This document shows positions 1 to 6,641 of a DNA stretch of 6,641 nucleotides, one piece after another (positions within the stretch are counted from its first letter, which is position 1; the number at the start of each line of letters is the position of its first letter). The notes under the pieces were generated by a model. The model ran no database searches and had not been told where the DNA came from. It saw only the letters and a list, made by a program, of their open reading frames with translations. Source of the DNA: a virus (taxonomy: Duplodnaviria > Heunggongvirae > Uroviricota > Caudoviricetes); the IMG/VR virus record IMGVR_UViG_2681813261_000025, positions 1 to 6,641 of that record; one strand, given 5' to 3'. Made by a program: the position numbers and the translations under genes.

Positions 1-83
1 GCTCTACACTTTGAGCCTGTTAAATTGATTAAAAACTTATGTGTAAAATAGAACGCATTAGTCAGTAGCAAAGAGATGCAATA

Positions 84-876
84 ATGGACGATTTATCGGT
101 ATACGCGAGATCATTGGATAAGGCTAAATACTATGTTTACTGTCTCTATGATANNNNNNNNNNNNNNNNNNNNNGATACAGAAGACAAGATGAAAAGACC
201 GTTTTACATAGGAAAAGGCAAATCGACTCGTTGTCTCGATCACATCAAGTATCCCGATGACTCTCCCAAATCCATGCGGATCAAAGAACTTTTGGCTAAT
301 AAAAAATTAGGCATAGATATACTTCGTCATGGTATGGATGAAACCACAGCCAAACTTGTTGAGGCGACATGCATCGACCTTATGGGGGTCGGAGAGCTTA
401 CGAATAAGGTACGAGGAAGTGGTTCCATGATGGGCAGAATATCACTGGACGCCTACCATCACTTAGTGCTGCAAGAGGAAACTGAAATTGCTCCTGAGCA
501 CGCCGGTCTTGCCTTCCTGCTAAACAGCACCTACAAGTCAGGAATGTCCGCTCTGGCATTATATGAAGCTACGCGTGGCGTATGGGCAAAGGTTCCAAGA
601 GACGAGAATCTCAAATATGCCTACGCTACATATGGTGGGCTGATAATGGAAGTTTATCAGATTGAATGCTGGGTCAAAGCCGGTTCTCAGCAGTACTTTA
701 CAAGGGATATAGCTCTTGGCCCCGACACAAAACGTTATGAATTTGTTGGCAGAATAGCCGATGAGCATATTAGAAAACTGTATGTAGGCAAATTAATCAA
801 GAAGCCACCAAGCTACGGTAGCCCTTTTGTGAAGGTTGGGGTGGTTAGGACTGAACATAGTGTTAGCGCGGCATAA
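84..876 (+). CDS. GIY-YIG nuclease-domain protein with an unassigned ~180-aa C-terminal domain; the ORF is broken by the N-run and the frame differs on either side of it
   Basis: The ORF track calls 133..876. Upstream, the ATG at 84 opens a different frame reading MDDLSVYARSLDKAKYYVYCLYD up to the N-run, where YVYCLY looks like the GIY half-motif. After the gap the track frame reads RPFYIGKGKSTRCLDH, matching the YIG-x-x-K...R...H half of a GIY-YIG core. The two halves only join if the true gap length is not 21 nt, so the 5' boundary and exact length are uncertain. A hairpin terminator follows the stop. Confidence 0.5.
154..174. other. Run of 21 N (assembly gap or masked bases) inside the GIY-YIG ORF
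   Basis: Literal n characters at 154..174. The reading frame that carries the protein motifs changes across the run, so the run does not represent the true number of bases. Confidence 0.95.
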
Positions 877-892
877 AGCTGACACTGTAGTT

Positions 893-930
893 ATGCATTG
901 GCGCAATGTACGCGCCAATGCATGATTTTT
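893..930 (+). terminator. Rho-independent terminator between the convergent GIY-YIG gene and the par operon
   Basis: Perfect 12-bp stem ATGCATTGGCGC (893..904) / GCGCCAATGCAT (912..923) with a 7-nt loop, followed by GATTTTT (924..930). It lies 17 nt after the stop at 876 and overlaps the parB stop codon. Confidence 0.6.
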
Positions 931-1288
931 AACCTTTCTTCATCAACTCTCGTTTGATTTCATCGGTACGCATCGTGACATCGGCAGCGGTGATCGCCTC
1001 ATTCAATTTCACGATGTCCTCGATTTCCTGCGGTGACTTCTCTGCCAGATGGAAAATGGCTGCTCGAATCACGTCAGAACGAGTGAACTTCTCGAAGCGA
1101 GGGATGAACTTCATCATCTCCAGCAGTTCGAAGTATTCGTCCTCCAGTGACATTGTGCGGCTTTTAATTTTCTCTTTGCCACGAGTCGGGCGTCCCTGTG
1201 GTCTGACTGGTTGGCGCAAAGGAGTTGTGTTCTTAGCCGGTGCATCAGGCTCTTTGCGCTTTGCTAGGTCACCCATTTTCATGGACAT
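929..1288 (-). CDS. Small partition protein (putative centromere-binding ParB/ParG-like partner of the ParA ATPase)
   Basis: 119-aa ORF directly downstream of parA, with its ATG overlapping the parA stop (TAATG at 1286..1290 on the - strand), implying translational coupling. It has a basic Arg/Lys/Pro-rich N-terminal tail (RQPVRPQGRPTRGKEK) followed by a short helical region, the architecture expected of small type Ib centromere-binding proteins. Assignment is by context and composition, not a specific motif. Confidence 0.55.
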   Translation of the reverse strand: MSMKMGDLAKRKEPDAPAKNTTPLRQPVRPQGRPTRGKEKIKSRTMSLEDEYFELLEMMKFIPRFEKFTRSDVIRAAIFHLAEKSPQEIEDIVKLNEAITAADVTMRTDEIKRELMKKG

Positions 1289-1956
1289 TATTCTTCTTCC
1301 TCCAGACTCAACAGATAATCTACAAATTCTTCAAACTCGGCTTCCGCCTTTTTGTCGCGCTCGCTACCGGTCATTTCAAAGATAGAACGACCAGACTCTT
1401 CCGCATCATCATAGACGTTGCGGTTATACAGATTGACTGGCGCAGACTCGATTCCAAACGTCTCAACAATCTCTTTAGCCGCCAGAATGCGAGACACTTG
1501 TGATGGCAAAGCCGGGCACTGGTTCATGACCGCGCGGACCTTCACTTTATCGTTTACATTGCGAACATTGTCGATAATAGGATCGATGTCACGTAAAGAT
1601 TTCAAATCACGACGCTTAGGACGCAGCGGGATAATGATAACGTCAGCCATCAGCATCGCTTGTCGCTGAATTTCGGAGTCGAAGCCACCAGCATCTACCA
1701 CTACAAACTCAGCTCTACCCTGAAGCGATTTTAGGTGCTTAATGATGTCATCCTGAACGTATGCAAAAGGAATCAGCTCAAGGTCTTCGTTCTGTCGACG
1801 GTCTTCACACCAGCTCGTTGTCGTGCGCTGAATATCTATATCGGTAATATAAACCTTCTTCTTCTTTTTGACTTTCAGGCAAACGGCAATTTGCTGGGCA
1901 ACGGTGGATTTGCCAGGCCCGCCCTTTGTGCCGCCAACCACAAAGATCTTGGTCAT
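1288..1956 (-). CDS. parA: ParA/ParF-family partition ATPase (small type Ib ParA)
   Basis: 222-aa ORF with an N-terminal deviant Walker A motif, VVGGTKGGPGKST (KGGxGK[ST]), and a hydrophobic VVVDAGG Walker B-like stretch. Its size fits the small type Ib ParA proteins. A Shine-Dalgarno-like AAGGGA lies about 9 nt upstream of the ATG on the - strand. Confidence 0.85.
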   Translation of the reverse strand: MTKIFVVGGTKGGPGKSTVAQQIAVCLKVKKKKKVYITDIDIQRTTTSWCEDRRQNEDLELIPFAYVQDDIIKHLKSLQGRAEFVVVDAGGFDSEIQRQAMLMADVIIIPLRPKRRDLKSLRDIDPIIDNVRNVNDKVKVRAVMNQCPALPSQVSRILAAKEIVETFGIESAPVNLYNRNVYDDAEESGRSIFEMTGSERDKKAEAEFEEFVDYLLSLEEEE

Positions 1957-2274
1957 TGGAGAGTTCCCTTTGCGTATATAATTATCGTCTGAAACAACTT
2001 GTTTTCTTATATGTGATATAGCCTAAATGCCTACGGCTGCGGTGTAAAGGTTAAATGGTAGGTTGTGATTAACAATTGGCAATCATAGCTTGTATTTGTC
2101 TGTTGAAAAAAGTAACAATGACCTCTATATTACAAGTACGGTGATATGCCGTACACAATTTGATAATGCACACGTAATGGGCTATAGCCTTTTAAAGTAA
2201 TTTTTGAGTCGAAAACTCAGTTTGAACAGAGGAGATTGATGGCCTTCCTACATCACGGCCATCAGGAGGAATAC
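1957..2274. promoter_or_regulatory. Divergent control region between parA and the toxin-antitoxin operon; candidate par centromere/operator and TA operator
   Basis: 318-bp AT-rich intergenic region flanked by divergent start codons. It contains a perfect 10-bp palindrome GGCTATAGCC (2180..2189), an inverted repeat GTACGG-N7-CCGTAC (2136..2154), a small palindrome AAACTCAGTTT (2211..2221), and the recurring words GTGATAT (2013, 2141) and TATAGCC (2018, 2183). A weak sigma70-like candidate is TTGATA (2160..2165), 17-bp spacer, TATAGC (2183..2188), overlapping the palindrome. No transcription start can be determined from sequence. Confidence 0.35.
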
Positions 2275-2544
2275 ATGTCAGCACTAAAAAAGCAGCGCAT
2301 CGATTTGAGATTAACCGATGACGATAAAAGCATCATCGAGGAAGCTGCCGCAATGTCTAACCAGAGCATTACTCAGTTTATGGTTAGCAGTGCATCTGAA
2401 CGTGCCGTGAAAGTTATAGAGCAACACCGTAGACTAGTTCTGAATGAAGAATCCTGGAATCTGGTTATGGACGCTATAAGCAATCCTCCGGCACCGAACG
2501 ACAAGCTGAAACGAGCTGCTGATCGTCTGAAAAGCATGGAGTAG
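2275..2544 (+). CDS. ataR: DUF1778-type antitoxin partnering a GNAT toxin (AtaR/TacA/KacA family)
   Basis: The 89-aa product from the ATG at 2275 (MSALKKQRIDLRLTDDDK...NPPAPNDKLKRAADRL) has the length and N-terminal basic strand typical of this family, including a conserved-looking NPPAPN segment. A strong AGGAGG (2264..2269) sits 5 nt upstream. The ORF track's longer start at 2236/2239 has a poorer spacing. It lies immediately upstream of the GNAT toxin gene. The family call is firm; the specific symbol is by recalled similarity. Confidence 0.8.
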   Translation: MSALKKQRIDLRLTDDDKSIIEEAAAMSNQSITQFMVSSASERAVKVIEQHRRLVLNEESWNLVMDAISNPPAPNDKLKRAADRLKSME

Positions 2545-2551
2545 TTTACTC

Positions 2552-3073
2552 GTGAGCAATACAACGATAGAGATTTTCTCTGGAGAGAAAGATTATGATC
2601 TAAACGGTTTTGATTGCGGCGAAGAGTCACTAAACGCCTTTTTAGCCAACCACTTAAAAAGGCAGCATGAGGGAAAAATTCTTCGTGCTTATGTGCTTTG
2701 CACTCAAGAAGAAAGGCCAAAAGTGTTAGGATATTACACTTTGTCAGGTAGTTGTTTTGAAAAGGAGTCCTTACCTTCAAGAAGCAAACAAAAGAAGGTT
2801 CCTTATCGGAATGTTCCAAGTGTTACTTTGGGTAGGCTGGCTTTGGACAAGTCCCTTCAAGGTCAAGGATTTGGCTCAATGCTTGTAACACATGCAATGC
2901 GCGTTGTGTACAATGCATCTCTTGCTGTAGGCATTCATGGACTTTTCGTTGAGGCGTTAAATGACAAAGCCAAGGCGTTTTATAAAAGTTTAGGCTTTAT
3001 CCAGCTGGTTGGTAACAACGAGCGTTCTTTGTTCTATCCTACAAAATCTATCGAAAAATTGTTCGAAGAATAA
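2552..3073 (+). CDS. ataT: GNAT-family N-acetyltransferase toxin (AtaT/TacT/ItaT family, aminoacyl-tRNA acetylating)
   Basis: 173-aa ORF starting at GTG 2552, 7 nt after the antitoxin stop. The N-terminal DYDLNGFDCGEESLNAFL and the acetyl-CoA-binding-like RLALDKSLQGQGFGSML (Q/R-x-x-G-x-G/A pattern) are characteristic of GNAT toxins paired with DUF1778 antitoxins. The sequence closely resembles what I recall of E. coli AtaT; this was not verified by search. Confidence 0.85.
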   Translation: MSNTTIEIFSGEKDYDLNGFDCGEESLNAFLANHLKRQHEGKILRAYVLCTQEERPKVLGYYTLSGSCFEKESLPSRSKQKKVPYRNVPSVTLGRLALDKSLQGQGFGSMLVTHAMRVVYNASLAVGIHGLFVEALNDKAKAFYKSLGFIQLVGNNERSLFYPTKSIEKLFEE

Positions 3074-3076
3074 TGT

Positions 3077-3098
3077 GTTCCCCTCATTTGAGGGGAAC
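3077..3098. terminator. Hairpin between the convergent toxin gene and the lysis-like operon (possible bidirectional terminator)
   Basis: 9-bp stem GTTCCCCTC (3077..3085) / GAGGGGAAC (3090..3098) with a 4-nt loop, sitting between the stop at 3073 (+) and the stop at 3106 (-). There is no long T-tract on either side, so terminator strength is uncertain. Confidence 0.4.
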
Positions 3099-3105
3099 TT
3101 CGACA

Positions 3106-3321
3106 TCACCAACCACAAACCCTCTCTCCCATCGTATTGTGAAAAAGGATTTGGCGTTCGGTTTCTTCAGTCATTACATCATTATTGCTGATATAGATAG
3201 GCTCAGCCCCATCGCAGAACAACACGCTGGCTGTTTGTGGTTTAATGACGCACCCACTTATCATACAACTCACGATGAACGGCAGAAGCATCTTTCTGAC
3301 GTATTTTACTGCTCGTCTCAT
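3106..3321 (-). CDS. Putative outer-membrane lipoprotein, o-spanin-like (Rz1-like)
   Basis: 71-aa ORF with a basic n-region (MRRAVKYVRK), a hydrophobic h-region and a lipobox-like ISGC (signal peptidase II type). Its 5' end overlaps, out of frame, the 3' end of the upstream TM protein gene (3242..3321), as in overlapped spanin pairs. It is the last gene of the lysis-like cassette. Confidence 0.45.
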   Translation of the reverse strand: MRRAVKYVRKMLLPFIVSCMISGCVIKPQTASVLFCDGAEPIYISNNDVMTEETERQILFHNTMGERVCGW

Positions 3322-3493
3322 TCACCACTTTCACTGTGTTTTGAAGTCGTTTTCTGTCTTCCTGTTTTGCCTTCTCTTCCATTGCTCGTCGCGCCGCATT
3401 CCCGCCCATCGTGTAAGCGCCGACAAGAACGAAAAGAACGGCAGCCAGCGTAATCAAAGCAACTTTTAGCTTTGTCATCAGGCTGCCTAGCAT
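3242..3493 (-). CDS. Putative inner-membrane i-spanin-like protein (short; N-terminal TMD plus charged helical region)
   Basis: 83-aa ORF with an N-terminal transmembrane segment (LKVALITLAAVLFVLVGAYTM) followed by a highly charged probably helical region (RRAMEEKAKQEDRKRLQ). Its ATG lies 1 nt after the stop of the endolysin-like gene and its 3' end overlaps the lipoprotein ORF. It is shorter than classical Rz proteins, hence the low confidence. Confidence 0.4.
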   Translation of the reverse strand: MLGSLMTKLKVALITLAAVLFVLVGAYTMGGNAARRAMEEKAKQEDRKRLQNTVKVVNETSSKIRQKDASAVHRELYDKWVRH

Positions 3494-3494
3494 A

Positions 3495-4187
3495 TTAGAC
3501 CATCCCTTTCTGGTGTTTTCTTACCTGCGACCAGGCAATGAATCCTGCCACAACAATAGTGGCAATACCGAAGATGATGCGTACTGTATCCCCGCTAGAG
3601 ATATGACCTTGTGCTTTATCCATAGCAGCGGAAACCTGCGGCATAACATCGGCCAGCTGCGCCAGACCAATACCTGCTGTAACAGTTGCGCCTGCGGTTT
3701 CTTTAGTTACAGGAACAGCCTTCACGGTTTTCACCGGCTTAACAACGCCAGCTCGACGCAGACCTTCCTCAATAACTTCTGCCGCATACCAGGTGTTCAG
3801 CGTTTTTAGCGGGCCTCGGCCATTCTCGTGGCGAATGATTGCCTCAACCAAAGGTCGAAGGATGTCGTAATCATGCAGATCGATGATCATGTCTGCGGTT
3901 ACACCAACGGCTTTAGACACCTCATTAATGTAGGCGTCAGTATTGTTTTCATTCGGCGGTGCCCAGCGTTCAATAACTTCACGAATGGTATCGATACTTG
4001 TGCCGTCTTTTGCGCGACGTTTATCGTGGTAGGTAATTAGAGTCACCGCCAGCGCACGAATCCCCCAAACAGGGTCTTTAAACGTGCAAAAGCGCGGTTC
4101 GTCTGGATTCGCAACCAGACCTTGCCACGGTGATCCTTTATCAAGATTACCGGGGTTATTATTACGAATGCCTCTCGGAGTCTTCAT
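3495..4187 (-). CDS. Putative endolysin-like lysis protein of unrecognised catalytic family, with a C-terminal transmembrane anchor
   Basis: The ATG at 4187 is preceded by AGGAG about 7 nt upstream; the ORF track's GTG start at 4214 adds 9 residues. The product begins MKTPRGIRNNNPGNLDKG, has acidic conserved-looking stretches, and ends in a single hydrophobic segment (IIFGIATIVVAGFIAW). Its position between a small membrane protein and a spanin-like pair suggests the muralytic role, but I cannot match a catalytic motif (lysozyme, transglycosylase, amidase, M15, CHAP). Confidence 0.4.
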   Translation of the reverse strand: MKTPRGIRNNNPGNLDKGSPWQGLVANPDEPRFCTFKDPVWGIRALAVTLITYHDKRRAKDGTSIDTIREVIERWAPPNENNTDAYINEVSKAVGVTADMIIDLHDYDILRPLVEAIIRHENGRGPLKTLNTWYAAEVIEEGLRRAGVVKPVKTVKAVPVTKETAGATVTAGIGLAQLADVMPQVSAAMDKAQGHISSGDTVRIIFGIATIVVAGFIAWSQVRKHQKGMV

Positions 4188-4200
4188 CCTTGATCTCCTG

Positions 4201-4524
4201 TTATTGCAGTCCACTTTTTACGCCATACGCGGCTAACCCCAAAAGCAGTGCGGTAATAATGAACGACGTTATTTTAGAAACAATGCCGCCAAAGAACCCA
4301 CTTGAGATGGAATCTAACCGGTTAAGGAGTTTGTCCAGATTGGAGTGTTGAATACTATGTTGCGCCGGGGTCATATCACCAAAGTAGGTTTTCAGCTGAT
4401 CATTGACCTCCTGGCCAATTTCTTCACGTAGCTCTTTACCTAATTTGCCAACAACCTCCCGAGCAACGATCGCGGCAATACGCTCAACTTGCTCTGTTGT
4501 AACGCCCGCCATCTCGTTCGACAT
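4201..4524 (-). CDS. Small tail-anchored membrane protein, holin-like by position (first gene of the lysis-like cassette)
   Basis: The second in-frame ATG at 4524 has an excellent RBS (GGAGGA, 5-nt spacer), so the first ATG at 4536 is unlikely to be used. The product has a ~75-aa hydrophilic N-terminal part and one C-terminal TMD (FFGGIVSKITSFIITALLLGLAAYGV). This topology is atypical for canonical holins, so the functional call is tentative. Confidence 0.4.
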   Translation of the reverse strand: MSNEMAGVTTEQVERIAAIVAREVVGKLGKELREEIGQEVNDQLKTYFGDMTPAQHSIQHSNLDKLLNRLDSISSGFFGGIVSKITSFIITALLLGLAAYGVKSGLQ

Positions 4525-4583
4525 GTTTTCCTCCATGAAAAGTCAAATCGGGATGGCGGATTTATATCATATTTTAACCATTT

Positions 4584-4620
4584 GTAGTAGGTATATACTT
4601 ACCTACTATATATCTTGCAA
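4584..4620 (-). promoter_or_regulatory. Candidate promoter with an embedded perfect palindromic operator upstream of the lysis-like cassette
   Basis: The 121-bp AT-rich intergenic region 4537..4657 contains a perfect inverted repeat TAGTAGGTA (4585..4593), 6-bp spacer TATACT, TACCTACTA (4600..4608). Read on the - strand there is a sigma70-like TTGCAA (-35), a 17-bp spacer and TATATA (-10), with the -10 lying inside the palindrome. A second small dyad GCAGAT-ATA-ATCTGC (4640..4654) sits just after the tfa stop. Confidence 0.4.
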
Positions 4621-4657
4621 ACTAATCGTTGTTAATAATGCAGATATAATCTGCCCC

Positions 4658-5239
4658 TTACTCTGCTGGTATTGTTGGCCAGTCAATATCCGGTGCCGTT
4701 GATGTGTCAATGCGGTTCAATAAAACTCTATACTTCTTCCATGCAGTCAGCAACGATGCTTCTTCCTCCGTTGCAATCTCCAAATCTACAGCATCCTGAA
4801 GTGGCGCAATGTGCTCGCTGGCTACCTGCATCAGACTTTTTTTTGTTTCTTCCGCTTCCCGTACCTGAAACAATTTTTCTGTTTCCGTATCCTTCACCCA
4901 GGCTGTGCCGTCCCACTTCTGATATTCCCCATCCGGTGATAACCAGGTGACATTTTCCGGTAATGGCCCAAGTTCAGAAATAAACAACGCGTCCCCTGAT
5001 TCCACGTCATAGACCGTTTTACCCCTGTGGTCTTCAACGAGACTCCATGATTTATTTTCGCTGTTGAATACGGCCACGAAGCCAGCAGGTACATCCGGTG
5101 GCGCTATATCCGTAGAATAAGCTGGCAGCCCTGTATGAGGTGGAATATATGCATCACCTTCACCAATAAATTCATTGGTTCCGGCCAACAGATTATAAAT
5201 TTTTATGGTCCGTGGTTGTTCACTCATTGTGAAGTCCAT
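4658..5239 (-). CDS. tfa: Tail fiber assembly protein (lambda Tfa-like chaperone)
   Basis: The product ([60 protein letters not shown]...[21 protein letters not shown]) is near-identical over its length to what I recall of phage lambda Tfa and the E. coli prophage TfaE/TfaR proteins. The ATG at 5239 is preceded by AGAGGTGA; the ORF track's start at 5245 is a GTG two codons upstream. Confidence 0.9.
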
Positions 5240-5247
5240 GTTCACCT

Positions 5248-6150
5248 CTACTTAATATCAAAGACAGTATGTTGTTTATTGAGTGTATGGGTGTGAGCAC
5301 CAACAGTGATGCCCCTTCCGTGATTATATGCGCCAGTGGCGATATTGCCTCCGGTATTTTCCGGATTAATCCGGTGTATATGCGAACCAGGGCGAAACCG
5401 GTTATTAGCCTGATGTTGTATCAGTACATCATCAGCCTGATGTTCAGGGTTAATACAGATCTGCCCTGAACGTGAGCAATACGTCCGATAATCGCCGCAT
5501 CCAATATATTTAGTATCCGCATAACGGCAAACAGAATTACCCGGACAGTATGCATATGTGCCAAATACTGCCGACTGGCGGGAGTGTGCGTATTCCCAGT
5601 TAATTGCTTCTGTTTTTTTATTAAAGTTATCCCACGCCTGCTTCATCTGCCGGGCAACGCTTTCAAACGGAACCTGACCACATCCGGCCCCCATTGCAGG
5701 GAATACCACCGTCTTTATTTTCCTGTCTGTCGTTGCGTTTTTATTGTGCTGAAAGATGGCAAGTAAAGCGGCCCAGGTTGCGTTATATACAGAGTCTGTT
5801 CCGTCAATTGTCAGCGGAACACGCATTGTTGGCGCATGTACCAGCCAGGGGTGATGATTATGCCCCGTTTCAATAACAAATGCAGAACCTACAGGCTGCT
5901 CGCCTAGATATTCACGAAGAATATGATTCTGAACGCGGGACTGTAACTGAGTACCGAAGAATGCGGTAATGGCGGCATCAACGCCGCCATCCATCAGGCC
6001 GAAACTATTTGCCGCACTTACCATGCAGTCAAATTCTCTGATTGTTTCAAATGGCTTTCCGACAATATTCACATTATCTGCGTTTGCAAATACCCGCTTA
6101 AATGCTTCAGCCATTTCTGTTACTGGTGCAGAAAGAATGAGCGTAATCAT
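5248..6150 (-). CDS. Macro-domain (ADP-ribose binding/hydrolase-like) protein fused to a Cys/His-rich tail-fibre-repeat-like C-terminal module
   Basis: 300-aa ORF whose ATG overlaps the tail-fibre stop (ATGA at 6147..6150), with GAGG 7 nt upstream. The N-terminal ~185 aa carry macro-domain motifs: [21 protein letters not shown] (compare the canonical xxVNAAN...GGGGVDGAI), [20 protein letters not shown], and [14 protein letters not shown] (compare AFPxISTGxYGxP). The C-terminal ~110 aa have six Cys ([10 protein letters not shown]...[16 protein letters not shown]) and GSHIHRI / GAHTHTL repeats of the same GxHxH type as the adjacent tail fibre. The ORF ends 8 nt before tfa. Confidence 0.8.
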
Positions 6151-6641
6151 GCAAGCCTCACAATATAGTTAAATGCGATGTTTTTGACGGTGTTTTCCGC
6201 GTTACCAGCAGCGTTAACGGTGATGGTGTGTCCATGTGAACCAATCGCAACGGAGTGCGTATGAGCACCAATACCGACAGTATGTGCGTGAGCACCTGCG
6301 CTTGCGGCACTACCGGATAACGAGTGGGTATGTGCTCCATCTGATGATGTCTTCCCTGATATACGGGCCATACCTTGGCCACCTTGCCGTGGTACAACTG
6401 GTTTGTTTGTGACTGAAACCTGGGTATAACCGTTAGGAAAGAGATCACCATCATTAGTATTCGCATATGGTCCAGAACTATGGTGTTGGTGCCCACCTGC
6501 ACTATTTGCAGTCCCGCTAATACTATGGGTATGCGCCCCGGTGTTATTCGTGGATTTGGTTCCGTAATCAAACGACGATGTGGTTTTCGTCCCCAAATCC
6601 GTACTGGATGCGCTGGCGCTGTGGGTGTGCGATTTAATGCC
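6147..6641 (-). CDS. stf: Side tail fibre protein, C-terminal portion (5' end lies beyond the window)
   Basis: The reading frame is open to the window edge ([15 protein letters not shown] precedes the track's TTG start at 6596), so the gene is partial. The product has Gly/Ser/Thr-rich sequence with multiple GAHTHS / GAHAHT / GSHGHT repeats typical of T4 gp37 / lambda Stf-type fibres, and ends [15 protein letters not shown]. It is in the same orientation as tfa and upstream of it. Confidence 0.85.

Follow-up and report, generated by a model that had tools for sequence, protein, structure and literature searches.

The 6,641-nucleotide stretch analyzed in this study (the window), which is one whole 6.6-kb contig of a draft assembly, is very probably part of an SSU5-type (SSU5_pHCM2 group) phage-plasmid, at the place where the end of the late operon meets the plasmid-maintenance and replication region. 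Enterobacterial viruses of this kind, which live in the cell as plasmids, are well known, and the window covers their junction between lysis and partition genes. The SSU5 supergroup is recognized as a group of phage-plasmids (PMC7969092), and SSU5 itself was isolated as a phage. An earlier note on this DNA had pointed to plasmid-maintenance genes beside phage late genes, and every gene class it named was found where it had been placed; phage tail-fiber and lysis genes do adjoin plasmid-maintenance genes here, an arrangement that is ordinary for this already known kind of element.

The comparison with phage-plasmid genomes proposed in that note returned SSU5-type phage-plasmids as the best phage matches, namely CMS-2020a (98%), Cyrano (99%), PhiR41_1 (96%) and SSU5 (84%; all megablast). 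Matches were also found by megablast in 879 plasmid records, mostly "non-mobilizable" plasmids of ~105–115 kb. When the block carrying the partition, toxin-antitoxin (TA) and lysis genes (929–4536) was used as the query against 5426 complete E. coli genomes, 266 places were found in 264 genomes, every one of them on a plasmid and one plasmid with a 100% match. A 99.5%-identical copy of the window sits on a contig of 109,254 bp, a typical full size, and inspection of its flank showed that the sequence continues into DnaB helicase and primase genes. The plasmid-only block, the matches to Cyrano and SSU5 and the 109-kb contig all support the extrachromosomal prophage proposed in the earlier note, and the extrachromosomal location of the window's own element is thus supported by proxy, from related copies on plasmids. 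Its closest relatives, pTB212 and Cyrano, carry complete virion modules with packaging, capsid and tail genes together with a plasmid replication initiator; in Cyrano the gene content includes terminase, portal, capsid, tape measure, J, RepA, helicase, primase and a repressor. Experiments showed that Cyrano is maintained as a plasmid at ~5.5 copies per cell, that it produces virions and that ciprofloxacin induces it 39-fold (PMC9928086). As only 6.6 kb of the window's element is visible, we infer its replication, capsid and terminase genes and its circularity from these relatives.

Two other explanations were weighed. The plasmid in the window's strain could have decayed into a remnant that is no longer inducible, either a defective phage-plasmid or something tailocin-like, having kept partition, TA, lysis and fiber genes but lost the ability to make virions. 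This we consider improbable. The strain is represented by just the 6.6-kb contig, some matching plasmids are of unusual size (69.9, 163 and 324 kb), and PMC12977533 reports phage-plasmids that are defective or hybrid; however, all open reading frames (ORFs) of the window are intact, an assembly gap aside, the near-identical copy lies on a contig of typical full size, and the virion modules of the closest relatives are complete. The tailocin-like remnant that the earlier note had offered as an alternative is not supported. The other alternative, a lambdoid prophage integrated in the chromosome that had picked up a partition and TA module, is effectively refuted. With the whole window as the query, thousands of E. 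coli genomes do show lambdoid prophage matches on the chromosome (6673 places), but these come from stf and tfa only; chromosomal integration of the partition-TA-lysis block was looked for and not found (0 of 266 places), and the left flank of the 99.5%-identical copy is the DnaB and primase of the SSU5 backbone.

Conserved backbone and exchangeable cassettes

Read as an SSU5-type phage-plasmid, the window falls into a shared gene order seen in four relatives (pTB212, Cyrano, SSU5 and pTW10722): J, fiber, holin, endolysin, Rz/Rz1, a slot, parA, a 119-aa gene, a second slot, a hypothetical gene, DnaB and primase. Alignments with SSU5, pTW10722 and Cyrano break off at 931, 2063/3114 and ~4605–4613. 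Therefore, judged by these alignments, a lysis-partition backbone is conserved across the SSU5-type group and three slots hold exchangeable cassettes. The first cassette (1–930) carries a GIY-YIG nuclease gene, the second (2064–3113) a TA pair, and the third (beyond ~4613) an stf-macro-tfa set common to lambdoid and P2-like phages.

The earlier note had placed hairpins at the strand switches at 877..928 and 3074..3105 and suggested that they mark module boundaries. Both hairpins are real by shuffle folding, and the suggestion was borne out because homology to the three relatives breaks at 931 and 2063/3114. The first (889..926, plus strand) is an intrinsic-terminator hairpin with a 16-bp stem and a 7-nt loop followed by a U-run (−26.6 kcal/mol, z −4.36), as good a fold being reached by none of 200 shuffles; it forms the right-hand edge of the first cassette, homology to Cyrano, SSU5 and pTW10722 beginning at 931. 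The second (3077..3098) is a GC-rich hairpin with a 9-bp stem in the convergent gap between the toxin and Rz1 genes, with z of −3.7 on the plus strand and −4.5 on the minus strand, a fold matched by no more than 2 of 200 shuffles. It is terminator-like on the minus strand, likely acts as a bidirectional terminator, and is the right-hand edge of the second cassette (breakpoint 3113/3114). Two of the three cassettes each carry a terminator hairpin of their own. A third, divergent strand switch lies at 1957–2274, beyond the two of the earlier note.

Partition and lysis genes of the backbone

A ParA/ParB-type partition operon had been proposed, and its ParA half holds. The gene at 1288..1956 (minus strand) encodes a ParA/ParF-type partition ATPase of 222 aa that matches Pfam MipZ, AAA_31 and CbiA and phrog_164 ("ParA-like partition protein"), has a deviant Walker A motif (GGTKGGPGKST) and no N-terminal DNA-binding domain; its match to NCBIfam ParA_partition (E 2e-33) is under the NCBIfam cut-off, and among solved structures it is nearest to ParF of TP228 (PDB 4DZZ, E 1e-10). 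The ParB half is unproven. It would be filled by a 119-aa protein (929..1288, minus strand) whose start overlaps the parA stop by one base and which, from this position and coupling, is presumed to be a centromere-binding (ParG/ParB-like) adaptor. Its family (phrog_5111) has no annotated function and occurs in SSU5-type elements only; the members share MGDLAK at the N-terminus and a stretch of basic residues. In an AF2 model (pLDDT 63), the N-terminal half is disordered and helices follow. No recognizable DNA-binding fold was found in Pfam, PDB or Foldseek searches, and similarity to ParG or any ribbon-helix-helix family was not detected, the nearest hit being a weak, sub-threshold match (E 2e-4) to aCcr1, whose family we take to be ribbon-helix-helix. 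The hairpin 3′ of this gene belongs to the variable GIY-YIG cassette. Upstream of parA, the region 1957..2063 is common to SSU5, Cyrano and pTW10722 up to the breakpoint at 2063 and presumably contains the par promoter/operator together with a candidate centromere; no centromere of iterated repeats was found in 1950–2280, just a 105-nt conserved upstream block, and the site may lack repeats or lie farther away.

The lysis cassette, on the minus strand, follows the lambda-type order of holin, endolysin, i-spanin and overlapping o-spanin lipoprotein. The putative holin (4201..4524) has one C-terminal transmembrane helix by hydropathy, matches phrog_5093 (E 2e-68) and is SSU5-specific, its gene being annotated as holin in SSU5 and Cyrano. 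The endolysin (3495..4187) matches PDB 7Q47 (E 4e-54) and phrog_873 (endolysin) and has a transmembrane segment at 208–231; Pfam searches gave no match for either protein. An Rz-type i-spanin (3242..3493; phrog_1026, E 7e-25) with an N-terminal transmembrane helix by hydropathy is overlapped at its 3′ end by the gene of an Rz1-type o-spanin lipoprotein (3106..3291; phrog_1275 Rz-like spanin, E 1e-24), which has a signal-peptide hydrophobic window at 8–26 and the lipobox ISGC. The description of both tail-fiber and lysis genes as lambda-type stands for stf and tfa. For the lysis genes it was rejected by homology, the holin being unrelated to lambda S and the endolysin of the Enc34 type (7Q47); by their best matches the lysis genes are SSU5/Enc34-type.

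Genes of the exchangeable cassettes

The TA module reported before is present and is of the AtaRT/KacAT type. A DUF1778/TacA-type antitoxin gene (AtaR/KacA-like; 2275..2544, plus strand; Pfam TacA1, E 9e-26; PDB KacA 5ZGN, E 2e-41, the alignment starting at residue 14 of a longer ORF) lies directly upstream of a gene for a GNAT acetyltransferase toxin (AtaT/KacT-like; 2552..3073, plus strand) that matches AtaT (6AJM, E 3e-79), KacT (5XUN, E 1e-74) and Pfam GNAT families. Both are homologous to characterized pairs.

Two genes had been passed over, the GIY-YIG gene (84–876) and the macro-domain gene (5248–6150). The former (84..876, plus strand) encodes a distant CMoRE/PD-T4-3 homologue with matches to Pfam LEM-3_GIY-YIG (E 5e-7), to PADLOC PD-T4-3 (E 1e-19, covering 29–238 of 256 profile positions) and to PDB 9U7U (E 2e-13, both domains, residues 22–222). 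The protein is a candidate for type IV restriction or anti-phage defense. A run of 21 N at 154–174 interrupts the gene in the window's contig and is an assembly gap; the gene is intact (255 aa) in pTB212 and in two 99.5%-identical copies (L009 and L011).

The fiber cassette confirms the tfa and stf genes of the earlier note. The 3′ end of a lambdoid-type side tail fiber gene, stf (6147..6641, minus strand; Pfam Phage_fiber repeat), encodes GxHxH repeats and runs off the contig end, with the collar domain lying just beyond the window in L009; it has 85–88% nucleotide identity to lambdoid side-tail-fiber genes, 85% to the tail fiber gene of ev099. The gene of the tail fiber assembly chaperone Tfa (4658..5239, minus strand; Pfam Caudo_TAP, E 2e-44) has 86% nucleotide identity to tfa of the lambdoid ev099. 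The most curious item of the window is a conserved macro-domain gene exactly between the two (5248..6150, minus strand; 300 aa; Pfam Macro, E 5e-19; phrog_2613). It breaks the usual direct stf-tfa junction, having been inserted precisely after the stf stop and ahead of the tfa start (5240–6145 relative to ev099), is translationally coupled to the fiber gene by an ATGA overlap, and accompanies the stf-tfa cassette in lambdoid, P2-like and SSU5-type phages alike. The protein combines a MacroD-like domain with a four-Cys region and a His-rich tail; N48, GGVD55-58 and GAGxG154-158 are invariant in 17 homologues, and it has the N-x6-GG[VLI]D motif and glycine-rich phosphate loop of the MacroD-like ADP-ribose binding/hydrolase class. 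No paper on this macro-domain family was found. We tentatively suggest, as a rather unlikely reading, that the protein could be a late-expressed, possibly virion- or fiber-associated ADP-ribosylhydrolase. If true, it might serve in counter-defense by removing the ADP-ribose marks of DarT-type host systems, or else act on a surface structure.

Proposed life cycle and comparison with known systems

In the life cycle that we propose, the element would replicate during lysogeny as a low-copy plasmid whose copies would be segregated by the ParF-like ATPase and its small coupled partner. The AtaRT/KacAT-type pair, going by close homology, would kill or arrest plasmid-free segregants by acetylating charged tRNA, and the CMoRE-like nuclease, going by distant homology, might restrict competing phages with modified cytosines. 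On induction, the late genes would make the fiber with the Tfa chaperone, and the holin, the membrane-tethered Enc34-type endolysin and the spanins would lyse the cell.

The partition genes resemble the type Ib ParF-ParG system of TP228 in having a small Walker-type ParA that lacks an N-terminal DNA-binding domain and, after it, a small gene that is translationally coupled and encodes a protein with a long, disordered N-terminus, but the window's partner has no detectable similarity to ParG and an upstream repeat array was not found. Both TA proteins match AtaR-AtaT of E. coli O157 and KacA-KacT of Klebsiella over their full length, antitoxin first, whereas the window's pair is an exchangeable cassette in a phage-plasmid. 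Compared through PMC8943055, the endolysin matches that of Hafnia phage Enc34 (7Q47) in its catalytic domain (E 4e-54) and shares its unusual N-terminal lysozyme-fold domain and C-terminal transmembrane helix, although the phage lineage differs. The nuclease aligns over ~200 residues with CMoRE/PD-T4-3 (9U7U), and its profile and structure matches fit the class of an N-terminal GIY-YIG domain with a C-terminal modification-sensing domain; it is however just a distant relative, and CMoRE-type specificity is for 5hmC/glucosyl-5hmC DNA.

Among whole elements, pTB212 (E. coli ECCHD184, NZ_CP033252) and similar plasmids of 106–117 kb are collinear with the window over its full length, covering the GIY-YIG, TA, lysis, tfa, macro and stf genes, but at 92% identity overall for pTB212, about 86–90% on the left and 95% in the fiber cassette. 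Cyrano (pLF82, OV696614) is 99% identical over 931–4613 and carries the same AtaRT/KacAT-type pair; unlike the window with its lambdoid stf-macro-tfa cassette, it has a P1-S-like fiber, no tfa and no GIY-YIG cassette. Salmonella phage SSU5 (NC_018843) is 81–87% identical over 931–2063 and 3114–4606 and in place of that cassette has its own fiber, an adhesin and cor; other genes occupy the TA slot in SSU5 and pTW10722. Cyrano and SSU5 nevertheless share with the window the backbone order of holin, endolysin, Rz/Rz1, slot, parA and 119-aa gene. By identity, the window is a recombinant of a Cyrano/E. albertii-type left part (99.7%) and a pTB212-type fiber cassette.

Affiliation and plasmid location of the window

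The main outcome of this analysis is that a small draft contig, the 6641-bp CXEK01000195.1 of draft assembly GCA_001248175.1 which makes up the complete window, is confirmed to belong to an SSU5-type phage-plasmid. An earlier note, made from the sequence alone, had proposed a phage-plasmid mosaic and had asked for BLASTN against phage-plasmids and for inspection of the flanks; the assignment to an SSU5-type phage-plasmid, a member of a well-described group, is supported on both counts. In megablast searches against phages, SSU5-type phage-plasmids came out on top: CMS-2020a at 98%, Cyrano (pLF82) at 99% over 931-4613, PhiR41_1 at 96% and SSU5 at 84%. Against plasmids there were 879 records, the majority being non-mobilizable ~105-115-kb replicons of Escherichia, Klebsiella, Enterobacter and Salmonella. 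Decisive for plasmid location is the count for the par-TA-lysis block (929-4536), which was located 266 times, in 264 of the 5426 complete E. coli genomes (about 5%), with all 266 copies on plasmids, one of them at 100% match, and none chromosomal. The whole window also has thousands of chromosomal matches, but these come only from stf/tfa, genes also present in lambdoid prophages. A 99.5% identical copy sits within a 109,254-bp contig from a different assembly, and its left flank goes on to a hypothetical gene followed by DnaB and primase. Both contigs stop within the fibre gene, and we infer that these ends are short-read assembly breaks, since the fibre gene would be repeated in chromosomal prophages.

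The gene map was based on a six-frame ORF listing, family scans and PDB sequence searches, which recovered every gene class named in the earlier note together with two cargo genes, GIY-YIG and macro, additional to its list. The tRNA scan of the window returned none. The sole Rfam match (IS009, RF02111, 194 bits) lies at 4698-4896 on the minus strand, wholly within the tfa coding sequence, and this "RNA family" is probably a reflection of conserved prophage tfa coding DNA. Neither promoter-like sites (7 versus 10.7 expected from shuffles) nor terminator-like sites (6 versus 6.0) were enriched in the window.

Hairpins, breakpoints and exchangeable cassettes

The proposal that hairpins mark module boundaries was borne out, as homology breakpoints, placed by pairwise BLAST of the window against Cyrano, SSU5 and the related pTW10722, fall next to both hairpins. 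Hairpin 1 (889-926, plus strand) has a 16-bp stem followed by a U-run (-26.6 kcal/mol, z -4.4) and hairpin 2 (3077-3098, unstranded) a 9-bp GC-rich stem (z -3.7 on the plus strand, -4.5 on the minus strand); both fold far better than shuffles. Breakpoints at 931 and 4605-4613 are seen with Cyrano, SSU5 and pTW10722, and those at 2063 and 3114 with SSU5 and pTW10722. Judged from these breakpoints, the conserved backbone consists of parA and its partner plus 105 nt upstream (931-2063), and of Rz1 to holin (3114 to about 4610). The variable cassettes are the GIY-YIG gene with its own terminator hairpin (1-930), the toxin-antitoxin pair with its own hairpin (2064-3113) and the fibre cassette, which takes in everything to the right of ~4613.

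The window itself is a recombinant, with its junction at ~4605-4613 in the holin-tfa spacer. Positions 1-4613 share 99.7% identity with plasmids of E. albertii and E. coli that bear another fibre; the fibre cassette, in contrast, shares 95% identity with the lineage of pTB212, another SSU5-type relative, and this difference across the junction indicates that the receptor-binding cassette was exchanged recently.

Lysis, partition and cargo genes

The lysis genes had been described as lambda-type, which holds for their order but not for the proteins, which are of SSU5/Enc34 type. All on the minus strand, the genes run from holin (4201-4524) through endolysin (3495-4187) to the i-spanin gene (Rz, 3242-3493), which is overlapped by that of the o-spanin lipoprotein (Rz1, 3106-3291). 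The holin comes from an SSU5-specific family and has a single transmembrane helix, at its C-terminus. In the unusual manner of Enc34, the endolysin carries a C-terminal transmembrane helix after its catalytic domain; homology shows it to be Enc34-type and the spanins to be present. In RefSeq this endolysin is often labelled merely "membrane protein".

The partition system is the weak point of the mechanism. A small ParA/ParB operon had been proposed, and its ParA half stands: the product of parA (1288-1956, minus strand) carries a deviant Walker A motif, has ParF of TP228 as its best solved relative (E 1e-10, PDB search) and is shown by homology to be a ParF-type ATPase. The ParB half is unproven, the small partner having no detected fold relatives beyond one weak match given below. 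This 119-aa ORF (929-1288, minus strand) gave nothing significant against PDB by phmmer and profile search, in Pfam with 12 members of its family, or against PDB by Foldseek with an AF2 model (pLDDT 63). One weak, sub-threshold NCBIfam match was to aCcr1 (E 2e-4; 21 bits versus a cut-off of 60), a ribbon-helix-helix family. The 119-aa family is narrow and restricted to SSU5-type elements. Its members share an invariant MGDLAK at the N-terminus, a basic stretch and a conserved helix, TRSDVIRAAI, which is similar to helix 2 of ribbon-helix-helix proteins, a lead only. In Cyrano the 119-aa gene (CYRAN_29) is annotated as a "RelE/ParE putative toxin", which no search supported. Its position and coupling to parA suggest that the 119-aa gene encodes the ParA partner, and the protein would then be an adaptor with two roles, centromere binding and stimulation of ParA. 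For the centromere, 1950-2280 was scanned for repeats and k-mers were compared over five relatives, and no iterated repeats were found. The palindrome at 889-926 was rejected as a parS candidate because it sits in the variable GIY-YIG cassette, which is absent from Cyrano and SSU5.

The toxin-antitoxin pair, a DUF1778 antitoxin (2275-2544) and a GNAT toxin (2552-3073) on the plus strand, is close to AtaR-AtaT and KacA-KacT (toxin E 3e-79, antitoxin E 2e-41), and homology shows the toxin to be an AtaT/KacT-type acetyltransferase accompanied by its antitoxin. The pair would serve as an addiction module for a plasmid prophage. At this cassette site, a 10-kb contig labelled "MAG: Bacillota bacterium" (JAEWTL010000041.1) has a different sequence, ~170 nt shorter than that of the window; the contig carries the window's enterobacterial phage-plasmid region at 89-91% identity and is probably mis-binned.

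The protein of the GIY-YIG nuclease gene (84-876, plus strand) is a distant homologue of CMoRE/PD-T4-3 (PADLOC E 1e-19; PDB 9U7U E 2e-13), a modification-dependent (type IV) restriction enzyme (PMC12923530), and by this distant homology it would shield the lysogen from T-even-like phages. Its slot beside par varies in content, with a P-loop NTPase in pTW10722 and DUF2971 plus other genes in SSU5, and therefore looks like a defence-cargo hot spot. In the window the reading frame is broken by a run of 21 Ns (154-174) and a duplicated GATA. A frameshifting insertion was rejected, since two near-identical contigs are continuous there, with neither the N-run nor the duplication and with an intact 255-aa ORF; pTB212 is likewise continuous across this position. 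Thus, the N-run reflects a gap in the assembly and has no biological meaning.

In the fibre cassette, the product of tfa (4658-5239, minus strand) clearly belongs to Caudo_TAP (E 2e-44) and is shown by homology to be the Tfa chaperone. The 3' end of the side tail fibre gene (6147-6641, minus strand), which runs off the window end, encodes a Phage_fiber repeat and shares 85% DNA identity with a lambdoid fibre gene. In the lambdoid phage ev099 the stop of stf is directly adjacent to the start of tfa, whereas the window has a precise 906-nt insertion there (5240-6145), exactly the macro gene (5248-6150, minus strand; 300 aa), with its ATG overlapping the stf TGA (ATGA) and its stop 8 nt ahead of the tfa start. 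The stf-macro-tfa arrangement is also found in Chuche, a P2-like myovirus, in plasmids of lambdoid and of P1 size, and across many genomes of Salmonella and E. coli, where 1704 proteins often bear the name "phage tail protein"; it is a cassette common to lambdoid, P2-like and SSU5-type phages.

The macro family comprises over 1700 proteins, and a MacroD-type signature (N48, GGVD at 55-58, GAGxG at 154-158) is invariant in 17 homologues; beyond it lie four cysteines and then a variable His-rich tail with GxHxH motifs. Over its first ~195 residues (macro domain and flanks) the protein falls into a broad family of macro proteins that stand alone and are ~200 aa long. Below E 1e-10 there are 1337 matching representative clusters, and the alignments of almost all the 150 best hits listed lie inside residues 1-200. 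The AF2 model (pLDDT 56) was too poor for a fold search. As a query, the tail alone returned only two fragments, and local phmmer of it against all ORFs of the compared loci returned macro homologues only and no fibres; on these searches, its likeness to the fibre GxHxH repeats is a short motif only (a 17-nt DNA repeat). Our literature search for this macro-domain family found no paper. A phage macrodomain countering DarTG is known from T4, AdfM (bioRxiv 10.1101/2025.11.20.689424).

Relation to known phage-plasmids

SSU5-type elements are a common feature of E. coli and are often wrongly recorded as plain plasmids; their cargo includes genes for defence, addiction and, in some cases, resistance. 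Their lysis-par junction holds three hot-spot slots that swap cargo (toxin-antitoxin pair, restriction-like nuclease and receptor-binding cassettes), and terminator hairpins mark two of the cassette edges, a modest practical aid to annotation, typing and host-range prediction. pTB212, Cyrano, SSU5 and pTW10722 share one order: J, tail fibre, holin, endolysin, Rz/Rz1, a slot for exchangeable cassettes, parA, the small gene, a further slot, a hypothetical gene, DnaB helicase and primase. Cyrano additionally has terminase, portal, major capsid, tape measure, integrase, repressor and RepA genes, and experimentally it is a plasmid of ~5.5 copies per cell which produces virions and responds to ciprofloxacin with a 39-fold induction (PMC9928086). 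Among the described sets of related phage-plasmids, the SSU5 supergroup is the largest (PMC7969092).

Follow-up and report, generated by a model that had tools for sequence, protein, structure and literature searches.

The stretch of DNA analysed here (the window, 6,641 nt of the IMG/VR record IMGVR_UViG_2681813261_000025) is a piece of an SSU5-like phage-plasmid and is the reverse complement of the whole contig CXEK01000195.1 from the Shigella sonnei draft assembly GCA_001248175.1. Its left end carries a nuclease gene (84..876, plus strand), which faces a convergent parB-like gene (929..1288, minus strand) that together with parA spans 929..1956. These are followed by a TacA/TacT-type toxin-antitoxin pair (2236..3073), by holin, endolysin and spanin genes (3242..4524) and, from 4658 onwards, by tail-fibre assembly, macro-domain and tail-fibre genes. 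The macro-domain gene (5248..6150, minus strand), located between the tail-fibre and tail-fibre-assembly genes, encodes a 300-aa protein (PF01661; 'RNase III inhibitor' in some sources) whose C-terminal part shows AHTH-type repeats like those of the adjacent fibre gene. A macro domain is unusual in a tail-fibre locus, and this exact allele is rare, with four contigs on record; the protein could have an ADP-ribose-related counter-defence or a fibre-associated function.

The nuclease gene is deposited in two pieces, which are separated by the single N-run of the window (21 N at exactly 154..174). The 5′ piece (84..153, plus strand) runs from the ATG start codon at 84 through codon 23 to the first base of codon 24; its ORF (84..152, frame 84 mod 3 = 0) translates as MDDLSVYARSLDKAKYYVYCLYD and holds the 'GIYxY' half of the nuclease motif (Y17 and Y19 in KYYVYCLY), while the DNA of 84..153 is 100% identical to a related locus (L001:6084-6153). 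The 3′ piece (175..876, plus strand, frame 175 mod 3 = 1) comprises 233 codons and a stop codon (874..876), reads DTEDKMKRPFYIGKGKSTRCLDH...SAA* and contains FYIGKGK; the 233-aa product is named by NCBI 'LEM-3-like GIY-YIG domain-containing protein, partial [Shigella sonnei]' (WP_252716188.1). These ORF and N-run coordinates agree with an earlier sequence-only reading of the locus, which had placed the two motif halves in different frames across the 21 N and had suspected that the N-run conceals an indel-scale assembly uncertainty.

Comparison with relatives bears out that suspicion. A megablast search with positions 1..1300 retrieved 135 plasmids and two phage records at a query cover of at least 80% (96 of the plasmids at an identity of at least 99%) and, among the matches listed, 1275 record bases faced 1300 window bases each time. 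In the alignment with Escherichia coli plasmid p4_0.2 and phage PhiR41_1, the relatives read CTCTAT-GATA-CAGAAG at the point where the window reads CTCTAT-GATA-(21 N)-GATA-CAGAAG. The N-run, a scaffold gap already present in the deposited record, has no counterpart bases in any relative, and the edges of the gap overlap by 4 bp with respect to the true sequence, so that a second GATA copy occupies 175..178. The excess of the window, 21 N plus the second GATA, amounts to 25 positions and, since 25 mod 3 = 1, it shifts the frame by +1. With 154..178 deleted, the ORF measures 768 bp and its DNA matches that of the intact p4_0.2 gene (product WP_000342417.1, 255 aa) at 100% identity, the restored junction reading CTCTATGATACAGAAG. 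The intact product is 255 aa in length and not the roughly 265 aa estimated before, and the N-run hides no missing residues.

Directly after the nuclease stop codon and before the convergent parB-like gene, the plus strand shows a strong stem-loop followed by a U-run (889..935), with a calculated RNA fold of -25.1 kcal/mol (z = -4.56, none of 200 shuffles being as stable), which probably serves the nuclease gene as its intrinsic terminator. Consensus scans for promoters and terminators over 1..1000 called nothing, this stem-loop included, and no promoter-like site was found in the 83 bp of upstream sequence retained on the contig (of about 282 intergenic bases). Two related S. sonnei/Logan contigs (L029 and L031) show 35 mismatches with the window in the roughly 6 kb that lie right of the N-run, and eight of the first ten listed fall in the hairpin region (878..908), where plasmid p4_0.2 is identical to the window; this distribution points to a small patch of recombination or to different alleles of the hairpin.

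Protein family and domain architecture

By sequence homology, the restored protein is a member of the PD-T4-3/CMoRE family of type IV restriction endonucleases. The PADLOC profile PDLC04031 (PD-T4-3) matches residues 11-231 over profile positions 11-238 of 256 (E = 1.3e-23, 81.9 bits), and a phmmer search of the PDB sequences matched only CMoRE chains (9u7u and 9u75, E = 2e-15), with both domains aligned. A BLASTP comparison with CMoRE gives 32% identity across 236 columns, and a profile built from 37 sequences of the subfamily aligns with CMoRE in hhalign at a probability of 99.3% (E = 3e-20). The only Pfam match is PF22945 (LEM-3_GIY-YIG, residues 32-104), which at 30.1 bits lies above Pfam's own cut-off of 27 and supports the GIY-YIG nuclease gene already proposed from the letters of the sequence. 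No NCBIfam model matches the protein, and its PHROG family (5356) has no function assigned there. Of the two roles proposed earlier for the gene, a nuclease effector of a defence system is the one that agrees with the PADLOC match and with the homology to CMoRE over both domains. The C-terminal domain, which had been given as about 180 aa and described as unrecognisable, turns out to be the modification-sensing domain of CMoRE, the part C-terminal to the nuclease measuring about 150 residues (about 105-255).

The protein has a two-domain build, with a GIY-YIG nuclease at the N terminus and a sensor at the C terminus, both homologous to the solved CMoRE structures. The nuclease part (117..420, plus strand) carries Y17, Y19, Y33 (of the YIG), R41, H45, E85 and N99, and includes the third tyrosine of the 'GIYxY-YIG' motif (Y17, Y19, Y33), whereas the C-terminal domain (445..843, plus strand; residues about 113-245) is homologous to the modified-cytosine sensor domain of CMoRE. 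Residues Y17, Y19, Y33, R41, E85 and N99 align with Y17, Y19, Y31, R39, E93 and N105 of CMoRE and do not vary among 37 homologues that are 50-78% identical. Global TM-scores to the CMoRE crystal structures are low (0.35-0.39), which we attribute to a differing orientation of the two domains across a flexible, low-confidence linker. The system consists of a single gene: the neighbouring genes are wholly different among the phage-plasmid, Providencia, Shewanella and a third chromosomal locus, with no conserved partner, and homologues occur in unrelated chromosomal contexts across many genera. At one locus (L058:2691-4928), a distant homologue of the nuclease (P0051) lies immediately downstream of a tandem pair of RelA/SpoT-domain genes, with an IS110 transposase close by, an arrangement that may represent a small defence island with alarmone-synthetase-type toxins.

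PD-T4-3 itself has since been characterised and now goes by the name CMoRE (Liu et al. 2026, PMC12923530; E. coli O157:H7 WP_000355475.1, APEC O1 WP_000353910.1; PDB 9U75, 9U7U, 9U7Z and 9U8D). CMoRE binds and cuts DNA with 5hmC and glucosyl-5hmC, and not DNA with C or 5mC, at CN11/N9G sites with 2-nt 3′ overhangs; it functions as a tetramer (a dimer of dimers, which is needed for function, with interface residues V92/L96) and provides direct defence against T2, T4 and T6 (PMC12923530). In its native host, too, PD-T4-3 acts against Tevenvirinae. A homologue with 48% identity, PD-T4-3Capno from Capnocytophaga, degrades T4 DNA and not T4-GT7 DNA, and shows the peculiarity of cutting Mu DNA (carbamoylmethyl-adenine) as well (Rodriguez-Rodriguez et al. 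2025, PMC12366544). Compared by description, this protein resembles the present one as a diverged homologue that is still a modification-dependent nuclease, and its activity indicates that function survives large sequence divergence. Other modification-dependent type IV enzymes that combine a reader with a nuclease, such as the EVE-HNH nuclease VcaM4I, PvuRts1I, MspJI and McrB-N/McrC, use HNH or PD-(D/E)xK nuclease folds in contrast to the GIY-YIG fold found here, and the similarity of their readers is weak.

Like CMoRE, the window protein is encoded by a single gene, has a similar length (255 aa, compared with the 262 residues of the solved chains) and keeps all the mutationally validated catalytic residues (Y17, Y19, Y31->Y33, R39->R41, E93->E85). 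Unlike CMoRE, to which it is only 32% identical, it is carried on a phage-plasmid, lacks the 4-residue insertion HVIH and belongs to a subfamily with an extra conserved C-terminal tail (KKxRSxGSPFVxVG); its activity is a prediction. The alpha2-alpha3 loop (K47-S52, YPDDS) is five residues shorter than that of CMoRE, with PDDS against DDDE/DDDD, and members of the subfamily show two to four scattered acidic residues in it. In CMoRE this autoinhibitory loop has 15 residues, four consecutive ones being acidic, and it was described for 'most' members (PMC12923530), so that a shortened loop does not exclude membership. Of the interface residues, V92 is kept as V84, and L96 is changed to C88, which is still hydrophobic. 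Y127 of CMoRE, whose main-chain oxygen contacts 5hmC (PMC12923530), aligns with V120 within the poorly aligned linker.

The proposed function is that of an accessory defence gene of an SSU5-like S. sonnei phage-plasmid. By homology, the C-terminal domain would bind phage DNA with hydroxymethylated or glucosyl-hydroxymethylated cytosines, as in T-even-type phages, and the N-terminal GIYxY-YIG nuclease would then cut this modified DNA, whereas the unmodified DNA of host and plasmid would be spared. Such a mechanism would constitute direct defence and not abortive infection. The enzymatic activity, the modification recognised and the substrate range are all predicted for the window protein from its relatives, and the identity of 32%, the short loop and V120 could mean that substrate range and regulation differ from those of CMoRE.

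A protein of the same family with a different specificity or regulation, which would act on further kinds of hypermodified base (such as arabinosyl-hmC or the modified adenine of Mu type) or would rely on another safeguard against self-cleavage, is an alternative that we consider rather improbable. It agrees with the loop difference and the divergence of the sensor domain, with the broadened range of the 48%-identical PD-T4-3Capno, which includes Mu DNA (PMC12366544), and with the graded activity of CMoRE on different cytosine adducts (PMC12923530). However, many residues of the sensor domain are common to both subfamilies (H131, N139, R156, W159, W188, R209, F212, G214 and Y225 among them), and there is no positive indication of a change. 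A related and tentative proposal, to which we give some credence while holding it short of probable, is that the phage-plasmid subfamily has a different substrate spectrum or self-protection and, separately, that the sensor of the family is a highly diverged PUA-like (EVE/YTH/ASCH) reader. A weak structural hint suggests that the C-terminal domain is possibly a divergent PUA-like barrel, in contrast with the 'distinct fold' under which the CMoRE sensor was published, its authors having found no similarity to other reader domains (PMC12923530).

Origin of the frame change

Scaffold gaps with overlapping edges are a common residue of scaffolding and gap-filling pipelines. The draft assembly in question is fragmented, with the 110-kb element present in pieces down to 6.6 kb. 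The frame change most likely represents such an unclosed gap, with edges that overlap by 4 bp (GATA) and 25 spurious positions of no biological origin. The restored junction is uninterrupted in all of the 30 other loci that contain it (25 IMG/VR contigs, three annotated records, a 109-kb S. sonnei phage-plasmid contig and one Logan contig), and more than 100 near-identical SSU5-like phage-plasmids carry the gene in intact form. The left and right flanks of the gap also overlap by 4 in L029 and L031, two contigs with an intact nuclease gene that share the rare macro-domain protein with the window. The idea that these contigs are independent assemblies of the same isolate was discarded, since they differ from the window at 36 positions and must derive from other isolates.

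The main alternative to an assembly gap is a real disruption in the isolate, where the 21 N would stand for true sequence, such as a 25-bp tandem duplication starting or ending at GATA, and the gene would be a frameshifted pseudogene. We regard this as unlikely. The deposited flanks are indeed out of frame, a tandem duplication of 25 bp would, judging from the alignment, yield exactly GATA-(21 nt)-GATA, and pseudogenes are plentiful in S. sonnei genomes. Nevertheless, apart from the 25 positions the DNA is 100% identical to intact copies, the record is a fragmented draft, a setting where unclosed scaffold gaps are routine, and no such allele appears among the 30 relatives or in the viral and genome collections scanned. 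In these collections (viral_contigs and genome_contigs), searches for alleles with 1-30 nt between two GATA copies and for a non-T base before GATACAG gave zero matches each, and the non-recovery of the source record itself carries no information in such scans. The question of whether the gene is intact or a pseudogene, left undecided in the sequence-only reading, can be largely settled in favour of an intact gene, as removal of the 21 N and one GATA restores full identity with the intact gene of many near-identical plasmids; in this particular isolate the gene is probably intact.

A second kind of disruption, the insertion of an IS element with a 4-bp target duplication (GATA) that the assembler collapsed into the N-run, seems very unlikely. 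The direct repeat of 4 bp around the gap looks like a target-site duplication, IS elements abound in S. sonnei and IS1203 is found nearby in one related plasmid, pRM9975-1. However, this IS1203 sits between parA and the DUF1778 gene, outside the nuclease gene, and the N-run is not adjoined by bases of an IS end, whereas De Bruijn contigs would normally retain k-1 bases of the repeat. Moreover, a gap estimate of 21 would imply read pairs bridging the junction at a near-contiguous distance. Contig ends also fail to accumulate at this codon: three contigs end there, in comparison with 3, 9, 3, 3 and 0 at five control codons (the three that come next and two remote ones), counted by way of partial products that begin there.

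The first base of three Logan contigs lies no more than 2 nt from the gap position. A recurrent hotspot of assembly breaks was considered at this point and rejected, since the control counts match what contigs ending at random would give across a very large number of assemblies. Contig ends look mildly over-represented a few bases downstream of the N-run, at codon E25 of the restored protein (window position 181), where nine contigs begin within the preceding 3 nt, compared with zero to three at five other codons. One contig (L033:1, Logan SRR18173594 contig 7909) starts with A followed by GATACAG, whereas all intact relatives have T at this position; the first base is probably a contig-tip error. 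By eye, the native CTGTCTCT just upstream looks similar to the Nextera adaptor over the adaptor's first 8 nt; this similarity, with 12 of 19 bases matching when no gaps are allowed, was considered as a possible cause of the break and is not relied on.

A cargo slot of SSU5-like phage-plasmids

Where relatives are intact, the nuclease gene is flanked by the replication module (primase and DnaB-like helicase) on one side and by parAB on the other. SSU5 and Cyrano do not have the nuclease gene, and the same slot, equivalent to positions 1..928 of the window, holds a DUF2971 protein encoded on the opposite strand (SSU5_037, L053:3085-3843, and CYRAN_30, L054:4199-5002), which matches the PADLOC candidate defence system PDC-S31 (E values of 2e-33 and 3e-41, respectively). 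The slot between the replication module and parAB looks like an exchangeable hotspot of defence cargo in SSU5-like phage-plasmids.

The slot beside parA is a second variable cargo slot. In the window it contains the toxin-antitoxin pair, composed of a DUF1778 protein (TacA-like antitoxin) and a GNAT acetyltransferase (TacT/KacT-like toxin), and in PhiR41_1 the same position contains two hypothetical genes (L002:8094-9269) that are unrelated to this pair and match nothing in Pfam or PADLOC.

The occurrence of defence cargo in the first slot argues against homing, the other role that had been suggested for the gene. A homing endonuclease of the free-standing GIY-YIG type, spreading through cleavage of elements without the gene, is extremely improbable: the C-terminal half is the sensor domain of CMoRE and not a NUMOD, HTH or zinc finger, the 'empty' alleles are filled by another candidate defence gene, encoded on the opposite strand, the homologues occur in unrelated chromosomal contexts of many genera, and the family has a demonstrated modification-dependent restriction activity. 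In the protein, no NUMOD, IENR1, HTH or zinc-finger DNA-binding region was found (PF22945 being the sole Pfam result), and no homing context, whether an intron or intein or an intact target in relatives without the gene, was detected. The protein differs in these respects from I-TevI, the Seg proteins and T4 EndoII, as it has neither a NUMOD, HTH or zinc-finger region nor an intron or homing context.

Altogether, we consider it highly probable that the locus carries an accessory defence gene of the PD-T4-3/CMoRE family on a phage-plasmid, interrupted in the deposited record by a gap artefact. The finding is real as an observation and ordinary in meaning. The family has been characterised biochemically and structurally and is labelled by current defence-finding tools, and its presence on SSU5-group phage-plasmids has already been reported, as PD-T4-3 is listed among the defence systems of those of E. 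coli and Shigella (bioRxiv 10.1101/2025.09.12.675607). Its value is partly one of annotation, since RefSeq names the product just 'hypothetical protein' or 'LEM-3-like GIY-YIG domain-containing protein', with the addition of 'partial' in this draft genome, where the entry could name an intact type IV restriction endonuclease of the PD-T4-3/CMoRE family and mark the frame change as an artefact of a scaffold gap. What interest remains concerns the diverged subfamily, with its short loop and 32% identity, and the weak PUA-like hint for the sensor domain. The proposed safety catch based on charge repulsion could be tested on the divergent loop as a variant provided by nature and, if true, a PUA-like sensor would tie CMoRE to the main lineage of modified-base readers in type IV restriction. 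For the biology of the host, a temperate phage-plasmid that is frequent in epidemic lineages of S. sonnei and E. coli is predicted to supply immunity against T-even phages, which would be relevant to therapy with T4-like phages.

Follow-up and report, generated by a model that had tools for sequence, protein, structure and literature searches.

A putative Chi/Enc34-type lysis module with an unrelated first gene in an SSU5-like phage-plasmid

Within phage lysis, endolysins that carry a transmembrane domain (TMD) at the C-terminus pose an unsolved problem. An experimental description exists for phage BSPM4 and its M4Lys (PMC7143992) and a structural one for the enzyme of phage Enc34 (PMC8943055), and an independent case is the GH24 enzyme of Acidovorax phage AP1 (PMC8879335). 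M4Lys, which according to its authors is 97-99% identical to the Chi enzyme, lyses E. coli alone and in an azide-insensitive manner; without the TMD no lysis occurs, and the TMD by itself is bacteriostatic (PMC7143992). The Enc34 enzyme's catalytic domain shows muralytic activity and the protein at full length is toxic; a Trp, a Tyr and a Glu residue were named as catalytic in the structure paper (PMC8943055). In these enzymes the membrane domain is required for a lysis that depends neither on SecA nor on a further phage protein, and the catalytic domain alone is harmless. In AP1, the C-terminal TMD of LysAP is likewise needed for lysis from within, and the upstream HolAP, a 111-aa protein with one TMD, is harmless alone and modulates lysis (PMC8879335). 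The genes around the Chi and Enc34 enzymes (Chi gp37-gp40, Enc34 ORF38-41) encode a small one-TMD protein, the C-terminal-TMD endolysin, a short i-spanin and an o-spanin whose gene overlaps that of the i-spanin.

We analysed a window of 6,641 nt (positions 1 to 6,641 of the virus record IMGVR_UViG_2681813261_000025), which contains four ORFs of this same layout, all on the minus strand (3106..4524; Table 1). The cassette type is already known from Chi and Enc34; what is new is the first gene, a non-homologous and uncharacterised partner. Judged from its sequence, the region appears to serve an SSU5-like phage-plasmid as its late lysis module. It is 99.2% identical to E. coli phage Cyrano and 82% identical to SSU5, and the Cyrano and SSU5 counterparts are annotated as holin, endolysin, Rz and Rz1. 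Together with the endolysin homology and the spanin matches described below, this supports the first-pass annotation, which had seen a holin-endolysin-Rz/Rz1-like lysis cassette at this place. The four genes occur in identical order in SSU5, Cyrano and related records, and the order is unchanged in the 80 loci retrieved from IMG/VR with the exception of two in which the contig ends earlier; the first sub-alignment used for this retrieval yielded SSU5-like loci only. Clearly, the conservation of the arrangement is far beyond chance. As in the lambda S-R-Rz-Rz1 cassette, the functional order is membrane protein, muralytic enzyme and two-component spanin; lambda differs in its soluble endolysin, its three-TMD holin and its embedded rather than overlapped spanin genes.

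Phage-plasmids of the SSU5 type abound in E. coli, Klebsiella and Salmonella, and induction of Cyrano under genotoxic stress has been reported for strain LF82 (PMC9928086). Being common and inducible, they offer a convenient system for tests of mechanism. The element is roughly 110 kb in length. A PLSDB search returned 879 plasmids with a match to part of the window; in 19 of these the match extends over 80% of the window or more. In RefSeq plasmid records the cassette genes are labelled 'membrane protein' or 'hypothetical' and the o-spanin is missed, so that the lysis module of a large group of plasmids is effectively unannotated. Scanning the four proteins against Pfam and NCBIfam gave no usable match.

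Table 1. Predicted features of the lysis cassette and its flanks (window coordinates; a dot marks features without strand)
Feature	Position	Strand	Remarks
Perfect 10-bp-stem hairpin	3077..3098	.	Between cassette end and convergent GNAT toxin gene; minus-strand terminator-like
Putative o-spanin (Rz1-like) lipoprotein precursor, 71 aa	3106..3321	-	phrog_1275, E=1.3e-24
Predicted o-spanin lipobox ISG-C, Cys24 codon	3250..3252	-	
Putative i-spanin (Rz-like), 83 aa	3242..3493	-	phrog_1026 'Rz-like spanin', E=7e-25
Putative Enc34/M4Lys-type endolysin, 230 aa	3495..4187	-	ATG with AGGAG before it
Predicted PHA02564 lysozyme-like catalytic domain, ~residues 1-150	3738..4187	-	Followed by Lys-rich linker and C-terminal two-helix membrane domain
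Predicted catalytic Glu121 codon	3825..3827	-	
Predicted proximal helix, residues 164-185	3633..3698	-	Hydropathy and hydrophobic moment
Predicted distal transmembrane helix, residues 201-221	3525..3587	-	Kyte-Doolittle ~2.2; followed by basic tail RKHQKGMV
Tail-anchored small membrane protein, 107 aa	4201..4524	-	ATG with GGAGG before it
Inverted repeat	4580..4613	.	In 133-nt gap upstream of first cassette gene

By homology, the second gene encodes a peptidoglycan glycosidase that belongs to the Enc34/M4Lys class and whose catalytic site is intact. The protein matched PDB 7Q47 (phmmer E=6.8e-54, residues 3-151) and phrog_873 (E=6.5e-89), and over its full length it is 59% identical to Chi gp38 and 58% identical to Enc34 ORF39. 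Trp75, Tyr86 and Glu121 are invariant columns in a four-way alignment and are the equivalents of Enc34 Trp79, Tyr95 and the catalytic Glu131 (numbering of the Enc34 paper, which is the RefSeq numbering minus 1; PMC8943055). The first-pass annotation had found no assignable catalytic motif in this product and had proposed a homology check; that check returned the endolysin matches listed above, and the PHA02564/Enc34-type domain with its three conserved residues supplies the motif. An alternative in-frame start, GTG at 4214, lies upstream. The protein resembles Enc34 ORF39, M4Lys and Chi gp38 in its catalytic residues, linker, two-helix domain, basic tail and position upstream of a homologous o-spanin. 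The Chi-like endolysins differ in that they belong to virulent siphoviruses rather than to a phage-plasmid and in that the gene upstream is unrelated.

The PHA02564 domain also occurs within tape-measure, internal-core and injection proteins (phrog_7182, phrog_2276, phrog_992; Gp29 of PDB 9VVP), and many matches to the catalytic domain are named 'internal virion protein'. Such occurrences would fit a virion-associated enzyme that pierces the wall at infection, in which case the genes would not form a lysis cassette. We consider this extremely improbable, as the 230-aa protein stands alone and carries a membrane hairpin, as its gene has a lysis-associated gene on one side and a spanin pair on the other, and as the protein is a full-length orthologue of enzymes for which lysis from within has been demonstrated. 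The second reading of the first-pass annotation, that these genes might serve something other than lysis, was rejected.

Instead of the single C-terminal TMD noted before, the endolysin has two hydrophobic helices, a call based on hydropathy only. The proximal helix is weakly hydrophobic (Kyte-Doolittle ~1.0-1.2), rich in Gly, Ala and Thr and resembles a SAR domain in its composition. Conservation extends to both helices in Chi gp38 and Enc34 ORF39, and to the proximal one also in the endolysin of the metagenomic locus L098. Charges are distributed +4/-1 in the linker, +1/-2 in the loop and +3/0 in the tail. An N-in/C-in hairpin fits this distribution in the window endolysin and in Chi; the linker of the L098 endolysin is not basic. 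Arguments against such a hairpin are the weak hydrophobicity of its proximal helix and the M4Lys study, whose authors assigned a single TMD to their enzyme with an N-out topology as prediction (PMC7143992). The N-terminus of the window endolysin, MKTPRGIRNNNPGNL, is hydrophilic and its hydrophobic segments are C-terminal only, which sets it apart from SAR endolysins; a Tat or other N-terminal signal was rejected because a hydrophobic N-region is lacking. Most probably, the endolysin is anchored in the inner membrane through the two-helix domain at its own C-terminus, and the homology to Enc34, Chi and M4Lys speaks for the C-terminally anchored muralytic enzyme that had been suggested. Contrary to the suggestion made along with it, the mechanism is not uncharacterised as a class, which has been described before (M4Lys, Enc34, AP1).

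The pinholin S21-68 of phage 21 and the class II holins consist of two helices in N-in/C-in orientation, the first helix being weakly hydrophobic and Gly/Ala-rich and the C-tail basic. The C-terminal module of the endolysin resembles this layout, with no sequence homology detected, and differs in being joined to an enzyme of 160 aa. When the C-terminal 85 aa were searched against a database, fragments of the same endolysin only and no stand-alone homologue were retrieved, and neither PHROG nor Pfam gave a holin family for the isolated hairpin, so that the idea of a fused holin is without homology support.

The last two genes appear to encode an ordinary overlapped spanin pair, an inner-membrane protein and an outer-membrane lipoprotein, as judged from their phrog_1026 and phrog_1275 matches and their layout. 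The i-spanin ATG begins 1 nt past the endolysin stop, and the product has an N-terminal TMD (hydrophobic residues ~8-27) and a short periplasmic domain. It is equal in length to Chi gp39 and Enc34 ORF40 and shares with them a C-terminal KW.R motif; identity is 17-21%, which is one of the differences from the Chi and Enc34 cassettes. In a published classification, SSU5 is absent from the Chi i-spanin family and present in the 'Chi' o-spanin family (Kongari et al. 2018). The o-spanin gene begins within that of the i-spanin and runs beyond it in a different frame, with an overlap of 80 nt, in agreement with the short overlapping spanin-like pair of the first-pass annotation. Its product has the lipoprotein signal MRRAVKYVRKMLLPFIVSCMISG followed by Cys and is 45% identical to the Chi and 44% identical to the Enc34 protein, with SGC, Cys36 and Cys69 invariant. 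According to the published spanin model, the pair would destroy the outer membrane once the wall is cut.

In Cyrano and SSU5, the first gene carries the label 'Holin' or 'putative holin'. Its 107-aa product matched phrog_5093 (E=2e-68), which PHROG annotates as of unknown function. Like a canonical holin, the protein is small, has a TMD (one, at the C-terminus) and is encoded beside an endolysin; it lacks the hydrophilic, highly charged C-terminal tail of holins and is not a member of a described holin family. The 'holin' label rests on position only. The ORF stays open to an earlier in-frame ATG at 4536. By hydropathy, the sole strong hydrophobic segment (~residues 76-102) follows a soluble N-terminus of ~75 aa and precedes a C-tail of five residues, KSGLQ (family median 9). 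AlphaFold predicted helices at 10-48 and 53-103 with a pLDDT of 88.5 when supplied with a diverse alignment, with the membrane segment at the end of the second helix; when the alignment was shallow and made up of close relatives, the pLDDT was 47, and only the model from the diverse alignment was usable. Hydropathy and model agree with the long soluble N-terminus and single C-terminal TMD seen earlier in this holin candidate. Cues to the topology conflict, as tail-anchoring points to N-in, while net basic C-tails and a net acidic N-domain point to N-out by the positive-inside rule. A Foldseek search of the model against BFVD and PDB returned nothing below E=1, a two-helix rod being uninformative in this respect.

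Within the phrog_5093 family Gly49, His56 and His60 are invariant, and Ala21 and Asp71 are nearly so. The strongest conservation is found in a soluble motif, FGDMxxxxHxxxHxR, and not in the TMD only. The first proteins of the Chi and Enc34 cassettes (gp37 and ORF38) have the reverse architecture, an N-proximal TMD followed by a C-terminal soluble helical domain, and the first gene of the window is a non-homologous replacement of theirs. Orthology with gp37 and ORF38 was rejected after direct alignment revealed no real similarity. Pfam and NCBIfam hold no model for phrog_5093, and a literature search found no experimental study of any member. An exhaustive HMM search yielded 60 cluster representatives. 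When distant members were compared by tblastn with 50,697 phage genomes, 12 SSU5-like records only were found, which indicates that no cultured phage outside the SSU5-like group carries phrog_5093. A single metagenome scan gave one contig, which ends just past the phrog_5093 gene.

In about 15 independent metagenomic contexts, relatives of phrog_5093 head lysis cassettes with four endolysin families; they are the first gene of a co-directional string whose genes abut or overlap. The full alignment of 31 phrog_5093 sequences was too divergent for locus retrieval. The endolysin belongs to Peptidase_M15_3 in seven cassettes (L087, L090, L094, L095, L102, L104, L105), to GH108 in L103 and to phrog_669, with an N-terminal hydrophobic segment, in L088, L091 and L099; the PHA02564-plus-hairpin type occurs in the SSU5-likes and in L098. 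Where the endolysin has no C-terminal hairpin, a separate small TMD protein was present in all cassettes (10/10). That of L103 has one TMD and the others have two or three; the protein of L099 matches phrog_8226 'holin' (4e-10). Neither of the two hairpin-endolysin lineages has a separate holin-like gene in the cassette (0/2). The complementarity between hairpin and separate holin-like gene rests on ~12 lineages; together with the strong conservation of the soluble motif, it speaks for phrog_5093 as an accessory protein and against it as the sole holin.

The gene upstream of phrog_5093 varies (tail fibre, gpJ, GP38, radical-SAM enzyme), and the gene downstream nearly always encodes an endolysin or a holin-like protein. 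This near-constancy across four unrelated endolysin families argues against a 107-aa protein that is unrelated to lysis, for example a tail-fibre accessory, a superinfection exclusion protein or a moron, with endolysin and spanins sufficing for lysis. Such a role would be in line with the constant position of the gene after tail-fibre, tail-tip or assembly genes, with the ability of the homologous M4Lys to lyse cells alone (PMC7143992) and with L086, where no endolysin was found within 3 kb downstream of phrog_5093. We regard it as improbable.

Another reading takes the 107-aa protein as the real holin or pinholin: the C-tethered endolysin would be exported in an inactive form, by a kind of C-terminal SAR, and would be freed and activated on depolarisation of the membrane. 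The gene is the first of the cassette and lies directly upstream of the endolysin, as a holin gene would, and the proximal helix of the endolysin is SAR-like in its Gly/Ala/Thr content. The authors of the Enc34 study suggested this model (PMC8943055), and the study of HolAP and LysAP proposed the same for a C-terminal-TMD GH24 endolysin and reported an interaction of holin and endolysin (PMC8879335). AP1 differs from the present system in its GH24 catalytic domain, in the family of its holin (Phage_holin_2_3) and in its export, which was reported to be Sec-dependent (PMC8879335). On the other hand, no route is known by which a C-terminal signal could export a 160-aa N-terminal domain (PMC8943055). 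Lysis by M4Lys is azide-insensitive and needs no partner, and co-expression of its own, non-homologous first gene resulted in a slight delay (PMC7143992). Furthermore, phrog_5093 has no charged C-tail, falls into no holin family and stands alongside other holin-like genes in its relatives. We consider this reading rather unlikely.

We cautiously favour a Chi/Enc34-type lysis module with a different first gene, an enzyme with a hole-forming hairpin of its own, and phrog_5093 as a timing partner at the membrane step. The hairpin would be inserted N-in/C-in, with the Lys-rich linker and the basic tail inside and the acidic loop outside, which would be the topology of a class II holin. It may form the hole or otherwise compromise the membrane, and the enzyme would then carry its own 'holin'. 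phrog_5093 would be a dedicated factor of the lysis cassette acting at the membrane, more likely a timing partner (antiholin-like or a co-holin regulator) than the sole hole-former, and might work by means of its TMD and of the conserved His-x3-His motif in its soluble part. The first position in a cassette is the usual place of true holins, an observation that counts against phrog_5093 as an accessory protein.

Small accessory lysis proteins that set timing or release and do not form the lethal hole are represented by T4 RI and RIII, P1 LydB and the Mu gp25 'releasin'. The role proposed for phrog_5093 is similar to theirs, with no homology, and to our knowledge none of them has been described as tail-anchored with a His-x3-His motif. 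A more far-reaching reading, less likely than the favoured one, would make phrog_5093 an unrecognised, portable class of tail-anchored lysis-timing proteins, built of two helices with the invariant Gly and the His-x3-His motif, that fit at least four unrelated endolysin families and that in the SSU5-likes would be the only partner of an endolysin with a hole-forming hairpin of its own. The survey provides a concrete handle in the form of an upstream family with a sharply conserved soluble motif that travels with four kinds of endolysin. If the reading as a portable class is true, the SSU5-likes would be a genetically tractable E. coli system for a C-anchored enzyme that reaches the wall without Sec or a classical holin.

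The cassette is flanked on either side by a sequence with inverted symmetry (Table 1). No sigma-70 consensus promoter was found in the region upstream of the cassette, and the homology to Cyrano ends near the inverted repeat located there.

By sequence comparison, the window comes from an SSU5-like phage-plasmid. Over positions 3000-4650 it shares 99.2% identity with Escherichia phage Cyrano, which is phage-plasmid pLF82 of E. coli strain LF82; identity to Salmonella phage SSU5 is 82%. In addition, 879 plasmids of Escherichia, Klebsiella, Enterobacter and Salmonella in PLSDB match part of the window, and 19 cover at least 80% of it. The four ORFs at 3106-4524 are tightly spaced or overlapping, with a tail-fibre assembly gene, a macro-domain gene and a tail-fibre gene on their upstream side. 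This arrangement, noticed in the first-pass annotation, was confirmed by the same genes in the same order in all 80 retrieved IMG/VR loci except two whose contig stops earlier. The names holin, endolysin, Rz and Rz1 in the GenBank phage records of SSU5 and Cyrano were given by position; RefSeq plasmid records call the cassette genes 'hypothetical' or 'membrane protein' and leave out the o-spanin. In RefSeq plasmid pTB212, for instance, the endolysin is a 'membrane protein' and the o-spanin is uncalled.

Features of the cassette and its surroundings, and of retrieved loci (L-numbers) used for comparison
Record	Feature	Position	Strand	Remarks
Window	ORF	133..876		Broken by N run at 154..176; Cyrano counterpart 'hypothetical protein'
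Window	TacA-like antitoxin	2236..2544	+	PF08681, 8.6e-26
Window	GNAT toxin	2552..3073	+	Labelled 'KacT' in Cyrano
Window	DNA hairpin	3077-3098		Perfect 10-bp stem; between cassette end and convergent TacA/TacT-type pair
Window	71-aa ORF (o-spanin)	3106..3321	-	80-nt overlap with 83-aa ORF
Window	83-aa ORF (i-spanin)	3242..3493	-	Starts 1 nt past stop of 230-aa ORF
Window	230-aa ORF (endolysin)	3495..4187	-	AGGAG Shine-Dalgarno
Window	107-aa ORF (phrog_5093)	4201..4524	-	GGAGG Shine-Dalgarno
Window	Inverted repeat	4580..4613		5' of first lysis gene, where Cyrano homology stops
Window	Macro-domain protein, 300 aa	5248..6150	-	PF01661, 5e-19; phrog_2613 (function unknown)
Window	Tail-fibre C-terminus	6147..6596		'GAHTHS' repeats
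Cyrano (L001)	'Rz1' CDS	6107..6226		Only the 120-nt non-overlapping 3' part; lipobox missing
Chi (L003)	gp37	2150..2488		Putative holin/'lysis protein B'; RefSeq name 'Rz-like spanin'
Enc34 (L005)	ORF38	39819..40163		As Chi gp37
L098	Endolysin	3368..4063		phrog_873, 2.8e-29
L087	Small protein after M15 endolysin	4755..4973		Two hydrophobic segments
L090	As L087	4260..4493		Two hydrophobic segments
L094	As L087	718..1059		Two hydrophobic segments
L095	As L087	3791..4066		Two hydrophobic segments
L102	As L087	3839..4093		Two hydrophobic segments

The 230-aa product matched the catalytic domain of the Hafnia phage Enc34 endolysin (PDB 7Q47; E=6.8e-54) and phrog_873 'endolysin' (6.5e-89), and is 59% and 58% identical over its full length to Chi gp38 and Enc34 ORF39, including the linker, both C-terminal helices and the basic tail. 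These similarities place it among the Enc34/M4Lys-type endolysins. The residues catalytically important in Enc34, Glu131, Trp79 and Tyr95 (PMC8943055), correspond to Glu121, Trp75 and Tyr86, all in invariant alignment columns, so the earlier view that no catalytic motif was assignable does not hold. Nor does the enzyme end in a single TMD, as had been stated; a weak hydrophobic helix (164-185) is followed by a strong one (201-221). The Enc34 catalytic domain breaks down the peptidoglycan of Gram-negative bacteria, and toxicity has been reported for the whole protein. M4Lys of the Chi-like phage BSPM4, 97-99% identical to the Chi enzyme according to its authors, lyses E. coli unaided and is not blocked by azide; without its TMD lysis is lost, the TMD by itself is merely bacteriostatic, and the catalytic domain is a glycosidase (PMC7143992). 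Acidovorax phage AP1 independently provided another case, a GH24 endolysin whose TMD is C-terminal (PMC8879335). Homology to the Chi, Enc34 and M4Lys enzymes thus supports the proposed C-terminally anchored muralytic enzyme, but not the suggestion that it is of an uncharacterised kind, since the M4Lys, Enc34 and AP1 enzymes have already been described. On its sequence, the window product is a predicted glycosidase whose active site is intact and whose own C-terminal domain tethers it to the membrane; from its homologues, lysis that is autonomous and needs the TMD is known. The Enc34 authors left open the route by which the catalytic domain gets to the wall (PMC8943055), and our literature searches found no later work resolving this; the cassette provides an experimentally accessible system in E. 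coli, and a particular candidate partner, for addressing that mechanistic question. Among the 80 SSU5-like IMG/VR loci (L006-L085), the endolysin is 87-100% identical to that of the window, bar three more divergent loci (L020, L021 and L037).

The 83-aa and 71-aa products form an ordinary overlapped two-component spanin, assigned to the outer-membrane step of lysis. The former has an N-terminal TMD and matches phrog_1026 'Rz-like spanin' (7e-25); it is merely 17-21% identical to the Chi i-spanin, with equal length and the same C-terminal motif. The latter has the lipobox ISG|C, matches phrog_1275 (1.3e-24) and is 45% (Chi) and 44% (Enc34) identical to its counterparts, with the lipobox and two more cysteines invariant. 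It belongs to the Chi o-spanin family, in which Kongari et al. (2018) placed the SSU5 o-spanin. Across the SSU5-like loci, the i-spanin and the o-spanin each show about 62-100% identity to the window, and their variants are combined as a mosaic, suggesting that spanin alleles are often exchanged.

The cassette as a whole is predicted to act like the Chi/Enc34 lysis cassette, to which it is mostly homologous. The exception is the first gene. In Chi gp37 and Enc34 ORF38 the TMD is N-proximal and the soluble domain C-terminal, whereas the 107-aa protein has the reverse layout and no real similarity to either; as judged from these comparisons, a non-orthologous gene has taken over this position. 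The protein is a member of phrog_5093 (function unknown), and no Pfam or NCBIfam family includes it. In a set of 50,697 deposited phage genomes, phrog_5093 was found only in the 12 SSU5-like records, even with distant members as queries. A profile search run exhaustively over 1.84 billion cluster representatives yielded 60 relatives that share this architecture and are about 100-140 aa long. In their alignment Gly49, His56 and His60 are invariant and Ala21 and Asp71 nearly so, with the consensus YFGDMxPxxHxxQHxR...D..S..F.G preceding the C-terminal TMD. A confident AlphaFold model built with a diverse alignment (pLDDT 88.5) shows two long helices, 10-48 and 53-103, with the invariant Gly-Asp-Met-Thr turn as the break between them and the second continuous with the membrane segment; fold searches with this model returned nothing informative. 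The protein has no charged C-tail and belongs to no holin family, and for these reasons we do not file it as a holin at present; its topology cues contradict each other. The histidine pair is HxxQH in most members and HxxEH, the 'inverted zincin' spacing, in several. The predominance of Gln makes a peptidase role unlikely; metal or proton sensing by the pair is conceivable.

In about 15 independent non-SSU5 contexts, the phrog_5093 gene always heads a co-directional string downstream of tail genes and usually abuts or overlaps the next gene. In L087, L090, L094, L095, L102 and L104 (L105 is cut) it precedes a Peptidase_M15_3 endolysin, a 72-96 aa protein with two hydrophobic segments and spanin-like genes; in L103, a GH108 + PG_binding_3 endolysin and a 58-aa TMD protein; in L088, L091-93 and L099, a 3-TMD protein (phrog_8226 'holin' in L099, 4e-10), a phrog_669 endolysin with an N-terminal hydrophobic segment and overlapped spanins. 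In L098 a PHA02564 endolysin with a C-terminal hairpin and a phrog_1026 i-spanin follow, and the extra membrane protein is absent. From this spread we conclude that phrog_5093 truly belongs to lysis cassettes, whatever the endolysin type. The enzyme class and cassette type were known already; the tail-anchored phrog_5093 partner and its distribution over endolysin types are not described in the literature searched. The small proteins after the M15 endolysins share the motif A.GP.NA.I..W...E.AAL, match only phrog_6637 (function unknown), weakly, and are probably an undescribed holin family. The distant L098 enzyme has IIVMYNG in place of IIRHENG, which replaces the catalytic Glu, and lacks the ERWAPP Trp; it may be inactive or rely on another residue, and keeps the hairpin and the phrog_5093 partner despite its altered active site.

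Class II holins have an N-in/C-in hairpin topology. The charge pattern of the endolysin (linker +4/-1, loop +1/-2, tail +3/0) fits such an orientation, from which we infer an N-in/C-in hairpin. In the small sample of contexts, a separate small TMD protein accompanies 10/10 complete cassettes whose endolysin lacks the C-terminal hairpin (two or three TMDs; one in L103) and, counted within the cassette, 0/2 hairpin-endolysin lineages (SSU5-like and L098). Together with the M4Lys data, these patterns incline us, by a modest degree, to a mechanism in which the hairpin would make the lesion in the membrane and phrog_5093, instead of acting as the only holin, would be an accessory that sets the timing. 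Caveats are the weakness of the proximal helix and the N-out topology predicted by the M4Lys authors (PMC7143992), and PHROG and Pfam scans revealed no homology of the hairpin to known holins. The main rival, a pinholin or 'C-terminal SAR' model, is close to one of the readings offered in the first-pass annotation (an anchored enzyme released by a partner) and was preferred by the Enc34 authors (PMC8943055) and in the AP1 study (PMC8879335); we consider it possible but rather doubtful.

On one side of the toxin-antitoxin pair are the partition genes and on the other the lysis cassette, on which the pair converges; pair and cassette share the DNA hairpin. The macro-domain gene lies between the tail-fibre and tail-fibre assembly genes, an unusual setting for this domain; the C-terminal ~100 residues of its product contain His-rich motifs like the repeats of the adjoining tail fibre. 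Beyond the inverted repeat, Cyrano has a P1 S-like tail fibre replacing the Tfa and macro genes, and the repeat may mark a junction between modules or serve in regulation.

Follow-up and report, generated by a model that had tools for sequence, protein, structure and literature searches.

Several temperate phages are known to silence their prophages through tens of dispersed short sites, such as the C1 operators of P1, the stoperators of the cluster A mycobacteriophages and the conserved inverted repeats of phiC31. These sites lie in intergenic regions of both early and late genes and are bound by a repressor that the phage itself encodes; the stoperators and the C1 operators are asymmetric, and the stoperators are also oriented. 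In Bacillus phage GIL01, a plasmid-like prophage with no classical repressor of its own, the host protein LexA restrains the lytic promoters, acting at a few sites in two promoter regions along with small phage co-factors. A further class of dispersed sites is that of the SlmA-binding sites (SBSs), which have so far figured only as chromosomal landmarks for nucleoid occlusion, apart from one promoter role in Vibrio cholerae. The published SBS is a 12-bp palindrome, GTGAGTACTCAC, in which G1, T2, A4 and G5 are required, while any purine is tolerated at position 3 (Kd about 60 nM versus about 50 nM) and any pyrimidine at position 6 (PMC3020112); the 24-mer consensus oligonucleotide, AAGTAAGTGAGCGCTCACTTACGT, additionally carries TAA...TTA flanks (PMC4423959). 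On the chromosome these sites are reported to lie outside promoters (PMC3020112). When placed between the -35 and -10 elements an SBS represses a lacZ reporter, and when placed upstream of the promoter it leaves reporter expression unchanged (PMC3573117).

The locus considered here lies in a stretch of 6,641 nucleotides (henceforth the window, meaning the whole of the DNA analysed), whose source is an SSU5-like phage-plasmid of E. coli. The original prediction drew attention to a perfect 9-6-9 dyad in this DNA, and direct reading bears out both its coordinates and its arms (Table 1). It sits in a 121-nt gap (4537-4657) between a tail-fibre-assembly gene and a holin gene, both on the minus strand. 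By itself the palindrome is statistically unremarkable: perfect inverted repeats with arms of 9 bp or longer and a loop no longer than 12 nt occur at four places in the window (894, 2636, 3077 and 4585), and at least one such locus is present in 24% of dinucleotide shuffles (n = 200; mean 0.36). Its significance derives not from palindromy alone but from its conservation and its many copies.

Table 1. Features of the window around the lysis cassette, with the consensus copy of the box from the closest complete plasmid.
Feature	Position	Strand	Remarks
Perfect 9-6-9 palindrome, TAGTAGGTA-TATACT-TACCTACTA	4585..4608		read directly from the sequence; + strand arms TAGTAGGTA 4585-4593 and TACCTACTA 4600-4608, centre TATACT 4594-4599
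Conserved 18-bp dyad core	4588..4605	-	minus strand reads TAGGTAAGTATATACCTA; member of the dispersed family, of SlmA-binding-site type
Inner half-site GTAAGT	4597..4602	-	satisfies the published SlmA rule (PMC3020112): G1, T2, purine 3, A4, G5, pyrimidine 6
Degenerate inner half-site ATATAC (other strand GTATAT)	4591..4596	-	departs from the SlmA rule at positions 4 and 5
Spacer of 17 nt from the dyad (plus one base, 4587) to the TG of the extended -10-like element	4570..4586	-	length fixed, sequence variable
Extended -10-like element TG-n-TATAAA, TGATATAAA	4561..4569	-	conserved; candidate lysis promoter
Conserved leader TCCGCCATCCCGATTTGACTTTTCATGGAGGAAAAC	4525..4560	-	includes Shine-Dalgarno GGAGG 4529-4533
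Holin gene	4201..4536	-	longest ORF from ATG 4536; annotated start in relatives ATG 4524 (324 nt)
Endolysin gene	3495-4214	-	lysis cassette (remainder of cassette 3242..4214)
Rz-like spanin gene	3242-3493	-	lysis cassette
Tail-fibre assembly gene, lambda-like	4658..5245	-	Pfam Caudo_TAP, E = 1.7e-44
Promoter of the original prediction, TTGCAA (4620-4615), 17 nt, TATATA (4597-4592)	4592..4620	-	not conserved
Consensus copy of the box	pTB212 63378		TAGGTAAGTACTTACCTA

Of 65 related loci, 52 have kept the 18-bp core of the palindrome ahead of the holin gene. The DNA preceding the core falls into at least six unrelated classes among the lineages, and the shared homology starts exactly at the dyad; in the window the upstream neighbour is about 85% identical to lambda tfa (4677-5239), and the match to the relative Cyrano stops at position 4613. 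Since homology to both Cyrano and SSU5 ends at the dyad, it constitutes the upstream border of the conserved lysis module. On its other side, T(G/A)TG-n-TATAA is invariant across the lineages, and the distance from the dyad to TGnTATAAA is 17 nt in 51 of 52 of them despite strong divergence of the spacer sequence. The leader that follows is kept across the E. coli elements, SSU5 and a Klebsiella relative, and its Shine-Dalgarno sequence serves the holin ATG at 4524. If TATAAA is set at -12 to -7 of a putative lysis promoter, the dyad comes to lie at -51 to -34, centred at approximately -42.5, with no -35-like hexamer to accompany the element. The putative -10 lacks the usual final T. The promoter originally proposed, TTGCAA-17-TATATA, with the dyad lying across its -10, is accurate as a reading of the letters (4620-4592) and fails as a conserved element: its TTGCAA belongs to lineage-specific DNA, its TATATA becomes TACATA, TACACA or TGCTTA in close relatives, and a consensus promoter scan of the window does not list it. 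The sole conserved promoter-like element is TGnTATAAA, which the dyad does not overlap but precedes by 17 nt.

The same prediction had suggested searching for further copies as the mark of a regulon-wide operator, and such a search was strongly positive. The family consensus is an 18-bp dyad, TA(A/G)GTAAGTACTTAC(C/T)TA, with the A variant predominating at the purine position. SSU5 and pTB212, the closest complete plasmid, each contain 26 sites within four mismatches of it, as against 0.2-0.6 in shuffled sequences; a Klebsiella relative has 10 boxes in 50 kb and the Rhizobium phage B1VFA has 39. Boxes are carried by enterobacterial elements from E. coli, Salmonella and Klebsiella, and none is present in a Pseudomonas phage relative (112 kb) or a Stenotrophomonas phage relative (50 kb). 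The window core differs from the consensus at two positions, and retains all of positions 1, 2, 17 and 18 (T, A ... T, A), which are 85-94% conserved over 52 sites. In SSU5, whose genome is 88% coding, 24 of the 26 sites fall between genes, in pTB212 too nearly all do so, and many members of the family stand 0-20 nt ahead of a Shine-Dalgarno sequence or ATG. The boxes belong to the phage gene blocks, and many are set within the spacers of sigma-70-like promoter sequences, across the -10 or directly behind it. Some fill the spacers of promoter-like TTGAAA-17-TATGAT/TATCAT and TTGCAA-17-TACAAT, giving the layouts TTGAAA-a-dyad-TATGAT/TATCAT and TTGCAA-c-dyad-CAAT, whereas in B1VFA the box begins 2-4 nt past a -10-like GCTATAA. 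The idea that every box has the same -10 at a constant distance was discarded, as the boxes occur in several registers and their flanks carry information only to about 4 bp. The copies stand ahead of genes for replication, nucleotide metabolism, packaging, heads and tails as well as of the lysis cassette, which speaks against the switch specific to lysis or late genes that had initially been envisaged.

The closest match to this box is the SBS. The 18-bp SBS, TAAGTGAGCGCTCACTTA, and the phage consensus are the same except at positions that SlmA tolerates (Tonthat et al. 2011, PMC3020112; Cho and Bernhardt 2013, PMC3573117): the central 18-mer of the SBS oligonucleotide differs from the phage consensus at four such positions only, GTAAGTACTTAC satisfies all requirements of the 12-mer, and the TAA...TTA flanks also recur in the phage family. 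The natural sites SBS17 and SBS12, with 5 and 7 mismatches to the phage consensus, are further from it than the phage sites are. With at most one mismatch to the 12-mer rule there are 19 sites in SSU5, 18 in pTB212 and 35 in B1VFA, as against about 8 expected. The strict rule holds in both halves at 3, 4 and 14 sites respectively (0-0.3 in shuffles), and that only 3-4 sites per enterobacterial genome satisfy it tells against SlmA as the binder. In the window copy only one of the two inner half-sites is intact, which is also true of most holin-upstream copies in its relatives, and hence the window copy may be a weak SlmA site. Like the phage boxes, the E. coli chromosomal SBSs are palindromic, dispersed and present in tens of copies, and when carried on a multicopy plasmid they cause a SlmA-dependent division block (PMC3020112, PMC3573117). 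They differ in density (24-52 per 4.6 Mb, compared to about 26 per 0.1 Mb on the phage-plasmid) and in placement (2 of 24 intergenic, compared to 92% intergenic and promoter-linked); furthermore, unlike them, many phage copies, including that of the window, have one imperfect inner half and predominantly the A variant. A literature search found no relevant account of this box, or of SlmA sites on any phage or phage-plasmid.

The box is also linked to TetR-family genes at large. In a scan of 596 Gb about 140 or more matches are expected by chance, so that the genomic context of the matches is informative and their number is not. Among the matches listed, a TetR-family gene lies no more than 250 bp away at 65 of the 120 chromosomal loci bearing an exact copy. 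Such pairs occur in Acidobacteriota, Bacillota, Deltaproteobacteria and other phyla, and in several of them the box fills the spacer of TTGACA-17-TACAAT. The few alpha-proteobacterial chromosomal matches listed have no adjoining TetR gene. SlmA scores 72.7 bits (E = 1.7e-24) against a profile of the box-adjacent TetR proteins, and its recognition helix, VSEAALYRHF, resembles the VSEAMVFRHF of that clade. The phage copies have in common with TetR autoregulatory operators the box itself and, in some cases, the placement in the promoter spacer; a palindrome lying over the core promoter is typical of such operators and is seen in phage copies, while the window copy lies upstream of its candidate -10. 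The autoregulatory operators occur once or twice per genome together with a TetR gene, whereas the phages have tens of boxes and no cognate TetR gene, be it adjacent or elsewhere on the element. When ORFs of 40 aa or more from SSU5, pTB212, B1VFA, the box-less phage nickie and the window were compared with a profile built from 32 TetR proteins encoded next to boxes, none was TetR-like (best E = 0.014). In the lack of a TetR protein on these elements, the likely binder in E. coli would be host SlmA, the nucleoid-occlusion factor. Accordingly, we modestly favor the interpretation that the boxes are dispersed operators of the SBS type, bound by a TetR-family protein, in E. coli probably SlmA, and controlling the phage promoters.

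A rather unlikely, though far from negligible, alternative is that the box is the operator of a dimeric regulator that the phage itself encodes and that globally represses or silences the plasmid prophage, working in the manner of the P1, mycobacteriophage and phiC31 systems, with the likeness to the SlmA site due to coincidence or mimicry. One argument for it, which also counts against SlmA, comes from the Rhizobium phage. B1VFA carries the same box, and its boxes share several positions with those of the enterobacterial phages (between the terminase and portal genes, between the helicase and ParB-like genes, and after the capsid gene), which is most simply explained if the binder moves with the phage. 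Alpha-proteobacteria are not known to have SlmA, so that a different binder would be needed there; were the phage to encode it, this could apply in E. coli as well. A phage repressor would likewise fit the overlap of boxes with promoters in repressor-like positions, the presence of boxes in ParA-carrying elements and their absence from nickie, which has no ParA, the small winged-helix proteins at conserved positions (SSU5_130, B1VFA_084 and nickie gp154), and the XRE-type repressor gene of pTB212 and Cyrano, which has a box variant in its divergent control region. Yet we found no phage DNA-binding protein among SSU5, pTB212, Cyrano, B1VFA and nickie whose distribution matches that of the boxes, and the regulator that the original prediction expected elsewhere on the element could not be linked to the dyad, host SlmA being the best candidate. 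The XRE repressor (CYRAN_45) and the FljA-like protein (PF03614; SSU5_121) are both missing from box-bearing genomes (SSU5 and/or B1VFA), the latter from B1VFA. The ParB-like SSU5_125/126 are conserved but also occur in box-less phages, and the winged-helix proteins, with weak similarity to the LexA DNA-binding domain (E = 0.14), have their homologue in box-less nickie, whose putative recognition helix is no less similar to those of SSU5 and B1VFA than these are to each other. The CYRAN_37 family is only marginally similar to B1VFA_030, and that in the N-terminus alone; the sigma-70-like B1VFA_132 has no enterobacterial counterpart; and the ParG-like ribbon-helix-helix protein beside ParA (window 929-1288) has no box near parA. 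Tail proteins, ParA, a prohibitin-like protein and an HD-domain protein make up the set that SSU5 and B1VFA share and nickie lacks. Moreover, a phage-specific repressor would leave aside the fact that the exact box is a TetR-gene-associated operator in many phyla, while the phages have no TetR gene. The present box further departs from the sites of P1, the mycobacteriophages and phiC31 in that no co-occurring phage repressor was found, and from the C1 operators and stoperators in being symmetric.

The remaining explanations concern the lysis site or the palindrome as such. Class II activators, such as CRP/FNR and the C and Mor proteins of Mu, bind near -41.5, and an activator of this type switching on a promoter that has no -35 would suit the near-invariant 17-nt spacing, the missing hexamer and the centre of the dyad. 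In V. cholerae SlmA can activate a promoter, but there the SBS is 167 bp ahead of the transcription start and a co-activator is probably needed (PMC5519180). An activator could not work from the copies that occupy promoter spacers, cover -10 hexamers or closely follow a -10; a dedicated late activator or lysis timer, as first proposed, is therefore unlikely, and with boxes ahead of early and late genes alike and no activator gene found, we consider class II activation at the lysis site improbable. Very little credence can be given to an RNA or single-stranded hairpin, be it a terminator of the tail-fibre operon, a processing or stabilizing structure, or the target of a translational repressor. 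The palindrome does follow a stop codon and precede the next ribosome-binding site, its fold energy is -10.8 kcal/mol on the minus (sense) strand (z = -2.3) and -14.3 kcal/mol on the plus strand, many other boxes closely precede start sites, and the element encodes an FljA-like protein, FljA being known to bind mRNA. But an intrinsic terminator can be dismissed, as the AT-rich stem has G-C in 3 of 9 pairs and no T-run, with the sense strand continuing as CAAATGG, and a terminator scan of the window does not predict one at the palindrome; nor does an Rfam search find a family there, the sole nearby match being IS009 inside the tfa gene. More generally, departures from the box consensus are nearly all one-sided, with a mean of about 6.6 of 9 pairs and a variable centre, and the arms are often broken in orthologous lysis sites as well as in paralogues, with almost no compensatory changes and no sense-strand G-U bias; covariation, testable at the sole variable pair of the box, is not significant (Fisher P = 0.07 and 0.21). 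The conservation of the stem sequence with a variable loop is the reverse of typical RNA-protein recognition, and the B1VFA transcripts starting from GCTATAA would lack the left arm, which also goes against a hairpin; a translational repressor of the FljA type is absent from B1VFA. With its sequence conserved, its stem pairing not, and its central 2-4 bp variable, the box looks like the DNA site of a dimeric protein, in agreement with the helix-turn-helix site initially suggested. Just as doubtful is the notion that the boxes are conserved linkers without a regulatory role, at which related phages cross over to swap modules, as with the promoter-stem-loop cassettes of T4-type phages. The sharp onset of homology at the lysis-site dyad and the several genes that end within a box would be accounted for, but genome-wide the breakpoints of the SSU5-pTB212 alignment are not enriched near boxes (of 19 intergenic ends, 2 fall within 40 bp of one where 2.3 are expected; P = 0.69), nor would a linker explain why the box fits the consensus of a protein-binding site.

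Returning to the SlmA/TetR interpretation, we propose that a TetR-family protein recognizes the 18-bp SBS-type dyad as double-stranded DNA, and that the boxes would make the phage promoters responsive to how much SlmA there is relative to phage DNA. At the lysis cassette, SlmA at approximately -51 to -34 might hinder the binding of RNA polymerase as long as it is in excess. The reporter with an SBS upstream of its promoter has the geometry of the lysis site, and its unchanged expression counts against repression by SlmA there; alternatively, SlmA in excess may stop read-through from the tail-fibre genes. Once the phage DNA has been amplified, its active SlmA-SBS complexes could block division of the host cell. 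By extension, and rather tentatively, it is possible that the SSU5-like lineage of E. coli, Salmonella and Klebsiella employs approximately 25 promoter-associated SlmA sites and no regulator of its own as a silencer dependent on copy number, with the replicating DNA either making SlmA inhibit FtsZ throughout the cell or titrating it, while the Rhizobium relatives would use an equivalent host TetR protein. This resembles GIL01 in that a host DNA-binding protein, here proposed to be SlmA or a protein of TetR type, would control a plasmid-like prophage, and differs from it in the approximately 25 sites distributed across the genome.

If the boxes do bind SlmA, a division factor of the host would serve in the gene control of widespread phage-plasmids, many of which carry resistance genes. 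This would place SlmA inside a broad clade of TetR regulators with one common operator sequence, and bear on the absence of the box from relatives in hosts that lack the factor. It would also help explain how a 100-kb plasmid prophage keeps its strong lytic promoters quiet, including that of the lysis cassette. Phage copy number, promoter silencing and host division would then be tied together with no phage-encoded regulator, giving the phage a protein-free way to sense its own copy number and to stop the division of its host.

The inverted repeat upstream of the lysis cassette is, as the original prediction had it, a perfect 9-6-9 palindrome when the + strand is read directly (4585-4608, TAGTAGGTA TATACT TACCTACTA), and it lies in a 121-nt gap separating two - strand genes, those for tail-fibre assembly (tfa) and the holin. 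Perfect arms of at least 9 bp occur at four loci in the window, and 24% of dinucleotide shuffles contain at least one such locus; a palindrome of this size is not rare by itself and its significance must be sought elsewhere. A search for further copies, as expected of a regulon-wide operator, was strongly positive. The pattern TAGGTA-N6-TACCTA occurs in Salmonella phage SSU5 in 4 perfect copies, 10 with at most one mismatch and 18 with at most two, against 0, 0.07 and 0.83 in shuffles. Scored with the 18-mer consensus TARGTAAGTACTTACYTA at up to four mismatches, this family of dispersed dyads (the 'box', including the core of the window palindrome at 4588-4605) has 26 members in SSU5, 26 in the plasmid pTB212 and one in the window, as opposed to 0.2-0.6 in shuffles. 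Most SSU5 boxes have an orthologous site in pTB212, and 24 of the 26 are intergenic, though the genome is 88% coding. They avoid cargo and minor-strand regions, and flank all classes of gene, from packaging, head and tail to lysis, replication and nucleotide metabolism, so that the lysis-specific role once envisaged for the dyad does not hold.

Across 52 sites, departures from the consensus at the nine symmetric position pairs are almost solely one-sided, covariation at the only pair that varies (positions 3 and 16) is not significant (Fisher P = 0.07 and 0.21), and just two sites are perfect palindromes. In the boxes of Rhizobium phage B1VFA, both 7-8-bp arms are nearly invariant and the central 2-4 bp freely variable. 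One-sided departures, together with invariant arms around a variable centre, indicate that the box is a pair of half-sites read on duplex DNA by a dimeric protein and not a selected hairpin. Information content in the box alignment drops to background by ~4 bp outside the core, so that no other element keeps a fixed distance to all copies. Given that neither a T-run nor an Rfam match was found at the window dyad, and that there is no hairpin signature, readings as a terminator or RNA element were set aside. Nor is a reading of the boxes as recombination linkers supported, with 2 of 19 intergenic alignment ends near them against 2.3 expected. The core of the original idea, an operator for a dimeric helix-turn-helix protein that is possibly regulon-wide, was right.

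In 80 loci gathered from IMG/VR via holin homologues, the order upstream of the holin is constant: lineage-specific DNA of at least six unrelated classes, the 18-bp core TA(G/A)GTAAGT(A/G)C(A/T)(C/T)ACCTA, one base, a spacer of diverged sequence (17 nt in 51 of 52 cases), T(G/A)TG-n-TATAA, and a conserved leader with GGAGG before the ATG. This order recurs in the Klebsiella element pJN2-26, and the lysis copy stands at a fixed distance from a conserved -10-like element. If TATAAA (4566-4561) with its upstream TG is taken as the -10, the dyad would span ~-51 to -34, centred at -42.5. The promoter proposed earlier on the - strand, TTGCAA (4620-4615) and TATATA (4597-4592) at a 17-nt spacing, is not conserved across relatives: the former falls in lineage-specific DNA, the latter is TACATA, TACACA or TGCTTA in relatives, and a consensus promoter scan did not have this promoter among its predictions. 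The stem is frequently disrupted in relatives (e.g. TAGGTAAGTACACACCTA), with just one inner half intact in most lineages' holin-upstream copies; likewise, the window copy has an intact GTAAGT (4602-4597) and GTATAT opposite. In the holin ORF, in-frame ATGs stand at both 4536 (MEENMSNE...) and 4524 (MSNE...); only the second, the annotated start in relatives, is served by the GGAGG Shine-Dalgarno, and the first could belong to a dual-start (holin/antiholin) system or lie in the leader by chance.

Several box-promoter registers recur in SSU5-like elements and B1VFA. In the spacer register, the box takes up the 17 bp between the -35 and -10 of a good sigma-70-type promoter and its last TA begins the -10; pTB212 conserves both SSU5 examples in the table, and the Klebsiella element conserves the first of them as well. 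No fewer than 12 boxes in B1VFA begin 2-4 nt past a conserved GCTATAA, with a conserved CTCC ~15 nt upstream of it and a ribosome-binding site and ATG directly 3' of the box. Boxes of the enterobacterial elements often begin on the last base of a -10-like hexamer or, alternatively, have an extended -10 located 6-7 nt downstream. A protein on the box in any of the registers would obstruct RNA polymerase, and most of these positions are unsuitable for an activator. The lysis-site box, located upstream of its candidate -10, is the exception. In B1VFA, CTCC, ~15 nt, GCGCTATAA and the box directly after are found in this order at no fewer than 12 promoters (e.g. 486, 4535, 20052, 104746, 118932), and B1VFA_132 carries a sigma-70 region 2 domain (E = 4e-7); the CTCC/GCGCTATAA promoters may be a phage-specific class read by its own sigma factor.

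Coordinates of genes and spacer-register boxes in the window and comparison elements
Feature	Element and position	Strand	Remarks
Tail-fibre assembly gene (tfa)	window 4658-5245	-	Pfam Caudo_TAP, E = 1.7e-44
Holin	window 4201-4524/4536	-	first lysis-cassette gene
Endolysin	window 3495-4214	-	lysis cassette
Rz-like spanin	window 3242-3493	-	lysis cassette
FljA homologue	SSU5 46897-47343 (SSU5_121); pTB212 21301-21828		minor-strand operon
Spacer-register boxes	SSU5 3545 and 55696		cTTGAAAa-box-TATGAT/TATCAT
Spacer-register boxes	B1VFA 56339 and 73107		TTGCAA-17-TACAAT
Spacer-register box	B1VFA 60129		TTGATA-17-TATTAT

In the lysis region, identity is 98.9% with Escherichia phage Cyrano and 83.5% with SSU5, which places the window in an SSU5-like phage-plasmid of E. 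coli; the gap region is matched by 249 plasmid records, and pTB212 (NZ_CP033252) is the closest full-length relative. The neighbouring genes in the window encode ParA with a small partner, a toxin-antitoxin pair of the TacA/TacT type and a macro-domain protein. The match to Cyrano and SSU5 breaks off within a few bases of the dyad, at a mosaic junction (4613-5245, 5248-6150) with a lambda-like tfa (~85% identical to that of lambda) upstream. The tfa is preceded by the macro-domain protein (300 aa; Pfam Macro, E = 5e-19), which is joined in frame context to tail-fibre genes, and other lineages have unrelated genes in this region, such as cor or different fibre tips. An Rfam IS009 (RF02111) match at 4698-4896 on the - strand (193.9 bits; gathering score 117) is entirely within tfa and probably reflects a candidate 'sRNA' family defined on prophage tfa sequence, not a separate RNA gene. 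A palindrome with 12-bp arms (893-929; ATGCATTGGCGC-aatgtac-GCGCCAATGCAT, then GATTTTT) between the convergent genes 133-876 (+) and 929-1288 (-) looks like an intrinsic terminator, and a second terminator-like hairpin (3077-3098) separates tacT from the spanin genes. The ORF at 133-876, broken by a run of 21 N (155-175), has a LEM-3-like GIY-YIG nuclease domain in its product (E = 5e-7). No box was found near parA. ParA (1288-1956, - strand) is followed by a 119-aa protein (929-1288) with a disordered basic N-terminus and a C-terminus that by eye is ribbon-helix-helix-like; if this fold reading holds, it would be a ParG-type partner in type Ib partition. The 'RelE/ParE putative toxin' label of its homologue in the Cyrano record is probably a mis-annotation, and B1VFA_069, beside the B1VFA ParA, seems to be a similar protein. 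The E. coli, Salmonella and Klebsiella SSU5-like elements also carry a close homologue of the phase-1 flagellin repressor FljA (PF03614, E down to 1.5e-95), absent from B1VFA, through which they may repress host flagellin.

An exact-pattern scan of viral contigs recovered the box in contigs without DNA similarity to SSU5, one group of which has a portal protein ~98% identical to that of B1VFA. The latter phage (122 kb, 59% G+C), whose portal is ~50% identical to that of SSU5, has 39 boxes, and the two share boxes at the terminase-portal and helicase-ParB-like junctions and after the capsid gene. Two relatives at an equal distance, Pseudomonas phage nickie and Stenotrophomonas phage BUCTxx99, have 0 boxes in 112 kb and 50 kb, respectively. 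Nickie carries a repeated motif of its own, TAAACGCTTGCAA(A), in the early region (e.g. 96400, 101397, 101424, 103624, 105890, 108261), and a different inverted repeat, CACTATGG-N14-CCATAGTG, after CTTGCA at the terminase-portal junction (9427-9460), where SSU5 and B1VFA have a box.

A scan of 596 Gb of bacterial genomes found single-copy TAAGTAAGNNCTTACTTA sites in many phyla; with ~140 or more chance matches expected, their number is uninformative and only context counts. Among the matches listed, a TetR-family gene ends within 250 bp of the box in 65 of 120 loci, at several of which the box fills a promoter spacer (e.g. TTGACA-aa-box-CAAT). These TetR proteins have a common helix-turn-helix segment (...GF.GTTTKEIA.AAGVSEA.VFRHF), and SlmA, the TetR-family nucleoid-occlusion protein of the E. 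coli host (sequence verified against PDB entry 3NXC), matches their profile with 72.7 bits (E = 1.7e-24) and has the same recognition helix, VSEAALYRHF. Among the matches listed, a cross-phylum TetR clade (Pyrinomonadaceae, Blastocatellia, Clostridia, Geobacter and others), often adjoining HlyD-type efflux genes, has a common operator TAAGTAAGnnCTTACTTA and recognition helix VSEAxxFRHF; SlmA aligns over most of its length to the clade profile, which suggests that it arose inside this clade, retaining its DNA specificity. The published SlmA-binding site (SBS) is GTGAGTACTCAC, in which G1, T2, A4 and G5 are required, any purine is tolerated at position 3 (G to A, Kd ~60 nM vs ~50 nM) and any pyrimidine at position 6 (PMC3020112); the consensus oligo in use is AAGTAAGTGAGCGCTCACTTACGT (PMC4423959). 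Compared with the phage consensus TA(A/G)GTAAGTACTTAC(C/T)TA, the oligo's central 18-mer, TAAGTGAGCGCTCACTTA, departs only at purine-tolerant positions and in the flexible centre, and two natural chromosomal SBS standards are further from the phage consensus (5 and 7 mismatches). Both halves satisfy the strict 12-mer SBS rule at only 3-4 sites per enterobacterial genome. On the element, SBS-type operators form a family of ~25 copies that includes the window palindrome. Both SBSs and TetR operators are already known; we found no paper describing a phage genome with tens of them but without the cognate regulator.

The main rival to binding by host SlmA is a phage-encoded regulator of the same specificity. 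Alpha-proteobacteria (the host group of B1VFA), Pseudomonas and Xanthomonadales are not known to have SlmA. The B1VFA boxes therefore need another binder, either a TetR protein other than SlmA or a phage protein, and no TetR gene was found adjacent to the alpha-proteobacterial chromosomal matches listed. However, no TetR-like ORF is present in SSU5, pTB212, B1VFA, nickie or the window, and a search by distribution across SSU5, B1VFA, nickie and relatives found no phage-encoded binder. SSU5 and B1VFA have structural, replication, ParB-like and ABC-ATPase proteins in common, and the members of this common set missing in nickie are tail proteins, ParA, and prohibitin-like and HD-domain proteins. 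The FljA-like protein, the XRE repressor of Cyrano, two small winged-helix proteins, ParB-like proteins and the B1VFA sigma-like protein all fail this distribution test. Cyrano and pTB212 have an integrase and XRE-type repressor module whose divergent control region contains a variant of the box, GGTAAGTGCTTACC (Cyrano 11576-11826, between CYRAN_45 and CYRAN_46; pTB212 15678); SSU5, described as virulent, is without the module yet keeps all its boxes.

An SBS between -35 and -10 renders a lacZ reporter SlmA-repressible (PMC3573117), an architecture that several phage promoters have naturally, whereas SBSs upstream of the promoter leave expression unperturbed (PMC3573117). Tandem SBSs on a multicopy plasmid cause a lethal SlmA-dependent division block, as plasmid-borne SlmA-SBS complexes inhibit Z-ring assembly cell-wide, and each nucleoid has ~500 SlmA dimers and 24-52 SBSs (PMC3573117; PMC3020112). 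In contrast to the predominantly intergenic SSU5 boxes, chromosomal SBSs lie outside promoters and only 2 of 24 are intergenic (PMC3020112); in V. cholerae, SlmA activates one promoter from a distant SBS (PMC5519180). We infer that host SlmA occupies the boxes and, at low copy number, would damp many box-overlapping phage promoters and help silence the lysis cassette. The geometry of the lysis site itself is that without effect in the reporter work and, with its lone intact inner half-site, the window copy may be weak; it may block read-through or merely raise the total number of sites. At ~5.5 Cyrano copies per cell (PMC9928086), ~140 sites would compete for the ~500 dimers. Upon amplification of phage DNA, the sites would exceed SlmA and the promoters would be released, and abundant SlmA-SBS complexes could also stop host division, as in the pUC-2xSBS experiment.

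Follow-up and report, generated by a model that had tools for sequence, protein, structure and literature searches.

The order side tail fibre gene (stf), macro-domain gene, tail fibre assembly gene (tfa) is already annotated in lambdoid or P2-like prophages, namely Gifsy-1 (STM2588.1n, 'contains pfam01661, Macro'), SEN4/SEN5, and Chuche. The arrangement itself is thus not new, and our literature search found no paper on the stf-macro-tfa gene family or its function. The original prediction, which held that no tail-fibre-linked macro domain had been described, therefore fails for the gene order and stands for functional study. In other phages, Macro domains are predicted to break down ADPr-derived signals and toxins (PMC7824862), and the AdfM macrodomain of the PhiKZ and T4 phages undoes ADP-ribosylation by DarT2 (PMC13309987; bioRxiv 10.1101/2025.11.20.689424). 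Beyond AdfM, we found no experimentally defined role for a phage macrodomain in the literature.

The stretch of DNA analyzed here (the window; 6,641 nucleotides, IMG/VR record IMGVR_UViG_2681813261_000025) belongs to an SSU5-like phage-plasmid and carries the following features around the macro gene:

4658..5239, minus strand: tfa, tail fibre assembly gene, 193 aa from the ATG at 5239 (Caudo_TAP, 1.7e-44; phrog_105, 2.4e-98)
5240..5250, minus strand: TAG stop of the macro gene and an 8-nt spacer with a Shine-Dalgarno-like GAGGTG for tfa, ATTAAGTAGAGGTGAACATGGAC
5240..6145, strand not assigned: 906-bp cassette with the macro gene, from comparison with L004 and lambda (L006)
5248..6150, minus strand: macro-domain protein gene, 300 aa from ATG to a TAG stop in the ORF list (PHROG 2613, the family of Gifsy-1 STM2588.1n)
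6147..6150, minus strand: ATGA, the ATG of the macro gene (6150-6148) over the stf stop TGA (6149-6147)
6147..6641, minus strand: partial ORF, 3' end of the lambda-type side tail fibre gene stf (Pfam Phage_fiber; phrog_295, 6.4e-70)

All three genes lie on the minus strand, a detail absent from the original prediction. The tfa start is most likely the ATG at 5239 (MDFTMSEQ), rather than the GTG at 5245 of the ORF list, because lambda Tfa and the Tfa of a sister plasmid, L004 (NZ_CP122497), start likewise.

Among the described relatives, the Chuche protein (CDS0053) shares 83% identity with the window protein, while Gifsy-1 STM2588.1n and SEN5 gp19 share 68–69%. These proteins have in common with the window the stf-(ATGA)-macro-tfa order, a module of four cysteines, and the first GAHxH motif, but differ in the length and sequence of the C-terminal tail, the window protein being 300 aa long and having a middle motif that is degenerate. 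The host element also differs, being an SSU5-like phage-plasmid here.

Comparison with elements lacking the macro gene places its boundaries precisely. Homology to both L004 and lambda stops at window position 5239 and restarts at 6146, and in these two genomes stf and tfa adjoin directly (GCATAATG); relative to the macro-less sister phage-plasmids and lambda, the macro gene is a clean 906-bp insertion. The 300-aa ORF between stf and tfa and its ATGA overlap, as originally predicted, are both present in the sequence, and the claim of an insertion coupled to its neighbors holds beyond the window, with the 4-nt stf/macro overlap occurring in 64 of 84 related loci and a GTGA in some others. A promoter of its own was not evident for the macro gene (2 promoter-like sites against 4.4 expected by chance), no terminator was found flanking it, and its GC content (0.45–0.49) equals that of the neighboring genes, with no deviant base composition. 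Of the features by which a moron is recognized, the gene therefore displays presence and absence between collinear genomes, and displays neither its own promoter and terminator nor a deviant composition.

Distribution and retention of the family

The macro protein matches phrog_2613, a family of unknown function, over residues 1-270 (1.2e-147), and a total of 1704 homologues were found. The stf-macro-tfa order is conserved across Gifsy-1, SEN5, Chuche, Erwinia, and Izhakiella, as well as in 80 IMG/VR loci. Among about 90 loci, no stf-macro or macro-tfa fusion was seen, and those that looked irregular simply have GTG starts. PGAP calls the macro gene in 128 of the 5426 E. coli genomes, and in Salmonella in hundreds of sequence clusters.

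The gene could be a hitch-hiker or a lysogenic-conversion gene, kept between recombination-prone segments to the benefit of the lysogen, or of no one, and not of the lytic cycle. It is absent from lambda and from macro-less SSU5-like sister elements, all of which are viable, its occurrence in E. coli is low, and decayed copies exist (frameshifted in locus L154, truncated ORFs, and a remnant in SEN34). Moreover, in Gifsy-1, morons and virulence genes (pagK-like, gogB) are known to occupy the stretch downstream of tfa. We nevertheless regard such an origin of the gene's persistence as improbable, given that the macro domain is under strong purifying selection (pN/pS 0.10), as is the Cys-rich module that follows it (0.17), that the translational coupling is conserved, that Salmonella carries a very large number of intact family members, and that the gene lacks its own promoter and terminator for expression in the lysogen.

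Fold, putative active site, and relatives of the macro domain

The N-terminal two-thirds of the protein contain the following:

5566..6150, minus strand: macro domain, residues 1-195, with an N-terminal beta-alpha-beta extension (AF2, Foldseek, Pfam)
5965..6021, minus strand: ligand/catalytic loop 1, residues 44-62, with N48 and D58 at MacroD-type Asn/Asp positions (hhalign to E. coli YmdB)
5668..5709, minus strand: glycine-rich loop 2, residues 148-161, predicted to bind diphosphate (aligned to FPAISTGVYGYP of YmdB)

The two loop motifs from which a macro domain had been predicted are present at residues 44-61 and 148-161, and independent searches agree with the assignment. Pfam Macro (PF01661) matches with 68.8 bits (cut-off 22; E 5.2e-19), with residues 44-169 spanning profile positions 1-118 of 118, and the AF2 model (82-sequence alignment) has a pLDDT >90 across the domain. 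When this model was compared to the PDB via Foldseek, 203 matches at E<=1e-3 were returned, the best 50 of which were all macrodomains or TTHA0132-scaffold designs. The top match was the yeast Appr-1''-pase YMR087W (1NJR; E 6e-11, 198 columns, rmsd 2.9 Å), followed by TTHA0132, OiMacroD, macroH2A, PARP9, and DarG. We therefore predict with confidence a three-layer alpha/beta/alpha macro fold at the N-terminus. YMR087W is the closest fold to the window domain, including the N-terminal extension, but shares only 21% identity and lacks the Cys/His tail. Many relatives have a precomputed match to Pfam Macro_2 (PF14519), to which the window protein scores 23.3 bits, under the gathering score of 27.

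Alignment to E. coli YmdB using hhalign pairs N48 with N25 and D58 with D35, and the ligand-loop and Asn/Asp positions are intact. With the MacroD-type proteins (YmdB, human MacroD1/2, and OiMacroD), the window protein shares the macro fold, the loop-1 Asn and Asp ten residues apart, and a glycine-rich loop 2, but three hallmarks are replaced: Asp54 stands at the first Gly of the GGG triad (D54-G55-G56), Thr62 at the position of His39, and Gly158 at that of the loop-2 aromatic Tyr. Across 82 phage and cellular sequences, N48, D54, G55, G56, and D58 are invariant, as are G154 and G158 of loop 2. Equivalog models do not reach their cut-offs, the best of those in NCBIfam being NF001666 (52.1 bits vs. 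246), and the O-acetyl-ADP-ribose deacetylase models scoring 33.8 vs. 200 and 21.2 vs. 271.

These replacements bear on whether the protein turns its ligand over. As loop 2 lacks the MacroD aromatic and the triad starts with Asp, the protein could be a binder and not a hydrolase, that is, an ADP-ribose reader or sponge which binds a derived molecule or mark without turnover and thereby keeps an immune signal of the host sequestered. The PDB entries closest to the domain in sequence include macroH2A-type binders, and phages are known to sponge NAD-derived signals, according to a recent preprint (bioRxiv 10.64898/2026.06.04.730250). On the other hand, Asn48 and Asp58 are invariant, the best structural neighbor is an enzyme, and a sponge would require a high copy number, all of which make us think a purely sequestering role quite unlikely.

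Relationship to the macrodomains of the DarT-DarG systems and AdfM appears distant. The PADLOC model for DarG gave a weak match (E 0.0033) over 39 residues (138-176), and the DarG fold, 5M3I, ranks 21st in the structural comparison. We considered a DarG-like active site ('HAPTMR' vs. 'FPTK') and set it aside, as sequence and profile matches favor the MacroD/YMR087W side. AdfM (PhiKZ gp104, PhiPA3 gp108, and T4 Tk.4) is, like the window protein, a macro domain encoded by phages, standalone and with a counter-defence role; however, it belongs to another subfamily (DarG2-like and Lys-dependent), its gene lies outside of a tail operon, and a Cys/His tail is missing. The T4-type Tk.4 is a distant fold match to the window protein.

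The macro domain itself traces back to an extensive family of cellular proteins that are standalone and ~210 aa long, of which >3188 were found, with members 47–56% identical to the window protein over residues 1-195. No conserved neighbors of these cellular homologues were seen in 73 loci. The same subfamily occurs as standalone proteins in jumbo phages, among non-structural genes, and also in giant viruses; in the PhiPA3 phage, the relative of the window protein is gene '271', which is distinct from AdfM gp108. The macro genes of the Noxifer and phiRSL1 phages, named 'tail protein', were inspected as a possible link to tails and rejected, since both stand alone and the genes around them are hypothetical and non-structural. 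A name like 'phage tail protein' is evidently transitive, because Chloroflexi and Bacteroidota cellular homologues bear it as well.

The C-terminal Cys/His tail and the tail fibre

Downstream of the macro domain, two further segments were delineated:

5416..5565, minus strand: Cys-rich module, residues 196-245, with C202, C208, C225, and C232 around a predicted beta-hairpin, then H237-Q238; family-specific
5251..5415, minus strand: variable His-rich tail, residues 246-300, with GSHIH at 5374-5388, a degenerate GAYNH at 5320-5334, and GAHTH at 5287-5301

Three of these four cysteines (C202, C225, and C232) are invariant within the family, and the fourth, C208, is almost so. The His-rich tail evolves quite differently from the Cys-rich module, with a pN/pS of 0.90 (E. 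coli 300-aa group), and its length and sequence vary among family members of 269–300 aa. The motifs in the tail start at residues 255, 273, and 284 (GSHIH at 255-259 and GAHTH at 284-288, both quoted in the original prediction), the middle one being GAYNH in the window allele; among these G[AS]HxH motifs, the first alone is at least 90% conserved. Two monomer predictions gave low confidence for these segments, with AF2 pLDDT values of 45–55 in the Cys module and below 40 in the His-rich tail.

Originally, this C-terminus was described as resembling a tail fibre tip. The likeness is confined to the short HxH motif, as homology was not supported by any of three comparisons. A phmmer search of 1.84e9 representatives returned no homologues of the Cys/His tail outside its own family, and a word-index search for the module as an independent unit gave only truncated same-family fragments. 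Matches via phmmer to InlB-repeat, Peptidase_S74, and NOMO-like proteins were discarded as repeat-protein artefacts. Comparison of the tail with the fibre using hhalign yielded one 11-column match at 66% probability, and no DNA similarity to stf was detected (blastn-short best E 2.3). The T4 gp37 and lambda Stf needles do share with the macro tail the G[AS]HxH motif and one alignable 11-residue unit. However, HxH spacing in the macro tail is 18 and 11 residues, compared to a 9-residue period in the fibre, and its distal motifs are degenerate in frequent alleles (GAYNH in the window, GTPTH elsewhere), whereas the HxH of the fibre is invariant. From these comparisons, the tail does not appear to be homologous to the needle or tip of lambda Stf or T4 gp37. 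The original alternative that the insertion had captured the fibre tip is likewise contradicted, as the distal tip of Stf is complete by sequence comparison, with a canonical C-terminus resembling the lambda Stf end.

A shared ancestry with the tip is not required for the protein to be carried by the virion. In such a scenario, a metal-binding HxH tail, chaperoned by Tfa, would trimerize or dock on the distal fibre or on Tfa itself. The macro domain would then be positioned at the end of the fibre, to serve as an adhesin or to act enzymatically on some surface structure. Precedents are found among fibre accessories: T2/S16-type gp38 adhesins and Tfa/TAC proteins, whose genes directly follow that of the fibre, become attached to the fibre, Tfa being retained on fibre tips. 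With these, the macro gene shares its place after the fibre gene, co-expression with a chaperone, and a fast-evolving C-terminus, but no sequence or profile similarity of the macro protein to gp38/TAC-type accessories was detected. Several further observations are consistent with a fibre association, namely the unvarying location of the gene between stf and tfa, where codons overlap or nearly do so, in siphovirus and myovirus lineages alike, the presence of Cys and G[AS]HxH motifs in every family member, including the unrelated tail in Izhakiella, the 11-column profile match, and a tail end which, with its indels and high pN/pS, changes as fast as receptor-binding tips do. The failure of AF2 on a monomeric tail would also be expected of an obligate oligomer or metal site.

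Despite this, we consider a virion-borne protein rather unlikely. In addition to the missing homologues, the lack of DNA similarity to stf, and the deviating HxH spacing with frequent loss of distal motifs, the absence of fusions with stf or tfa, the standalone, non-structural occurrence of the subfamily elsewhere, and the transitive nature of the 'phage tail protein' names all argue against it, and no extracellular ADP-ribose-type substrate is known. Receptor modification, also proposed originally, found no support in any of the analyses. Distances among macro tails, fibre tips, and Tfa proteins all correlate through shared ancestry, but at cluster level, one macro tail type is paired with four different fibre tips, which also speaks against an attachment; given that tail types mix with several tip types, the co-variation itself is uninformative on a tip-specific interaction.

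Proposed function and implications

We tentatively favor a role for the protein as a late cytoplasmic ADP-ribose-processing enzyme of counter-defence, borne in a mobile host-range cassette, though we hold this with somewhat less than even confidence. A standalone cellular YMR087W/Appr-1''-pase-like enzyme, its ADP-ribose loops and Asn48/Asp58 intact, would have been captured by enterobacterial phages and would then have gained the family-specific Cys4 and His-rich C-terminal module. Its gene is inserted where the 3' end of stf meets the 5' end of tfa, putatively the two most recombinogenic of the conserved host-range segments, and would travel with the host-range module among lambdoid, P2-like, and SSU5-like phages. 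Given that the gene lies inside stf-tfa and has no promoter or terminator, it would therefore be translated together with stf and tfa, late in infection. In the cytoplasm of the infected cell, the enzyme may bind, and probably hydrolyze, an ADP-ribose-type ester, phosphate, or conjugate, and could thereby remove ADP-ribosyl marks or destroy or sequester the ADP-ribose products of NAD+-based host defences, at the stage when fibre and chaperone build up. The Cys/His tail would serve as a metal-binding element for targeting or oligomerization and not as a receptor-binding tip.

This counter-defence reading has evident weaknesses. Late expression is odd in timing, unless the defence is triggered late, and judging from its sequence the protein does not appear to be DarG/AdfM-like. 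Furthermore, neither the strict position nor the HxH tail is demanded by counter-defence, both being equally compatible with a link to the fibre or Tfa.

A variant that would account for the position places the countermeasure beside its own trigger, because Stf and its chaperone can be sensed by NAD+/ADP-ribose immunity. The aforementioned preprint describes sensing of the side tail fibre and chaperone by type II Thoeris for Pseudomonas N4-like phages, with alleles of the two determining sensitivity and His-ADPR as the signal (bioRxiv 10.64898/2026.06.04.730250). By analogy, the macro protein would be made stoichiometrically with Stf and Tfa, possibly tethered by its Cys/His tail, and would destroy or sequester an ADP-ribose signal where and when it is generated; in a radical version, it would be borne by the fibre into the next infection. 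We deem this variant unlikely.

That phage macrodomains can be counter-defence enzymes was demonstrated only recently, in the case of AdfM against DarT2. PHROG 2613 is a different and far more widespread enterobacterial family, with one member in Gifsy-1 of S. Typhimurium LT2, a model strain. It combines a unique, metal-binding-looking tail with an invariant place inside a horizontally mobile host-range cassette. If located on the fibre, the protein would provide the first example of a virion-borne macro domain. If it instead targets ADP-ribose marks or signals, immune evasion would travel together with receptor specificity in host-range modules.

The phage-plasmid and its stf–tfa junction

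Nucleotide identity shows the window to be part of an SSU5-like phage-plasmid. Over the 4.6 kb at its left, identity is 96–99% to the Escherichia phages CMS-2020a, Cyrano, and PhiR41_1 but 84% to the Salmonella phage SSU5, and ~110-kb IncFIB non-mobilisable E. coli plasmids (top match pTB212, NZ_CP033252) match the whole window at 90–92% identity. The late genes are all encoded on the minus strand and are transcribed in the order stf 3′ end, macro gene, tfa, and lysis block.

Late genes of the window
6641-6147 (-), stf 3′ end, lambda-type side tail fibre
6150-5248 (-), macro gene, 300 aa
5239-4658 (-), tfa, fibre chaperone (Caudo_TAP, 1.7e-44)
3106-4536 (-), lysis block: holin-like gene, endolysin, Rz/Rz1
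4201-4536 (-), small membrane protein, holin-like (phrog_5093)
3495-4214 (-), endolysin with a hydrophobic C-terminal segment (phrog_873)
3242-3493 (-), Rz-like spanin
3106-3321 (-), overlapping ORF, putative Rz1; an internal start gives MLLPFIVSCMISGC, with an Rz1-typical lipobox

Elsewhere in the window, an ORF at 133–876 (+) encodes a GIY-YIG-like domain (Pfam LEM-3_GIY-YIG, 5e-7) and contains 21 masked bases (N, 154–174), printed as XXXXXXX in the ORF list. A TacA/TacT-type toxin-antitoxin pair occupies 2236–3073 (+), in which the antitoxin (DUF1778/TacA1, 8.6e-26) precedes a toxin of the GNAT acetyltransferase type; the counterpart of this toxin in the Cyrano phage is annotated as 'KacT acetyltransferase-type toxin'. 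At 929–1956 (-), the gene for a ParA/MipZ-like partition ATPase (222 aa) precedes and overlaps that for a 119-aa basic protein, which had no match in a Pfam search and is probably a ParB-like or centromere-binding partner of the phage-plasmid.

The 300-aa ORF between stf and tfa, the overlap of its ATG with the stf stop codon (ATGA), and the motifs quoted for it in the original prediction are all present. Homology with lambda Tfa and with the sister-plasmid Tfa puts the tfa start at ATG 5239 (MDFTMSEQ...), whereas the mechanical ORF list begins the gene at GTG 5245. Between the macro stop codon and this ATG lie 8 nt containing GAGGTG; Gifsy-1 and SEN5 instead have an 11-nt overlap of the macro stop with tfa. 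When compared with the macro-less sister phage-plasmid L004 (NZ_CP122497) and with lambda phage, in both of which stf and tfa abut as GCATAATG, homology ends at position 5239 and restarts at 6146; the window carries a 906-bp cassette at this junction, composed of the macro gene and the 8-nt RBS spacer. This cassette is built for translation together with stf and tfa. Its GC content equals that of the flanks, and neither promoter-like nor terminator-like signals for it rose above chance; a classical moron was therefore rejected. The distal Stf tip between the outgoing and returning HxH strands (6338–6508) is wholly different from those of L004 and another sister plasmid (L005), which are otherwise near-identical, a difference typical of the usual host-range mosaicism.

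The macro domain and its relatives

The predicted N-terminal macro domain was recovered by Pfam (Macro, 68.8 bits, E 5e-19, residues 44–169) and modelled by AlphaFold2 with pLDDT >90 over residues 1–196 (82-sequence alignment). The top PDB structural match of the model was 1NJR (E 6e-11, 198 aligned columns, rmsd 2.9 Å), the yeast ADP-ribose-1''-monophosphatase YMR087W, in an alignment also spanning the N-terminal beta-alpha-beta extension; TTHA0132, OiMacroD, macroH2A, PARP9, DarG, YmdB, and MacroD2 ranked after it. Profile alignment with E. coli YmdB pairs N48 with N25 and D58 with D35, the Asn and Asp that MacroD-type enzymes use for catalysis. Relative to YmdB, the macro protein has Asp54 for the leading Gly of the GGG triad, Thr62 for His, and Gly158 for the loop-2 aromatic residue. 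Across the 82 phage and cellular sequences, N48, G51, M53, D54, G55, G56, and D58 are invariant, as are H105, P107, M109, R110, G154, and G158. No NCBIfam equivalog cut-off was reached, and the PADLOC DarG model matched only marginally. Taken together, these results mark the region as a genuine macro domain whose site looks intact, from a subfamily for which YMR087W is the closest characterised protein.

Standalone ~200-aa proteins share 47–56% identity with residues 1–195 (scan of one genome per species) and occur in Chloroflexi, cyanobacteria, Acidobacteria, Planctomycetes, Bacteroidota, and other groups, with >3188 such proteins returned by a protein search seeded with one of them. No neighbour genes were shared around the cellular homologues in 73 loci. 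The same subfamily is standalone in jumbo phages (Noxifer gp281, PhiPA3 gp271, phiRSL1 ORF054) and also in giant viruses, and in the two loci inspected (Noxifer and phiRSL1) the macro gene lies among non-structural genes. The 'tail protein' labels on the jumbo-phage genes were rejected as transitive, given that Chloroflexi and Bacteroidota homologues bear the same name. The standalone cellular macro proteins P0202 and P0206, which come from MAGs of Bacteroidota and Chloroflexi, bear the name 'phage tail protein' at NCBI; this looks like transitive annotation from enterobacterial prophage genes.

The C-terminal region and the fibre

The C-terminal 105 residues comprise two parts. Residues 196–245, under purifying selection (pN/pS 0.17), carry conserved C202, C208, C225, and C232 around a predicted hairpin, then H237-Q238. 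Residues 246–300 form a variable tail in which G[AS]HxH motifs number between two and four; only the first of these motifs is conserved at 90% or above. For the group of 300-aa E. coli proteins, pN/pS of the tail is 0.90, and its varying length gives family proteins of 269–300 aa. One motif is lost in frequent alleles (GAYNH in the window, GTPTH in others). In Izhakiella, the C-terminal region is unrelated in sequence, yet Cys and HxH are abundant there too (e.g., GAHTHSI, GAHHHGVKK). Two AlphaFold predictions gave no confident structure for the C-terminal region.

The original prediction likened this C-terminus to a fibre tip. A shared motif was upheld, as profile-profile comparison with fibre C-termini gave a single 11-column match (66% probability), but the identity with a fibre tip was not. 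When 1.84 billion representatives were searched exhaustively with phmmer, the tail was found nowhere outside its own family (remaining matches were repeat-protein artefacts), no DNA similarity between the tail and stf was found, and the tail motifs are spaced by 18 and 11 residues, whereas the fibre HxH is invariant with a 9-residue period. These observations argue for a family-specific module, probably metal-binding, that has one motif in common with the fibre. Capture of the original fibre tip, the alternative then raised, likewise fails, as the Stf ending in the window is identical to those of lambda Stf and the fibre of the macro-less sister plasmid.

Attachment of the macro protein to the fibre or Tfa, with presence in the virion, appears doubtful and is not favoured. 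The gene position between stf and tfa, with coupling, is invariant, the tail always bears HxH and Cys, and its end evolves fast, all of which speak for attachment; however, one tail type occurs with four different fibre tips, two others each pair with both common Salmonella tips, and ~90 loci yielded no stf-macro or macro-tfa fusions. Furthermore, the distal HxH motifs are dispensable, and the subfamily is elsewhere cytoplasmic and standalone. The invariant position can be explained without a physical link: Haggard-Ljungquist et al. (1992) reportedly found that host-range modules recombine between unrelated phages via the conserved stf 3′ and tfa 5′ ends, and anything between these ends would move with the module.

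Distribution and proposed role

The original prediction named no described tail-fibre-linked macro domain, but the stf-(ATGA)-macro-tfa order is already in databases: it occurs in Gifsy-1 (STM2588.1n, annotated 'contains pfam01661, Macro'), the P2-like phages SEN4/SEN5 and Chuche, Erwinia and Izhakiella prophages, and 80 IMG/VR contigs. Every such contig with flanks has a fibre ending ...NYIVRLA 5′ of the macro gene and Tfa 3′. The macro gene was present in 128 of 5426 complete E. coli genomes (109 copies chromosomal, 22 on plasmids), a protein search returned 1704 relatives, mostly from Salmonella, and the family constitutes PHROG 2613, labelled 'unknown function'. Thus, this gene order is common and has been annotated; a literature search found no paper on it.

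Decayed copies were also noted, including a frameshifted macro gene (3501–4400 of IMG/VR locus L154) and a 61-residue Cys-module remnant beside an acyltransferase gene in SEN34 (L009, 3501–3683). Truncated or chimeric macro ORFs exist among proteins P0121–P0124 and P0019, the last a ParM-like::macro chimera on a short contig. In phrog_14717 ('tail protein', 228 positions), positions 3–58 match the stf repeat region and positions 101–226 match macro residues 45–170 (E 2e-63), which suggests that deletion-fused or mis-called stf::macro ORFs underlie this PHROG family. Izhakiella australiensis (L014–L016) carries three 300-aa macro ORFs in its genome, with the order kept and ~70% identity to the window in the macro domain.

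We tentatively favour a late-expressed cytoplasmic enzyme that would process an ADP-ribose-type substrate for counter-defence or detoxification, its Cys/His tail acting as a metal-binding element for targeting or oligomerisation. This reading is supported by several precedents: the AdfM macrodomains of PhiKZ/PhiPA3 and T4 phages undo DarT2 DNA ADP-ribosylation (PMC13309987; bioRxiv 10.1101/2025.11.20.689424), degradation of ADPr-1''-phosphate and of signals derived from ADPr has been predicted for phage Macro domains (PMC7824862), and, in Pseudomonas N4-like phages, sensitivity to type II Thoeris (His-ADPR signal) is set by side tail fibre and chaperone alleles (bioRxiv 10.64898/2026.06.04.730250). 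This last result makes attractive the idea, by inference only, that an ADP-ribose-handling enzyme coded between fibre and chaperone would be a suppressor beside its own trigger. A non-catalytic binder or sponge seems improbable, and we give little credence to a hitch-hiking or lysogen-benefit gene.

While the arrangement itself was already known from databases, what is new, with no prior study found, is a very common and strongly conserved predicted macro-domain enzyme, with a unique tail, inside a mobile host-range cassette.
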